Source: Methanobacteriota archaeon
Lineage (GTDB): Archaea > Thermoplasmatota > Thermoplasmata > SG8-5 > JAGLSY01
Length of the DNA: 64,000 nucleotides
NCBI GenBank assembly: GCA_020697715.1
Contig: JAEHCO010000003.1
Span: 1-64,000 of the forward strand
Reading direction: 5' to 3'
The notes under the pieces were generated by a model. It saw nothing but the letters and a program-made list of their open reading frames with translations, was not told where the DNA came from and did no database searches. The position numbers were made by a program, and so were the translations under genes. Below are positions 1-64,000 of this stretch, in pieces (position 1 is the stretch's first letter; each line of letters opens with the position of its first letter).

Positions 1-1050
1 TGGCAGAATGACATTATGAACCTGATCGGATTGAACAATTATAATCTCGATGTGCCGATACCGGACAATGCGCTGGCCCTCACTTATTACATCTCCGCTT
101 GCGATCTCCTTGGTAATTGGAACAGCACCACTCATACATTATCTGGAGTGATAGACAATGATGTTCCTTATGCTTTAATCAGTTTGGATGATCCATCCTC
201 TCCTGACTCTCATACATTATACTTGAGTTCTAATGGATCTTCTGATAATATAGAGATATCGATCTATACTTGGAACTTCAGTTATGATGGCCAGGAACAT
301 GTGTTCCACACTCCCACTTTCTCATATGAATTCATAGAGCCTGGTTCTTATCTTATTACATTGAATGTAAGAGATTCTTACGGTAACTATGCAATTAATA
401 CTCTTACGATGAATATTGTTGAGGATGATGATCCTCCTATCAATACGAACAATGTAAGTGCAGATGCTGGTAGTAATGGTGAGTGCGTATGCGGAACATC
501 ATTCCAATTTGATGGTTCTGGTTCTTCTGGTGATATGGATATATCCAATTATACCTGGATATTCACCTATGATGATGAAGAGATCGAATTGTATGGTGTG
601 GATCCGATATTCACTTTCATGATGGAAGGGTCATATATCGTTTCCCTAAATGCCTCAGATGATGAAGGTAATTGGGACATTGACACCATGGTGGTCGAGG
701 TACTGGTTGACCCTGGTGATGTAGGTACAGATTCTGGCTCAGATGATGAACCCTCGGATTATACATGGTTGATCTGGATACTTATTATTGCCATAATACT
801 TACTTTGGTAATGATATTCTGGAAAAAGAAGGATAAAGAACCTGTGAGGATACACGCACAGTCATCTGATGATGTTGGACCTGCACCTCAACCGACCACT
901 CCGGGATCAAGACCATTACCTCCACCTCCACCATCTGCAATATCTCCTGAGAACCAACAAATGCTGGAGCAGCTGGAACAAAGGCATGCGGAGGGGCATG
1001 TTTCTGAAGAGACCTATCAAATGCTGAAGGAAAAATACACTAAACCTTGA
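1..1050 (+). CDS. PKD-domain surface protein with C-terminal TM anchor, Pro-rich linker and SHOCT-like tail (5' truncated by window)
   Basis: Frame 1 is open from base 1 (WQNDIMN...). Two PKD-like units (SxDN..I..YTW.F; FDGSGSSGD..ISNYTW.F), TM WLIWILIIAIILTLVMIFW followed by KKK, tail LEQRHAEGHVSEETYQMLKEKY. Confidence 0.8.
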   Translation, partial: WQNDIMNLIGLNNYNLDVPIPDNALALTYYISACDLLGNWNSTTHTLSGVIDNDVPYALISLDDPSSPDSHTLYLSSNGSSDNIEISIYTWNFSYDGQEHVFHTPTFSYEFIEPGSYLITLNVRDSYGNYAINTLTMNIVEDDDPPINTNNVSADAGSNGECVCGTSFQFDGSGSSGDMDISNYTWIFTYDDEEIELYGVDPIFTFMMEGSYIVSLNASDDEGNWDIDTMVVEVLVDPGDVGTDSGSDDEPSDYTWLIWILIIAIILTLVMIFWKKKDKEPVRIHAQSSDDVGPAPQPTTPGSRPLPPPPPSAISPENQQMLEQLEQRHAEGHVSEETYQMLKEKYTKP

Positions 1051-1174
1051 TATCACGGATAAATATCAGTTAGCTCCTTTCAGAATAAAATCATTATGGA
1101 ATTACGATAAGTGTGAGATTATGTGTTATTCTTATATACTTTTATAATATTCGCGACTTGATAGAGAGAGTTTG

Positions 1175-3112
1175 ATGAACAGGAAGATACGACCCAATAA
1201 GATCGCCATATGCGGCATATTATTAGCCTCAGCCTTTTTGCTGGCGGCTCTAACTCCTGTTTTGGCTCATGAACCCTTAACCGAGATATCTGACTCGATG
1301 ACAGTATGGACCGATGATTTTGATGATCTGGATGAGTTAGAATCATTGAAAGGTTTGAATATAGAAGATGGCAAGGTCAGTCTTTTGAATTTGGGTTTCG
1401 ATCCCGTGGCCTGGGACAAGAAGGGTCTAACAATACCCAATGGGACGGCAACTGATGTAGATTGTAGGTGGACGATGCAACCTTTCGTACTGAAGGATAA
1501 CGGTATATACAAAATGTGGTACACTGGCTACAGGAACCCACATCCGGACTACACTTACAGTATAATGTACGCCACTTCGACAGATGCAGAGAACTGGACA
1601 AAACAAGGTGTGGCATTCGGACCAGACTCAGTCACTATGAAGAACAATATTCGGGGTATGGCTGTACCTTGTGTTTTGAAGGAAGCTGATGGCTATAAGA
1701 TGTACTACAGCGGACAGGATGCTGACACCACTTCATATTTTGAGATGTATATGGCCACTTCCGATGATGGCCTTAATTGGGTCGATCAGGGAAAGATCCT
1801 TGGTAATGGACCCTATGGCACAACTGACTTCATGGGATTGGATAATGGCAAGGTCATCAAAATGCCTGATGGAACATACAAAATGGTGTATGTTGGATAT
1901 GATGGCGTGACAAAGAAGCTGCACATGGCCACCTCCAGTGATGGTGTTAGTTGGCAAAAAGAGGGTATGTTCCTAAACACCAGTGGTCCTGGGTCACCAG
2001 ACTTCATGTGGCTGACCGAGCCATTCATGGTCTATCATAATGACACTTATCTGCTTTGGTATTCTGGATACCCATATTATGGACAAACTGTCATATGCTT
2101 CGCAACATCGGTTGATGGACAGAACTGGACGAAGCATGGAGAGGTTTTGGGCCCAAGCATTTTTACAGATTCTATGAGGGTGGGCGGATCTAATGTGATG
2201 GTTGATGATGAAGGCTTAGTGAGAATGTGGTATTATGGATTCAATAGTTCTCATTTGATACATTACGCTGAGACGGATTATCTATCAGAATTCTATATCT
2301 CACCAGGAGAGATGATAACCAAGCCGATCTCTATCTCGGAAGACAAGGCCTGGGCCTCTCTTAATATCAGTAGGACCGGGATAGATCTAGATAATACAAT
2401 ATTGGTATCCATCCAGGATGCTGATACTGGAATAAATATTGGGAGCTTCGTAGATCTGGAAGAGGTTGATATAGACATATCCAATATCAGCTGCTTGGAC
2501 CATCCCAATCTGCAATTGGTGGCCAAGTTCAAAGGTAATGGCTTAAATTCCCCAGTTCTTGAATCATGGTCTATATCCATGAAGGATGATGCTAACCTAT
2601 ATCCAGTCATATCATCTGAATCTGGGGAAATGGTGATATTCGATTGCACAACCTGCTTTAACCATGAGGATATGGTCAACTGCACATGGATTTTCGAATA
2701 TAATCGGACACATCAAGAGTTATACGGTAACACATGTGAATTCTGCTTCTGGACACCGGGCAATTACTCCATTCTAGTTATAGCAACAGACTCTGAGGGT
2801 GAGGTAAAGAGGTCGAAGATACTGATAGATGTAATGGAGAACTCGGAGGAAACCAGCTTCTCAGACTATGTCTGGTTGGGAGCGATACTGGTGGTCGGGA
2901 TACTGCTCGCCCTTTTCATGGTACTCAAGCATCGTAAGGATATCAATGGCCAGTCGCCTGCACAAGTGGAGAAAGAAATATCAGAGACGGCCGAAGCAAC
3001 TGAGCCTCAAATTGACATCCTAGAAAGTATTGAGAAAAGATTTATCGGGGGATATATATCAGAGGCGACTTACATAAAACTGAAAGAGAAATATAGCAAA
3101 GAGAATCAGTGA
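1175..3112 (+). CDS. Secreted, membrane-anchored five-bladed beta-propeller glycoside-hydrolase-like protein (GH32/43/130-like repeats) with PKD domain and SHOCT-like tail
   Basis: Signal peptide; four repeats of P.V......YKM.Y.G...(Y/M)ATS.DG.NW.K.G; PKD-like region; C-terminal TM; tail ILESIEKRFIGGYISEATYIKLKEKY. Confidence 0.7.
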   Translation: MNRKIRPNKIAICGILLASAFLLAALTPVLAHEPLTEISDSMTVWTDDFDDLDELESLKGLNIEDGKVSLLNLGFDPVAWDKKGLTIPNGTATDVDCRWTMQPFVLKDNGIYKMWYTGYRNPHPDYTYSIMYATSTDAENWTKQGVAFGPDSVTMKNNIRGMAVPCVLKEADGYKMYYSGQDADTTSYFEMYMATSDDGLNWVDQGKILGNGPYGTTDFMGLDNGKVIKMPDGTYKMVYVGYDGVTKKLHMATSSDGVSWQKEGMFLNTSGPGSPDFMWLTEPFMVYHNDTYLLWYSGYPYYGQTVICFATSVDGQNWTKHGEVLGPSIFTDSMRVGGSNVMVDDEGLVRMWYYGFNSSHLIHYAETDYLSEFYISPGEMITKPISISEDKAWASLNISRTGIDLDNTILVSIQDADTGINIGSFVDLEEVDIDISNISCLDHPNLQLVAKFKGNGLNSPVLESWSISMKDDANLYPVISSESGEMVIFDCTTCFNHEDMVNCTWIFEYNRTHQELYGNTCEFCFWTPGNYSILVIATDSEGEVKRSKILIDVMENSEETSFSDYVWLGAILVVGILLALFMVLKHRKDINGQSPAQVEKEISETAEATEPQIDILESIEKRFIGGYISEATYIKLKEKYSKENQ

Positions 3113-3136
3113 ACAATAAATGCCTTGATGTAATTC

Positions 3137-4201
3137 CTACGGCCTTACCCTTCTAAGCCTCAGATATTCCGTTTCCTTGTCTTTCATCCTTGCCAACAGA
3201 ATATCCTTTTTCACACCATGGGCCAGCCTTACAGCTCGACTTATCTCGGCCCACATGCCCACGAAATCCTTGGGCATGCTGTGTATGAGATATTTGGCAT
3301 GATTGTGATCCGGATCTCCCTCATAGGCTCTGAAATGTGAGCCATATTTAAAGCCGGTCTTGACAAGCACACCGCACTTTTTTAGATCATTGTAAATGTC
3401 GAATCTCAGGTCGAAGTCCGTCTGCACCTTCCTGGCCTCTTCCTTGAATTTTTTATTTGACATCGCGCGGCCAGTGGTGGATGACTTTACCTTCACGATA
3501 CCTCGATCCATAAGATGTGCGGTCTCAAGAAGGGATAATTGTAGATAATCACCTATGGGTTTACCAAAGAACTCGATCGAATGAAGCATGGTCGCCTGGC
3601 TCTTGTCAAGTATCAATACTCGATCCATAAGGAACAGGGCATCGGCGATATGAAAGTCCGCTGTAGGCTCCACATGGCCTTTGGGCGTGATGACCTTTGA
3701 TTTATAGTAGGTCAGATCGCTCTCTTCATCGACAACGGCGATGAGAAGGTCTTTCTTCACCTTTCTCACTCTCTTGACGATATCGATGACCTCTTCCAGC
3801 TCGAACTTCTCTCTTTCAGATATGGCCAGTATCCAGAATTTGGATGGGTTCTTGCCCGGCACACCACCTCTGGGCAGTACTCTGAAATCCAGGGGTTTTG
3901 AGCCGGGCTTCACTACGTATCCTCTCTGCCGGATGTCTCTGTAAACAAGGTATTTGATCTCGAAGTTCTCTATCGTACTGTGGCCAAGCCTGTACAATTT
4001 CTCCAGATCTATGGACTTATTGCCTTTTTTCACTTCCAGCTTCCCTATCTCTACAAGATAGATCGCTTCGATGATATCCAGCTTGAGCGAACCACCAGAT
4101 TGATTTACACCAAAATAGCCCTTACTGTATACCTGGCTGGCCTCAGCCTCTTCCTTTATGATAACATGGTCTCCTTCCATGTTCCCTTCTATGGCTTGCA
4201 T
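3137..4201 (-). CDS. endA: tRNA-splicing endonuclease (tRNA-intron lyase), two-repeat homodimeric type
   Basis: Two endonuclease repeats (LKLDIIEAIYL...YLVYRDIRQRGY; LQLSLLETAHL...VKTGFKYGSHFRAY...HAKY...VRLAHGVKK with catalytic Y/H/K). Alternative GTG start at 4213. Confidence 0.93.
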   Translation of the reverse strand: MQAIEGNMEGDHVIIKEEAEASQVYSKGYFGVNQSGGSLKLDIIEAIYLVEIGKLEVKKGNKSIDLEKLYRLGHSTIENFEIKYLVYRDIRQRGYVVKPGSKPLDFRVLPRGGVPGKNPSKFWILAISEREKFELEEVIDIVKRVRKVKKDLLIAVVDEESDLTYYKSKVITPKGHVEPTADFHIADALFLMDRVLILDKSQATMLHSIEFFGKPIGDYLQLSLLETAHLMDRGIVKVKSSTTGRAMSNKKFKEEARKVQTDFDLRFDIYNDLKKCGVLVKTGFKYGSHFRAYEGDPDHNHAKYLIHSMPKDFVGMWAEISRAVRLAHGVKKDILLARMKDKETEYLRLRRVRP

Positions 4202-4348
4202 CCAATCCCCCACAAATCTTTCTTATAATTAAATACTATGCTGTGACTTTCAGGCTCAAAAACAATGTGAATATATTGAGTCTAAAGACCACAAGTTCGT
4301 ATAGTGTCAACCAAATTCACTAATATGTAAAGACCAATCTGGTGTCAT

Positions 4349-5416
4349 ATGTTAAAAGAGATGGACAATGGCTCTCTATACAAGGGTAAACTCCCAACTG
4401 GCTGTATCATGTGCGAGCGAGGTTCGAAGATGGTCCTCCTGGTAACCGGAGAGTGCTTTTTCGAATGCTTTTACTGTCCATTATCCAAGGAGAAGCAAGG
4501 CAAGAAGGTTGTCTATGCTGATGAGCTAAAAGCAGAGGTTGACAGTGATCTGATATTGGAAGCAAAGGCCATAGGGGCTGAAGGAACTGGCATAACCGGG
4601 GGCGATCCAATGGATGATATTCAACAGACCATCCATTTCATCAAATTATTGAAGGACACCTTCGGACCTTCCCATCATATCCATCTTTACACTGCCACAC
4701 CAGATAAGGATAAGATCATCCAATTGGCCGAGGCAGGCCTGGATGAAATAAGATTCCATCCTCCACCTTCTGCCTGGGTCAAATTCTCCAATACGAATTA
4801 TCCATCATCTATCAAGACAGCGAAAGAACATGGCCTGCAGACTGGTCTGGAAATACCCACTCTGCCAGATATGATGGTCGAGACCACATCCCTTGTGAGA
4901 TCTGCTGAAGAATGTGATGTGGATTTCATCAATCTCAATGAACTGGAATTCTCCGAGTCCAATTGGGAGGAACTGAAGGCACGCGGGTATGAGATAAAGG
5001 ATGACATATCAAGTGCGGCAAAGGGCAGTGAGGAAATGGCCTGTAAGATCATCAGGGGGCACGAAGGCCCGATGACCATCCACTACTGCTCCGCCAGCTT
5101 CAAGGACGGTATTCAGCTCAGGAGACGCATTCTGCGGAGAGCGGAGAACACTGCCACACCTTTGGAGATCATAAGCGATGAAGGGACCTTTATCAAAGGC
5201 ATCATTCTGTGCGATGACCCCGAGGAGCAAATGAAGATAATTGCCAGTACATTCGAGATACCTGAAGATTTGATTCGGTTCGATGTTAAAAAGCATCGAA
5301 TCGAAATAGCCGCTTGGATACTGGAAGAGATCGCCGAGGTAATAGATGGCCAGTGTTTTATTATTGAGGAATATCCGACTGCTGACAGATTGGAGGTAGA
5401 AAGACGGCCTCTGTAG
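4349..5416 (+). CDS. Radical SAM protein (archaeal COG2108-like)
   Basis: LPTGCIMC; CxxxCxxC motif CFFECFYC; GITGGDP; HIHLYT; GLDEIRFHP. Confidence 0.85.
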   Translation: MLKEMDNGSLYKGKLPTGCIMCERGSKMVLLVTGECFFECFYCPLSKEKQGKKVVYADELKAEVDSDLILEAKAIGAEGTGITGGDPMDDIQQTIHFIKLLKDTFGPSHHIHLYTATPDKDKIIQLAEAGLDEIRFHPPPSAWVKFSNTNYPSSIKTAKEHGLQTGLEIPTLPDMMVETTSLVRSAEECDVDFINLNELEFSESNWEELKARGYEIKDDISSAAKGSEEMACKIIRGHEGPMTIHYCSASFKDGIQLRRRILRRAENTATPLEIISDEGTFIKGIILCDDPEEQMKIIASTFEIPEDLIRFDVKKHRIEIAAWILEEIAEVIDGQCFIIEEYPTADRLEVERRPL

Positions 5417-5469
5417 AGAGCCTGCCTTTCTACCTCTCTGAGGTGGAGGTTGAACGACGACCTCTGTAA
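5391..5469. repeat. Direct-inverted-direct duplication of the radical SAM gene 3' end
   Basis: 5391-5416 tggaggtagaaagacggcctctgtag vs 5444-5469 tggaggttgaacgacgacctctgtaa (22/26 identical); between them 5417-5436 is an imperfect reverse complement of the same segment. Confidence 0.75.
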
Positions 5470-5527
5470 TTATAATCTAACTTAAGATTATATAACACAA
5501 TACCATTCCCATTAGTGAGGGAATGAG

Positions 5528-7054
5528 ATGAATGTATTTGTAAATAAAAGAACAATGAAGCTTCAAGGGACAGGAGATAGACCATTACCACCACCACCGC
5601 CACCAGAACAACCACCGCAGGGTCAGGGACCTCCACCAGAACAATCACAGTCATCGGTAGAGCCACAGCAACCATCTTCTCATCAATCACCTCATGCCCC
5701 ACCACCTCCACCGCCGAAGAAGGCCATGCCCATCATGGCCATTGTGGTCGTCATTATGGTAGTGATCGCGGCCATTGCGGTTGCCTTTATATTCATGGGT
5801 GATGGAAACGCCCAAGAAGACCCGGACAGCGCTTTCAATGGATTCATCGATAATTACCTGGATGAGGATGAAGATGGATCATTGAAATTCACAGATGCAT
5901 CATTCTTCGACTCGAAAGACCTAAAAGATCTGGATGATGAGATGGGATGGTCCGAGGATCCAGAAAATGATGATGAATTGAAAGATACGATCATTGAAAC
6001 TGAAATGATCGGTGAAGATGATATGGACCCTCTGGATAAAGAGGCCATTGAGAAAATGGTAGAGGCATTTGAGGATGAATACGATGTCACTGTCGAGGAC
6101 TTCTGCATATTGGAATGGAATGCGGATATGACCTATATTGATGAAGATGGGGATGAATACACAGAAGACGATTCTGGTGAATGGCCCATGATGCAAATAG
6201 ATGACAAATGGTATGTCATGATGCATCCCGATGTCTATATTGATGGAAATGAGATTGCTCAAATGAGCCCCGAGTGGACGACGACCGAATTCTTCGAATT
6301 ATTTACTTTCGAAGATCCCAGGCCTTCATCAGACCTTTCGATAATTAGCTTTGATGAAAAATATGAAGAAATATTGGACGGTATTTCCGCCTTCATGATG
6401 GGCTTCAATTATTCTGTCACTGTTCAAAATGTTGAGGCCAGATATCTGAGTGATATGTCCGATTCCGAGATCCTAGCCACAGAACACGTCATGAACCTAA
6501 TAGAAGATGAATACTTCGTCACAATAGATGAATATTGCATGGTGGATTTCATGGTCACGGTCGAAATGTCCTTTGCCGGATATGAAGATGTGAGTACGGA
6601 GTCCGATAATATGGCATGCTTCCTGGTCGATGACAAATGGTATCTTGATATTCATTATGTGAACAAATTCATGTATTATGACACACCAACAGGTATGTGG
6701 TCGAGTATTGAGGCCGAATCCTTATCAGAGGCCACGGTCACCTTTGGAGCCTTCTCGGATGATGTAGCGCCAACGGATATCCAGTTATATGTCTATGAGG
6801 ATGCAGCACTCTGGGGTGTCCTTTCATGGTCATCCGATCATCAGCCAGCCCCTGCGACATTGTATGGAGCACCACCTGGTACTACAGCAACATATACCGA
6901 CTTTAACGCCGCAGGTGGTCTGATAAACTCTGGCGACTATATCAAATTCACTGGATTCAAATCCGGCTCCATATATTCATTCGAGGTATTCTACACTCCA
7001 ACTGAACAAATGATACAGATGGCTGGAGATCTTGCTATATTGACAATGCCATAG
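5528..7054 (+). CDS. Membrane-anchored acidic extracellular protein with Pro-rich N-terminus and internal domain duplication
   Basis: Poly-Pro N-terminus; one TM; repeats EDEYDVTVEDFCILEW...QIDDKWY and EDEYFVTIDEYCMVDF...LVDDKWY; C-terminal region ending GLINSGDYIKF resembles archaeal pilin C-termini. Confidence 0.65.
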   Translation: MNVFVNKRTMKLQGTGDRPLPPPPPPEQPPQGQGPPPEQSQSSVEPQQPSSHQSPHAPPPPPPKKAMPIMAIVVVIMVVIAAIAVAFIFMGDGNAQEDPDSAFNGFIDNYLDEDEDGSLKFTDASFFDSKDLKDLDDEMGWSEDPENDDELKDTIIETEMIGEDDMDPLDKEAIEKMVEAFEDEYDVTVEDFCILEWNADMTYIDEDGDEYTEDDSGEWPMMQIDDKWYVMMHPDVYIDGNEIAQMSPEWTTTEFFELFTFEDPRPSSDLSIISFDEKYEEILDGISAFMMGFNYSVTVQNVEARYLSDMSDSEILATEHVMNLIEDEYFVTIDEYCMVDFMVTVEMSFAGYEDVSTESDNMACFLVDDKWYLDIHYVNKFMYYDTPTGMWSSIEAESLSEATVTFGAFSDDVAPTDIQLYVYEDAALWGVLSWSSDHQPAPATLYGAPPGTTATYTDFNAAGGLINSGDYIKFTGFKSGSIYSFEVFYTPTEQMIQMAGDLAILTMP

Positions 7055-7074
7055 AGATCATAGTCTGAAATATA

Positions 7075-7680
7075 ATGAGAGAGAAAATCATGGAAGACCA
7101 AAAGACCAATAAGAGTCAGGTTCGGATACTGGGTATAGATGATGCCTCCTTCACCTTTGGAGAGGACAAGACAAAGGTGGTCGGGGTGGTCGTCCGCTGC
7201 CCAGGATATGTCGAGGGGGTGATGATGTCCGATATCACCATCGATGGCCTGGACTCCACCGAGGTCGTGATCCGCATGGTGAATCGATCAAGATACAAGC
7301 GCCAGCTTAAACTCATTATCATAGATGGTGCGGCTCTCGGTGGTTTCAATGTTGTTGATATTCATCGCATCAATTCGGAGACTGGTATAGCTGTGGCGAC
7401 AGTCACTCGTGATAGGCCGAACTTCAAATATATCGAGAAAGCACTGCGCTCTCATTTTGATGATTGGGAGTATCGGCTGAAGCTGATGAAAGCTATAGGT
7501 GTGCACGAGGTTCCTACTGAGAATAAACCTGTTTATGTGGGATATGCTGGCATGGAATTCGAGGAACTGAAAGCATTGTTGGCCAATGCGACATTGAGAG
7601 GTGCATTGCCCGAGGCTGTGAGGCTGGCACATCTTATTGGAGCTGCATTTGTGAAGGGAGAAAGTCACGGTAGGGCTTGA
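7075..7680 (+). CDS. DUF99 family protein (endonuclease V-like, endonuclease dU)
   Basis: RILGIDDA, ITIDGLDST, IDGAALGGFNVVDI, LPEAVRLAHLI. Confidence 0.88.
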   Translation: MREKIMEDQKTNKSQVRILGIDDASFTFGEDKTKVVGVVVRCPGYVEGVMMSDITIDGLDSTEVVIRMVNRSRYKRQLKLIIIDGAALGGFNVVDIHRINSETGIAVATVTRDRPNFKYIEKALRSHFDDWEYRLKLMKAIGVHEVPTENKPVYVGYAGMEFEELKALLANATLRGALPEAVRLAHLIGAAFVKGESHGRA

Positions 7681-7760
7681 GATACATAATACCCGAGCGA
7701 GCAGACTATACTTTGAATTAATCGATAAATATCTATCGATGGCCAGTTAATTACTGGCTA

Positions 7761-8573
7761 TCACATCTTTGCTATGAAGCCCTTTCTCTCGATCCTGTTC
7801 TTGTTCACTTCAAATGTGGACAGGAAATCCGTTTCCACTGTGGCCAGCTTTTCGATGAGCTGTAACATGCTTTGTTTTGTGGGATTGTTTATGTCCAGAC
7901 CTACTACTTGACATTGCTTTCGAATTATGGACATTGCATAATCCGTTTCCTGTTTGGAATGCTGGCAGAAGTGAGCCACTATATTGTCCATTGCCTCGAC
8001 AGGACTCATCTTATTTTGCTTGGCCTTGACATCCACATCTCCATCCGTCTTACCAGCGACGACCTTCTTCCCAAGCAATTTGAAAGCAGATTCGACATTC
8101 TCGCCAGTTTTCGCACTGGTCATGAAGAAATTGGCCGAATGGCGTTTTGATATTTCCATCAATTGTTCTCTGGTTATTTTTACTTCATCTACCAGATCGC
8201 ATTTGTTCGCGAGTATGATTATCGGGACATTGCCAGCGATATCTTTCAAAGCATTGATCCAGTATTCTTCCAGGCTCTTCAATGTCTCTGTTCGGGTCAT
8301 GTCACAAACGATCAATGCGCCACTGGTTCCCTCGAAGCTCATGTTCTGAAGATTTCTGTATTCCTTCTGGCCGATGATGTCCCATATCATCAATGTTAGG
8401 TTCAGTGGCTTTCCAAAATAATCCACTTCCAGTTCTTTCTTCACGGTCTTGGTTCCGATGGTGGCTATGTATTTATCATCGAAGGTGTCGAAAACATATT
8501 TCTTGATGAGGCTGGTCTTACCAACCGAATTATCGCCCAGAAGACAAACCTTCTTTATGATCTTTTTTTGCAT
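7761..8573 (-). CDS. Rab/Ras-like small GTPase with ~90-aa helical C-terminal extension
   Basis: G1 GDNSVGKTS, G2 TIG, G3 WDIIGQ, G4 NKCD, G5 TSAK. Confidence 0.92.
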   Translation of the reverse strand: MQKKIIKKVCLLGDNSVGKTSLIKKYVFDTFDDKYIATIGTKTVKKELEVDYFGKPLNLTLMIWDIIGQKEYRNLQNMSFEGTSGALIVCDMTRTETLKSLEEYWINALKDIAGNVPIIILANKCDLVDEVKITREQLMEISKRHSANFFMTSAKTGENVESAFKLLGKKVVAGKTDGDVDVKAKQNKMSPVEAMDNIVAHFCQHSKQETDYAMSIIRKQCQVVGLDINNPTKQSMLQLIEKLATVETDFLSTFEVNKNRIERKGFIAKM

Positions 8574-8597
8574 TGGATATCCTCATTCATTGCATTA

Positions 8598-9137
8598 TCA
8601 ATCTTCTGATATATTGGCGATGATCATCTTACCCAGGGTATCAAAGGCATCCTCCACGCTCTCGCCTGTTTTGGCACTTGATAACATCGAGGGCATACCA
8701 TATTTTACCAATTCCTTTTCCATCATGTTCTTGTCGATCTTCACTTCATCTCCAAGATCACTTTTATTGGCCAGGAACACGATGGGAACATCGCCCACGA
8801 TCTCTTTTGTCGAGTCTATCCAGGAATGAATGCCTTCAAGGGTCTCTGGCCTTGTTGCATCACATACCGCGATTATTCCATGCGCTCCGTAGAAATAAGC
8901 ATCCTGTAGAAGGACGCGGAAGCTTGACTGGCCCATGATATCCCATATCATCATGTCCATCTCTGTTTTTGTATCGCCCTGTTCGAAGGTCTGAGATTTT
9001 TTAGAGACCTTTGTACCTATGGTTGTAATGTACTTGTCATCAAAGATATCCAATACATACTTCTTGATGAGACTGGTCTTGCCAACACCGCTCTCGCCTA
9101 CAAGGCATATCTTTGTTTTGTATCTTCTATCTGCCAT
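8598..9137 (-). CDS. Rab/Ras-like small GTPase
   Basis: G1 GESGVGKTS, G2 TTIG, G3 WDIMGQ, G4 NKSD, G5 SSAK. Confidence 0.93.
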   Translation of the reverse strand: MADRRYKTKICLVGESGVGKTSLIKKYVLDIFDDKYITTIGTKVSKKSQTFEQGDTKTEMDMMIWDIMGQSSFRVLLQDAYFYGAHGIIAVCDATRPETLEGIHSWIDSTKEIVGDVPIVFLANKSDLGDEVKIDKNMMEKELVKYGMPSMLSSAKTGESVEDAFDTLGKMIIANISED

Positions 9138-9147
9138 ATGATCTCTC

Positions 9148-9861
9148 CTATTTTTTTGAGTCTCCTATTACTCTGGTCGTCTTGAACCTTCCACCATCGA
9201 ACATCAGTGTGTAGAAATCTGTATTATGGTCGGTCGCCCTCATTTTGACACATCTGATCTGGCGCTGGACACTGACCCCTCCGCTTTCCATCATCCTCAA
9301 ATAGATGATGCCATCGGCAAGAAAATCTTCATCATATTTTGCATATGATCGTGAATCCGGGTCCATCTCGGATATTAAGAATGTGGTTATGCCCAGTCCC
9401 CTCAGCCATTCAAATAGATGAAATAGCTCTCCCCGGGGATCATCGAACTTTGCCAGTACATCCAATACTGGCAATGAATCTATCACCAATATATCATAAT
9501 CCAGCCTATCTTTGAGGTTCTTTATGTACATCTTCAGTACCTGGATCCAGGTATCTTTTTCGATGTCTGTCAATTGTTGCCTTACAAGGCCAATATCCAC
9601 TATCTCCAGATAACTCGAGACCTGGTCATGGTCCATCCCCATGCTTTTCATATGTCTGGTCAGGCTACTTATGTTCTGCTCAAGTGTCAAATATACCGAT
9701 TTGATATTATTCTGCGTGGCATTGTTGAAAAGAATATTGAAAGCGACAGATGACTTCATGGTGCCTGGCTCTCCGACCAGTAAAACAATGCTCTCGCCTG
9801 GTATTCCTCCTCCTAGCTTGTCATCAAATCCTTCGATATATGTTTTAAATCTATCCACCAT
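9148..9861 (-). CDS. KaiC/RAD55-family RecA-superfamily ATPase (single domain)
   Basis: TYIEGFDDKLGGGIP, Walker A variant GEPGTMKS, YLTLEQ, Walker B LVIDS, FLADGIIYL, IRCVKMRAT; SD-like GGGAAGGGTGG before ATG 9861. Confidence 0.9.
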   Translation of the reverse strand: MVDRFKTYIEGFDDKLGGGIPGESIVLLVGEPGTMKSSVAFNILFNNATQNNIKSVYLTLEQNISSLTRHMKSMGMDHDQVSSYLEIVDIGLVRQQLTDIEKDTWIQVLKMYIKNLKDRLDYDILVIDSLPVLDVLAKFDDPRGELFHLFEWLRGLGITTFLISEMDPDSRSYAKYDEDFLADGIIYLRMMESGGVSVQRQIRCVKMRATDHNTDFYTLMFDGGRFKTTRVIGDSKK

Positions 9862-9923
9862 GCCACCCTTCCCTCCTATATGCGTCTTGATGTTTAAAAA
9901 CCTTCCCAATGAAGTATTATTTA

Positions 9924-10054
9924 GAAAGTAGTCGGTTGCCGTAAGACCATCATTAAATCAATGTATCACCGCAGCGATTATAACGCTGCGTGTTTGGTCT
10001 TATGGCCTTGAATGGGAACATTCAGGCTATTTAGCCTGATAGTTTTCAAACGGC
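9924..10054 (+). repeat. Structured ~130-nt repeat element, copy 1 (putative ncRNA or ssDNA hairpin element)
   Basis: Homologous to 52440-52572; stem gccgtaagacca/tggtcttatggc, inner hairpin cgcagcg/cgctgcg, stem tgggaac/gttttca enclosing tcaggcta/tagcctga. Confidence 0.75.
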
Positions 10055-11587
10055 CATCAATTTCTTCGCTCGTTTGTAGCAGGCAATGGCCTCATCCCGC
10101 CTTCCAAGATTGGCCAGTATCTCGCCCTTATTGACCCATGCCGCGGCATATCTTGGCCTGAGGCGTGTGGCCATGTCCTGGCATACCTTTGCCTCTTCAT
10201 AGCGCCCCATCCTTGCCAGTGTGGTACCTTTATTGTTCCATGCAATGGCATATCTTGGATTGAGATCGATGGCATTCTCATAACATTCGAGTGCCTCTTT
10301 GTGCTTGTTCAGTCTGAACAGAAGATCTCCTTTATTGCTCCAGGCGATCTCATTCTTTGGATTCAGTTTTATTGCCATATTATGGCTTCTGAGTGCGCCA
10401 CCGTGTTCACCCAATCTTTTGAGTGTAACGCCCTTGCTTGTCCAGGCAGTGGCTGGCTTATTGCTCAACTTGCAGGCTCTGTCATAGTATCCCAGAGCCT
10501 CTTCGTATTTGCCTGCTTTGAAAAGTCTATCACCTTCCGCGACCGCCGAGGTGCTCATTCGGAACAGGATGAAAGATGCCAGCATTCCGCCCAAAGCTAC
10601 TCCAAAGAAGAGCATGGTGCTGAGTGAATTGAAATTTTCAATATAATATAATTCGAATATCAGGAATACACCGATCAGGCCGGCCAGTGTTACGACTATT
10701 ATCAGATCGATCACTCGCATTCCTATCAGATGGAGCTTTGAGACCTTTTCTTCATCGATGTCACCAGGTACGACATCGATGTCCTCTTCTATCTGGACAG
10801 GCTCTGATTTAGGCTCTGGCTTACTTTTCTTTTGTGGTCTTGTCTTCTTCACAACGGGCTTTGCCTTTGTTTTCACAACTGGTTTGGGGGTTGGCTCTGC
10901 AGTTACAGTCGGTGGAATATCTTCCTCCACATCCCCCAGAACATCGGAAAGGTCATCAAGCCCTTCTTCCATTTCATCATCCAGTACAAAATCCTCTGCC
11001 AGGTCTTCAAGCTCTGCCAGTCCATCTTCTATAGAATCCGCAAGTGATTCGAAGGTGGTATCTTCGACCAATTCTCCACTTTCGGTCATCTGGGCATCAC
11101 AATTGGGGCAGAGTTGGGTACCCATTGGGAGACTGGTTCCACATAATGGGCAATCGATCTCCTCTTCTTTCAGAACAAGCGAATCAAAGAGATCGTCCAT
11201 AAGGATATCATCTTCATCCTCTGCCACTGGACTTTGTGAACCTAGACCAAGATCCGCATCCACTTTTTCATCCTCAGCGATCTCACTTTGAAGGATATTC
11301 TCTAGAAGATCATCCATTCCATCATCCTTCTCGCTTGATGCCTCTGGCTTGCCTCCTATCTCCATTCCGCATTCATTACAGAATTCCGCGGTCTTCACAT
11401 TGGGCGCTCCGCATATGGAACAATCCATCATGTCAAGCTGTTTGGCCTTGGCAGCCTCTGCTTCAGCCTTCTTTAGTTGTTCGAGCTCTTTCTCAAGCTT
11501 GACCAGGTTCTCTTCGTATATCTCTTTCCTGACCTTGCCGTTCGCATAAGCCTGCTTCAGTTTGCTCAACCTTTCTTCAACTTCCAT
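10046..11587 (-). CDS. Membrane TPR protein: SHOCT-like N-terminus, two double zinc ribbons, acidic linker, 2 TM, ~5 TPRs
   Basis: Start MEVEER at 11587; CSIC...CNEC and CPLC...CPNC; TPRs AWTSKG, AWSNKG, AWNNKG, AWVNKG. Confidence 0.85.
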   Translation of the reverse strand: MEVEERLSKLKQAYANGKVRKEIYEENLVKLEKELEQLKKAEAEAAKAKQLDMMDCSICGAPNVKTAEFCNECGMEIGGKPEASSEKDDGMDDLLENILQSEIAEDEKVDADLGLGSQSPVAEDEDDILMDDLFDSLVLKEEEIDCPLCGTSLPMGTQLCPNCDAQMTESGELVEDTTFESLADSIEDGLAELEDLAEDFVLDDEMEEGLDDLSDVLGDVEEDIPPTVTAEPTPKPVVKTKAKPVVKKTRPQKKSKPEPKSEPVQIEEDIDVVPGDIDEEKVSKLHLIGMRVIDLIIVVTLAGLIGVFLIFELYYIENFNSLSTMLFFGVALGGMLASFILFRMSTSAVAEGDRLFKAGKYEEALGYYDRACKLSNKPATAWTSKGVTLKRLGEHGGALRSHNMAIKLNPKNEIAWSNKGDLLFRLNKHKEALECYENAIDLNPRYAIAWNNKGTTLARMGRYEEAKVCQDMATRLRPRYAAAWVNKGEILANLGRRDEAIACYKRAKKLMAV

Positions 11588-11681
11588 CGTGTTCCACCAG
11601 TTATTCTGATAAATTATTGCTACTCCTCCATATATAATTATGCACTTAAGGTTTTTTACCATCGAACCATTACAGGATAGT

Positions 11682-12446
11682 ATGAGAACGGAAGTACTCC
11701 TTTCCAATGGCATGATCCTCAGTTCGTACAATGCTATTTTTATCCCCGAGGCCGAGACCATGGTGATCTCCGATCTGCATGTGGGATATGAGGCATCTAT
11801 GAGAGCCGAAGGAGTGGCCATACCGGATTTCCAGTTCGAGGAGATACTGAAATCTCTTGGGGATGCGATGGATCATTTTTCTCCAAGCCAGATCATCATA
11901 AATGGTGACATAAAGCATGAATTTGCCAGGAATCTGGGGCAGGAATGGGATGAGGTATTTCAGCTCATAGACTTCATAAATGATAAGGATTCCAGTGTTA
12001 AGTTTGTCAGGGGTAATCATGACAATTTTCTGAAGACGATAATCAGCAAGCGGGATGTGGAGATGGCTGACAGCTACAGGATCGGCGATCTTCAGATAAG
12101 TCATGGACACCTTTCCAGTAAGTCATTGGTAACTCATGATGAGGATGTTTTCAATATATATGGTCATGAGCATCCAGTCCTCAGGCTTCGGGATGAGATC
12201 GGGGCCAGAATAATCATGCCATGCTTTTTATATGGCAAATCAAATAAATTTGTTGTGATGCCGGCCTTCAGCCCACTGGCATCCGGCACCAATGTCATAT
12301 CGCCAAACCGCAATTTCATGATAGAGGAATTGCGGGAGCTTGATGTTTCGAAAGCCAGAATATACGCCACTGGCGAGGGCGAGATAATGGATTTTGGAAT
12401 GGTGGGCGATCATCTCGATGAGGATGATGGCATCATTGGCCATTGA
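11682..12446 (+). CDS. Calcineurin-like metallophosphoesterase (COG1407 type)
   Basis: DLHVG, NGDIKH, GNHD, HGH, GHEHP, MPAFS. Confidence 0.9.
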   Translation: MRTEVLLSNGMILSSYNAIFIPEAETMVISDLHVGYEASMRAEGVAIPDFQFEEILKSLGDAMDHFSPSQIIINGDIKHEFARNLGQEWDEVFQLIDFINDKDSSVKFVRGNHDNFLKTIISKRDVEMADSYRIGDLQISHGHLSSKSLVTHDEDVFNIYGHEHPVLRLRDEIGARIIMPCFLYGKSNKFVVMPAFSPLASGTNVISPNRNFMIEELRELDVSKARIYATGEGEIMDFGMVGDHLDEDDGIIGH

Positions 12447-12459
12447 ATTTGACAGATGA

Positions 12460-13224
12460 TCATTTTATAGCGACAAATATCAATCTGTTTGCATCATCAC
12501 CAGCTTCCTCTCTGTCATCAAATTTACTGAAGCACATTATTTTCGAGAAGCCAGCACCTTTGAGGAATCGTAATATCTCATGATAATTGAACATTCTCAA
12601 CTGATGCAATTCATGGATCTCGTGGATGACCTCCCCCTTGTCATTGAATATCTGGCTCTGCTCTTCATGAAAGAACATGGCATTTTTGGTCTGGATACTG
12701 TGCTTTCCCACCCTTTTGCCAGTCAGTCTATCCTTCTGATGCTCACTGGCAATCTCATTCTTGTACTCGGCAAAGAATTTGAAAAAATTTGCTAGATCAA
12801 CAATAGCCATCCCACCAGGTCTCAAGGCCTTGTAAAAATTATTCAATGCCTTCTCCGCATCTTCATCCGTGTGCATGTAATTGAAGGCAGAGTTTATGCA
12901 TATGACCGCATCGAATTCCTCTTGCCAGTCTATCTTTCTCATGTCCTCTTGATTGAAAGTCAGGTCTATTTCATGAGCTGTTGCCTTTTCCTTGGCAACA
13001 GCCAGCATCTCCGAACTTAGATCATTGGCCAGAAGTTCATATCCTTTCTTAGCAAGAGGTATAGCATGCCTTCCAGTCCCACATGTTGCATCCAGAACTT
13101 TCTTTATCTCGCTATTGCTATATTTTTCAAATATAAATTCTATGAAGCTGAGTTCTGCTTCGGTCTGTCCCTCCTCGGTAAAAAGATCATAATATTTTGC
13201 CCATTGTTTGTACTGCTCTTCCAT
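12460..13224 (-). CDS. Class I SAM-dependent methyltransferase
   Basis: VLDATCGTGRH, DLSSEML, EDMR, FDAVIC, LRPGG. Confidence 0.9.
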   Translation of the reverse strand: MEEQYKQWAKYYDLFTEEGQTEAELSFIEFIFEKYSNSEIKKVLDATCGTGRHAIPLAKKGYELLANDLSSEMLAVAKEKATAHEIDLTFNQEDMRKIDWQEEFDAVICINSAFNYMHTDEDAEKALNNFYKALRPGGMAIVDLANFFKFFAEYKNEIASEHQKDRLTGKRVGKHSIQTKNAMFFHEEQSQIFNDKGEVIHEIHELHQLRMFNYHEILRFLKGAGFSKIMCFSKFDDREEAGDDANRLIFVAIK

Positions 13225-13285
13225 GCTATTGAAGTATAACATCATAGGCCAAATGCTTTTCTATGGCTTGCTACATCCACCAATC

Positions 13286-14086
13286 ATGGACATCATGCCG
13301 ATCCACGGTGAGCCAGTTCTATTTATTGAAGAACTGGCCACTATGATAATTGCCGACATTCACATCGGTATCGAATATGAGATATTCAAGGCCGGGGCAG
13401 AGATACCCAGTGGTACAAATGAGCTGAAGGAAAAGATACTTCAGCTTCTGAAGGAAAATGATGTTAAAAGGCTGATACTGGCCGGAGATGTGAAACATCA
13501 GGTTCCGGGGCACAGTTATCAAGAAGAGAGAGAGCTACCTCTCTTCTTCCAAGACCTGCTGGCTCATGTCGATGATATCCATATAACAAAGGGAAATCAT
13601 GATGGCAATATAGAGCATTTTGTGCCATCTGAAGTTAAGGTCCATCCATCCAGCGGGATGAAGCTGGATGATGCGGATATTGCCATATGGCACGGCCATG
13701 CATGGCCTTCGGAGGAGGTCATGGCCTCAGGAACTGTGGTTTTCGCCCATTACCACCCGACAACTCTATTCCTTGACAATTTGGAAACTCGCAATACGAT
13801 GAAGTGCTGGCTGCGTGGTGAATGGGACAAGAAGAAGTGTGCGGAGAGATATGATGAAATAGGTGGCAAGTACATCATGATGCCCGCCTTCAATGACCTC
13901 TGTGGAGGCACGTACATCAATGAGAAAAGAAGCTGGTTCGGGGTGGTCATGAGAAATCAACTGGCGGATATGAAAAGGTCGTCCATGTACCTGCTTGACG
14001 GCACCAATGTTGGAAAGGTGAAGGATAATCTCGTTAAGCTGGATAGGGAGTTCAAGCGTAACAGATCAAAACATGAAAGAACTTGA
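13286..14086 (+). CDS. Calcineurin-like metallophosphoesterase (COG1407 type), second paralog
   Basis: DIHIG, GDVKH, GNHD, HGHAWP, AHYHP, MPAFN. Confidence 0.9.
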   Translation: MDIMPIHGEPVLFIEELATMIIADIHIGIEYEIFKAGAEIPSGTNELKEKILQLLKENDVKRLILAGDVKHQVPGHSYQEERELPLFFQDLLAHVDDIHITKGNHDGNIEHFVPSEVKVHPSSGMKLDDADIAIWHGHAWPSEEVMASGTVVFAHYHPTTLFLDNLETRNTMKCWLRGEWDKKKCAERYDEIGGKYIMMPAFNDLCGGTYINEKRSWFGVVMRNQLADMKRSSMYLLDGTNVGKVKDNLVKLDREFKRNRSKHERT

Positions 14087-14107
14087 TCTGCTTTTTTCAA
14101 TCATCCA

Positions 14108-14644
14108 TCATCTATCATAATAAATGCTCTTGCTGCTGACACTAAGAGGAATTCCCATTATGACATTGGAATCCATAATACCAGTGTTCTTGGCCGCGAC
14201 CCCGATCCGGTACATGATCCTATTGTCCACATTGTTTATCTGGGCAGTCTTTGCCGCACTGCCCAGTGCGATCCCCAGATCAAGAAGTCTCAGCATGCAA
14301 TTAGGCCCATTGAAAACCCTGTCTGTGCGTGGTCTGGCATTGAATTCCGCGCATGTGTCGAAGCCGCATGATCCACAGTTCAATCCGATGCCTTTGTGGT
14401 CACGCACGCCTATCAATACCAAGCCGCCGGATGTCAATAGATTATTAGCATCTCGCTCGAAGCCAGGACTGTTCTCCTCCTTGGCAAGTCGTAGCATATC
14501 ATCGACCATCCTGCCGATCTCTTCCTCACTGGCGATCTTCACCTCGACATAATCCTGGCCGATGGCCTTTGGCGCAGTTATGGCCGCTATCTTCATCAGT
14601 TCCGCTACGATTTCTATTCCTTTATCCACAGTGAATCTCTCCAT
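14108..14644 (-). CDS. Ferredoxin-domain (DUF2148/COG4739-like) Fe-S protein
   Basis: AAITAPKA.GQD, NCGSCGFDTC, DLGIALGSAAK, VDNRIMY. Confidence 0.85.
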   Translation of the reverse strand: MERFTVDKGIEIVAELMKIAAITAPKAIGQDYVEVKIASEEEIGRMVDDMLRLAKEENSPGFERDANNLLTSGGLVLIGVRDHKGIGLNCGSCGFDTCAEFNARPRTDRVFNGPNCMLRLLDLGIALGSAAKTAQINNVDNRIMYRIGVAAKNTGIMDSNVIMGIPLSVSSKSIYYDR

Positions 14645-14699
14645 TTCATTTCGAGCTTTTGGATGCAATCACTTCGTTCTCGCATCCAAACCCTCTCCA
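14637..14699 (-). repeat. Start-site hairpin repeat (stem-GAGAACGAAGTGATT-stem), one unit
   Basis: Minus strand: tttggatgc-gagaacgaagtgatt-gcatccaaa-agctcgaaatgaaATGgagag; homologous to 16700-16805 and 60851-61010. Confidence 0.75.
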
Positions 14700-14757
14700 A
14701 TCTATCGATCTATAACACAATAGACGAACCTGATAAAATAAGTTACTGAATAATTTA

Positions 14758-15564
14758 TTAAGATGAATGGGCAAAGGGTCGCCTTAGATCCACCACATCG
14801 CCAACCTCTTCCTGGCTGGCTGGGATCACACTCACTCCTTTGACCTTATTGCTTGAAAGGATGGTCTTCACGGTCTCCAGCGCGACCTCCGGGGTATTAT
14901 TTTCCTCGCTGAGATGAGCCAGTGTCACGTGCTTTGTCTCGGGTCCGATGACCTTGATGAGAACATCACCGCTCTCGGTATTCGGCAGGTGGCCAGTATC
15001 ACTCAGTATTCGTTTTTTCAGATAAGCTGGATAAGGACCGTTCTTCAGCATTTCGATATCATGATTTGATTCCAGAACAAGTCCGTCACAGCCTTTCAGG
15101 ATAGGGATCACCCTATCCGGCATATGCCCAATATCAGTGGCAATGGCCATGCAACTGCCATTGCTTTGAATTCGATATCCCAGGGTCTGGCTGGCATCGT
15201 GGGGGACTTCGAAACCTAATATTTCGAAGTTGCCGATATTGAACTTCTTATCGGGCTTGATCTCCTTCTCCGCGCTCAGCCTCTCCTTATTGAAAAATTT
15301 CCCACCCAGTACTTTTCTAGTAGCGTAGATGGGAATATCATATCTTCGGCTCAGGACACCAGCGCCCTTTACGTGATCACTGTGATCGTGAGTGATGACA
15401 AGGGCGGTGATATCTTCCGGAGCCTGGCCTATTGCATCCAATCTTTTCTTTATCTCCTTTCCACTAAAGCCAGCATCTACAAGGAAAAGACCCTCGCTGT
15501 CCCAAACAGCGAGGGAATTACCACTGCTTCCGCTTCCCAGGGTGCAATAGCTGAAGCCGGCCAT
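14758..15564 (-). CDS. MBL-fold metallo-hydrolase (YycJ/PhnP-like)
   Basis: LGSGSSGN, THDHSDH, VPHDA, LESNHD, LAHLSEENN. Confidence 0.9.
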   Translation of the reverse strand: MAGFSYCTLGSGSSGNSLAVWDSEGLFLVDAGFSGKEIKKRLDAIGQAPEDITALVITHDHSDHVKGAGVLSRRYDIPIYATRKVLGGKFFNKERLSAEKEIKPDKKFNIGNFEILGFEVPHDASQTLGYRIQSNGSCMAIATDIGHMPDRVIPILKGCDGLVLESNHDIEMLKNGPYPAYLKKRILSDTGHLPNTESGDVLIKVIGPETKHVTLAHLSEENNTPEVALETVKTILSSNKVKGVSVIPASQEEVGDVVDLRRPFAHSS

Positions 15565-16689
15565 TTATTGACCCAGCTTTGATGCTATCTCTTTTGCCAC
15601 TTCGAGTGTGCTGGCAGTGCCGCCCATGTCGTATGTGAGAACTTTCTTCTCCCTGATGACCTCGGCGATCGCCTTGTAGATCTTATCTGCCTTCTCTGTC
15701 TCGCCGAGCCAGTCCAGCATGAGCTTGGCTGACATGATCTGAGCAATTGGATTCACTTTGTACATTCCGATGTACTTTGGAGCGGAACCATGTGTTGGTT
15801 CGAATACCGCATAATCATCTCCGATATTGGCCGCTGCACTTGTACCCATTCCTCCGGTCAGCATGCCGGTTATATCCGACAAAATATCTCCGAACAGATT
15901 GCTTGTGACTATAACTTCATAATCCTCTGGATTCTTGACCAGCCACATTGCGATGGCGTCGATATTGTTCTCTTCCATCTCGATCTCAGGATAATTCTTA
16001 TGGATCTCTCTGGCGGTCCTAAGGAAGAGACCAGATGTTTCCCTTATGACATTTGGCTTCTCGGCCACGGTCACTTTCTTCTTGCCCATCTTTCTGGCAT
16101 ATTCAAAGGCACTGGTTATAATATTGGTCGCTCCGCGCTTTGTGATGATCCTGAGTGATACGGCTATCTCATCATTGGCCGCGAAATCGAACTTCGCCAT
16201 CTTTGGGTTGTGTTCTTTTAGTGAGTTCCTCAGGTTCTCTGGGAGTGGATGGAATTCCACACCTGCGTAAAGACCCTCAGTATTCTCTCTGAAAACTGTG
16301 ATGTCTATGCCATCTCTAAAGTTAGCTGGGTTAGTTGGAAATGCCTTGCACGGGCGCATATTGGTGTGCATATTGAGCAATTGTCTCATACCCACGATTG
16401 GACTGGAATAAACAAATCCCTTTCCATGAAGCGAAGGATCCAATTCCTTGGCCGCTTCCTCTTTTGGCTTGGAAGTGATAGCTCCAAAGAGACAACAATC
16501 AGTGCTTCTAAGGAGTTCGATGGTCCTATCAGGCATTGGATTGCCTTCAGACTTCCAGAACTCCCAACCAATATCTCCTGGGATATACTCCGCATCCAGA
16601 CCCACTTCGTCAAGGACTATACGGGCCGCTTCCATAACCTCTGCACCTATGCCATCACCGGGCAACCAAGCGATTTTATATTTTGCCAT
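15565..16689 (-). CDS. Isocitrate/isopropylmalate/homoisocitrate dehydrogenase family protein
   Basis: LPGDGIGAEV, RENTEGLY, NLFGDILSD, FEPTHGSAP, TYDMGG; SD GGAGG before ATG 16689. Confidence 0.92.
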   Translation of the reverse strand: MAKYKIAWLPGDGIGAEVMEAARIVLDEVGLDAEYIPGDIGWEFWKSEGNPMPDRTIELLRSTDCCLFGAITSKPKEEAAKELDPSLHGKGFVYSSPIVGMRQLLNMHTNMRPCKAFPTNPANFRDGIDITVFRENTEGLYAGVEFHPLPENLRNSLKEHNPKMAKFDFAANDEIAVSLRIITKRGATNIITSAFEYARKMGKKKVTVAEKPNVIRETSGLFLRTAREIHKNYPEIEMEENNIDAIAMWLVKNPEDYEVIVTSNLFGDILSDITGMLTGGMGTSAAANIGDDYAVFEPTHGSAPKYIGMYKVNPIAQIMSAKLMLDWLGETEKADKIYKAIAEVIREKKVLTYDMGGTASTLEVAKEIASKLGQ

Positions 16690-16699
16690 ATCTGGATTC

Positions 16700-16805
16700 C
16701 TCCATTTTGAACCTCTCGATTCTCTCGAACTTTTGAATGCATGAATTGGGTTCGCGCATTCAATTTCGGACTCTTGAAAACAATCACTCATGTTCTCGTT
16801 TTCAA
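16700..16805 (-). repeat. Start-site hairpin repeat, two tandem units
   Basis: Minus strand: ttgaaaac-gagaacatgagtgatt-gttttcaa ... ttgaatgc-gcgaacccaattcat-gcattcaa-aagttcga...ttcaaaatggagg. Confidence 0.75.
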
Positions 16806-16955
16806 AACCACCTCATATTAGTAGTTAAAGGTGGGGGAAGCATATGGACTAAATAAGGGTTATTATCATGGAACACTATAGTTGACATTTTAGATGTATA
16901 ACGATGATCATTTATGGTGACATGGTTTTATAATATCAGGGGATTATGATTATTC

Positions 16956-18389
16956 ATGGAAGACGATAAGGACATCGGTCATGATGAAGGTGTAACTCCT
17001 ATATCTGGCGATGTTCCAGTTGAGGATGAGATACTGCCATTAGGTGATCTGATAAATGACCAAACTGGTGGTCGGGCCAATGACAATACCGATGATCTGA
17101 TAAATGGCCAAGTCAATGATCTGGCTAATAGCCAGGTCGATGCTCCGAGAGCAGATGATGCCCACATAGAGCAATTATATTCCACTCAAAAAGATATCAG
17201 TGGTCCACCGCCCAAGAAAAAGAGTAGCTGGCCTACTTTGATAATTATCATTTTATTATTCACCGCACCATTTGCTTTTCTCTTGATCCTGGACAATACG
17301 TCATCACCAGAAGAAATTGTTCTGGATATCACCATCCAGGATGTCGCCGAACTCCGCGACCTGGAAGCTCTTGAGGATGTCCCATTCAGATATATCAGCG
17401 AGGAAGAGTTCGCCGATTCTCTGGATGGAGATATTGACGAGGAAGCTCTTGATGAGTTCGCACGCGTCCTGCGCTCTTTATACCTGATCAATACCACTGA
17501 AGAATTGAAGAGTGCGTATGTAGATTCCCTCTCCGGTCTGGTATTGGGGTATTATGATTTCGAGGCCAAGGAGATGGTCCTGATCGATAGAGGATCATCA
17601 ACTGCTTATGACAGTCTCACGCTCTCACATGAACTTACACATGCTTTGCAAGATCAGCACTTTGATCTCGGCAACTTCACAGGAGATTCATTTGATGAGT
17701 CTAATGCCAGGGACGCCCTGGTGGAAGGAGATGCAACTGTTCTGATGATGCAATATTTTCAATCCATGCCCACAAGCGAGCAAATGGAATTGATATCCTC
17801 CATGGGGAATTTTGATTACCCGGATACGATCTATGTCCTGGATAAATTGCTGAACTTCCCCTACATTGAAGGTATGGTATTCGTCCAACAGCTCCATGAT
17901 GAGCCGCAAGGATGGGGTAACTGGGATGATGTGAATCTTGCTTATTCCAATCCTCCGGTCTCCACGGAGCAAGTACTGCATTTTGAAAAATACCTGTCGG
18001 GCGAGATGCCTTTGCAAATAGACGTATTCATTCCAGATAATATCAGTGGTCTTGATCTCACTCTAAATGATACTCTAGGGGAATACATGGTCTCCATCAT
18101 GCTGGAGAATTATATCCCGACCTCCATGGCAGAAGAAGCTGCAGCTGGATGGGGTGGTGACAGATTCTTCTATTACGAGAACGAGGATGACTGGCTCAGT
18201 TGTTGGGTGATCGAATGGGACACCTATTCGGATGCTAATGAATTCCATCTGGCCTTCGATGAATGGGAGGATAATCCCGATAATCTTTATGCCAGTGAGT
18301 TCGAGAATGGGACTTCAGTTATAGAATTGCATGACAAGATCACCTTTATTTATAGAGCCTCTGATCCATCACTTTTAGATGGGCTTTGA
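16956..18389 (+). CDS. Membrane-anchored zincin-like metallopeptidase-family surface protein
   Basis: One TM; VLGYYD; HEXXH motif HELTHALQDQHF; ALVEGDAT; FPYIEG; PPVSTEQVLH; AAAGWGGD. Confidence 0.75.
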   Translation: MEDDKDIGHDEGVTPISGDVPVEDEILPLGDLINDQTGGRANDNTDDLINGQVNDLANSQVDAPRADDAHIEQLYSTQKDISGPPPKKKSSWPTLIIIILLFTAPFAFLLILDNTSSPEEIVLDITIQDVAELRDLEALEDVPFRYISEEEFADSLDGDIDEEALDEFARVLRSLYLINTTEELKSAYVDSLSGLVLGYYDFEAKEMVLIDRGSSTAYDSLTLSHELTHALQDQHFDLGNFTGDSFDESNARDALVEGDATVLMMQYFQSMPTSEQMELISSMGNFDYPDTIYVLDKLLNFPYIEGMVFVQQLHDEPQGWGNWDDVNLAYSNPPVSTEQVLHFEKYLSGEMPLQIDVFIPDNISGLDLTLNDTLGEYMVSIMLENYIPTSMAEEAAAGWGGDRFFYYENEDDWLSCWVIEWDTYSDANEFHLAFDEWEDNPDNLYASEFENGTSVIELHDKITFIYRASDPSLLDGL

Positions 18390-18485
18390 GCAATGCAAAC
18401 CTAATAAGTGGTTGTAAGAATCTCGAAAATTCGGGGGACAATTATTTCTATCCAATTCTCCATGCCCATTGCCTGGAGGATCAGG

Positions 18486-21400
18486 ATGTCAAATGACGAA
18501 CAATGTGTTGATGTCGATGCCGACGATTGCGAAGTGGTTTCTGAACAATACCAATTCAGGATCGTTGGCAGAGATGAGGAGATCGGTTTTCTCAGCATCG
18601 GCCTTCAGAATCTAATGGAAAGCAATGGCTCCTCGATAATCATAACTGGAGAGGCTGGGATAGGAAAGACCCGGCTGATCGAAGAGTTCCTGTCTATGGT
18701 TTGTGAGAATGGGATCAAGACCCTTGCAAGCTCAGCGGATGCCGATTCAGTGATTCCTTTCCACCTTTTCTCAAGCCTTTTGAAGAATGAATTAGATAGG
18801 CCATTATTTCACGAGGAGGAGTACATTTCTTTTACCAAGGTATTTGCTGTCAACCGGGGTGGTCTTCTCATTGGGGAATCCTCATCAGATGACAAGGATC
18901 TGGATTCTGATATTTTCGCAGGTATGCTGTCCGCAGTTCAAAACTTCGTAAGGGACTCCTTTGATCCTTCCCAGACAGGTGATGGAGCCAAAGGTCTGGG
19001 CAGGCTGGAATATGGGGACATGAAGATCCTCATAGAGCATGGGGAGCATCTGTTCTTGACCGCCGTTACCCGGGGAGTGGAACATCCGAATATGAAGAGT
19101 GTGCTCAAACGAACCCTGCAGGAACTGGAGAGGGATCACGGCTCCCTTATCGATTCATGGACCGGAAAGATTGATGATATGGCCCCAGTTGAGGATGCCA
19201 CTAGAATATTGGCAGATATGAAATTCCTTGTGCGGAGGGACATGGAAGGAATTAACCTTGTTAATGAAAGATACAGGATATCGAATCTCATACTGGATCA
19301 TCTTGTGAAACTGTCTAGTTCCGAACCATTGGTCATTGTTCTGGAAGATCTTCAATGGGCTGATGAACCCTCACTGTTCGCTTTTGAATACATAGCCAGA
19401 AACGTGATCGATAAAAACATATTGCTTGTCGGTACCAATCGCCCACCCGCAACCAAGGAGAGTGGTCTGATATCATGCCTTGAAAATCTATCTAGTGAGG
19501 GAACCACCCTACTTGAACTTGATAAAATGGACGATCTATCTCTTAAAGACCTTCTTGATCTCCTGTGCTCCCCCAATTCATTCGGATCTGGCTTTGTGAA
19601 CAAGGTCGTGGAACAATGTGGTGGAAATCCATTTTTCCTGATAGAGGTCATCAGGCAGATGAAAGATGATGGCAGTATTGGCTTCATTGAGGAGGAGTAC
19701 CAGTTGCTCAATGAAGAGGTGGCTCTCCCTTCTTCGGTCGAAGAGGTTGTGATAAACAAACTAATGAATTTGGAGCCCGACTCCCTTTCTCTTTCTGAAT
19801 ACGCTTCTTGTATCGGGCGGGTGTTTCCCAGATCGGTCATTCAAGCTTTCAAGAATGTGGAAGATCCCGATCATAGCTTAGAAAAACTTAGACTGGCCAG
19901 AGTGATCAAAAAATGTGGTGACAATGGTGAGTTCATGCACGGCATCATCCAAGATGTTGTATACAATACAATGGGAGACATCAGGAGATCCATATACCAC
20001 AAGAGCTTGGGAGAGTATTACGAGGATGCTTATCCCGATAGGATGGAAGAGGTGACATATGACCTTGCCAGACATTTTTCTCATACGAGGGAGTACCATA
20101 AGACCTTCCGATATTCTTTCAGAGCTGGCGACAGGGCCGCCAATGCCTTCGCCCCTGAGCAGGCACTATTGTTCTACCAGCAGGCTGAAAGTATATCGCA
20201 TCATATTCCAGATCTGTCTTCTGAGGACCTTCGCGATCTGATCAAAGGAATGGGGGATGTTCAATCACTTTTGGGGAATTATGAGGAAGCGCTGGAAAAG
20301 TATGAAAAGTTGTTTGAAGAAGAGACCGGTAACTTGGAGAAGGCCGCTATCTTGGAGAGAATATCAGATGTGTACACTCGCAAGACCGAATATGATAATG
20401 CCAGGGAAGCTGGAGAAAAGGGGCTGGCTCTTGTTGGTAGCGGGGAATCCAGGGTAAAAGCGCTTTTATACAATTCCATGGGCCGGGTCGAGCTAAGGCA
20501 GAGTGATTTTGATTCCGCTGAAGAATATTTCATCAAGTGTCTGGCCATTGCCAAAGACCAATCTGATATAGGCCTGATAGGAATGGCAGAGATGCTCCTT
20601 GGGGTCATCGGACATCAGAGGGGACAGTATCTGAAGGCCCTGCCGCATTACATGAGATCACTGGAGCTGGAGGAGGAGATGGAGAATATGATGGGCATAG
20701 CCTCGGTGCTCAATAACATGGGTTTGCTGCATGATAGCATTGGAAACCTTGACAAGGCTCTGGAATGCCATAATAGAAGCCTGGAGATAAAAAGAAAGGC
20801 GGGTGCTAAATATTCAATTGGTGGATCATTGATAAATATAGGACTGGTCCATTTTTCAAGAGGGGAGCTGGACCTTGCAGAGGATTATTACCGTCAGAGC
20901 CTGGTCATCAAAGAGGAACTGGGTGACAAATACGGTCTGAGTCTCATCTATGATTATCTTGGAACTGTCTATCACTATAAAGGCGATTACGATGCCTCCA
21001 TGGAATACTACACAAAGGTCAGGGAGCTGCTGGACAGCACCAAGGAAAAATACCAGCTGGCCGAGATATTCCTATTGGAGGGAGCGCTCAACCTCACCTT
21101 TGAAGACCCTGAAAAAGCAAAGGGTCTTTTGGAGGAGAGCCTTATCATCGCTGAAGAGATCAAGACCTATCATATCATGGTCTCGGCCTTGTACCTCCTT
21201 TCTGATTGCTGGCTGAGACTGGGTGATATTGATCGGGCCGAGGAGCACGTGAAGAAGGCCGATACCCTGAATCAGGAGAACTTTGGGGAAAAGCATCACG
21301 ACCGCCAATTCCATGCTCTGGGCGGCATCCATGTGGCAAAAGAAGAGTGGGAACTGGCCAATGAACTGTTCGAGAAGGGCATAAAATATCTTGATGGGAT

Positions 21401-21578
21401 GGGAATGAGGAAGGAACTGGCCCTTCTGCTCTATGATCATGGGGCCATGTTGTCAAAAATAAGTGAGACAAAAAGAGCCAGTGAACAGCTGAAAAAGGCC
21501 CAGAGCATGTTCAAGGACATGGGAATGAAGCTCTGGGAAAAAAGAGCTGAAGATCTCCTCAATGGAATAACTGGCTAA
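18486..21578 (+). CDS. STAND-type (AAA_16-like) NTPase-TPR protein with inserted longin/roadblock-like domain
   Basis: IVGRDEE, Walker A GEAGIGKT, Walker B LEDLQWAD, GGNPFF, HGIIQDVVY, ~10 TPRs; SD GGAGGA at 18475. Confidence 0.88.
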   Translation: MSNDEQCVDVDADDCEVVSEQYQFRIVGRDEEIGFLSIGLQNLMESNGSSIIITGEAGIGKTRLIEEFLSMVCENGIKTLASSADADSVIPFHLFSSLLKNELDRPLFHEEEYISFTKVFAVNRGGLLIGESSSDDKDLDSDIFAGMLSAVQNFVRDSFDPSQTGDGAKGLGRLEYGDMKILIEHGEHLFLTAVTRGVEHPNMKSVLKRTLQELERDHGSLIDSWTGKIDDMAPVEDATRILADMKFLVRRDMEGINLVNERYRISNLILDHLVKLSSSEPLVIVLEDLQWADEPSLFAFEYIARNVIDKNILLVGTNRPPATKESGLISCLENLSSEGTTLLELDKMDDLSLKDLLDLLCSPNSFGSGFVNKVVEQCGGNPFFLIEVIRQMKDDGSIGFIEEEYQLLNEEVALPSSVEEVVINKLMNLEPDSLSLSEYASCIGRVFPRSVIQAFKNVEDPDHSLEKLRLARVIKKCGDNGEFMHGIIQDVVYNTMGDIRRSIYHKSLGEYYEDAYPDRMEEVTYDLARHFSHTREYHKTFRYSFRAGDRAANAFAPEQALLFYQQAESISHHIPDLSSEDLRDLIKGMGDVQSLLGNYEEALEKYEKLFEEETGNLEKAAILERISDVYTRKTEYDNAREAGEKGLALVGSGESRVKALLYNSMGRVELRQSDFDSAEEYFIKCLAIAKDQSDIGLIGMAEMLLGVIGHQRGQYLKALPHYMRSLELEEEMENMMGIASVLNNMGLLHDSIGNLDKALECHNRSLEIKRKAGAKYSIGGSLINIGLVHFSRGELDLAEDYYRQSLVIKEELGDKYGLSLIYDYLGTVYHYKGDYDASMEYYTKVRELLDSTKEKYQLAEIFLLEGALNLTFEDPEKAKGLLEESLIIAEEIKTYHIMVSALYLLSDCWLRLGDIDRAEEHVKKADTLNQENFGEKHHDRQFHALGGIHVAKEEWELANELFEKGIKYLDGMGMRKELALLLYDHGAMLSKISETKRASEQLKKAQSMFKDMGMKLWEKRAEDLLNGITG

Positions 21579-21665
21579 GGCTTACTGTAATAACCTTAAT
21601 TCACAAATATTGTTCTTCCCCTCTCTTCCGTAACTTCTATATTCTTTGCCGTATTCCAAGAGAAT

Positions 21666-22718
21666 ATGTCATCCATTGACGAGAAGTATGCGAAACTGAC
21701 CCATAACTGCACAGAAGTAGTTACAGAAGCCGAGGCCAGAGCCCTCTTTGAGAAAGACAGAGAGCTCATATCCTATTGGGGTGTGGAGCCATCTGGATTA
21801 CTGCATATCGGTCAGGGCTTGATGGTCGCCCAGAAGTTGAAGGATCTTTCAGAGCTTGGCTTCAAAGTTACTGTATTCATGGCAGACTGGCATGCTTTCG
21901 TCAATGACAAACTAGGCGGGGATCTGGAGAATATCAAGATATGTGGTGATTATCTCGCGGATTGCCTGAAAGGACTTGGAGCCGATGGTCCAAATATCGT
22001 TTACAGGTACGCCAGTGATTTCACAAATGACGAAAAATATTGGGAGAAAGTTCTCAGGGTGTCCAAAGCCTCGACAGTGGCCAGGATAAAGCGCGCGATG
22101 ACAATAATGGGCCGCCAGGAAGATGAAGCTGACGGCGATGCTTCCAAGCTCATATACCCGGCCATGCAGGTCGCGGATATATTCTACATGGATGTCGATC
22201 TGGCAATTGGCGGGATGGATCAGAGACACGCGCATATGTTGGCACGAGATGTAGCGGATAAACTTGGAGAAAAAAAGCCAGTGGCTCTTCATTGGCCACT
22301 GTTGATGGGTCTTCAAGGTGGCGGTAGGATGGATTCCGCAGAGGGGAAGATGAGTAAATCCGATCCAAATTCATGTGTGTTCATACACGATGAGCCAAAG
22401 GCCATCCGCAAGAAATTGAACAAGGCCTACTGCCCGACAGATGACATTGATACGAATCCAGTTCTGGATCATGCAAGATTGATAGTATTTCCCATGCTGG
22501 GAAAGATGGAGATCAAGAGGCCGGAGAAGTTCGGCGGAGATCTTAATTTCGATACCTATGATGAGCTTGTCAAGGCCTATTCAGAAGGTGGTCTACACCC
22601 CATGGATCTGAAGAATGGGGTGGCTGACAGTATCGCGGAGATACTAGCTCCAGCAAGGCAGTATCTTAAGGATAATCCGAATAATTTCAATAAATTGAAG
22701 AGCATCCTAGACGTGTGA
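21666..22718 (+). CDS. tyrS: Tyrosine--tRNA ligase (archaeal)
   Basis: YWGVEPSG, HIGH-like HIGQ, ADWHA, YPAMQVADI, GGMDQR, KMSKS. Confidence 0.95.
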   Translation: MSSIDEKYAKLTHNCTEVVTEAEARALFEKDRELISYWGVEPSGLLHIGQGLMVAQKLKDLSELGFKVTVFMADWHAFVNDKLGGDLENIKICGDYLADCLKGLGADGPNIVYRYASDFTNDEKYWEKVLRVSKASTVARIKRAMTIMGRQEDEADGDASKLIYPAMQVADIFYMDVDLAIGGMDQRHAHMLARDVADKLGEKKPVALHWPLLMGLQGGGRMDSAEGKMSKSDPNSCVFIHDEPKAIRKKLNKAYCPTDDIDTNPVLDHARLIVFPMLGKMEIKRPEKFGGDLNFDTYDELVKAYSEGGLHPMDLKNGVADSIAEILAPARQYLKDNPNNFNKLKSILDV

Positions 22719-22843
22719 TTCTGCGAATCATACTACATACTATTGTGATCATATCACCTCTAAATTTATGCTTCTATAGGGAATATGTTAATAAGCATCT
22801 TTTCAATCTTCAGGCTGAAAGAAAGTAACGGAGGGAAGTATAA

Positions 22844-23290
22844 ATGGCAAAAAAGAAATTGACAAATAATGAGCAAGCCGGTCTGATAGCCATGATCGGT
22901 GGGATATTGATGTTACTAGCCGGTATATCTGGAGCCGCGACATGGGCTGCTCTTGGAACGCTGACCGAAGAGATCATTGGAAATGACAGCTTTAATTTGG
23001 TATTCCAGATACTGGCATTACTTGGTTCACTTGGTGGTTTGATCGTCATCCTTGGTGGTCTGTTCATAAATGGACAGTATGTCAAGAAGATGAAGATGCC
23101 CAAGGACAAAAGATTGAAGCTCGGCAAGCTATTCATCACTATTGGTGCTGGAATGGGAGTTGTCGGCCTGTTGATCTTCTTGGTGCTGGTCATGTTCAGT
23201 GATGACCCCGCAGGCAATATCCTCGGAGCTGTTGGTCTGGGATTCATTGGTCTTGTATTGACCATCATATCAAGAAAGAAGGCAAAATAA
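22844..23290 (+). CDS. Hypothetical 4-TM membrane protein
   Basis: Four Gly-rich hydrophobic segments; SD-like GGAGGG upstream. Confidence 0.75.
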   Translation: MAKKKLTNNEQAGLIAMIGGILMLLAGISGAATWAALGTLTEEIIGNDSFNLVFQILALLGSLGGLIVILGGLFINGQYVKKMKMPKDKRLKLGKLFITIGAGMGVVGLLIFLVLVMFSDDPAGNILGAVGLGFIGLVLTIISRKKAK

Positions 23291-23296
23291 AGTAGC

Positions 23297-23662
23297 TCAA
23301 GCCAATGAGAGGTCGCCACTGACCTTGTCAATAAGATTCTCCGGGCCTGGCCCAATACCAAGGCAGGTGACTGTTCCCGGTGGTAACTGCGTATGCCCTG
23401 CATCGGTTATCAGTGAATTCGGCAGATCCTCATCCTTGGCCAGATACTGCAATTCACGCAATTCCTCCAAGCTATTGATCTTAAGCACGACCTTCTTCTG
23501 ACCTTCATCATACCATTTACGGAACCATTTGGTATGATTTTTCTTGGCTGAGAAAGCGCAATTGACCGCGGCATGGGCGACCTGAGCCCCCATCTTCCCC
23601 GGGCTGAGTTTGATATCCGTTCTGACAACTATGACCATCTTGTATTCTCCTTGAACCTTCAA
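23297..23662 (-). CDS. pth2: Peptidyl-tRNA hydrolase Pth2
   Basis: KMVIVVRTD, GKMGAQVAHA, GQKKVVLK, DAGHTQ, TCLGIGP. Confidence 0.95.
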   Translation of the reverse strand: MKVQGEYKMVIVVRTDIKLSPGKMGAQVAHAAVNCAFSAKKNHTKWFRKWYDEGQKKVVLKINSLEELRELQYLAKDEDLPNSLITDAGHTQLPPGTVTCLGIGPGPENLIDKVSGDLSLA

Positions 23663-23690
23663 AATATCGCCTCTGTATGATCTGATATCA

Positions 23691-24290
23691 TCAGACTTCC
23701 TCCTCTTGTTCCAGCTCTATCAACCTCGCTTCTATCTCTCGCAGGGTTTTCTTGGTGCCAGATATTTTTTCTCTATAATAATCAGCTGTCTCTCCATCAT
23801 GCATATCTTCCTTTTTTTCCAGCTCATTGATCTTATCTATGGCCTTGAACTTCTTCTCGACCAATTGTCTGTGTTCGAATCCTTTTTCCCTATTCCCGAA
23901 CATGGGGCCAGTGAGGGATCTTGGATCCTGTGGTACGGGTCTTATCAATTTCGGATGCCAGTTACCCATGAACTGATACGCTCCTCGCCACCATCCGATC
24001 CCGAAGGTGATGATGGAGACAAGTGATAATGACAATATGATATACCATGTTGTGAAATAACCAATTCCCGTATCTGGATCAGGTCCAAGTGCGTTCAGGA
24101 AAAACCCTGTCAGGATGGTGATGACTATGCTCAGGCCAATTCCCAGAGCCGCTCTGTAAAGCATATCCAGCTTTATGTCCAGCTCACCTTTTCTTGGAAA
24201 TATAGCATTTGCTGTAATGAAACCTGGGATAAAGAATATCAATAGCAGGGCCAGTATGGCTCTTAGTAGGTCCAGCATGGTAAATTCCAT
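23691..24290 (-). CDS. DUF1616-like membrane protein with coiled-coil tail
   Basis: FFIPGF...AIFP...LYRAALGIGLSI; three TM segments. Confidence 0.7.
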   Translation of the reverse strand: MEFTMLDLLRAILALLLIFFIPGFITANAIFPRKGELDIKLDMLYRAALGIGLSIVITILTGFFLNALGPDPDTGIGYFTTWYIILSLSLVSIITFGIGWWRGAYQFMGNWHPKLIRPVPQDPRSLTGPMFGNREKGFEHRQLVEKKFKAIDKINELEKKEDMHDGETADYYREKISGTKKTLREIEARLIELEQEEEV

Positions 24291-24380
24291 ATCAGAGAAG
24301 GCATGAAGGTGTTTAAAGATTTTTAGTCCTTTGATACAAATCAAATTTATACCAAAATGCAATCCCCCTTCTGTGATAGC

Positions 24381-25538
24381 ATGATCGACCGTAAAGAGAT
24401 ACAAGAGATTGCAGAGAATTATGACCTAGATAAGGTGAAGGTGGGCGTGGTCGCTTCCCATTCGGGTCTGGATGTCTGTGATGGAGCCATTGCCGAGAAC
24501 TTGCCAACACTGGCCATTTGCCAGAAAGGCCGTGAGAAGACCTATACTCAATATTTCAAGTCCCAGAGGGATGCGAATGGTAAGGTCATTCGAGGCATGG
24601 TGGACGAGTTCCATCTTTATGACAAGTTCAATGAGGTAATGCTGCCAGCCAATCAGAAGAAGCTGGTGGAGGACAATGTCCTTTTCATACCGAATAGATC
24701 ATTCACTTCATATGTGCCGATCGGAGAGATCGAGGATAATTTCCAGGTTCCTATGTTCGGAAGCCGTAATATGCTCAGAAGCGAGGAGCGCGGTGAGGCA
24801 CAGGATTATTACTGGCTCCTTGAACAGGGAGGTCTGCCATTCCCAGAAAAACTGGAAGGGCCGAAGGACATAGATGGCCTGGTCATGGTCAAGCTCCCAC
24901 ACAAGATTAAAAAACTTGAACGTGGTTTCTTCACAGCTGCCAGCTATTCCGAGTTCCAGAATAAATCCGCTGAGCTTATCAAGAACAATATCATCACGGA
25001 AGAAGCGCTGGCTGAAGCCAGAATTGAAAGATATGTTATCGGGCCAGTGTTCAATCTCGACTTCTTCTATTCACCTATCGAGAAGGAAATGGCAAAGCTG
25101 GAATTGACTGGTATAGATTGGCGCTTTGAGACATCACTGGACGGTCATGTAAGACTTCCAGCACCACAGCAGATGACACTCGAAGGCGAACAGCAAATGC
25201 CCGAGTACACGGTATGCGGCCATAACTCCGCAACCCTTCGTGAATCACTTCTGGAAAAAGCATTCGAGCTGGGTGAGAAATATATCGAGGCCAGCAAGGA
25301 ACATTATGCCCCTGGCGTGATCGGACCATTCTGCCTACAGACCTGTGTTGATAAGGATCTCAATTTCTACATTTACGATGTCGCGCCAAGAGTGGGCGGA
25401 GGAACAAATGTCCACATGGCTGTCGGTCATCCATACGGTAATGCCCTGTGGAGGAAGGAGATGTCCACTGGAAGACGAATGGCCTTCGAGATAAGAAGGG
25501 CGATCGAGATGGGCAAGATCGGCGAGATAGTTACGTGA
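24381..25538 (+). CDS. purP: Formate--phosphoribosylaminoimidazolecarboxamide ligase family (PurP-like, ATP-grasp)
   Basis: ASHSGLD, FIPNRSF, ERGFF, TLRESLL, IGPFCLQ, RVGGGTN. Confidence 0.9.
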   Translation: MIDRKEIQEIAENYDLDKVKVGVVASHSGLDVCDGAIAENLPTLAICQKGREKTYTQYFKSQRDANGKVIRGMVDEFHLYDKFNEVMLPANQKKLVEDNVLFIPNRSFTSYVPIGEIEDNFQVPMFGSRNMLRSEERGEAQDYYWLLEQGGLPFPEKLEGPKDIDGLVMVKLPHKIKKLERGFFTAASYSEFQNKSAELIKNNIITEEALAEARIERYVIGPVFNLDFFYSPIEKEMAKLELTGIDWRFETSLDGHVRLPAPQQMTLEGEQQMPEYTVCGHNSATLRESLLEKAFELGEKYIEASKEHYAPGVIGPFCLQTCVDKDLNFYIYDVAPRVGGGTNVHMAVGHPYGNALWRKEMSTGRRMAFEIRRAIEMGKIGEIVT

Positions 25539-25566
25539 GCCAGTCGATCCAATAATGAGGTAGATC

Positions 25567-25797
25567 ATGAAACTGGAAGGCGCTGTCAGATCGGTCAGAA
25601 GGGTGAGGATAGCCACGTCAGTTGGCGTGGCTCTCGCACTTATGATATTGGGAATTGCTTCATTGGACAGTGATATGTCCGAAGCCACCCAGGATGGTCT
25701 TTTCTTGCTGGCGGCAGTTCTTATAATTCTCAGTGTGATAGTCCCAATATCATACACAGCCTATCTGGCTCGAAAAGGGCCAGATGATGATGATTAG
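25567..25797 (+). CDS. Small 2-TM hypothetical protein
   Basis: SD GAGGT upstream; two hydrophobic helices. Confidence 0.55.
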   Translation: MKLEGAVRSVRRVRIATSVGVALALMILGIASLDSDMSEATQDGLFLLAAVLIILSVIVPISYTAYLARKGPDDDD

Positions 25798-25877
25798 GAG
25801 AATTTATACCTCTGATTTATGAATTAGGTTTGTTAAGCTGGGTGTGACAGTGTGTCGTGCTAAATCAAAATGGACAT

Positions 25878-26097
25878 CCCCGATCTTAGCTTGATCGGGG
25901 GTAATGAATAAACACCCCGCCCGTCAACTGAGAAATCATTGAGATTTAGACGGGGCTTAGAAATATCAATTGGTATTTGTCACTCGCATACTCATCGAAT
26001 ATAATACCCTGAATCTCAGCATGGCTGAGCTTTCAGAATCTCGGCAAGCCGAGCTTCGCCCTGATGAATATTCTCAGAATTATCCAGACGGGGCATG
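25878..26097 (-). repeat. Cluster of three CCCCG...CGGGG hairpins resembling IS200/IS605 ends (possible non-autonomous remnant)
   Basis: Perfect ccccgatc/gatcgggg at 25878-25900; two related minus-strand units gccccgtc-N-gggcg...gggt.tt..attc; nested ctcagc/gctgag and ctcggc/gccgag palindromes. Confidence 0.5.
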
Positions 26098-26136
26098 CTT
26101 GCTATGGTCCACATTATCACTGCTATCAATATATCA

Positions 26137-27162
26137 CTACTTATGCGGTTCGATAATAACCTTCATTGAGTCATTGGCTTCCGTCATCAATTGGAATCCT
26201 TTTGCTGCATCTTTCAATGACAATTTATGCGTTATCATATCTTTCACTTGAACCGCGCCAGTGTCCAGAAGTTCAATGGCCTCTTCTATATCCTTCGGGG
26301 CGGCCGCATAGGTGGTTATCAAGTTATTGCCATTCTTCCAGAATTCCCAGGGCTCGATGGATATCTCCACTTCTGGTTTTGTGGAGGCGAATAGGAGTAC
26401 ATTGCCTCCGGCATTCACGCATTCCAATCCTTGCTTGATGGCTGTTTTGGAGCCCGCGCATACTATCACCTGGTCTGCCAGCTGGCCTCGGTTCCAGGAC
26501 CTCAGCCTTTTTGGAAGGTCGCTCCTGGCATCGATGACCGCCTCGGCTCCTGCCTTTCTCGCCATTTCCATCCGACTTTCCACAATGTCGGATGCGATAA
26601 CTCTGTCAGCTCCCTTGGCCAGTGCCAGTTTTATGTGCAGTAATCCCGATATGCCACTACCGATGACCAGCACTGTCTGTCCAGCTCTCATATCGGCCCT
26701 TCTCTGGCCGCGAACGACACATGCCAGTGGTTCTATGAATGTGCCTACAGGATATGACATATTGTCAGGTAATATGAAAACACCATTGTTCAGGTTCACT
26801 TCCGGTACCCGAACATACTCCGAGAATCCACCTGGATCGAAGTTCGTACTTCTCAATTGCTCGCATACTGTGTGGTTTCCCAATTGGCAATGGCTACATG
26901 AATCGCAAGGAACATGATGGGACACGAAGACCCTGTCCCTGACTTTGATATTCTTGACATCCGAGCCGACCTCCACCACCTTTCCAGCGATCTCATGCCC
27001 GAGCACACGGGGGGCTGTTTTAACGCGATACCACTCCATGACATCCGAACCACAGATACCACTGGCCATTACCTTGACCATGATCTCCTTTGAACCGATC
27101 TCTGGCTTTGGTACATCCTCTATTCGGACATCTTGATTATTATAATACATTGCAGCACGCAT
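26137..27162 (-). CDS. Zinc-dependent medium-chain alcohol dehydrogenase (sorbitol/threonine DH-like)
   Basis: GICGSD, GHE, structural zinc CDSCSHC...C, GSGISG. Confidence 0.92.
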   Translation of the reverse strand: MRAAMYYNNQDVRIEDVPKPEIGSKEIMVKVMASGICGSDVMEWYRVKTAPRVLGHEIAGKVVEVGSDVKNIKVRDRVFVSHHVPCDSCSHCQLGNHTVCEQLRSTNFDPGGFSEYVRVPEVNLNNGVFILPDNMSYPVGTFIEPLACVVRGQRRADMRAGQTVLVIGSGISGLLHIKLALAKGADRVIASDIVESRMEMARKAGAEAVIDARSDLPKRLRSWNRGQLADQVIVCAGSKTAIKQGLECVNAGGNVLLFASTKPEVEISIEPWEFWKNGNNLITTYAAAPKDIEEAIELLDTGAVQVKDMITHKLSLKDAAKGFQLMTEANDSMKVIIEPHK

Positions 27163-27293
27163 TATTAACCTCCCGAACATGGAAGGTCGCCATGATAAAA
27201 GAATATTCCTATTATTTTAATGAAATAAGAGTTGCATAAATCTTTAATAAAATATCTTCCTTACAAGGCCTAACTCTGGGAAGGGTATAATCA

Positions 27294-28058
27294 ATGAACA
27301 CTGAAGAATACAGAGACCTCGTATCAAGGCTACGAAAGCCATCAGATATTAACAAGGTGGCAAGGGAGATAGAGGTCAATCGTGAATTACTTCTTATCCT
27401 CTACACTCATCGCATAGTCAGAGATGCCACGAGGCGGTATTACCGGATCAAGAACAAAGCCAAACAGCTTGAGTGGCAATGGAAGAAAGGTACTCCATTG
27501 CTTCAGTTGGCATACCGTGAGGATTTTCCACCCATACTTTTATCTCTTATTCTTATGAGGCATATGGGCTATGCTCGTAAGGACTATTGGAAGTTCGTCA
27601 ATGACCCTTCCAAGATAAAGAATGCCAGACTTAGGAATGAGATCAAGGATGTGGTTCAAAACGATATTCTGTATTCTCCTGCGGGCATGGAAGTTCAGAC
27701 CCTTAGGGGAATAAAGGGGGAAGACAGGCTGAACAAGTGGCTGGATGACAATGGCCTCACTTACAGGAATGAGGATGACCTAAAGGGAGAGTTCAAGAAG
27801 ACACCGGATGTCCTTCTGGATGAACCTATAATCATCGATGGTGAGGAGATCATCTGGATAGAGTCCAAGGCGAATTTCGGGGATAATGTGGAGATCAGGC
27901 GAAATATGAAGAAGCAGTTGATCCCATACACCGAGATATTCGGTAAAGGCATTGTCGTGTATTGGTTCGGCTTTGTATCCGATTATGAGCCTGTGGAAGG
28001 TGTACAGGTTGTGGATGACAAGTTCTTCACCAGGACGCTGGACTATTATACTGGCTGA
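27294..28058 (+). CDS. TPD-motif / C15orf41 (CDIN1)-like PD-(D/E)XK nuclease-family protein
   Basis: GIKGEDRL, KTPDVLL, WIESKANFGD, KQLIPY, GIVVYWFGF. Confidence 0.8.
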   Translation: MNTEEYRDLVSRLRKPSDINKVAREIEVNRELLLILYTHRIVRDATRRYYRIKNKAKQLEWQWKKGTPLLQLAYREDFPPILLSLILMRHMGYARKDYWKFVNDPSKIKNARLRNEIKDVVQNDILYSPAGMEVQTLRGIKGEDRLNKWLDDNGLTYRNEDDLKGEFKKTPDVLLDEPIIIDGEEIIWIESKANFGDNVEIRRNMKKQLIPYTEIFGKGIVVYWFGFVSDYEPVEGVQVVDDKFFTRTLDYYTG

Positions 28059-28195
28059 TATATTTCGATAATATTTACAGATCTTTCTCAATGCTATAAA
28101 ATGCTATAGATACTTCATTTATCATGTATCATGACCATTAGTATGATTTTTATATTGAGTGCAGTTTCTGGATTCTTGAATAAGGACTGATAATC

Positions 28196-29521
28196 ATGAC
28201 AGGTATTGACCTAAGTAAGAGAAAATTCTGCTCGGAGATCACGGAAGCCCAACCAGAGGGCGTTATAGCTGGCTGGGTGCAGGACACCCGTAATCTGGGT
28301 GGCATAGCATTCATACATGTTCGCGATAGGACAGGGATCACACAGGTAACTGCATTGAAGAAGAAGCTGGGTGATGAAGTATTTGCAGAGATCACCAGTA
28401 TTCTCAGAGAATCTGTTATAGCTGTGAAAGGTGAGATCAAGGCCAATGCCCAGGTCAAATCCGGATTTGAGATACTACCTGCTGAATTTGAAGTTCTTAA
28501 CAAGGCCAATGCACCACTTCCACTGGGTGTGGTGGACAAGGTCGATGCTGATCTGGATACAAGACTGAACAATCGCTTCCTGGACCTTAGAAAGGAAGAG
28601 ATATCCAGGATATTCAGGGTCAGGCGCATCGTGCTCAGGGAGATCAGAACCTTCCTCGATAATGCGGGCTTCGATGAAGTTAACACTCCGAAGATCGTCG
28701 CTGCTGGAGCGGAGGGCGGCTCAACTCTTTTCACACTTGATTATTTTGGTAAGCCAGCTTACCTTGCTCAATCATCACAATTGTATAAACAAACACTCAT
28801 GGCATCAGGGTTTGATAGGATATACGAGATCGCACCAGCTTTCAGGGCGGAGGAATCCGATACAGTGCGCCATATTGCGGAATTCATATCACTGGATGTG
28901 GAGATGTCCTTTGTCAATTCATCCGAGGATGTCATGAATGTTCTGGACTCCATGATATGCCATGTCCTGACAAAATTAGATGACGAAATGGGTGATGAGA
29001 TCAGAGAAGTGAACCCTGATTTCAAGGCTCCTAAAGGCGAGCTAAGAAAGGTCAGCTATGCCGAGGCTAAGAAAATGCTGGCAGAGGCAGGAAAGGATCT
29101 GCCAGGTGACTTGGACACTGAGGCTGAGAAAGTACTTGGCCAGGTGATGAAGGACAAGTTCGATGAGGATCTTTATTTCATAACAGATTTCCCAAGTGAA
29201 TTGAAGATAGGTACTTTCTATGCCAGGAGAGTGGACGACAATCCAGATCTTACAGGATATTTCGATATGGATTATAGAGGCCAGGAGATAGTTTCAGGTG
29301 GTATGAGGGAGCACAGATACGATATCCTAATAAAGCAGATGAAGGAAGCTGATCTGAACCCCGAAGATTTTGAGTTCTATCTGAAAACCTTCATGTACGG
29401 TATGCCACCACATGGTGGATTCGGCCTCGGAATTGGAAGACTGGTCCAGAAGATATTGGGATTACAAAATATCAGAGAATGTGTTCTATTTCCAAGAGAT
29501 ATGCATCGATTAGAACCGTAA
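28196..29521 (+). CDS. aspS: Aspartate--tRNA ligase (archaeal type)
   Basis: OB fold GWVQDTRNLGG, TRLNNRFLDLR, AEGG, LAQSSQLYKQ, FRAE, PPHGGFGLG, LFPRD. Confidence 0.96.
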   Translation: MTGIDLSKRKFCSEITEAQPEGVIAGWVQDTRNLGGIAFIHVRDRTGITQVTALKKKLGDEVFAEITSILRESVIAVKGEIKANAQVKSGFEILPAEFEVLNKANAPLPLGVVDKVDADLDTRLNNRFLDLRKEEISRIFRVRRIVLREIRTFLDNAGFDEVNTPKIVAAGAEGGSTLFTLDYFGKPAYLAQSSQLYKQTLMASGFDRIYEIAPAFRAEESDTVRHIAEFISLDVEMSFVNSSEDVMNVLDSMICHVLTKLDDEMGDEIREVNPDFKAPKGELRKVSYAEAKKMLAEAGKDLPGDLDTEAEKVLGQVMKDKFDEDLYFITDFPSELKIGTFYARRVDDNPDLTGYFDMDYRGQEIVSGGMREHRYDILIKQMKEADLNPEDFEFYLKTFMYGMPPHGGFGLGIGRLVQKILGLQNIRECVLFPRDMHRLEP

Positions 29522-29549
29522 AGATGATGCTTAAGGTTCTCGGTATTTT

Positions 29550-29882
29550 CTAATTGTCCAGATCATTTCTTATGCTACTTCCTGAACTCTGGCTCAGAAT
29601 ATATCCAAAGATTATCATGCCCAGGCAGATAAAAGAAACTACGAGAAATCTATTTGTGCTCCAAAAGTTGAATATAGCCCATGATTCTGAAGCCAGAACA
29701 AGAGCTGAAATCATGGTCAACATGAAATATGACACAAAGCCGATGGTCCCAAGTATGATCATCGTTTGGCCTATCCGAGGGACATCCAGAAAGCCGGGCT
29801 CGGCGTCCATCTCATCTTCAATTCTCTTTAACTCGGCTTCTACCTCTATGTCTGAGCTTATGAGACTATCTTCCTCTGCCAT
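29550..29882 (-). CDS. Small 2-TM hypothetical protein
   Basis: Acidic N-terminus and two hydrophobic helices; fills the gap between aspS and the Hjc-like gene. Confidence 0.6.
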   Translation of the reverse strand: MAEEDSLISSDIEVEAELKRIEDEMDAEPGFLDVPRIGQTMIILGTIGFVSYFMLTMISALVLASESWAIFNFWSTNRFLVVSFICLGMIIFGYILSQSSGSSIRNDLDN

Positions 29883-30001
29883 GTTTTGTTATATGTTACC
29901 GAGCACTTATAAGTTTTTGGTTCATTATTTTACATCCATAATATGCCAAAAAACCTTTTTCCGTGATAAAGCTTTTACCATATGTTCGATTACACTGGCT
30001 T

Positions 30002-30523
30002 ATGTCCGCAAGTGTGTTCGAGAGAGAGCTAAAAGGAATACTCAACGGTGATGAGAAGATGGTGAACAAGGTCAGTAAGACCAGCCCGCCAGAAGTTCAT
30101 TCATCCTACCTGAAAATTCTGGAAAAGCCCTTCATCGTCATACGGGCGGCAGGCTCTTTTGGTGTGGACCTGGTAGCCATTCGAGGTGATTTTTCTTTTC
30201 CCATCGAGGTCAAGGCCAGCTCCTACAAGACCATCCGTTTTTCCGAATCAAGTGGGCGAGCCAGCAAGCAGGCGGAAGAGCTCATTGGCGAATGCAAACG
30301 CGCCAATGTTTTCCCGGTCTACGCTTTCAGGCTTAAGGGTGTCAGAGGTAATGATGCATGGGTTGTCTTCACGGTCGATATGCCGGATCATGAGATAACT
30401 GGTATCGCGAAGACCGTCTATGATATCCTGCCCAGAGTACATATCACGAAGCAAGGTAATATCGCGCTGAAGTTCGAAGAAGGTATGCCGCTACACAAGT
30501 TCATAGATTATCTGTGCAGTTAG
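30002..30523 (+). CDS. hjc: Archaeal Holliday junction resolvase Hjc-family nuclease
   Basis: FERELK, VIRAAGS, VDLVA, IEVK (PD-(D/E)XK). Confidence 0.8.
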   Translation: MSASVFERELKGILNGDEKMVNKVSKTSPPEVHSSYLKILEKPFIVIRAAGSFGVDLVAIRGDFSFPIEVKASSYKTIRFSESSGRASKQAEELIGECKRANVFPVYAFRLKGVRGNDAWVVFTVDMPDHEITGIAKTVYDILPRVHITKQGNIALKFEEGMPLHKFIDYLCS

Positions 30524-30617
30524 ATACCCAGAGTAAATAAACTGGTCACTAATTTCCAGTTCTATTATATACTCATTTGTCAATTATCTTGTATATCATA
30601 ATAGAACAAGGTGAATA

Positions 30618-32147
30618 ATGACAGAAGAAGAATTGACCAATGCTCCAACCCCTGACCCTTCCGAGGTTAATGAGAAGAAACCAAAGGGAATGAAGACCTT
30701 TGGTCTTGTGTGGGTGGGCCAGCTTGTCTCTGTTCTTGGTTCTGCCATGACCCAGTTCGCTCTTATGATATGGGCTTGGGAATTGACTGGAGAGGCCACA
30801 GCTCTCGCTCTTATCGGTTTCTTCACCTTCGCGCCATTGATGATCATGCTTCCGATCGCTGGCTCCCTTGTGGATCGCTGGAATAGAAAACGCGCTATGA
30901 TGGTCAGTGACCTAGCTGCCGGGATGGGCACTGTCGTTATCTTCATACTTCTCAATATGGATGTTCTGGAGATCTGGCACCTTTACGCTATCGGGGTCTT
31001 TGTCGGAACCTTTGGGGCATTCCAATGGCCGGCCTATTCATCGGCCATATCCATGATGGTGGAGAAGAAGGATTATGCCAGAGCCAGTGGTTTGGTTGGT
31101 ATGGTTGGTTCTGTAGCGGGAATATTCGGACCACCATTAGCGGCCATGTTCCTTGTCATGATAGGCATCGAGGGTATCCTGATGATAGATATGCTCACCT
31201 TCACCTTTGCCATTAGTATTCTACTTCTTGTTCGCATACCACAACCTCCTCCGGCGGATGACCTTCAAAAGGGGATCAAGGGAGTGTTCAAAGATGCTGG
31301 CTATGGTTTCAAGTACATCTATGCCCGAAAGCCATTGTTCGGTCTGCAGATGACCTTTTTTACCTTCAATTTAATATCCACTTTTGGAATGGTGGTCTTC
31401 GCTCCGATGATACTTGCCAGGACAGGGTCTGACGAGGTCATTCTTGCCTCTGTGCAGGCTGTATTGAGTGTGGGCGGTGTCATCGGTGGCATAATGTTGG
31501 CAGTTTGGGGCGGGCCTAAGAAGAAAATAAATGGACTTCTTGGAGGTATGATAGTTGCTGGCATTGGTTTCTCCATTGGATTTGGCATAGGCCAGTCACC
31601 ATTGTTCTGGATGGCTGCTGGTTTCCTCACCATGCTCCTCATGCCGACCTTGAATGGTTCCAGCCAAGCTATTTGGCAATCCAAAGTTCCGGCTAATAAA
31701 CAAGGGCGGGTATTTGCCGCACGTGGTGTGATAGCTCAAGGTGCATCGGCCTTTTCCATGATCCTGGTTGGCCCATTGGCAGATAAGATATTCGAACCTG
31801 CCTTCATGCCTGACGGCTCAATGGCGGAGCAATTTGGCTGGCTGGTCGGTACTGGCCCTGGGGCTGGAATGGGTTTCATGATCCTGGTAAGTGGTCTGAT
31901 ATCCACGATGGTCGCGATAATCGCCTATGGTGTAAGGACCATCAGGGAGGTGGAAACCCTGGTGCCAGATGCGGATCATGGTGAGGAAGTTGATGGCATA
32001 GAAGCTGCTGATATGGAAGTTAATAGTATAGAATCTGAAAGTGATGATAATGACGAAGCTGAGGATGATGATCTGTCAGGTAATGCTGAAGCAAAGCCAG
32101 CCGTTGATATTGAGGCCGAGCCAAATGAAGAAGATAAAGAAGCATAG
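30618..32147 (+). CDS. MFS transporter (DHA3/MefA-like) with acidic tail
   Basis: GQLVSVLG, GSLVDRWNRK, FQWPA, QGRVFA; about 12 TM. Confidence 0.9.
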   Translation: MTEEELTNAPTPDPSEVNEKKPKGMKTFGLVWVGQLVSVLGSAMTQFALMIWAWELTGEATALALIGFFTFAPLMIMLPIAGSLVDRWNRKRAMMVSDLAAGMGTVVIFILLNMDVLEIWHLYAIGVFVGTFGAFQWPAYSSAISMMVEKKDYARASGLVGMVGSVAGIFGPPLAAMFLVMIGIEGILMIDMLTFTFAISILLLVRIPQPPPADDLQKGIKGVFKDAGYGFKYIYARKPLFGLQMTFFTFNLISTFGMVVFAPMILARTGSDEVILASVQAVLSVGGVIGGIMLAVWGGPKKKINGLLGGMIVAGIGFSIGFGIGQSPLFWMAAGFLTMLLMPTLNGSSQAIWQSKVPANKQGRVFAARGVIAQGASAFSMILVGPLADKIFEPAFMPDGSMAEQFGWLVGTGPGAGMGFMILVSGLISTMVAIIAYGVRTIREVETLVPDADHGEEVDGIEAADMEVNSIESESDDNDEAEDDDLSGNAEAKPAVDIEAEPNEEDKEA

Positions 32148-32185
32148 CTGAAGCTATCTCATTAAACGAACTGGTTGGATCACTA

Positions 32186-32581
32186 TCACTCAACTTCTTC
32201 TTTTTTGTGATGTTCCAGGCTTTTGATCTTGTCAACCGCATGATGCTCGGCAGCAATGATCTTCTCTTCCGCTGTGTGCGCCATATGCTTTATGTCCTGT
32301 GCCATCTTTTTTGTCTTTGGCACTCTCTCAGGGGTGGCGGCGGTCCTTACGAACTTTGGAAAATACTTTAAGATGACTATGTCACCGACATGCTGGATCC
32401 ATCTATATGGTACACTCACAGCCCTCGAATGCTCTACGAGCAAGGGGTTTGGGTTGCTAATGTAAAGTCCCTCTATTTTCTGGGAATCCGTTTCGATAAT
32501 GAGGTCATCTATATTTCCAAGGGTAATTCCTTTGTTCGTATAGACCTCCATTCCGATATAATCACTAATCTCAGTCAGCAT
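32186..32581 (-). CDS. PRC-barrel domain protein
   Basis: ISDYIGMEVYTNKG..LG.IDDLII, VPYRWIQHVGDIVIL. Confidence 0.85.
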   Translation of the reverse strand: MLTEISDYIGMEVYTNKGITLGNIDDLIIETDSQKIEGLYISNPNPLLVEHSRAVSVPYRWIQHVGDIVILKYFPKFVRTAATPERVPKTKKMAQDIKHMAHTAEEKIIAAEHHAVDKIKSLEHHKKEEVE

Positions 32582-32732
32582 ATTATCACCATCTACCTGA
32601 ACCCATATGAGAATTAAGTAAATAAAGGTTTCAGATATCTTCATATTGATTTCTGTGTGAACTATAGGTGAAATTCATTGATGAGTGGGTGATTAGTGGA
32701 ATATGAATATTTAGATATAATCTTCATTTAGA

Positions 32733-32969
32733 TCATATTCGCTCGGCTATGATCTCATCTGCTCTTCTTAGCATATTTGGATACAGATCTGATGGAGCAT
32801 TCTCTAGTCCAAGTTCCTTTATCACCAGGTATCTGGCACATTCTACATAATTGCCATTGCAGTATTTCTTCTTGTACATGACCGCTATACCTGGTCTTTC
32901 CGCTAGCTCATCAATGAAAAAGGGGCATTTATCTGTGATCTCACACTCATTTTCTTCACGATAGGACAT
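32733..32969 (-). CDS. Small Cys-rich conserved hypothetical protein
   Basis: CEITDKCPFF...YCNG...CARY...PSDLYP; SD-like GAGG upstream. Confidence 0.7.
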   Translation of the reverse strand: MSYREENECEITDKCPFFIDELAERPGIAVMYKKKYCNGNYVECARYLVIKELGLENAPSDLYPNMLRRADEIIAERI

Positions 32970-33090
32970 CTTCTTCCTCTATCATACACAATTGTTAACA
33001 CCATTAATATAATTTGCTGATAAAAAGCCACATAGGCCTTTGCCAAAAACAATCATTTTAATACCATTATTCTATGCCCTCTTTGATACT

Positions 33091-34380
33091 ATGCCGGCAA
33101 AAGTAATACTCGGAACTCAGTGGGGAGATGAAGGCAAGGGAAAGATCACGGACCTTACAGCTGATGAGGCCGAGATGGTTGTACGTTTTCAGGGGGGGAA
33201 TAATGCTGGCCACACCATAGTTATTGATGGTAAGACCTTCAAATTGCACCTTGTCCCATCCGGAATTCTCAGAAAAGATACGACCTCCGTTGTGGGCAAT
33301 GGTGTTGTGCTTGACCCTGCGGCTTTTCTCAAGGAACTGGACCAGCTAAAAGAGGGCAATGTGGAGATGGGCCAGCTTAAGATATCTGATAGATTACATA
33401 TCATCATGCCATATCATCGCACAATAGATGGTCTGGAAGAGGCGGCCAAAGGAAACTTAGCTGCCGGAACCACCAAGCGTGGCATCGGTCCCTGTTATTC
33501 GGATAAGACCGCTCGTTTCGGTCTGCGAATGTGCGATCTGATGGATCCCGAAGCTTTCATGCATAAACTGAAAGCCGCTTACCCGCTCAAGGCTGGCTAC
33601 ATCAAAGCACTAGGCGGAGATATCGAGCAGACCATGGATGAGATATTTGAGGAATACATGGCTCTCGCAGACAGGTTGAGACCATATGTCTGTGACGTAT
33701 CTGTTCTGATAAACGATGCGCTGGATCAGGGCAAGAATGTGCTCTTTGAAGGAGCACAGGGAACTCACCTGGATATCGACCATGGTGTTTACCCATATGG
33801 AACATCCTCATCCACTGTCACAGGAGGATGTCTTATCGGAACTGGCATCGGCCCAAAGAGACTTGACAAAGTAATTGGAATTGTCAAGGCATACACCAGC
33901 CGTGTAGGTACTGGCCCCTTCCCAACCGAGCTTTTCGATAGTGTCGGGGAGCATATCGCTGACAAAGGCGGTGAGTTCGGAACCACAACTGGTCGAAGAA
34001 GACGCGTTGGATGGCTTGACCTCGTTATGGTGGAATACGCAGTTCGTGTGAATGGACTGGATAGTCTCGTGATAACCAAATCAGATGTACTGGCTGGCAT
34101 GGATGAAATTAAAATAGCAACACATTACACGCTGGACGGTAAGGACATCCACCATTTTCCCGCCAGCATGGCGCAGGTGGCGAAGTGCGTGCCTCAATAC
34201 CACACGATGGCTGGTTGGCCTGACCTGAAAAAGGAAGAGTGGGATGCCATCGCGAGCAAAGGACGCGATGGGTTACCAGCTGGACTGGCCGCTTACATCA
34301 CTTTCATAGAAGCCAATCTGAAAGTTCCTGTTGAAATTGTCTCATATGGACCTGGCAGAGAGGAAAATATCTACCTGTGA
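33091..34380 (+). CDS. purA: Adenylosuccinate synthetase
   Basis: QWGDEGKGK, GGNNAGHT, GTTKRGIGP, FEGAQG, EFGTTTGRRRR. Confidence 0.97.
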   Translation: MPAKVILGTQWGDEGKGKITDLTADEAEMVVRFQGGNNAGHTIVIDGKTFKLHLVPSGILRKDTTSVVGNGVVLDPAAFLKELDQLKEGNVEMGQLKISDRLHIIMPYHRTIDGLEEAAKGNLAAGTTKRGIGPCYSDKTARFGLRMCDLMDPEAFMHKLKAAYPLKAGYIKALGGDIEQTMDEIFEEYMALADRLRPYVCDVSVLINDALDQGKNVLFEGAQGTHLDIDHGVYPYGTSSSTVTGGCLIGTGIGPKRLDKVIGIVKAYTSRVGTGPFPTELFDSVGEHIADKGGEFGTTTGRRRRVGWLDLVMVEYAVRVNGLDSLVITKSDVLAGMDEIKIATHYTLDGKDIHHFPASMAQVAKCVPQYHTMAGWPDLKKEEWDAIASKGRDGLPAGLAAYITFIEANLKVPVEIVSYGPGREENIYL

Positions 34381-34443
34381 AGAATGAAATGAGCTTAGAG
34401 ATAAGCTTCTTGATGAGTTTCAGATATCGTATAGATGTATCTC

Positions 34444-35016
34444 TCAGTCATCCAGCACATAGGTCTGAACAACGGCTCCAAGTATGAATATCCCAATTCC
34501 AGCCAGTATTGCCAATGTTGGGTTTGATTTGATAGCTATATCTCCTGCCTCACCATTTCCAAGGCCAGTATCTTCCATCAGGATGACGAAGACAGCGACC
34601 GCGGAGAGAATACCACCAATTAGGGCTGTTATGATGCCAATGAGATCGTCCATGTAATAATATGATAAGGCAAAGACAATGACAAATATAATTATTGCCG
34701 GGATCGCCCAGCCAGCTCCTCCGATGAAATAGACGAGTCCGCCTGCTAACACTCCCGCGATCAGAGCAAGAGCTCCTTCTACAAGATAGTGGAAAAGAGT
34801 GCTTCCTATGAAACCACAGATGAATCCAATGACGATGGCGATGAGCCAGCCATCCTGGCCAAAGATCAACATCGCTATGCCGAAACCTATGAACCAGCCG
34901 ATGAAACCACCGATCATCGACATCATGGACTCCCACATGGATCTTCCGAAGAAGGCCAGTAGTATCCCTATGCCCAGTAATATCAATCCAAGTATCAGTA
35001 TAATTCCTTCAGCCAC
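34444..35016 (-). CDS. Multi-pass Gly-rich membrane protein (DUF4203-like)
   Basis: About 7 hydrophobic segments; LLAFFG motif. Confidence 0.7.
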   Translation of the reverse strand: MAEGIILILGLILLGIGILLAFFGRSMWESMMSMIGGFIGWFIGFGIAMLIFGQDGWLIAIVIGFICGFIGSTLFHYLVEGALALIAGVLAGGLVYFIGGAGWAIPAIIIFVIVFALSYYYMDDLIGIITALIGGILSAVAVFVILMEDTGLGNGEAGDIAIKSNPTLAILAGIGIFILGAVVQTYVLDD

Positions 35017-35103
35017 ATTTTCACCCCATTGTCAACATTGATTAACATTGTATTGTCATGGTGGCATATAAAATTAGGGGATGGGTAATGGGTACGTGGA
35101 TAT

Positions 35104-35736
35104 TTATTTCGAGCCCTTCACACTGACCTCGCCAGTGTTTTTATCCACCACGACAAGGCCGGCGGCGAACCACTGGACCACCATTGGCAAAAGGATATGT
35201 TCTTTTGCCAGTACGCGGGATTGCAAAGTCTCAGGTGTGTCGTCCTCAAGAACTGGTATCGCGAGTTGGCCTATGACCGGGCCGCCATCCACTTCCTCAT
35301 TCACGAAGTGAACCGAGCACCCGGATTCCTTTTTCCCTGCCTCCAAAACCGCTCTGTGGACATTGAGCCCGTGGAAACCCGGTCCCCCGAAATCCGGTAA
35401 AAGCGATGGATGGATATTGATGATCTTCCATTCATATCTATTTACAAAATAAGGTGTGAACATCCTGATATAGCCAGCCAGGACTATCAGATCGATATGA
35501 TGCTTGTCGATCTCGGCCGCGACAAGTTTTTCATGTTCCTCCCTGGACATGCCACGATGGTTGACCAGTATGGATTCCGCACCGTGTTTTTTCCCGCGCT
35601 CCAGGGCATATGCTCCGGGATTATTGGCAATTACGAGAGTGACCTTGCCATCGATGTCGCCACTTTCGCAGGCGTCCAGTATGGCCTGGAGGTCGGTCCC
35701 ACCGCCTGAAGCGAGTACGCAGATATTGAAACTCAT
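35104..35736 (-). CDS. purN: Phosphoribosylglycinamide formyltransferase
   Basis: VLASGGGTDLQA, VLAGY, INIHPSLLP, SGCSVHFV, VDGGP. Confidence 0.95.
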   Translation of the reverse strand: MSFNICVLASGGGTDLQAILDACESGDIDGKVTLVIANNPGAYALERGKKHGAESILVNHRGMSREEHEKLVAAEIDKHHIDLIVLAGYIRMFTPYFVNRYEWKIINIHPSLLPDFGGPGFHGLNVHRAVLEAGKKESGCSVHFVNEEVDGGPVIGQLAIPVLEDDTPETLQSRVLAKEHILLPMVVQWFAAGLVVVDKNTGEVSVKGSK

Positions 35737-35887
35737 CAGGCCACCATAATGCGAGTTCGTTTAAATCTATTTTGTAATATTTGGTGATATTTGACGATAA
35801 TTAGCGGATTTCTATATGTCTTCGATAAAAAAGGTTTATATCCTATCGTGTATTTAGGCTCCAAGCTCTAAAAGGGGAGGCCAAATT

Positions 35888-36625
35888 ATGTTCAAGGCAA
35901 AGGTAAAACCCGAAGTATTGAAAGAAGTGATCGAGATCATAGCCACATTGGTGGACGAAGCGAAGTTCTCTGTAGGAAAGACTGGATTGGTTATCAAAGC
36001 TGTCGATCCTGCCCATGTCGCCATGGTGGAATTGAATATCAGCAAAGGCGGTTTTGAAGAATACAAGGCAGATGACAATGAGCTTGGCGTGGACATAGAC
36101 AAGGTCAAAGAGGTTCTAAGATTGGCCAAACCTGGTGATGACATCACCATGGAGCATAATGAAGAGAAGAGCCAGCTTGTTTTCAAAGTGGGCAATATCA
36201 CAAGAAGGATGAGCCTGGTAGATACCACTGGAATTTCAGACCCGAAGGTTCCCAATCTCACATTGCCAGTTATCGTCAGTGTCAGAACCGAGGAATTAAG
36301 GCAGGGTATCAGAGCTTCGGAAAGTGTCAGTGATCATATCGCTCTCACAGCAACCCCAGATGGCTTCGAAATGGCTTCAGAAGGAGATACAGATTCTGTA
36401 GACCTCAAGCTTCCAAAAGATCTATTGGAGAGCCTGGAGTGTAAGGAAGAAGTACGCAGTCTTTTCCCATTGGATTATTTCTCGAACATGATCAAGGCCA
36501 TCAACACTGGCACCGCGGTCACCATGAGAATGGGCAATGATTATCCGGTCAAGATCGAATTCTCGATAGCAAGTGGAAAAGGAGAAGTAACCTATCTTCT
36601 GGCTCCAAGAATAGAATCTGATTAG
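35888..36625 (+). CDS. pcn: DNA polymerase sliding clamp PCNA
   Basis: AVDPAHVAMV, NDYPVKI, YLLAPRIE; SD GGGGAGG. Confidence 0.97.
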   Translation: MFKAKVKPEVLKEVIEIIATLVDEAKFSVGKTGLVIKAVDPAHVAMVELNISKGGFEEYKADDNELGVDIDKVKEVLRLAKPGDDITMEHNEEKSQLVFKVGNITRRMSLVDTTGISDPKVPNLTLPVIVSVRTEELRQGIRASESVSDHIALTATPDGFEMASEGDTDSVDLKLPKDLLESLECKEEVRSLFPLDYFSNMIKAINTGTAVTMRMGNDYPVKIEFSIASGKGEVTYLLAPRIESD

Positions 36626-36761
36626 ATCGATCAAGCCACCTGCAAATCATTTACATTTACTTACAGCTTGAGCTTGGTCCATAGATAATTCATATTCAAT
36701 ATTGATATCACCATCAATACCTTTTATTACCATCAAACATTACCCGACGCGAGGCCGTATC

Positions 36762-38510
36762 TTGGGAGCAGTCAGACTTGGTAAGATAGCACTTCGATGG
36801 TGCATGAAATGTAATGTTCCAGTTATCGAGAAGAAGATATGCAGCAAATGCGGTGATGAGACCATTCCTGTTAATATCACGCCGCCCGGAGATTTTCGGC
36901 CGGCCTTTGATTATGATCTGGAGCTTATTCGAGCTACTGTCGATAAGCAGTTTGGAGAAGGCACTGGGGAGGAGATGCTGCCCCTTGACAAGATAGTTGT
37001 TCTCAATAAATCACCTGGCGTGGACCGTATGGACGAGGTCATTGTGGATGGCCAGGTGGTTGGCACTCATATCTACGAGCCGGGAAGAGGCTGGCGCTTT
37101 GTCATACGCATGATGGGCGCGCATTTCATACTTGACAAGTTGACCAAGGGCTGGGTGCAGGTGGACAATGGCGCAGTTCCGTCCATGAAGAAGGGATCCA
37201 GTGCGATGGCCATCGGTGTGATGGATGCAGACCCTGATATTCTGCCTGGCTATGAAGTCGTGATCTTCGATATGGATCGAGGATTGGTCGCAACAGGAAA
37301 GGCGAAGATGTCTGGCCCGGAGATGGTGGAAGTGATGAGAGGCCCAGCATTAAAGAATCGCTGGCACGATGAGATATCTGGCTTCGTTAGACCATCTGGC
37401 GGTCAGACCTGGAAGACAGCCGTGCAGGCCAATATTCCAAAGTTGGAGGAGGACATTGACCTTGCCGCGAGGAAGATACACAATACCATCAAGCGTGTTG
37501 GCAAGCCGGTAGCCGTGTCATTTTCCGGTGGAAAAGACAGCCTGGCAACTCTTTTGCTGGTGCTGGACGCGGGCATCAAGCCCAAGATAATCTTCATAGA
37601 TACTGGCATCGAGTTTCAGGAGACGCTTGATCACATTGACGAGATCATGAAGAAGCATGATCTCGAGATGCTGACCACCAAGGCTGGAGAGGCTTATTTC
37701 GATGCTGTGAAGTATTTCGGACCATCGTCCAAAGATTTCCGATGGTGCTGCAAGACCTGTAAGCTGGGACCTACCGCTGGCCTTGTTCGCGAGCACTTTC
37801 CGGATGGCGTGCTAAGTTTCATCGGCCAGCGCCAGTACGAATCCGAAGCGAGATATCAAAAAGGCGGCATCTGGGAGAACCCCTGGGTTCCTGGTCAGAT
37901 CGGCACTTCGCCAATTCAAAAATGGACTTCCCTGGAGGTCTGGCTTTACATTTTCTACAAGGAAGAGGAATATAATCCACTTTATGCAAAGGGCTTTGAA
38001 AGAATTGGTTGCTGGCTCTGCCCGGCAGCTGACATGGCCGAGCATTCGGAGATCGCCAAGTTCATGCCGCGTGCTGAAGAATGGAATACATTCCTCGAGC
38101 AGTATGCGAAGAAGAACGACCTGCCAGATGAGTGGGTCACCATGGGACTCTGGAGGTGGAAGAAACTCTCCAGAGGTATGCGGGATTATCTCCACCTGGA
38201 GAAACTGGATCATCTCATCGAGAAGCTGGACGAGTTCGAGAAGCGTGGCTACGAACACCTGGAAAATGAGGAAGTGCCAGCCGAGATGGCGGAGCGCGTT
38301 CAGACCTTTTCCATGATAACTGGCGGCGAAATTAACGGGGCAGTGATAAGGAAAGCACTGCATTGCGTTGGTTGTGGAGTTTGCCTTTCAAGGTGTGAGA
38401 ATGGCGCACTGGAATTAATAGATGGTAAAATATATTTAGATGAGGATAAATGTGTTTCTTGTGGTTTATGCCTGCATCCGTGTCCTGTTGTAGATTATCC
38501 AAGACGATAA
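36762..38510 (+). CDS. PAPS-reductase-family protein with N-terminal Zn ribbon, PUA domain and C-terminal 2x[4Fe-4S] domain
   Basis: WCMKC...CSKC, SFSGGKDS, RWCCKTCK, RIGCWLCP, CVGCGVC...CVSCGLC; TTG start inferred. Confidence 0.85.
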   Translation: MGAVRLGKIALRWCMKCNVPVIEKKICSKCGDETIPVNITPPGDFRPAFDYDLELIRATVDKQFGEGTGEEMLPLDKIVVLNKSPGVDRMDEVIVDGQVVGTHIYEPGRGWRFVIRMMGAHFILDKLTKGWVQVDNGAVPSMKKGSSAMAIGVMDADPDILPGYEVVIFDMDRGLVATGKAKMSGPEMVEVMRGPALKNRWHDEISGFVRPSGGQTWKTAVQANIPKLEEDIDLAARKIHNTIKRVGKPVAVSFSGGKDSLATLLLVLDAGIKPKIIFIDTGIEFQETLDHIDEIMKKHDLEMLTTKAGEAYFDAVKYFGPSSKDFRWCCKTCKLGPTAGLVREHFPDGVLSFIGQRQYESEARYQKGGIWENPWVPGQIGTSPIQKWTSLEVWLYIFYKEEEYNPLYAKGFERIGCWLCPAADMAEHSEIAKFMPRAEEWNTFLEQYAKKNDLPDEWVTMGLWRWKKLSRGMRDYLHLEKLDHLIEKLDEFEKRGYEHLENEEVPAEMAERVQTFSMITGGEINGAVIRKALHCVGCGVCLSRCENGALELIDGKIYLDEDKCVSCGLCLHPCPVVDYPRR

Positions 38511-38839
38511 TTTCCCTTGAACATCTTTATGAACATAAGTATCGTCAAAACAAGTATAATTATGGGAACGATGAAGAGCGGCCAGATATACCACGGCATC
38601 CCGCCCAGACCCCATGAGAATCCAAAGACAAACACAAAGGGCAGGAAACTGAAATTACTGCTCTTTTTTCTGAATAACAAACTTATGCCATAAATGAAGT
38701 AAATGACTGCGTTAATGATGAATAATATGATAAAATAGGGAGCGTCGATCAAGATAAGACCCAGGCAGTATACTGCAAAGCCAAGTGAGAGAATTCCTGT
38801 GCCTATCCGTAGCCAGTCCTTATTTCCATCCATATTCAT
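38495..38839 (-). CDS. Small 4-TM hypothetical protein
   Basis: Hydrophobic; start overlaps the ArsR stop (ATGA coupling). Confidence 0.65.
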   Translation of the reverse strand: MNMDGNKDWLRIGTGILSLGFAVYCLGLILIDAPYFIILFIINAVIYFIYGISLLFRKKSSNFSFLPFVFVFGFSWGLGGMPWYIWPLFIVPIIILVLTILMFIKMFKGNYRLG

Positions 38840-39204
38840 AGCCTCCCAGCCACCTTGACAGCTTCCTTTCCAGGTTTTGTCGGTGCATATATTATCCAGC
38901 TGGCCTGCCGCTGGCCATCAATAAGGCCAGCGTCCTTCAGGATATTGATGTGATAGCTGAGCTTGGAATCCGAGATCTTGGGGCCGAGCATTTCTTTGAT
39001 CAGACACACACACAAGGGTTGCTCGACAAGTGCCAGCATTATTTTTAGTCGCAGTGGGTCGGACAGAGCCTGAAAGATCTGGCTCTGTTCTTCCAGCTTT
39101 TTCTTATCTGGCAGAGCCTTGGCAATACCTTTGATGCCGCCTTTGGATTCGCACTGCTTCCTAATTGGTTCTGGTATCTCGGTATCCAGGATATCACCTT
39201 TCAA
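38836..39204 (-). CDS. ArsR/SmtB-family transcriptional regulator
   Basis: FQALSDPLRLKI, LCVC, SKLSYH..ILK.AGLI. Confidence 0.9.
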   Translation of the reverse strand: MKGDILDTEIPEPIRKQCESKGGIKGIAKALPDKKKLEEQSQIFQALSDPLRLKIMLALVEQPLCVCLIKEMLGPKISDSKLSYHINILKDAGLIDGQRQASWIIYAPTKPGKEAVKVAGRL

Positions 39205-39321
39205 TATGATTTCAACTTTTCTTGAAATAACTTTATATACTTCGGACTATTTCAAGTTTATTTGAAATAACATAGACTTCGTGATATAAAAATCTGTTCA
39301 TCACGAGGGAGATGGAATAAA

Positions 39322-40278
39322 ATGGATCCGATCCTGGCATTCGCGGACTGGCTGGTGTATGGCATATTTGGGTACGAGGCAGGAACCCACGCAGGCGATG
39401 CCCTCAATTTTTTCGTGTATGATGTGATCAAAATATTCGTTTTACTAATGACCATGATCTTTCTCGTATCTTATATTCGAACCTATATAACGCCCGAGAA
39501 AGCGCGCAAGTTCCTGGGGGAACGAACGGGCATTCAATATAATTTAATGGCCGCGATGGTGGGAGTTGTAACTCCTTTCTGTTCCTGCTCCAGCGTGCCG
39601 ATTTTCATTGGATTCGTAGGAGCTGGTGTGCCCCTTGGAGTTACATTTTCCTTCCTAATTACTTCGCCCATGGTGAATGAGGCGGCTGTCGCGGTCCTTG
39701 GCGGATCAATAGGCTGGGCGGCCACCGCTGTTTATGTTATCAGTGGTGTTCTTATCGGTACTTTCGGTGGATACATCATAGGAAAATTGAAGTTAGAGCA
39801 CTTGGTCGAGGATTTCGTTTACAAGACCTTTATTGGAGAAGGCCTGGATCCCGAAACAATGGCGTGGCAGGAAAGACGCGACTGGGCATGGGGCGAGACA
39901 AAGGATATCGTTCTGAAGGTCTGGCCTTACATTCTCATAGGCGTGGGTGTCGGTGCGATATTCCATGGGTATGCACCCGAAGGGATCATGGCCCAGTATG
40001 CGGGAAAGGATAATCTGTTAGCGGTTCCGGTTGCCGTGGGTCTGGGAGTGCCTCTATATTCCAATGTCATGGGGCTCATCCCGATAGCAGAATCTTTGAT
40101 AGGCAAGGGTCTGCCAGTGGGAACCGCACTGGCATTTTTGATGTCCGTTACCGCTCTCTCCCTGCCTGAGCTGATAATCCTGAAAAAGGTACTGAAGCCT
40201 AAACTGATAATGTATTTCGTAGCTATTGTCGCCACGGGCATCATCATCACTGGCTACGTATTCAATTTGATATTATGA
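39322..40278 (+). CDS. ArsP/DUF318-family permease
   Basis: TPFCSCSSVP, FSFLITSPMVNE, GVPLYSN, ALSLPE. Confidence 0.9.
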   Translation: MDPILAFADWLVYGIFGYEAGTHAGDALNFFVYDVIKIFVLLMTMIFLVSYIRTYITPEKARKFLGERTGIQYNLMAAMVGVVTPFCSCSSVPIFIGFVGAGVPLGVTFSFLITSPMVNEAAVAVLGGSIGWAATAVYVISGVLIGTFGGYIIGKLKLEHLVEDFVYKTFIGEGLDPETMAWQERRDWAWGETKDIVLKVWPYILIGVGVGAIFHGYAPEGIMAQYAGKDNLLAVPVAVGLGVPLYSNVMGLIPIAESLIGKGLPVGTALAFLMSVTALSLPELIILKKVLKPKLIMYFVAIVATGIIITGYVFNLIL

Positions 40279-40339
40279 TGAATGATAAAATGATATAGTA
40301 TATGGTAGATGACTAATAGAAAAAAGAAATAGAAAAGGA

Positions 40340-40582
40340 GTGAAAAAAATGAAGATCGAGATACTGGGATCCGGGTGTGCGAAATGCAGGACCTTGGAAG
40401 CCAATGTGAGAGAAGCCGTCAAGGAGATGGCCATAGATGTGGAGATCGTCAAGGTGGATGACTTTGCCGAGATAGCGAAACGCGGTGTCATGGTGACCCC
40501 AGCGCTTGTCGTGGACGGCAAAGTGTTGCTCAATGGAAAAGTACCCAAGGTCAGTAAGATAAAGAAACTACTGGCTCGATGA
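40340..40582 (+). CDS. Small thioredoxin-family redox protein (MTH895-like)
   Basis: IEILGSGCAKC, GVMVTPALVVDG. Confidence 0.9.
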   Translation: MKKMKIEILGSGCAKCRTLEANVREAVKEMAIDVEIVKVDDFAEIAKRGVMVTPALVVDGKVLLNGKVPKVSKIKKLLAR

Positions 40583-40628
40583 TCAGCAAGCCATCTGAAA
40601 CAAAAACAAAAATAAAGGACGAGCGGCC

Positions 40629-41261
40629 ATGAAAGATAAAGTGAAAATTCATAATAAGGATAATAAGGATAAGAAGCGCAGTTCTGATAAGTCTATATCG
40701 ATAGCATTAGGATTAATTTTGATAATAATTCTATTCGCGGTCTATGTCTTAACGGATGGTACCACACAGGATCCATATGTCAATGATCCGATCTCTCCAG
40801 ATGATGTGGCCGATCCTTATGTGTTCATTCATTCTATTGGCTCAGATACTGAAGATTTTTGGTCGATCAATCCCGCCGATCATGTATTACCCGGGGGTTT
40901 TGTATCGCACCCATCCTGGGCACTGGCTGATCTGGAATCTCGGCCATTGCTCATATTCACGCATAGTGAGGGATGTGCCCCTTGCGTCACACAGACCGCC
41001 ATATGCGAGTCCATCTACGCAGACTATTCATCTGATATCAAATATTATGATATCCTATCCGGCACCGACGAACCAGAAGCCACGGAGGCCTTCACAGCAT
41101 ATGACCCGAATGGAGATCCTCATTTCGTACCTCTCACAATAGTGGTGACCAATGGGCCAGATGACTCCATTATCTGGCATAGCTGGGAAGGGGTCGTGCA
41201 GGAGTTGCCTCTGAGTGAATGGATAGACGATGCGATCGCATATCATGAGAAGTACTCGTAA
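40629..41261 (+). CDS. Membrane-anchored extracytoplasmic thioredoxin-fold protein
   Basis: N-terminal TM; GCAPC (CXXC); cis-Pro-like FVPLT. Confidence 0.7.
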   Translation: MKDKVKIHNKDNKDKKRSSDKSISIALGLILIIILFAVYVLTDGTTQDPYVNDPISPDDVADPYVFIHSIGSDTEDFWSINPADHVLPGGFVSHPSWALADLESRPLLIFTHSEGCAPCVTQTAICESIYADYSSDIKYYDILSGTDEPEATEAFTAYDPNGDPHFVPLTIVVTNGPDDSIIWHSWEGVVQELPLSEWIDDAIAYHEKYS

Positions 41262-41266
41262 AGGAA

Positions 41267-42748
41267 ATGGTGGTAATGATGGTGGAAGGTCCAAAGATCA
41301 ATGACAAGAGGTCGATTATCCTGCTCATCATCATCATATTCATATTGCTGGCATCCGCCATTATGATAGGTTTTTATGACCCGGACAACGGGGCTGATAT
41401 CAAGCTAGCCCCGGACTTCACCGCCACGGACCACATGAACAGGACATTCAGTCTTAGTGATAATATCGGCAAGGTGACCGTACTTCACATAAATCAATTG
41501 GAAAGCCCGCTCTGCCTGGAATGCGAGGAGCAGATGAGGGGGCAGATCGAGGAACTGGAATTGCTGGCTGCTGATAATGATACGGATGTCAGCATCATCA
41601 CCCTGAACATCAGAAAGAACGAATATTCAGATGATGGCTGGCAGCTGATGTATGATTGGTACGGGACCAATATCACCTGGAATTGGGTGGAGGAACACGA
41701 GCCGTACACGATAGCTTCCCAGTACCAAAAATACTGGGAAGTGGACAGCAGTTTTGCGAATCCCAGTTTGATACTTATAGATCATGAATCGAACGTGGTG
41801 GGTGTTTATCATGTTTATTGCCTGGGAACCGGAGAGCTGGACGGCATCCAGACCCATGGATCATTGGCCCAGGATGTGGAGGATATCCTGGCCGGAGATT
41901 GGGGTGATGAGTTCAGGGGCGATATCTCCACAGGTGTCAGCCTTGGAAGCATGCTCCTTCTCGGCATAGCCACATCCTTCTCCCCATGTTCGATATTATT
42001 ACTGCTGACCATGATATCCTATATCGGGGCCCAGAAGGATGAGGAGGATGCGGATGAGGGTGGAGATGTGGATGAAAATAATAATGAGGATAAAGGTGCA
42101 AATAACGAAACAACTGGCCTGGATTGGAAAAAGGGATTGTGGATGGGCATATCATTCACACTGGGCACGACCCTCGTATTCCTCATATTCGGATTTTTAA
42201 TTTCGTATATCGGGCTTTTCATAGAGATGTCCAGCACCTTCTACCTGGTTGCTGGCTCCATACTCGTGATACTGGGCATAAATGCCATCAAGCCCCTCAC
42301 TGGACTGTTGGATATTTTGAAAACAAATAACACTGGCCGTGAAGAGGCCAGTGAAATTGAAACAGAAACCAATGATACCGGAATCAAGTTCGGAGCAGGG
42401 TTCATAGAAAGATTGAGCAAGCGCTCGGCCAATCTGGCTTCCTTCTTCCTGGGCATCATATTCTCCATTGGCTGGGCACCATGCGCGATATCCCTGGTAT
42501 TTCCCGTGATGGTACTAATGCTGGCTCAGGATATTTCCATATTGACAGGCGGGATGATGATGGGAGCCTTCGGACTCGGTCACGGCCTTGTGATAATCCC
42601 ATTCACTGTCGCGAGCAGTGAATTGAAAGGAAAGCTGGGCAATAAGTACATGAATGCTGGAAGATGGATCCAGCCTTTGTTCGGACTGGCCATAATAGCC
42701 ATAGGGATGATATTCGCTATAAGGTATTTTGGAATTGAGATGTGGTAG
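41267..42748 (+). CDS. Thioredoxin/AhpC-like domain fused to CcdA/DsbD-beta transmembrane domain
   Basis: APDFTATD, CLEC; SFSPCS and GWAPCA conserved Pro-Cys motifs of CcdA. Confidence 0.82.
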   Translation: MVVMMVEGPKINDKRSIILLIIIIFILLASAIMIGFYDPDNGADIKLAPDFTATDHMNRTFSLSDNIGKVTVLHINQLESPLCLECEEQMRGQIEELELLAADNDTDVSIITLNIRKNEYSDDGWQLMYDWYGTNITWNWVEEHEPYTIASQYQKYWEVDSSFANPSLILIDHESNVVGVYHVYCLGTGELDGIQTHGSLAQDVEDILAGDWGDEFRGDISTGVSLGSMLLLGIATSFSPCSILLLLTMISYIGAQKDEEDADEGGDVDENNNEDKGANNETTGLDWKKGLWMGISFTLGTTLVFLIFGFLISYIGLFIEMSSTFYLVAGSILVILGINAIKPLTGLLDILKTNNTGREEASEIETETNDTGIKFGAGFIERLSKRSANLASFFLGIIFSIGWAPCAISLVFPVMVLMLAQDISILTGGMMMGAFGLGHGLVIIPFTVASSELKGKLGNKYMNAGRWIQPLFGLAIIAIGMIFAIRYFGIEMW

Positions 42749-42759
42749 TGATCGAAACA

Positions 42760-43758
42760 CTACCACTTCCCATCTCCGAACCAGCCCTGAGCAACCATTC
42801 CATATTTCTTGGCCAGCTTCTTGCCTTTATCATGTGAATCCACCAGGCCCAAGCTCTTCGCCACGGGTATGTCCGGAATTCCCCATTTATTATTGTTACC
42901 GTACAGAGCGAGATACTTATCCAGAAGCTCGGGATAATGCTTTTCGATAGTGCGCATGAAAGCATCCTTCTGCCGCCCAGGTTTCAATGTCAGGCCGCCA
43001 GCCAGCATCCATTCCACACCTGCTTCCTTGGCTCGACGGAACACGGCTTCCATGTTCTCATCCGTATCCGCTATCCAGGGTATGAGGGGCATGGCCCAGA
43101 TGCCGGTGTGAATTCCGGCATCTGCCAAGGTGGCCAGTGTTTCAAATCTTTCTGTCGTGCTGCTGGCATTGGGCTCGAATATTTTTTGGATATCATCCGA
43201 GTCAAAGGCCACGCTCATTGCCACCGTGGCCTTGCTGGTCTCATTTATCTTAACCAGCAGGTCCAGATCCCTCAGAATAAGTTTATTTTTAGTAAGTATG
43301 AAGACCGGGATATTGTAATCCACGGCCATTTGTAGAAGACGGCGTGTCATCTTCACTTCCTTCTCGGCTGGCTGGTAAACATCACATACGCCTCCGCCAA
43401 TGCACACCGTGAAGTCCGGTTCATTTTCGATATCTTGCTTCATATCTTCTGAAAAATCAAGAAGGGTGCCAGTGTGCTTGCGATTGATAGGAATAAGACC
43501 TTTCTTTTTCAGATATGCCTCAAGAAGTTCCGGAGAATTCTGCTTGACCTTGATACGAGTGCCAAAGTCCTCGTGCATGTGGTAATTCTCCGCCTTGCCA
43601 TCGCAATAAACGCAATCATGCCAGCACCCTTGATATGGATTCAGATTGATATTGCCAGACCTCTTCTGCTCGCGCACTACTGTCTTTGCATCGTAGTATT
43701 CGATCTGATAGGTGTCCGCATCTCCATCTGGAAAATATGACTGGCCTGTGTCACTCAT
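42760..43758 (-). CDS. Radical SAM protein, spore-photoproduct-lyase-like (Rv2578c) family
   Basis: NPYQGCWHDCVYC, DVYQPAE, ILTK, FEPNA. Confidence 0.85.
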   Translation of the reverse strand: MSDTGQSYFPDGDADTYQIEYYDAKTVVREQKRSGNINLNPYQGCWHDCVYCDGKAENYHMHEDFGTRIKVKQNSPELLEAYLKKKGLIPINRKHTGTLLDFSEDMKQDIENEPDFTVCIGGGVCDVYQPAEKEVKMTRRLLQMAVDYNIPVFILTKNKLILRDLDLLVKINETSKATVAMSVAFDSDDIQKIFEPNASSTTERFETLATLADAGIHTGIWAMPLIPWIADTDENMEAVFRRAKEAGVEWMLAGGLTLKPGRQKDAFMRTIEKHYPELLDKYLALYGNNNKWGIPDIPVAKSLGLVDSHDKGKKLAKKYGMVAQGWFGDGKW

Positions 43759-43899
43759 TGTATTGAAATGACCGCCAATATCTATAACACTTTCGACAGG
43801 GTGAGCGAAAGTGTTTTTCTCAAATAATGACCACAAAATGAACACTTTTGCTCACTTCTGTTAAGTCTTTTGACCACTAATATTGTAATCAGTGATAAG

Positions 43900-45324
43900 A
43901 TGACAGATGATGCAAATTCATATCAGGCAGGAAGAAAGAACGGTGGCATGAGGACATTCACAGTGGTCTGGACCGGCCAGTTCGTCTCCATGTTGGGAAG
44001 TGCGATGGTGGGCTTCGCACTCGCAATTTGGGCTTGGCTATTGACAGGACAGGCGACCGCATTGGCTATGGTCGCCTTCTTCTCCTTCGCTCCTACAATA
44101 TTGATGAGCCCGATAGCCGGAGCACTTGTTGACAGATGGAACCGCAAAAAGACAATGATACTCAGCGATCTGGCTGCTGGAATTGGCAGCATCGTGATAC
44201 TGGCGATCTATCTTGCAGGTGGCCTTCAGATCTGGCATCTATGTGCTGTCGGAGCCTTCTCAGGTATATTTCAATCCTTCCAGTTCCCAGCTTATTCAGC
44301 AGCTATAACGACCATGGTTGACAAAAAGCACTATGCCAGAACAAATTCCATGATGGCAATGGCCGGCTCAGCCTCTATAATCATCGCACCCATGCTAGCT
44401 GCCTTCCTGCTCGGGCCGATCGGAATAGCCGGAATATTGGTGCTGGACATCATCACATTCACATATGCAATTTCAGTGATCCTTATGGCTGACATACCTC
44501 AGCCAGCAGAGTCAAAGGATGGAAAGGAAAGCAAGGGCAGTCTGTGGAAGGAATCCCTGTACGGCTTCAAGTACATACGCGAGAGGCCCAGTTTATTCAG
44601 CCTGCTCTTAATATTCTTCCTTTTCAACCTTGTCGCGACAGCCGGCCAGACAGTGCTCGCACCCATGCTACTTGCGAGAACTGCAAACAATGAAATGATA
44701 CTTGGCTCGGTCATGTCGATATTCGGGATAGGAGGCATCGTGGGGGGACTGGTCATAACAGCATGGGGAGGTCCGAAGAGGAAGATACACGGCATACTAC
44801 TCGGCATGGCTGCAGGTAGTCTGTTGGGCATCACCCTCATCGGGCTTGGCCAGTCGATGTATGTCTGGGCCATAGGGGCCTTCATCGCAGCTGCTGTATT
44901 CCCGGTATTAGGAAGCTCGAGCCAGGCCATCTGGCAGTCCAAGGTCGCGCCAGATGTTCAGGGAAGGGTGTTTGCCGCCCGCAGAATGATCGCCCAGGTC
45001 TGTGTACCCATCTCGATGCTGATTTCCGGACCACTGGCCGATAGGGTATTCGAGCCTGCCATGATGGATGGCGGGAGCCTAACTGGTATATTCGGTTGGC
45101 TGGTGGGAACTGGCCCAGGTGCCGGAATGGGATTGATGCTCGTATTGGCAGGTATCGGAAGTGCGATAATAGCACTGGCCGCCTATGGGTCGAAAAATGT
45201 GAGGAACATAGAGGACATACTGCCAGATCATGATGCAGTGCCAGAGCCAGTGCCGGAGCCAATTAGCCCAGAACACCCAAATCCAGGCCCGGAATCACCA
45301 CACCCCTCAACATCATCAGTTTGA
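43900..45324 (+). CDS. MFS transporter (DHA3/MefA-like), paralog of 30618-32147
   Basis: GQFVSMLG, GALVDRWNRK, FQFPA, SSQAIWQSKV, GWLVGTGPGAGMG shared with the paralog. Confidence 0.9.
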   Translation: MTDDANSYQAGRKNGGMRTFTVVWTGQFVSMLGSAMVGFALAIWAWLLTGQATALAMVAFFSFAPTILMSPIAGALVDRWNRKKTMILSDLAAGIGSIVILAIYLAGGLQIWHLCAVGAFSGIFQSFQFPAYSAAITTMVDKKHYARTNSMMAMAGSASIIIAPMLAAFLLGPIGIAGILVLDIITFTYAISVILMADIPQPAESKDGKESKGSLWKESLYGFKYIRERPSLFSLLLIFFLFNLVATAGQTVLAPMLLARTANNEMILGSVMSIFGIGGIVGGLVITAWGGPKRKIHGILLGMAAGSLLGITLIGLGQSMYVWAIGAFIAAAVFPVLGSSSQAIWQSKVAPDVQGRVFAARRMIAQVCVPISMLISGPLADRVFEPAMMDGGSLTGIFGWLVGTGPGAGMGLMLVLAGIGSAIIALAAYGSKNVRNIEDILPDHDAVPEPVPEPISPEHPNPGPESPHPSTSSV

Positions 45325-45335
45325 TTATTGCCCAG

Positions 45336-45382
45336 AACATGTGTAAGGCTCGGCTTCAAGCCCCGAAGCTTTACACATGTTC
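45336..45382. repeat. Intergenic inverted repeat (possible terminator or palindromic element)
   Basis: gaacatgtgtaa ... ttacacatgttc 12-bp stem around ggcttcaagcc, 11 bp after the MFS stop. Confidence 0.5.
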
Positions 45383-45428
45383 CTCCACATACCGTTATAT
45401 ATCCCCAAGGCAATTATGACCTGTAACT

Positions 45429-46010
45429 ATGTCAGGATATCTCATTGTGGACATCGAGACCGCGGATCTCGAATTCGAAGACCAGGAGGTGCAGAGATAC
45501 CTCCTGGAGAAGAACATAATTCCAGCTCTGCATCCTTACTTTTCCAGAATTGCCGCGATAGGGGTGAAGCCAGCTGGCAAGGATGCCATCATCCTTCATG
45601 GGGATGAAGAGGTGGAGATATTGACCGAATTCTGGAGACTGGTGAAGAGCAATCAAATGGCGAAAATAGTCACATTCAATGGCTATGGATTTGACATTCC
45701 TTACATAAATGCCAGGAGCGTGTTGAATGGCATCTCTCCAGGCACTGGCATCAATCTTAACAAATGGAACATGGGACGTTCCAATCACTTCGACATCATG
45801 CAGGCGATGTCCATGACAGGTAATTTCAAATGGGTGTCACTGGAGATGACAGCCAGAGTTCTAGATGTGCCAGTTCCAGAGGACAGTATTCCGTCCGCCG
45901 ATATGCCCAAGCTCTTCAAGGAAGGCGATTGGGCCAGCATTGTGAAGCATAACAAACATGATCTAGAAATGACCGAAGCCATATATCTCAAAATTAAGGA
46001 TATGTTTTGA
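45429..46010 (+). CDS. Stand-alone DEDD (DnaQ/PolB-like) 3'-5' exonuclease
   Basis: ExoI VDIET, ExoII TFNGYGFDIPY, HFDIM, ExoIII HNKHDL. Confidence 0.85.
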   Translation: MSGYLIVDIETADLEFEDQEVQRYLLEKNIIPALHPYFSRIAAIGVKPAGKDAIILHGDEEVEILTEFWRLVKSNQMAKIVTFNGYGFDIPYINARSVLNGISPGTGINLNKWNMGRSNHFDIMQAMSMTGNFKWVSLEMTARVLDVPVPEDSIPSADMPKLFKEGDWASIVKHNKHDLEMTEAIYLKIKDMF

Positions 46011-46067
46011 ACTCCTTCTACAATTCCTGAACCTATCATAAACTTTATTTTGTACTCACCTATTAGG

Positions 46068-47027
46068 ATGAACGATAATATGACAATAGAATATCGACAC
46101 CCAACAATAGATGACATCGAGGCTATGACCGATATAGCCAACAGATCCAGCAGAGAACTGCCGCTCCACAGAGATAATACTGTGGAGGAGATGAGAGCCT
46201 GGACCTTTGAAGAGGAAGATTATGACCCGAAGGGATACTTACTGGCTCTGGTTGATGGAGAACCTGCAGGTTACGGCGGTACAATGGTTCAAAAGAGCCG
46301 TCAGGAATCTGGCATGAACGATATCCACATTGGTTTGGGTGTCGTGCCAGAGCATCGGGGCAAGGGCATCGAGCAATATCTTATGAAGCATGGACTGGCC
46401 TTTGGTAGGGAAAAAGGGATCAAATATGCAAAGAGATGGTGCAGTCTGACCGAGGGCTGGAGGCATGATCTCAGCCTGGAATTCGGCTTCAAGGACGTCC
46501 GCCATGGTTATGTCATGGTGTATGATCAGAATGCTCCGCCGCCAAATGTACCCCTGCCCGACAATATGAGGTTCGAGCACCATGACTTCAAGAGTGCCAG
46601 TAGTGAGGTCATCACTCAGTTCGTTGAAGGGTTCAATGATTCTTTTGTCGACCATTATAATTTCTCACCTGTACCTATCCAGAGATTCATTAAGGCTCAG
46701 GAAGTGGACATGGAGCCAGGTCGCATCACCTTTGCAAAGGAAGGTGATGATATCTCAGGCGTACTTCTCGTAGAGGAGTCTACGGAATTCAATAAGGAAA
46801 ATGGGACAAAGGTAGGCTGGGCCAATGTATTGGGTGTTCGTAAGGAATATAGAAAGAGAGGCATTGGAAGAGCCCTATTATCTGATGGTATGAAGTGGAT
46901 ACTTGACCAGGGCATGGACACCGTTTATCTTGGCATGGATGCCGAGAACGCCAAAGCACTGGACCTATACCTGTCACTGGGCTTCAAGGTCGATCAGGAA
47001 GGTATCACTTACCAACTTGACCTATAG
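46068..47027 (+). CDS. Tandem-domain GNAT acetyltransferase
   Basis: Two motif-A copies VVPEHRGKGI and GVRKEYRKRGIG; NAKALDLYLSLGF. Confidence 0.88.
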   Translation: MNDNMTIEYRHPTIDDIEAMTDIANRSSRELPLHRDNTVEEMRAWTFEEEDYDPKGYLLALVDGEPAGYGGTMVQKSRQESGMNDIHIGLGVVPEHRGKGIEQYLMKHGLAFGREKGIKYAKRWCSLTEGWRHDLSLEFGFKDVRHGYVMVYDQNAPPPNVPLPDNMRFEHHDFKSASSEVITQFVEGFNDSFVDHYNFSPVPIQRFIKAQEVDMEPGRITFAKEGDDISGVLLVEESTEFNKENGTKVGWANVLGVRKEYRKRGIGRALLSDGMKWILDQGMDTVYLGMDAENAKALDLYLSLGFKVDQEGITYQLDL

Positions 47028-47122
47028 ATCAGCATAATACAAAACTAACTATGATGTATATTTTTATACATCGGAGAACACTTATATACTATATCGTCCT
47101 CCTCGCCCTTCAAGGTGACAAT

Positions 47123-47623
47123 ATGTGGGACATAGTGAAAGTGAAATTCGAGAACTACCCAGCGCAGGAAAAGATAGCTGAAAAGCTGATGGAACACGGC
47201 ATATCCGTGAAGAACGGCCTACTTTATTCGGGCGATATCTACATGCCGGGCACGGCCTTAGCGAGGGCAACAGGTACAGATCGCCGAGTTGTATTATCGA
47301 CCATCCAGACCATCATGCACGACCCGGAACTGGAGAATATCTTCGCCAATATTCGTCCAATTTGCAGTTTTAAGGACGTGGCACCCAGCATGAACTGGGG
47401 TGTCCTCGAAATTCAGCCAGATGATGTTGACAAGCCTGGAATTGTAGCGGATGTGACGCAGATACTGGCCAGGGAGAATATCAGTTTGAGGCAGATCATT
47501 GCGGATGACCCAGGGATCATGAAGAAGCCAAAGGCTTTCTTCATTTCAGAAAAGCCAATACCAGCGAAGCTCCTTCCTATGATAAAGGAGCTGGATGGGG
47601 TTAAGGGAGTTTCGATCTATTGA
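47123..47623 (+). CDS. ACT-domain regulator of amino-acid metabolism (COG2150-like)
   Basis: YPAQEK, ALARATGTDRRVV, PGIVADVT, ISLRQII. Confidence 0.85.
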   Translation: MWDIVKVKFENYPAQEKIAEKLMEHGISVKNGLLYSGDIYMPGTALARATGTDRRVVLSTIQTIMHDPELENIFANIRPICSFKDVAPSMNWGVLEIQPDDVDKPGIVADVTQILARENISLRQIIADDPGIMKKPKAFFISEKPIPAKLLPMIKELDGVKGVSIY

Positions 47624-47694
47624 TGACACTGTGAAGGATAAGCGGATGCGAAACCAATTTAACCATCCAGCCTATTTCGGGTTTAGGTAATATC

Positions 47695-48477
47695 ATGACC
47701 CTCAAGATAGGAATAATCGGCGGCAGTGGAATTGCAGATGCAGGTTTCTTTACGGAGATAGATAAGATAAACTTGGACACGCCTTATGGGAAACCATCTG
47801 GTTCTTTCATAAAAGGCGAGTACGAGGGCGTTGAGATATACTTCCTCAATCGGCACGGAGCCGGCCACACCATTCCCCCTCACAAGGTCAATTACAGGGC
47901 GAATATCTGGGGAATGAAAGAACTGGGTGTCAGTATCCTTCTATGCCCGTCAGCCGTCGGCTCGCTCAAAGAAGAGTACGAGCCAGCCCAGATATGCATA
48001 ACAGATCAATTCATTGATTTCACAAGAGGTCGCGATCTGACATTCTTCGACGGCCCAAAGGTGGCTCATCTTTCCATTGCCGATCCTATGTGTGGCAGTC
48101 TGAGGAAACTTCTCATTGATGAATGTGAGAAGCAGAGCCTGGCACATCACAAGAAAGGAACTTATGTCACGATAGCCGGCCCTCGCTTTTCAACAAAGGC
48201 TGAAAGCCATATGTTCCGCAATTTCGCTGATATAATCGGCATGACGCTGGTTCCCGAATGCCAGCTGGCCAGAGAATTGGGATTGTGCTATGCGAATATC
48301 GCCATGATAACTGATTATGATGTCTGGAAGGATAAGCCAGTCAATATCGAGGAGGTCATCAAGACCATGAAGAACAATGTTGGTAAGATTCAATCACTTC
48401 TTCAGGGTGTTATTCCAAGACTGGCCGAGTTGGATAATTGCAACTGTAAAGCTACCGCGCTAGATTCCGAGATGTAA
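47695..48477 (+). CDS. mtnP: S-methyl-5'-thioadenosine phosphorylase
   Basis: IGIIGGSG, TPYGKPS, RHG, VNYRANI, GPRFST, GMTLVPE, TDYD. Confidence 0.92.
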   Translation: MTLKIGIIGGSGIADAGFFTEIDKINLDTPYGKPSGSFIKGEYEGVEIYFLNRHGAGHTIPPHKVNYRANIWGMKELGVSILLCPSAVGSLKEEYEPAQICITDQFIDFTRGRDLTFFDGPKVAHLSIADPMCGSLRKLLIDECEKQSLAHHKKGTYVTIAGPRFSTKAESHMFRNFADIIGMTLVPECQLARELGLCYANIAMITDYDVWKDKPVNIEEVIKTMKNNVGKIQSLLQGVIPRLAELDNCNCKATALDSEM

Positions 48478-48570
48478 TGTCCAAATATTATCCATATTGA
48501 GGAATACCCAGGGATTTCCCGCGATACGCTTATATATGCTAAAACCTACACTCATACCAGAGACGATAAT

Positions 48571-49518
48571 ATGACAGAAATACAACATATAATCAAGACC
48601 TCTGGCCTGAAGAAGACTTTCAAACAGGTCAGGGCGGTCGATGACCTTACCCTTACTGTGAACAGGGGAGATATTTACGGATTTCTTGGGCCAAATGGAG
48701 CCGGAAAGACCACGACCATCAAGATGATACTGGACCTTGTCCAGCCCGATGGCGGAGATATCTGGCTGAACGGGATCAATATTGCAGAGAACGGTGTGAA
48801 TACCCGTGAGGGTATCGGATACCTTCCAGAGAGGGCTCAATTCTACCAAAACCTCACCGCCATCCAGACAATGGAATTCTTCGCGGAATTGAAAGGCGTG
48901 GACAAGGATCAGTGTGACGAGCTCCTTGCCAAGGTGGGCATGGACAGATGGCGCGACAAGAAAGTTGGCACATTCTCAAAGGGAATGGTACAGCTTGTTG
49001 GTGTTGCTCAGGCACTCCTTGGAGAACCACAATTACTCATACTCGACGAACCGACATCTGGATTGGATCCCAGATGGTCCAGAGTGCTCAAGGATATCAT
49101 ATTGGAGATGAATGGAAAAGGCACTACGGTTTTCTTCTCATCCCATTTACTTTCAGAGGTTCAGGAATTATGTAACCGCGTTGCTATCCTGAATCAGGGT
49201 CACTTGATAATCGAGGACACGGTGGCACATGTCAGCGGAGGCATGAGCAATAAGCCAAAGCTGGTCATACGTGTTACCAGTGAGCCTGAGAAAGCTGTCC
49301 AGGCGATCAAGGATGCTGGCTTTGACGAGGTCGAGGTTCACGGCAATCAGATATCTGTCCTGGTGGAAAGCACGGACAAATCCAAGATCCTCAAAGCCCT
49401 CAGTGATGCTGAGATATCTGTTGAGGATTTCAAGACCATCGAGCCATCTTTGGAAGATGCCTTCATGGGCTATATTGGCCAGGAGGCCATTGCTGGAGGT
49501 GTCATCAATGGGCCTTGA
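48571..49518 (+). CDS. ABC-2 type exporter ATP-binding protein
   Basis: GPNGAGKTT, FSKGM, LILDEPTSGLD, SSH. Confidence 0.93.
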   Translation: MTEIQHIIKTSGLKKTFKQVRAVDDLTLTVNRGDIYGFLGPNGAGKTTTIKMILDLVQPDGGDIWLNGINIAENGVNTREGIGYLPERAQFYQNLTAIQTMEFFAELKGVDKDQCDELLAKVGMDRWRDKKVGTFSKGMVQLVGVAQALLGEPQLLILDEPTSGLDPRWSRVLKDIILEMNGKGTTVFFSSHLLSEVQELCNRVAILNQGHLIIEDTVAHVSGGMSNKPKLVIRVTSEPEKAVQAIKDAGFDEVEVHGNQISVLVESTDKSKILKALSDAEISVEDFKTIEPSLEDAFMGYIGQEAIAGGVINGP

Positions 49519-50380
49519 GATCAACCTGAATAAAGTAATGTCGATCGCTAAGAAAGAATTCATGGACAATTGGAGAAACAAATGGGTGCTGGCACTTAGT
49601 ATTCTATTCATGATCCTGGTAATAGCCTTCTCCTACTTTGGAGGAGCAACTGGAGGAAGTGTCGAGTTCCAGGGGTACGCGGATACAGTTGCAGCTATGT
49701 CCACCATTGCCGCCATGTTCCTGCCGATCATAGCAATTATGCTTGGCTATGGCTCGGTAATAAGCGAAAGAGAGAATGGGTCAATGGGTGTTGTCCTGGG
49801 CTGTCCGGTCTCCAAATTTGATGTGATAATAGGTAAATTCCTAGGACTTGGTTCAGTGTTGATGGCCACGATATTGATAGGATTCGGAGTATCTGGCATC
49901 ATTGTAGGAGCAATAGCTGGCTTTGAAGGAGGGGTAGAATACTTCCTCTTCATGATGCTGACCTTCATATTCGCCATGTTCTTTCTGGGATTCTCCATAT
50001 TCATGTCCACAATTGCGAACAAACGTTCTACCGCGATAGCTGGAGGCCTTGTAGTGTTCTTCAGTGGTATGATAGCAGGTATGATCCTATTCGGGTTATG
50101 GATAGCCAGTGGAGGGGACTTTGGAGCAATGATGGATGCCGCCATGACAGGCGGAGATATGCCTTCCTTCCCTGATTGGTACTGGGCTGGTATGTTCTTC
50201 AGCTTCATGGACATATATCCAATGGGTGCGATGCTCTTGTTCAATCTGACGGATTTCTCTGGTATCTCCTATGCATACCCAGATTTTGTAACCGCAGTAT
50301 CGATCTCCGCATGGTTCACCGTACTTACGCTCTTGTCCTTCTTTGGTTCCCTGTTCGTCTTCGATAAGAAGGATCTATGA
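49508..50380 (+). CDS. ABC-2 type permease (NosY-like)
   Basis: IAKKEF, ERENG, P.S...IIGKFLG; 6 TM; overlaps the ATPase end. Confidence 0.88.
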   Translation: MGLEINLNKVMSIAKKEFMDNWRNKWVLALSILFMILVIAFSYFGGATGGSVEFQGYADTVAAMSTIAAMFLPIIAIMLGYGSVISERENGSMGVVLGCPVSKFDVIIGKFLGLGSVLMATILIGFGVSGIIVGAIAGFEGGVEYFLFMMLTFIFAMFFLGFSIFMSTIANKRSTAIAGGLVVFFSGMIAGMILFGLWIASGGDFGAMMDAAMTGGDMPSFPDWYWAGMFFSFMDIYPMGAMLLFNLTDFSGISYAYPDFVTAVSISAWFTVLTLLSFFGSLFVFDKKDL

Positions 50381-50388
50381 GGTAATGA

Positions 50389-50889
50389 ATGAGCCAGTAC
50401 TCACTATATAAGGAAACTATCTGGTGGAAGGAGATAATCGTCACAATAGGGACAATGTCAGTGCTATTTGGAGTACTGGCATTCTTCTTTCTTTTCAGAT
50501 CAACGGATCCTGAAAGTGAGCGAGTTTTGCTATTCATCATTTTCTCGATAATTAGTGTATTATTCATTTTTCTGACCTATTATTTCAGGAAGCTGGACAT
50601 TGATATACACAATGATGGTGTGAGCATTGGTTGGGCCTACTTCAAAAAAGAGTATGTTTGGTCCGATATCGAAGAGGTCTGGAAGGATGATCGCAATGCC
50701 ATGAGATACGGTGGCTACGGCATCAAAGGCACTTATATGAACGGAAAATGGGTGCTGGTATACAATGTCATCATGGCTGATAGAGTGGTTCTGAAGCTGA
50801 AGGAAGGAAAATACGGTGAATTCGTATTCTCCACAAAGGATCCAGATAAGGTGATCGGGCTGATCGAACCATACCTTGGTAAACAGTAG
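50389..50889 (+). CDS. Hypothetical 2-TM protein with bacterial-PH-like domain
   Basis: Two TM; W.DIEEV; YGGYGI; FSTKDP. Confidence 0.65.
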   Translation: MSQYSLYKETIWWKEIIVTIGTMSVLFGVLAFFFLFRSTDPESERVLLFIIFSIISVLFIFLTYYFRKLDIDIHNDGVSIGWAYFKKEYVWSDIEEVWKDDRNAMRYGGYGIKGTYMNGKWVLVYNVIMADRVVLKLKEGKYGEFVFSTKDPDKVIGLIEPYLGKQ

Positions 50890-50904
50890 ATATCGGGTTA
50901 AGAT

Positions 50905-50955
50905 CATCAATCACATCAATCACATCAATCACATCTATCATATCAATTACATCAA
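50905..50955. repeat. 9-bp tandem repeat (CATCAATCA), about 5.5 copies
   Basis: catcaatca x3, catctatca, tatcaatta, catcaa. Confidence 0.85.
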
Positions 50956-50989
50956 GCTCAATTATTTATAACACAGTCAGATTGACCCT

Positions 50990-52177
50990 GTGATGATGGA
51001 CATCGACTACTCTGAGCTTGAGAGATATGATCACCAATGCCTGGATGGCTGTGGCCTATGTTGCCTCTGCCAGCCAGAATTGGATGATGATGAACTGGCA
51101 GTTTTCAGAAAGGCAGGTCTTGAAGAAGGGCTGACAAATTATCATGTGCAGGGTGGCCAGAAAACCGATGAACCAACGGCCATCAAGCTTCAAGGCGGCA
51201 GGGGAGCCTGTCATTTCCTGAAGGATCTCAGATGCCAGATACATGATGTTCGTCCTCGACCATGCCGACAGTTTCCGGTTCAGGTCCATTTGTTAAGGAG
51301 GGTGCAGGTAAATGCCAATCTGGCCTGCCCAGGGATATTCGATAATACCTCGGATAGGGGCACGATGGCCTCTTCAGGGAAAGGCGGAGATAGTCTGCTG
51401 GCCTTTGGGAAGGAAACCATATCGAAAATTCCACAGGATGAGATGGAAGACATATTCGAACAGGCAGTGGAAATTGTAAAAGAATTTGATGAGCACACTC
51501 TTGATTTCGAGGTCTATCAGGATCCAGGGGCCTTGAAGGACGCTGGCACTGATCTTATCAATGGGATGAAGGGTTCGGATTGGATCGCCAGAACACTGGC
51601 CTGGTCCAATGAGGAATCCATTGGCACTGATCTCAAGAACAAGACATTCGCAAGGGATGTATTATCTCATGTTCCGGAGCCTGATATTCTGGAGGTCGCC
51701 AATGATGGGAACATTGACCTACTGGACCAGGATGATCTGGCCCAGATACCCGTGTTCGTGGATGATGATATGAAATGGATCGCACTTAGATCCAGAAAGA
51801 ACATTATCGATGTTATGAGAATGGAAGAAGATGGCTCCCTGGAGACAATGCACGAGATCCCAATGGATAGCATAAAATTGATGGATTGGACAAGCGATGG
51901 GACCGAGGTCTTTCAGAATTATGCAAGACTGCTCAATGACAGAGATCCCTTCATGGGGTATGTTTACCAGGTATGCGCGGATCAGGATTTCCAATTCGAT
52001 CTTGCCACAGTGTATATTGGAACAATGGCGACGACAATGCTGGATCTGTGGTGGAGAGCTTCCTTGATGGGTATGGTGAAGGGAGAAAAGAGCATTGGCC
52101 AGAACCTGGCGAAGGTGGGGATCAAATCTTTTGATATGACCAGCCTGGGAGCGCCCAGTATCGGTTTGTTCATATAA
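50990..52177 (+). CDS. YkgJ-family (CxxCxxCC) cysteine-cluster protein
   Basis: CLDGCGLCC, CHFL, CQIHDVRPRPCRQFP, CPG. Confidence 0.85.
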   Translation: MMMDIDYSELERYDHQCLDGCGLCCLCQPELDDDELAVFRKAGLEEGLTNYHVQGGQKTDEPTAIKLQGGRGACHFLKDLRCQIHDVRPRPCRQFPVQVHLLRRVQVNANLACPGIFDNTSDRGTMASSGKGGDSLLAFGKETISKIPQDEMEDIFEQAVEIVKEFDEHTLDFEVYQDPGALKDAGTDLINGMKGSDWIARTLAWSNEESIGTDLKNKTFARDVLSHVPEPDILEVANDGNIDLLDQDDLAQIPVFVDDDMKWIALRSRKNIIDVMRMEEDGSLETMHEIPMDSIKLMDWTSDGTEVFQNYARLLNDRDPFMGYVYQVCADQDFQFDLATVYIGTMATTMLDLWWRASLMGMVKGEKSIGQNLAKVGIKSFDMTSLGAPSIGLFI

Positions 52178-52235
52178 TTCTTATAGGAAAGAATTTAATA
52201 ATGTTCTGAATTTCCTGGCTCATAGTAATCGCAAT

Positions 52236-52319
52236 GCGGGGATACCCGAGCTAGGTCAAAGGGGTGGGGCTTAGGACCCCATGGTTAGTCCTTCGCCGGT
52301 TCGAATCCGGCTCCCCGCA
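52236..52319 (+). tRNA. tRNA-Leu (anticodon TAG)
   Basis: Acceptor gcgggga/tccccgc + A; anticodon arm tgggg-cttagga-cccca; long variable arm; T arm ccgg-ttcgaat-ccgg; CCA not encoded. Confidence 0.95.
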
Positions 52320-52610
52320 TTTATTTATTAAAGGATTCGAACGGAGTTCGATTGAGAATTTACTTGTAAATTCGAGAGAGCACCGCAACGAAGTGTAGGT
52401 GCGAAATCCGGCTCCCCGCATTTATTTATTAAAGGATTCGAAAGTAGTAGTCGGCTGCCGTAGTCCCATCGAAAATTATTCAACTAATCTCGAAGCCAGA
52501 CGTGAGCTTCGAGAATTTGGGACTATGGCCTTCGATGGAAACATCATGCCGAAGGCATATCGTTTCCACGGCTCTCCGCATATTTTTGTATAGGAATTCG
52601 AAAGTAGTAG
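52304..52610 (+). repeat. tRNA 3'-end direct repeats (three copies) separated by hairpin cassettes
   Basis: Perfect 38-bp repeat 52304-52341 = 52405-52442; degenerate third copy 52569-52610. Confidence 0.85.
52440..52572 (+). repeat. Structured ~130-nt repeat element, copy 2
   Basis: Homologous to 9924-10054; gccgtagtccca/tgggactatggc, tctcgaagc/gcttcgaga, tggaaac/gtttcca enclosing atgcc-gaa-ggcat. Confidence 0.75.
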
Positions 52611-52755
52611 CCACATTATTCATCTCACACACTATTTACAGGTGATCTGAATCAAAATCCCACATAATTCAATAGAGGCCAACAATCGTTAAGTATCCAA
52701 ACGAATAAGTATCATTTATCTATATCTGGTCTTGCTTGAATAGAGGAGAGTGTAG

Positions 52756-55215
52756 ATGGACCCTGAAAATGATAAGCATATTACAACAGTCTTCGTAGGT
52801 CGAGACAATGAGATCAGCGTCTTGAACAATTATCTAGAGGAAGCAAGGTCTGGACACAGCAAGCTTGTATTTGTCACAGGAGAAGCTGGCATAGGCAAGA
52901 CCCGGCTTATCCGCGAAGTTGGTAATCATGCAAAAGAAATGGGTGCCCAGTTCATAACTGGTAGGTGTATATCTCATCAGCATGGTGACCCCTACCTGCC
53001 ATTTATTGATGCTCTCGGGATCAAACTTGGATCTAAATCCTCAAATGATTCAAATAGCTTTTCAAATCTGCCAATAGGCATGTCTGGGGTCGGTGATGAT
53101 TCCAGTTATGAGGATGATGGCGATCTTCCACTTGGTCTCTTACCAATGGCGGGAGGCCATGATACCAATATCGCTGATATGGATATGGCTGGGCAAAGAG
53201 ACCGTATGTTCAATACGATCGCCGATCTTATTAAGACCAGGGCGACAAAGGATCCATTGTTCATTTTCCTTGACGATATGCAATATGCGGATGGGGCCAC
53301 ACTTCAACTTTTATTTTATATTGCCAGATCCCTGCAGAATTCCAAGGTCATGATATGCTGTGCTTACAGACCTAATGAATTGGATATGCCTCAGGGACAG
53401 GTACATCCTCTTACCCAGATGTTGAGACGGATGGGGCAGGAGAAACTGTACAGTTCACTTCAGCTCAATCCGCTTTCCCTTGACGAGATAAGGGAAAAGG
53501 TGGAGTCCATCCTGGAAATAACAGATATTCCATCTGGCTTCATGAACAAATTATATGATGAGAGCGAGGGAAATCCCTTCTTCGTCGAGGAAGTGCTAAA
53601 ATCACTCATGGATGAGGGAGTGATAAAGCGCCATTCACATATCTGGGATGCTGGTCTAGACCTATCATCCATAAGGATACCCAATACTATCAAGGATGTC
53701 ATAACTCACAGGATCGCCAAGATGAATGAGAGCTCGAAGAAGGTTCTCAAGTATGCGTCAGTCATTGGCCAAAAGTTCCAATTCGATGTTCTTCAAAAAG
53801 TATCGGAAATGAACAGCGAGGAATTACTGGACACTCTGGATCATCTCATTGATATCGAGATGATACATGAGGATTCTGGCAGCCACCATGAAGAAGCATT
53901 CTATTTCGGTCACAAACAGACCAGGACGGTCATCTACGAAGGCATGAGTCGAAGCAGGATCAGGGTCATGCACCTGAAGGTGGGTAATATCATCGAGGAG
54001 ATGTACAAAGGTCGATTGAATGATGTTATCTTCGCCCTTGCCAGACACTTCACGCTTGGCAAGGATTTCACACGATCACATGAATATTCAAAACAAGCAG
54101 GTACAGCCGCCATGGCAAGCTTCGCCTTTGAGGACGCTATAGAACATTTCACTACTGCTTTGAGGGCACTGAGCTTCTTGGGAGATGATTGTGGTATCGA
54201 TATCAAGAAGGAAGGCCTGGACCTATCATTCCAATTGGGTGACCTTGATTATGCAATGGGAGATCCAGCAGCTGCTGTGGAACATTATAGAAATGCTCTC
54301 CAGAACAGCCAGGCTCTGGGTGATAAGGAATCTGAAGCTGAGGCTTACCTTTACATCGGGCATACGGAAAGGCTCAGGGGTAATTTCCACCGGGCTGAGG
54401 ATATGTATGAAAAGGCCATTGTTCATTTTGATTCCACTGATAACTATGCTGGGCTTGCCGGAAGTCAACAAGGCCTGGGATATGTCCACTGGAGGAAGGG
54501 TGAGAACGATGAGGCTGTGGAGCATTACAAAGAAAGCATAAGTTTCTCCATGAAAGCCGGTGATGATCATGGAATGGCCAAGACCCATATCGAATTGGGC
54601 AATGTCTACAATTATTGGGGAGATTATGCAAAGGCCATGCAGTATTACAAGAAATCCATACCGCATTTGGAGAAGGTCGGTGACTATAATGAACTGGCCA
54701 GAGCTTATAACAATATGGGCGATTCCACTATCAAAGTGGATGATTTTCATGGTGCCCTGGAGTATTTTGAGAAATGTAAGCAAGCTTCTGAAAAGATCGG
54801 GAACAAGAACTTCGTTGCATGGAGCCTGTTCAATTCAGCAGAGGCATTGGCCTACCTTGGAGAATATGACAAGGCAGAAGATTATTGTGTTCGCGCACTC
54901 AAGATATGCGAAGACCTGGATGACAGGGTGGGCATGAATGGTGTGTTCAAGAACTTTGGTGTTATTTACAGATTCAAGAAGGAATGGGACAAGTCCATCG
55001 AGAACTTTAATAAAAGTATCGTGATATTGGAGATGCTGGATATCCCATATGAATTGGGTGTCACCTATAGTGATCTGGCAAAGACCTATGAGGACATGGG
55101 AGAGATAGAAGAGGCCCTGGAGAATTTCAATATGGCCAAGGATCTTCTTGAGAGTGTTGGCTCAATGTCCGAGGCCAAGGAGATCGAGGACAAGATCAAA
55201 GAGCTTGAGGGATGA
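52756..55215 (+). CDS. STAND-type (AAA_16-like) NTPase-TPR protein
   Basis: FVGRDNE, GEAGIGKT, LDDMQYAD, EGNPFF, ~9 TPRs; SD GAGGAG. Confidence 0.9.
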   Translation: MDPENDKHITTVFVGRDNEISVLNNYLEEARSGHSKLVFVTGEAGIGKTRLIREVGNHAKEMGAQFITGRCISHQHGDPYLPFIDALGIKLGSKSSNDSNSFSNLPIGMSGVGDDSSYEDDGDLPLGLLPMAGGHDTNIADMDMAGQRDRMFNTIADLIKTRATKDPLFIFLDDMQYADGATLQLLFYIARSLQNSKVMICCAYRPNELDMPQGQVHPLTQMLRRMGQEKLYSSLQLNPLSLDEIREKVESILEITDIPSGFMNKLYDESEGNPFFVEEVLKSLMDEGVIKRHSHIWDAGLDLSSIRIPNTIKDVITHRIAKMNESSKKVLKYASVIGQKFQFDVLQKVSEMNSEELLDTLDHLIDIEMIHEDSGSHHEEAFYFGHKQTRTVIYEGMSRSRIRVMHLKVGNIIEEMYKGRLNDVIFALARHFTLGKDFTRSHEYSKQAGTAAMASFAFEDAIEHFTTALRALSFLGDDCGIDIKKEGLDLSFQLGDLDYAMGDPAAAVEHYRNALQNSQALGDKESEAEAYLYIGHTERLRGNFHRAEDMYEKAIVHFDSTDNYAGLAGSQQGLGYVHWRKGENDEAVEHYKESISFSMKAGDDHGMAKTHIELGNVYNYWGDYAKAMQYYKKSIPHLEKVGDYNELARAYNNMGDSTIKVDDFHGALEYFEKCKQASEKIGNKNFVAWSLFNSAEALAYLGEYDKAEDYCVRALKICEDLDDRVGMNGVFKNFGVIYRFKKEWDKSIENFNKSIVILEMLDIPYELGVTYSDLAKTYEDMGEIEEALENFNMAKDLLESVGSMSEAKEIEDKIKELEG

Positions 55216-55382
55216 TCCCTTATCCTTATCTATAATTCTACAAGCTCAGGTTTATCAATATTTTTAAATGTACTGTACAGCAGACCTGCAGGCTGTGATA
55301 AGGACAATTTATTGGTTTAGCTAGCACTAGCTCATGCTTAAGTTAAACTATTTGCCAGTTGCTAGATGAGATGAGTAGCCGA

Positions 55383-56918
55383 TCAAACTATTGGTATCAG
55401 TTTGATATGTGGTGCGCCTTTTTCCTCATCTGCCACGATACCGTAGATAATGGTCTTTGGTTTGATACCATAGATACATGGGCACTTGTTTATGTCCGTG
55501 ATCTTCAGATAGGTATCTGCCATGTTCATTATCTCCTGGGTCAGCTTGAGTCCTGGTTTGATGATGCCAATTCCGATATCCTCTGATATCTTGATCTTGG
55601 CAACTGCCTCCAGAAGCTGTTTTATGGCAACTCCGCCACCCTGTAGGTATTCGAGGGTGTCGAATCCAGTATAATCGATTATTGGCTTGTTCTCCGGCCC
55701 TCTGAGGAACTCCATATTACTCTTCCAGACCCTGACTGCCTCATCCTTGTTCCTGGTTCCGAGAGCCATGATATAAGGTGAATCGGATTTTTGTGTGAAG
55801 TAATCCGCTATCCTGACATGATCATCGAACTTTTGATCCGGCATATAGGTTGTCAGATCCTTCTTCACGGAATCCGCATGGTCACCGCCAGTAAGTACGG
55901 CGAACACGCCTTTGTTCTGGGTAATGAAGTTAAGTAATATTGGCCTGACAACAGAATAATATTCATCACTGGATACATTCTCATCGACCTGGATAACATT
56001 GTAACTGCCCTTTGAATATCCGCCCGAAAGCAATTCATCTAGGTCCTTGGTACCCGTACTGTAATGGGTTTCCGTGTCAATTATGGGATCCCATTGTATA
56101 GATTCCATATTCGATAGACTGCCATTGAAGGGATCGAAGCTCATGAATCGACCATCTTTCAATGTTGTGAGATAGGATGGTTGTGCTATCTGGGTCGCTC
56201 TCAGTTTGAGCAGGTGCATTTGTCTCACCCTGCGTCCTTCCAGAGCACTATAATCAAATTGTATAACACCATCAACAAGGAAAGCCAGATCCGCATTGCT
56301 TTCTTTCTCAAGTACGAAAAGAACGTCTACATTGGATCCCTCTACCAGGTCCTTCTGTATGCACATGATCAATTCATCCTGCTCCAGCGAATATTTATTG
56401 GTAACACCCTCCACGCTATCTATGATAAGCATGGATTTTGCTGGCAGTATGGAATCTACCTTGTCGTATATTCTCTCTATCTCCGGCATGCGATTACGTT
56501 CAAGAAGCACAGAAAGTCTTGTTCTGTCAACCTTTCGTGGGGCATCCAAAGGTTTTTCATTGATGGATTTGAGGAATTCCTTGGCATTGGCCAGGTTAGC
56601 TGGGTCTTCCTGAACAGAAGGTGAATCATCCTCATCATTGTATAGGCTGGCCAAGAACACGCGGCTGGAATCGATTATCCTGCTCCTCATGTCCTCTTCC
56701 TTCAACCAGGGAAATTGTTGATACAATGCATTATCGGATACTCGTGTAGAAAGATAGAAGCTCCTTTGTGGCTCTGCCATCTCCTCAAGTAATTGAAGAG
56801 CGAAGGTAGTCTTTCCAGTACCTGCACTACCCATTACCATTAGCGATCGGCCACCTTGGGCTTCGAAGAATTCTCTGATCTCTGTTGGGATAGATCTCTT
56901 AGATTTTTCCTTGCTCAT
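55383..56918 (-). CDS. Double-domain KaiC/GvpD-like RecA-superfamily ATPase
   Basis: Domain 1 GSAGTGKT, IIDS, LVDGVI, KLRAT; domain 2 YSTGTKDLDELLSGGY without a canonical Walker A. Confidence 0.85.
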   Translation of the reverse strand: MSKEKSKRSIPTEIREFFEAQGGRSLMVMGSAGTGKTTFALQLLEEMAEPQRSFYLSTRVSDNALYQQFPWLKEEDMRSRIIDSSRVFLASLYNDEDDSPSVQEDPANLANAKEFLKSINEKPLDAPRKVDRTRLSVLLERNRMPEIERIYDKVDSILPAKSMLIIDSVEGVTNKYSLEQDELIMCIQKDLVEGSNVDVLFVLEKESNADLAFLVDGVIQFDYSALEGRRVRQMHLLKLRATQIAQPSYLTTLKDGRFMSFDPFNGSLSNMESIQWDPIIDTETHYSTGTKDLDELLSGGYSKGSYNVIQVDENVSSDEYYSVVRPILLNFITQNKGVFAVLTGGDHADSVKKDLTTYMPDQKFDDHVRIADYFTQKSDSPYIMALGTRNKDEAVRVWKSNMEFLRGPENKPIIDYTGFDTLEYLQGGGVAIKQLLEAVAKIKISEDIGIGIIKPGLKLTQEIMNMADTYLKITDINKCPCIYGIKPKTIIYGIVADEEKGAPHIKLIPIV

Positions 56919-57279
56919 TGGTAAGCACCTCCTTGACATTCTCAACTGCCTCATTCAGGGCCACAGCAAGTTTATCTGGTTCTGCATTCTTTGCGAATAT
57001 GGCGATCAAGGCCTTTGAACCAACACTGCTGGCCATAAGCAGGCCGCTATTGGATTCAATTACTATCTTATTGGGAGGGTCCTGTTCCAAACTGGAATAT
57101 ACTACCTCCGAGGCCCCTAAAATAGTGGCCGATAGTGTTGAAAATGTTTCGATCTGGTTATTGTCTGGGATATTCCAGGCAATTGGTACTCCACTCCGCG
57201 ATATTATAGCGGAAATCTCTATTTCATGCTTCTTATTTAGCGACTCGAGCTCTTTATTTAGCTCTCCAACCATTGACAT
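56899..57279 (-). CDS. Roadblock/LC7 (MglB-like) domain protein
   Basis: SAIISRSGVPIA, FSTLSATILGASE, KIVIESNSG; SD GGAGGG. Confidence 0.88.
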   Translation of the reverse strand: MSMVGELNKELESLNKKHEIEISAIISRSGVPIAWNIPDNNQIETFSTLSATILGASEVVYSSLEQDPPNKIVIESNSGLLMASSVGSKALIAIFAKNAEPDKLAVALNEAVENVKEVLTNEQGKI

Positions 57280-57601
57280 ACATTGCCCTCCTAAATGTCT
57301 TGTAGTTCATTCTGGTAATCTGACATCCATCATACTTGGTTCTTTAGGCATGATGCACGTATGAAAATTGCTTACACAACTTCAATTCCCATGAATTAAC
57401 TCCCCTTATTATTCCTAACTATATCATACTGGGGTTATTTAATTATTTTCTATGATTTCTCAAGTCTGGGATATCTATACACACTCGCCTGAGCTAATGT
57501 GACCAGTCAGAGTATTGGAACTTAATGAAGGCTCAGCAAACCTTAAGATGCGGTATTATGGCTTCGGGCTGATCGAATACCTATCAGTTATGTGTTGAGG
57601 A

Positions 57602-58372
57602 TCATCCAAGTTTCTGAATTATCATCTCAGCAACTTTCTCTCCTGAGAGAAGCATTCCACCGAAGATAGGCCCCATTCTTGGAGCGCCCATGACAGCGTT
57701 TGCCGCCATTCCAGCCACATACACACCAGGGAATACCTCTCCTGTGTTCTCGACCACAGTCTGTTCTCCGACTTCCGCCCACATGGATTTCTCGCCCTCT
57801 ATCTTGCCACTGGGGGTAGTAAGCTTACCGGTCTTTCTTTGAACCACGTGACATATTTCAGAATCATGGCCTGTGGCATCTATCACGGCCTTGGCTCCGA
57901 GTGTCAAAGGATCCACATGCAATCCAGCCACATCTACGGCGGACCAGTTGATGACAACTCCGTTCACAATATTTTCTCTCATCATCACGTCCTCTACAGT
58001 TGTCGCGATCATCATCATAGCACCGGCATCCATGGCGGCCCCACATAGCTTGGAGACCGATTCAATAGAATTGGCTGTATAATATCCATCATTGCAATCT
58101 TCAAGTTTTATTTTGACTTCCTCAAGAAGATGCTTGGACTCCTCCTGAACTACAAGAACAGGAAAGGTCATACCCCCTCCCCACATACCTCCGCCAGGAG
58201 ATAATTTTCTCTCTATTATCAATACCTTCTTTCCAGCTTTGGCCAATATCCTGGCAGCTGTAAGACCAGCGGGCCCCGCTCCGGCAATTACAACGTCAAC
58301 TTCTATCATGCTGAGGAATTCCCTAGAATATCTTTCAAATATCTTCCTGGTCACTTCTACATCTTCAATCAT
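57602..58372 (-). CDS. thi4: Sulfide-dependent ADP-thiazole synthase (His-type Thi4)
   Basis: [37 protein letters not shown]. Confidence 0.93.
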
Positions 58373-58465
58373 CTAAACCACCTTATACTGCCCAATATCT
58401 TGAGAGCTATTTCTGCTCGATAAGTTAATTCGATATTTAATCTCTATTATCAATAGTTATAGGTC

Positions 58466-59131
58466 TTAATGGATCCTGCCACACCTGATGCACTGATATC
58501 GTCCATCTCCTGTCATGGAGAAGCTTCCACCACAGGATGAGCATTTATTGGCAATTTGTTCGGGTGGAGGAGGAGGCGCAGATGCGACCTGGGAATTGGG
58601 TGAAGGCGGTGGTTGATCGTACACGGGCGTGTGCTCATCAGGATACTGCTGTTGTGGAGGGGGTGTGTATTGATGCTCCTGATAGATGTGCTGGCCATGG
58701 CTAAGTGGCTCACTTATGAGGATAACGGATGTTCCTGCTATCCTGTCAAGGTATTTCTGCTTTGGATCACCTTCTGTCATCATGCCCACTATCACATCGA
58801 TCAGCAATAGAAAGCCATTGATCTTGGAGATATTTCGGATCGCCACTTTACCAACATCCAGATCACCTGAAAAGGCGATCACCCTAAGACCTAATATCTT
58901 CTTTCCCAAACTGGCTCCCATTGTAAGTTCTGTGAGCAAGAAATACAAAAAGGCCACGACGGCCAATGAACCGACATAATAGATATCGAAGCCCCATGCC
59001 AGCTTGAAAATGGATAATATTGTCAAAGGGATCGATATGATCACATAATCTAAGATGGCCGCGATAATTCTCTTTATCCAGTGATCTTTCAGTGCTTCGT
59101 CCGAACCTATTATATCCATGGCTGATGTCAT
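58466..59131 (-). CDS. RDD-family membrane protein with Pro-rich linker and C-terminal Zn ribbon
   Basis: KRIIAAILD, SLGKKILGLRV, IRN, DRIAGT; CSSC...CIRC. Confidence 0.85.
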   Translation of the reverse strand: MTSAMDIIGSDEALKDHWIKRIIAAILDYVIISIPLTILSIFKLAWGFDIYYVGSLAVVAFLYFLLTELTMGASLGKKILGLRVIAFSGDLDVGKVAIRNISKINGFLLLIDVIVGMMTEGDPKQKYLDRIAGTSVILISEPLSHGQHIYQEHQYTPPPQQQYPDEHTPVYDQPPPSPNSQVASAPPPPPEQIANKCSSCGGSFSMTGDGRYQCIRCGRIH

Positions 59132-59343
59132 GTCATCCCTTCTGATATCTTTCAGTATGAAATTGTTCGATATAAATATTTAGGTGAGCGGAGTCTAACT
59201 TTCACAGATCCGCAAGTAGCTATATATATCACCAGTACAATCCAGTTCATACCTTCTACGGAAGGGGGAGTGATGTTGATGTATATGGATAGCGGTAAAT
59301 GCCATTATCAATATTCATCATCATAAATATTGGAGCGATCATT

Positions 59344-60282
59344 ATGGGTAACATAGTAATAGCCATCGGAGGCAATGCCCTCATCAAGCCTGGCCAGGAA
59401 GGCACCATCTATGAGCAATTCGCCAATGCGAGAGAGACATGCGAGCAGGTGATCAAATTGGTGAGAAAGGGGCATGATATTGTCCTGACACATGGAAATG
59501 GGCCTCAGGTTGGCAATGCTCTTTTGAGGCATGATAATTCCAGGGATACCATTCCTCCGTTCCCATTGGGCATGTGTGTTGCAGAGACCGTGGGATCACT
59601 GGGGTACATGCTCCAGCAGACCATGCAGAACACTGTGAAGATGGCTGGTCTAAATAAAGACACTCTGACAGTTATTACTCAGGTGGTGGTCGACAAAGAT
59701 GATCCTTCTTTCAAGAACCCGACAAAACCAATTGGCCAATTCTATGAAAAAGAATGTATCATGAAGATGGTGGAAGAGGATGGTTGGTCTGTTGGAGAGG
59801 ATAGTGGAAGAGGTTGGAGAAGGATGGTACCATCGCCAAGGCCAGTGAGGATAGCGGAGATAGGAACCATACGCGAACTACTTGCCGAGGGCAGGATAAT
59901 AATCGCTTGCGGTGGTGGTGGTCTTCCAGTCATCGAACTTGAGGACAAACAATTGGATGGCGTGGAGGCTGTTATTGATAAGGACTATGCCTCGTCCAGA
60001 CTGGCACAGCAACTGGGTACCAAGCTTTTCATAATTCTGACAACCGTTGATAAAGTATCTATCAATTTCGGAAAGCCAGATCAGAAGGAATTAGACACCA
60101 TCGATCTTGATGAAGCCAAGACGCTCATGGCGGAAGGTCATTTCCCGCCAGGTTCAATGGGTCCAAAGATGGAAGCCGCCATTGATTTCTTGGAAAATGG
60201 AGGCGAGGAGGTCATCATCACAGAGATCAGCCTTCTGGAGCAGGCACTTGAGGGTAAGGCTGGCACGCATATAGTTAGCTGA
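59344..60282 (+). CDS. arcC: Carbamate kinase
   Basis: AIGGNAL, THGNGPQVG, PTKPIG, GWRRMVPSP, AVIDKD, GSMGPK. Confidence 0.95.
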   Translation: MGNIVIAIGGNALIKPGQEGTIYEQFANARETCEQVIKLVRKGHDIVLTHGNGPQVGNALLRHDNSRDTIPPFPLGMCVAETVGSLGYMLQQTMQNTVKMAGLNKDTLTVITQVVVDKDDPSFKNPTKPIGQFYEKECIMKMVEEDGWSVGEDSGRGWRRMVPSPRPVRIAEIGTIRELLAEGRIIIACGGGGLPVIELEDKQLDGVEAVIDKDYASSRLAQQLGTKLFIILTTVDKVSINFGKPDQKELDTIDLDEAKTLMAEGHFPPGSMGPKMEAAIDFLENGGEEVIITEISLLEQALEGKAGTHIVS

Positions 60283-60307
60283 GATATGTTCGATCTCTTA
60301 ATTGAAA

Positions 60308-60350
60308 TGAATGAAAACTTTCAGATTCTTCAGGGTCTGATAGTTTTCAA
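60308..60350 (+). repeat. Partial copy (3' stem module) of the structured repeat element
   Basis: tgaatgaaaactttcaga...tctgatagttttcaa aligns to 10009-10049 tgaatgggaacattcagg...cctgatagttttcaa with compensatory changes. Confidence 0.6.
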
Positions 60351-60389
60351 CCCAAATGCTTAATTATTAAAGCCACGATAACTAATCGA

Positions 60390-60854
60390 ATGAGCTTTGA
60401 TCTATCTGTTGTTACGAATACTCCTTTATCTGGGATAAATGACCTGGATGAGGCTTGCATGATCTTTCTGATCAATATCGGTTATCTGCCCAAAGGGTAT
60501 GAATTGAGAAGCAATGGTGAAAATGCCAGGGATAGCATTCCCTTCAGATTGTTCGTCGACTGTCTTTTGAAAAGAAGGGACAAGGTCTGGCTCATTGAAG
60601 AACTGGCTGCTGAGCTTGAAACATCCAAACCTACGGTTTACAGGCATATCAACAAGCTCAAGTCAATGGACCTTCTTGATTTCACACAGGTCGAAGTATC
60701 TGATAATACATTCAAGAAAGGTTACAGGTTGAGATATGATAATCTGGCCAAGGCATGGAACTTCGTCGAGGCCCATGTCGGGGTCGCGATGGAGAACTAC
60801 AGAAAAACTGTGGATCATATCCAGAAATTGGTCGAGGCAGAAAGGAGGAAATGA
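60390..60854 (+). CDS. Winged-HTH transcriptional regulator
   Basis: IEELAAELETSKPTVYRHINKL. Confidence 0.8.
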   Translation: MSFDLSVVTNTPLSGINDLDEACMIFLINIGYLPKGYELRSNGENARDSIPFRLFVDCLLKRRDKVWLIEELAAELETSKPTVYRHINKLKSMDLLDFTQVEVSDNTFKKGYRLRYDNLAKAWNFVEAHVGVAMENYRKTVDHIQKLVEAERRK

Positions 60855-61010
60855 TTGCGAGAGCGAAGCGATTGCAATCAGAGCTTCGAACAAGATTCGA
60901 AGCTTCATATGTGCGAACAAAGTTCTCACATACGAAAGCTCGGAATTGAATGCGAGAATAAAATGATTGCATTCAAAAGTTCGAACGAAGTAAGAAATTC
61001 AAAATGGAGA
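60851..61010 (+). repeat. Start-site hairpin repeat, three tandem units
   Basis: tgattgc-gagagcgaagcgatt-gcaatca; tatgtg-N13-cacata; ttgaatgc-gagaataaaatgatt-gcattcaa-aagttcgaa...ttcaaaatggagagg. Confidence 0.75.
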
Positions 61011-61018
61011 GGTTATGA

Positions 61019-61306
61019 ATGTCAAAAACAAAAGATGAGGAACCAGTAGTTCTCACTGTTGGCTCCCAATACAGAGTGAAATCACTTGAATCCAGGGAAT
61101 CCCCACTTATCACACATGGTAAATTCCTGGGATATACATCAATTGGCAACGATGATGGACTATGCATGGAACTGGATGATTCCCACAAGGATATGAAGGG
61201 ACGTATCCGGGTCATACCAATGCACATGCTGGTATGCATCGATATTATCAAAGCCAATGAGAAGAAGGATGAGAAGAAGAAGCCAGTTGGCACCATGTAT
61301 GGGTGA
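61019..61306 (+). CDS. Small conserved hypothetical protein (beta-rich, possibly Sm-like fold)
   Basis: SD GGAGAGG; coupled to the next gene; fold call is tentative. Confidence 0.65.
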   Translation: MSKTKDEEPVVLTVGSQYRVKSLESRESPLITHGKFLGYTSIGNDDGLCMELDDSHKDMKGRIRVIPMHMLVCIDIIKANEKKDEKKKPVGTMYG

Positions 61307-61632
61307 TCATGCCAGCTGAGTTCGACAGCAGCAGTCTTGAAGCGCGTGTTCTGAGATTACTGCAAAAGGCATATCCTATAACACTTGATGAAATGGAGCG
61401 CAAGCTCCGAATATCCGCCTTGAAATTAAAAAGGGTTCTGGCCACACTTGAGATAAAAGGTCTTGTGGCCATCAGACCCCTTCCGGATAAGACCTATGTG
61501 GATCTCATAAGCCAGAACTTCAGGTTCACAGGTAGAAATCCCAGCCAACAGAAGAAATTAAAGCATACGAAAGCAAAGAAACCTGGTGGGGGCGATCAAA
61601 CGAATGATTATGATGGCCCCATGTTCGGTTAG
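61303..61632 (+). CDS. Winged-HTH domain protein
   Basis: RVLRLLQKAYPITLDEM...LKRVLATLEIKGLV. Confidence 0.7.
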   Translation: MIMPAEFDSSSLEARVLRLLQKAYPITLDEMERKLRISALKLKRVLATLEIKGLVAIRPLPDKTYVDLISQNFRFTGRNPSQQKKLKHTKAKKPGGGDQTNDYDGPMFG

Positions 61633-61640
61633 GTGATCGG

Positions 61641-62099
61641 ATGAAGACCAGACCGATCAAGGAATGGACATTTTTCGCTTTTCTATTTATTGGAGCGATA
61701 TGCGCGATCCTTCTGCCGATGACGGTACTAACATACATGGATTATGCAGAGTCTGGGTATGGTGTGGAAGTGGAGATGGGCGATGCACGACTTGGATCCT
61801 CGGGCGAGCTTATTTTCGTCATGAGCATCACCAATCCGGGAAAATTGGAATTACAGGCGACAGGAGCGGAGATCATTCTCATGGATGGTTCAGAGGTTCC
61901 TGTGAAAGTGAACATGCTCCTGGATATTGATCGGAAAGGCACAGAGGAAATACAGGTCCACATACCACTTTCTGAAGGTGGTATGGCACTTGTTTCCCAG
62001 GGTGAAATATCCTATTCGATAGAAATGGACGTATATGTGCCATATAGGGATGGTTACACAACTCATAGATCCGAAGGAATATTGGAGGTGTCTCCTTGA
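61641..62099 (+). CDS. Hypothetical membrane-anchored protein (beta-rich, LEA/WHy-like)
   Basis: N-terminal TM; ITNPG motif; SD AGGTGA. Confidence 0.6.
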   Translation: MKTRPIKEWTFFAFLFIGAICAILLPMTVLTYMDYAESGYGVEVEMGDARLGSSGELIFVMSITNPGKLELQATGAEIILMDGSEVPVKVNMLLDIDRKGTEEIQVHIPLSEGGMALVSQGEISYSIEMDVYVPYRDGYTTHRSEGILEVSP

Positions 62100-62596
62100 A
62101 AGACCTCCAGGAATCCACGAAAAATAAGCTGGATGATATGGGAGAGAATTGGGACATTCAGGATGAGCAATTGGAGGAATTGAAGGTGCTGAAATTCAGC
62201 TCCTGGCCATGGACTGTCCTTAAAGGAGCTTTGGGTGTGGTGATCGTCACCACCGTATACCTTCTGTATTCTCTAGCTGAGATCCCCTGGACACTGGGCG
62301 AGTCCATTGCCGGGATGATGTTATTTGGCTTTGTACCGTTCTTTGTCAGTTTCGTTCTGGGTATGACCTTCGAGAATGGCAAGAAGGCTCTGGCCTTTTC
62401 CCTGATGGTTGGCATGACCTCGATACTGCTTTTGTACGTGATACTGAACCTGCCATACAGCATGGGTCTTTTTGATAGTCATGGGGATGGCTATGGGACC
62501 TACATGTGGTGGTACATTCTATTATCATTCATCAATATGATATCATTCATGCCAGTGGCGGCAGTACTGGCATCCTCGACTAATGTGTACGAGTGA
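62096..62596 (+). CDS. Hypothetical 4-TM membrane protein
   Basis: Four hydrophobic segments; overlaps the previous stop. Confidence 0.65.
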   Translation: MKDLQESTKNKLDDMGENWDIQDEQLEELKVLKFSSWPWTVLKGALGVVIVTTVYLLYSLAEIPWTLGESIAGMMLFGFVPFFVSFVLGMTFENGKKALAFSLMVGMTSILLLYVILNLPYSMGLFDSHGDGYGTYMWWYILLSFINMISFMPVAAVLASSTNVYE

Positions 62597-62686
62597 TCAT
62601 GTGTATGATCTGCCATCAGATCTCAGGATATCGAATTATTGATTCATTCATCAGACTTTTATAGAGGTTCATCGATTGTGCGGAAG

Positions 62687-64000
62687 ATGACCTCACAATA
62701 TTATGACGAGATCATAGATGCCATCAAGTCTGGCAAGATCCAAACCAAGGATGAGATCCATAAAATGAAGATCGCCCTTTGCAGGAAATACCCCATGGAG
62801 AGCATACCCAGTGATGCTGATATTTTGGGACATGCTGATCCGGATGAACGCGAATTCCTCGTGCCCTTCCTGATGATCAAGCCAGTGCGTACGATAAGCG
62901 GTGTGGCGGTGGTCGCGGTGATGACCTCTCCGCATGACTGCCCGCATGGAAAGTGCATCTTCTGCCCTGGAGGAGTGGACAATGGAACTGCCCAGTCATA
63001 TACTGGCCAGGAGCCAGCAGCTCTGCGCGCCGCCCACAATGAGTTCGACCCGATCAGGCAAGTCCAGTCTCGATTGACACAACTGAAAGCCATTGGCCAC
63101 AAGACTGGCAAGGTGGACCTGATAATCATGGGCGGGACCTTCACGGCCAGGGATGCGGAATATCAAGAGAACTTCGTGAAGGGTTGCTTCGATGGAATGA
63201 ACGGTACTGTTTCCAGTAGCATTGAGGAGGCACATTTGCTCAATCAGAGCGCGGATACAAGATGCATTGGAATGACCGTGGAAACAAGGCCAGATCATTT
63301 TATGGAACCTCATATCGACATTTCACTCGGTCTGGGAGCGACCCGGGTGGAGCTGGGAGTCCAGACACTTAATGATAATACTCTGGTGGATGTGAAAAGA
63401 GGGCATGACGTGGCTCAGACAGCGAGAGCCACACGACTAACGCGCGATGCCGGGATGAAAGTTGGATATCACATGATGCCAGGCCTTCCGGGAGAGACAC
63501 CCGCCAGCGATCTGGCTACCTTCAAGAAATTATTTTCAGATGAGAGATTCATGCCGGATATGTTGAAGATATATCCGCTTCTTGTGATCGATGGTACCGA
63601 ACTCCATCGCATGTGGCAGGCTGGAGATTACGAGCCCTACGAGATGGATGAGCTGGTGAAGCTGCTGGCTGACATAAAAGAGATACTGCCGCCATGGACT
63701 CGGATACAGCGCATCCAGAGGGATATCCCGGTTCAGCTGATAGAAGCGGGGGCACAGAAAAGTCATGTGCGAATGATGGCACAGGACGAGCTGAAGCGCA
63801 GAGGAAGTAAATGCAATTGCATAAGATGTCGGGAAGCTGGCCACAATCAATTGCGTGGTATCGACATTGGAGAGGTGTCGCTCGTGCACAGGCAATATGA
63901 AGCCGCGGGTGGCATTGAGCATTTCATATCATACGAAGACAAGGTGAAGGATATAGTACTGGCCTTCACCAGGTTGCGAATCCCCTCGGAGAACGCGCAT
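62687..64000 (+). CDS. elp3: Elp3 tRNA uridine(34) acetyltransferase (radical SAM + KAT), 3' truncated
   Basis: Not in the ORF track (no stop in window). Manual translation MTSQYYDEII...KPVRTISGVAVVAVMTSPHDCPHGKCIFCPGG...QSYTGQEPAA...MGGTF...TVETRPD...RIQRDIP. Confidence 0.93.
   Translation, partial: MTSQYYDEIIDAIKSGKIQTKDEIHKMKIALCRKYPMESIPSDADILGHADPDEREFLVPFLMIKPVRTISGVAVVAVMTSPHDCPHGKCIFCPGGVDNGTAQSYTGQEPAALRAAHNEFDPIRQVQSRLTQLKAIGHKTGKVDLIIMGGTFTARDAEYQENFVKGCFDGMNGTVSSSIEEAHLLNQSADTRCIGMTVETRPDHFMEPHIDISLGLGATRVELGVQTLNDNTLVDVKRGHDVAQTARATRLTRDAGMKVGYHMMPGLPGETPASDLATFKKLFSDERFMPDMLKIYPLLVIDGTELHRMWQAGDYEPYEMDELVKLLADIKEILPPWTRIQRIQRDIPVQLIEAGAQKSHVRMMAQDELKRRGSKCNCIRCREAGHNQLRGIDIGEVSLVHRQYEAAGGIEHFISYEDKVKDIVLAFTRLRIPSENAH

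Follow-up and report, generated by a model that had tools for sequence, protein, structure and literature searches.

The non-coding elements known as PATEs and the autonomous transposons IS608 and ISDra2 are the described systems closest to the repeats reported here. The target of IS608 is TTAC. According to the available parts of one published account, TnpA binds subterminal hairpins of 20–25 nt, and in cleavage of the IS608 type a guide located 5′ of the hairpin foot interacts either with the target in the left flank or with the last bases of the right end (PMC6006769). PATEs of Haloquadratum, as far as the accessible text of their description goes, have near-terminal palindromes and no inverted ends, are of non-coding length, produce no target duplication, follow a 4–5 bp target at their 5′ end, and exist as heterogeneous copies whose ends are common to IS605-type transposons (PMC3119063). 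Non-coding elements derived from IS200/IS605 are known in Geobacillus too, in the accessible portion of that source (PMC10055086), and IS200/IS605 is the most widespread archaeal IS family in the accessible portion of a 2026 survey (PMC13343696). Our literature search found no published description of the element family analysed here.

As PATEs do, members of this family lack inverted repeats, in their full-length form have palindromes near both ends, cause no target duplication and are non-coding; they share their ends with transposase-bearing IS200/IS605 elements, follow a short 5′ target, vary from copy to copy, insert into one another and outnumber the autonomous element (PMC3119063, for the traits given in its available part). 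However, the host here belongs to the uncultured Thermoplasmata, with MAGs that bear the label Methanomassiliicoccales; the parent element has tnpA alone, whereas haloarchaeal parents mostly carry tnpB (IS1341-type); and the copies hold a conserved P1/P2 domain that the parent lacks, while most copies in the source genome have no canonical left end. The likeness to IS608 and ISDra2 lies in a Y1 HUH gene between left and right subterminal hairpins on the same strand, in bases 5′ of the hairpin foot that pair with terminal bases (PMC6006769, in its available part), and in insertion after a fixed short sequence, here TTTAG or TTA[C/G/T]. Unlike those transposons, the copies at our locus have no transposase gene, and the pairing of guide and terminus, as read from the sequence, would form a full 6-bp Watson–Crick helix.

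The window, by which we mean the whole 64,000-nt stretch of DNA analysed, holds the family at three places, all on the given (+) strand. Copy 1 is a unit of two domains (D1–D2) at 9925–10052, and copy 2 is a second such unit at 52444–52572; both were delimited by reading the sequence, and they score 113.9 and 110.2 bits, respectively, with a covariance model in whose seed both are included. In each, domain 1 is formed by an 11-bp helix (P1) that encloses an A/T-rich strand, some 21 nt long, together with a 7–8-bp hairpin (P2); hairpin 2 has P3 as its 6-bp outer helix and P4 as its inner one, with a 2x2 internal loop between them. The paired arms of copy 1 are 9938–9948 with 9996–10006 for P1 (gccgtaAGAcc/ggTCTtatggc), 9970–9976 with 9984–9990 for P2 (cgcagcg/cgctgcg), 10014–10019 with 10042–10047 for P3 (gggaac/gttttc) and 10022–10027 with 10034–10039 for P4 (tcaggc/gcctga). 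For copy 2 they are 52457–52467 with 52519–52529 (P1, gccgtaGTCcc/ggGACtatggc), 52489–52496 with 52506–52513 (P2, ctcgaagc/gcttcgag), 52537–52542 with 52562–52567 (P3, ggaaac/gtttcc) and 52546–52550 with 52554–52558 (P4, atgcc/ggcat). The third place, 60309–60352, is a solo hairpin 2, that is, D2 or the right-end hairpin without D1 (nhmmer E 2.3e-4; fold z −3.4), with P3 at 60312–60318 and 60343–60349 (tgaaaac/gttttca) and P4 at 60321–60325 and 60336–60340 (tcaga/tctga). Copy 1 overlaps at its 3′ end the TGA stop (10046–10048, minus strand) of a TPR gene, and the solo hairpin begins 27 nt past the stop of an amino-acid kinase gene; a KaiC-type ATPase gene and a tRNA-Leu gene are the other gene neighbours.

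A first-pass annotation, made from the letters of the window, had already described stems at 9924–10054, 52440–52572 and 60308–60350, and on reading the sequence again we find them as it gave them, with the arms of P1, P2 and P3 changing together and the same flanking genes. Its inner pairs of the second stem agree with ours for copy 1 and for the partial copy, but it had missed the P4 of copy 2. It had counted two copies and part of a third; these three sites are real, but the genome holds the element at 21 places (E<1e-3).

Both full copies fold far better than shuffled sequences on either strand, whether treated as DNA or as RNA (z −5.5 to −6.9; 0 of 200 shuffles as good). When 16 copies from the source genome, G000, were aligned with MAFFT, 88.6% of cells were paired and 18 of 29 pairs varied on both sides; none of 500 shuffles equalled this, and partners slid out of register were paired in 31–44%. 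For 65 distinct copies, drawn from at least 17 genomes, the paired cells amount to 94.3% and 26 of the 29 pairs are changed on both sides (again 0 of 500 shuffles equal), in an alignment that was fitted to the covariance model and hence leans towards it. The same model-fitted alignment contains 95 GU or UG wobbles against 25 AC or CA mismatches, or 49 against 25 once one wobble, conserved in 46 of the 65 copies, is set aside. Because G-U exceeds A-C, we take the given (+) strand to be the folding strand. The earlier proposals that structure is kept over sequence and that the plus strand is the one that folds are thus borne out, the former by strong covariation in the 65 copies and the latter by the surplus of G-T wobbles, and so is its view that the element belongs to no known Rfam family: at gathering and at permissive thresholds, only tRNA reached threshold, the other scores being 8.7–22.8 bits where thresholds are 39–90. 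A possible pseudoknot between a CATC strand and the linker was rejected, as it was inconsistent across the alignment by eye. Hairpin 2 occurs in a short form and a long form with about 23 extra bases in the P4 loop. We note that these extra bases resemble a partial duplicate of the hairpin’s own 5′ arm and that the long form is found in many copies of genome G002 and of the second taxonomic family (e.g., L050, L057 and L025).

The source genome (2.12 Mb in 34 contigs, 93.8% complete) contains 16 full and about five partial copies among the 21 places found by profile search, all of them intergenic or overlapping gene ends by a few bases. The covariance model was built from the 16 copies of this genome, which it recovers by construction together with two weak places. 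Applied to 61 genomes of the class, as the first pass had proposed, it gave matches in 17, G000 counted: every one of the five genomes of the window’s own taxonomic family (G000 is one of these) and 12 of the 13 in a second family, with none in 43 genomes from 19 other families. The set covered all 22 genomes of the order in our collection; the element is present in 17 of these and in 0 of 39 outside the order. Copy numbers per genome reach at least 56, and all such counts are lower bounds. A strict pattern for hairpin 2 matched at least 129 stretches; among the matches listed, the 80 record titles all belong to MAGs that carry the name Thermoplasmata, Methanomassiliicoccales or “Methanobacteriota archaeon”, and the same pattern had no matches in viral contigs. 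Truncation at the 5′ end occurs, although the count of 57 versus 11 is biased since many loci were fished with a 3′-end pattern. Many contigs of the source genome are tiny (500–1100 nt, C7–C27), and an element copy is cut at the start of contig C6, which suggests that repeats broke the assembly.

The origin of the family is indicated by two relatives. In genomes G010 and G020, a 158-aa ORF matching Pfam Y1_Tnp (E 1.3e-28) is preceded by a module that we call D0, a hairpin between GAGAAC and ATGAATCG (5′-to-3′ layout: GAGAAC, hairpin, ATGAATCGACC). Directly past the stop of this ORF stands GTAAAC-G-CCAGTCCC-TTTA-GGGGCTGG-TA-GTTTAC, which is hairpin 2. The final 30-odd bases of the autonomous element agree, apart from a few mismatches, with hairpin 2 as it occurs in non-coding copies of these genomes and of their relatives, and the loci L085 and L086 display these shared ends directly. 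At the other end, D0 precedes many non-coding copies in other genomes; one motif detects it in 35 of 109, and a stricter motif in 26, with a 27th match that was false. In 80 metagenome loci that encode TnpA relatives, a D0 profile matched 37, on the strand of the gene, and the element profile gave 20 matches in 19 loci, all at profile positions of at least 92, that is, within hairpin 2; these stand just 3′ of the TnpA gene, with the exception of an extra match upstream of the gene in L278. Domain 1 was absent from every autonomous copy examined in these 80 loci. The tnpA 3′ end does have a short helix, GCCAAAC/GTTTGGC, with one compensated change in L270, and this helix may be the ancestor of domain 1, which we offer only as a suggestion.

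Sequence at the left boundary is also conserved. The left end of 14 of the 15 autonomous copies borders on TTTAG, while the remaining one follows the end of another copy, and TTA[C/G/T] precedes the left end in 25 of the 26 non-coding copies that bear D0. The right end terminates at GTTTAC or GTTCAC. New copies are found within the CTTTAG loop at the right end of a different copy or immediately behind such an end (L272 upstream of the left end, L147, L278, L039 and L025), so the element carries its own preferred target, building tandem and nested arrays. Tandem repetition, head to tail and up to fourfold, of the terminal 15 bases of the right end (GGGCTGGTAGTTTAC) occurs at L270:974–1018 and in the downstream flanks of L215, L147, L148 and L149, and it looks like stutter at the cleavage site. 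The two element ends are not inverted repeats of each other. A classical MITE was rejected as there are no terminal inverted repeats and no target-site duplication.

What we observe, then, is a structured family that shares homologous ends with an autonomous IS carrying tnpA only, with a conserved left-flank sequence, no target duplication, and presence or absence that differs between species of one genus. The 130-nt unit is probably the right-hand part of a non-autonomous IS200/IS605-family element, a PATE, that is moved as single-stranded DNA. Hairpin 2 would be the transposon right end, with P4 as the subterminal hairpin that a Y1 HUH TnpA would bind on one strand, and P3 would join guide bases 5′ of the hairpin foot to the last bases of the element, thereby setting the cleavage point. 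D0 would be the left-end module, abutting the target TTTAG or TTA[C/G/T], with insertion 3′ of that target. The element would be excised as single-stranded DNA, circularized and pasted 3′ of the short target without duplication, with TnpA supplied in trans. Compensatory changes could then reflect selection, copy by copy, for the hairpins and for guide/cleavage pairing; only the top strand would matter, which would account for the G-T wobbles. Domain 1 (P1 around the 21-nt strand, plus P2) is, on the same reading, a conserved passenger. The first-pass annotation had left the choice between an unrecognised non-coding RNA and a mobile single-stranded hairpin element. It is the second of these that is supported, by the homology of hairpin 2 to an IS200-type right end and by copy turnover without target duplication; domain 1 may or may not have a role as RNA. 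That annotation had also stated that a match to a known IS-end family would remove the novelty of the element; such a match was found in relatives, and it concerns hairpin 2.

Several observations stand against the reading as a PATE. Domain 1, which holds most of the covariation that was noted first, is missing from the autonomous element; tRNA-linked copies lie between direct repeats of about 36–117 nt; the empty sites aligned below do not look like clean insertions; and the window copies are without D0 in a genome in which no matching TnpA was found. With respect to the last of these, both full window copies consist of the right-end hairpin and domain 1 only, preceded by other 5′ sequences. 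The D0 profile had one good match in G000, at C22:45034–45086, beside a copy at C22:45093, and C22:45034–45224 is accordingly a copy in this genome with D0 at its left and hairpin 2 at its right. Like the full-length D0-bearing copies of relatives, it carries a subterminal hairpin at each end, both on one strand. A search of G000 with the L086 TnpA gave no relative at E<=1e-10, and close relatives of this TnpA (85–100% identity) occur only in G010 and G020, two of the 22 genomes of the order and two of the 17 that bear the element. Since no matching TnpA was found, the copies of the source genome, mostly D0-less, may be relics, or a different TnpA may move them. An autonomous copy in G000 was considered at C32:14166 and rejected, as this 5′ partial copy precedes a surface-protein gene and not a transposase. 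The sole Y1 gene of G000 (C1:16359–16709, L068) is of another type and adjoins a tRNA-Phe gene, with no element beside it. As a side observation, it is about 33% identical to the matching one in its closest same-genus relative, and its relatives share other end motifs (ACTTTCGCCCACCCC). For a link to IS110 elements and their bridge RNAs, just a 67-residue fragment of an IS110-type transposase (G000:C26:23–223, on a 502-nt contig) was seen. A SINE-like route was rejected because no reverse transcriptase was found in G000.

In place of D0, some copies in this genus have 5′ modules of at least two other kinds, one with a CTAATCGC...GCGATTAG hairpin and one with a CACATATT...AATATGTG hairpin followed by AAATATTTGA, as at C28:68730, C34:23475, C11:314716 and C11:49719 in G000 and at L110, L115, L116 and L119 in G003. 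One right part is thus combined with left parts that can replace each other, which makes the family a mosaic. Neighbouring copies stand head to tail, with no inverted doublets seen. Orientations within contigs are 5+/2−, 4+/0− and 4+/0−, and GC skew is too weak for placing origins.

This dispersed, intergenic and mosaic pattern, reminiscent of BIMEs, raises the question of whether we are dealing with REP/REPIN-like repeats that a domesticated RAYT transposase, present in single copy, has spread. REP, BIME and REPIN sequences, as given in the accessible parts of two accounts, are likewise dispersed intergenic hairpins with compensatory changes, G-T pairs and mosaic clusters, linked to a Y1 HUH protein and often positioned after genes (PMC3733652, PMC6006769). 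Y1 genes are mostly single-copy in the order, and some of our copies have GTAG or GTGG at their 5′ edge. In REPs, however, the GT[AG]G tag lies 0–2 nt 5′ of the hairpin foot (PMC6006769, in its available part), whereas here just 14 of the 65 copies have GT[AG]G at the fixed position, which lies 6 nt away from the foot of the helix. There is no consistent tag and no RAYT gene flanked by repeats; nor were inverted doublets seen. No element lies within about 1.5 kb of nine Y1 genes (best match 16.9 bits, E 0.09), Y1 genes are also present in the element-free families f2 and f3, and their motifs (DHVH, and YI..Q near the tyrosine) appear IS200-like rather than RAYT-like. REPs measure 20–40 nt, whereas the units here are 130–215 nt with several helices, and GTAG families are listed for bacterial phyla only (PMC3733652). 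We consider a RAYT-driven origin extremely unlikely.

A ~130-nt structured block that ends exactly at a right boundary, with unrelated sequence beyond, is also what TnpB omega RNAs look like, and PATEs often encode omega RNAs that are used in trans (PMC10055086, in its available part). The unit could on this basis be an omega-RNA-like guide scaffold for a TnpB/IscB-like or unrecognised nuclease acting in trans. Yet the parent element encodes TnpA only, and no TnpB was found in family-bearing genomes: the TnpB zinc ribbon PF07282 was over cut-off in none of the 17, G000 included, with three faint matches below it, in a search to which control genomes responded. When the variable loops were compared with the flanks, no clear guide-like match emerged: loop 1 has matches of at least 8 nt in 13 of 109 own flanks and in 63 of 1080 crossed ones, so that any excess is weak and may reflect neighbouring copies. 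An omega RNA is consequently a very unlikely explanation, and we return to the preferred one, a PATE moved by TnpA.

Movement of the element can be followed between species of one genus, where, as the first pass had suggested looking, orthologous sites with and without the element were compared. Of 17 copies in G003, five are common to it and G000 (L106, L119, L120, L109 and L114), nine are at sites where the G000 spacer is shorter by 138–214 nt (L105, L110, by 190 nt, L111, L112, L113, L116, L117, L118 and L121), and three are ambiguous (L107, L108 and L115). Copies thus come and go between same-genus species, and no target duplication was found in the eight filled/empty sites of G003 and G000 that were aligned. 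Where the alignment is clear, the empty sites hold about 10–60 nt or more of unrelated sequence in the place of the element, and the events were therefore not clean insertions. The site orthologous to copy 1 has hairpin 2 alone in G002 and unrelated filler in G003.

Gene ends are affected by this turnover. In L105, the first base of the element falls right at a neighbouring gene’s stop codon, for which the element provides a new one. Read as its reverse complement, the element terminus gives TGA or TAA, and six copies in G000 host the stop of an opposite-strand gene (10046–10048 in the window, C11:49846, C33:14712, C11:274635, C11:524460 and C22:249908). An opposite-strand reading frame ends in the element terminus in 41 of 109 copies, compared with 34% when flanks and elements were cross-paired. 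Special targeting of stop codons was rejected on this comparison, as coding flanks and a built-in stop suffice.

Copies linked to tRNA genes present a different picture. The tRNA-Leu(TAG) gene of the window (52235–52320, + strand; ARAGORN; Rfam tRNA 55.3 bits) has its 3′ end duplicated on either side of copy 2. A 36-nt direct repeat of tRNA 3′ end and trailer, R1 (52306–52341, +), is followed by a 65-nt insert outside the D1–D2 family, module 1 (52342–52406, +), and then, as the sequence reads, by an identical repeat, R2 (52407–52442, +), immediately 5′ of copy 2. A third repeat, R3 (52570–52610, +), is a diverged tRNA 3′ end and trailer plus “agtagtag” (score 18 as a 42-nt imperfect repeat), and it starts inside the final bases of copy 2. 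Module 1 also lies behind tRNA-Leu(CAG) on contig C22, where two tandem copies have 83% identity to copy 2. The series 3′ of both tRNA-Leu genes is the same: the 65-nt insert, a repeat of tRNA 3′ end and trailer, and one or two copies, each then followed by another repeat (window 52306–52610; L001, at G000:C22:278700–279500; and L097:2180–2860 in G003). The repeats measure about 36–42 nt here and on C22, and about 117 nt, nearly perfect, in G003 by eye. The cggc with which, according to the first pass, a gtcg/cggc pairing could close a multi-way junction comes, where copies are linked to a tRNA gene, from this duplication of the tRNA 3′ end; it is unconserved elsewhere, and the junction is not supported.

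Such an arrangement invites the explanation that tRNA-linked copies are remnants of an integrase-driven insertion into tRNA-Leu and that the dispersed copies are spread pieces of it. In its favour, copy 2, both C22 copies and the G003 orthologue all lie between repeats of the tRNA-Leu 3′ end and trailer, and the T-arm and acceptor end are common to both tRNA-Leu genes (TAG and CAG). Nevertheless, 13 of the 16 full copies in G000 lie away from any tRNA gene and have no such repeats: their flanking repeats score 5–8, like most cross-paired controls (mean 7.5), and the remaining three, with higher scores, are the tRNA-linked copies. G000 has a single integrase-family gene, on another contig, and the repeats reach far into the trailer, which suggests duplication or recombination and not an att core. 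An integrase is accordingly scarcely probable as the source of the family. The long tRNA-Leu duplications are not explained by IS200/IS605 transposition either.

The absence of domain 1 from the autonomous IS bears on another alternative, namely that D1–D2 is a structured RNA, whatever its transposon origin: a cis-acting stabiliser or terminator at 3′ ends, or a family of small RNA genes that the host maintains. No public sequencing run, of RNA or otherwise, was listed for positions 47000–56999 of the window. Although the IS lacks it, domain 1 is present in nearly all copies with many double changes, and the one conserved G-U wobble is of a piece with this. The family persists in 15 of 17 element-bearing genomes where no matching TnpA was found, many copies lie just 3′ of genes, and one orthologous copy is 92% identical between G000 and G003 where its flanks are 90% and 81% identical. 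However, no common promoter-like box was seen by eye at a fixed upstream distance, copies occur in either orientation to their neighbours, with at least three of 21 in G000 antisense to both flanking genes, and their gain and loss within a genus and their mosaic architecture with interchangeable 5′ modules also count against an RNA. In addition, hairpins required by a single-strand transposase would be expected to yield the same covariation. We therefore regard a structured RNA as unlikely. It is similarly improbable that domain 1 and hairpin 2 together are a selected structured RNA in genomes without a matching transposase, as a guide-like scaffold for an unrecognised protein or as a 3′-end module recruited by the host. 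If it were so, a guide-like RNA would read the DNA just past the right end, and a host-recruited module would end or protect the transcripts of abutting genes.

If the units are, as we think probable, the right-hand parts of a PATE, the extra domain and the orphan copies raise the question of how such elements persist without a transposase. The element would be one that breaks assemblies and reshapes gene ends in a poorly known archaeal order, and its copies can be masked or annotated with our covariance model and with the profile of the left end. A repeat family that fills many intergenic spacers would thereby gain a concrete origin and a testable mechanism.
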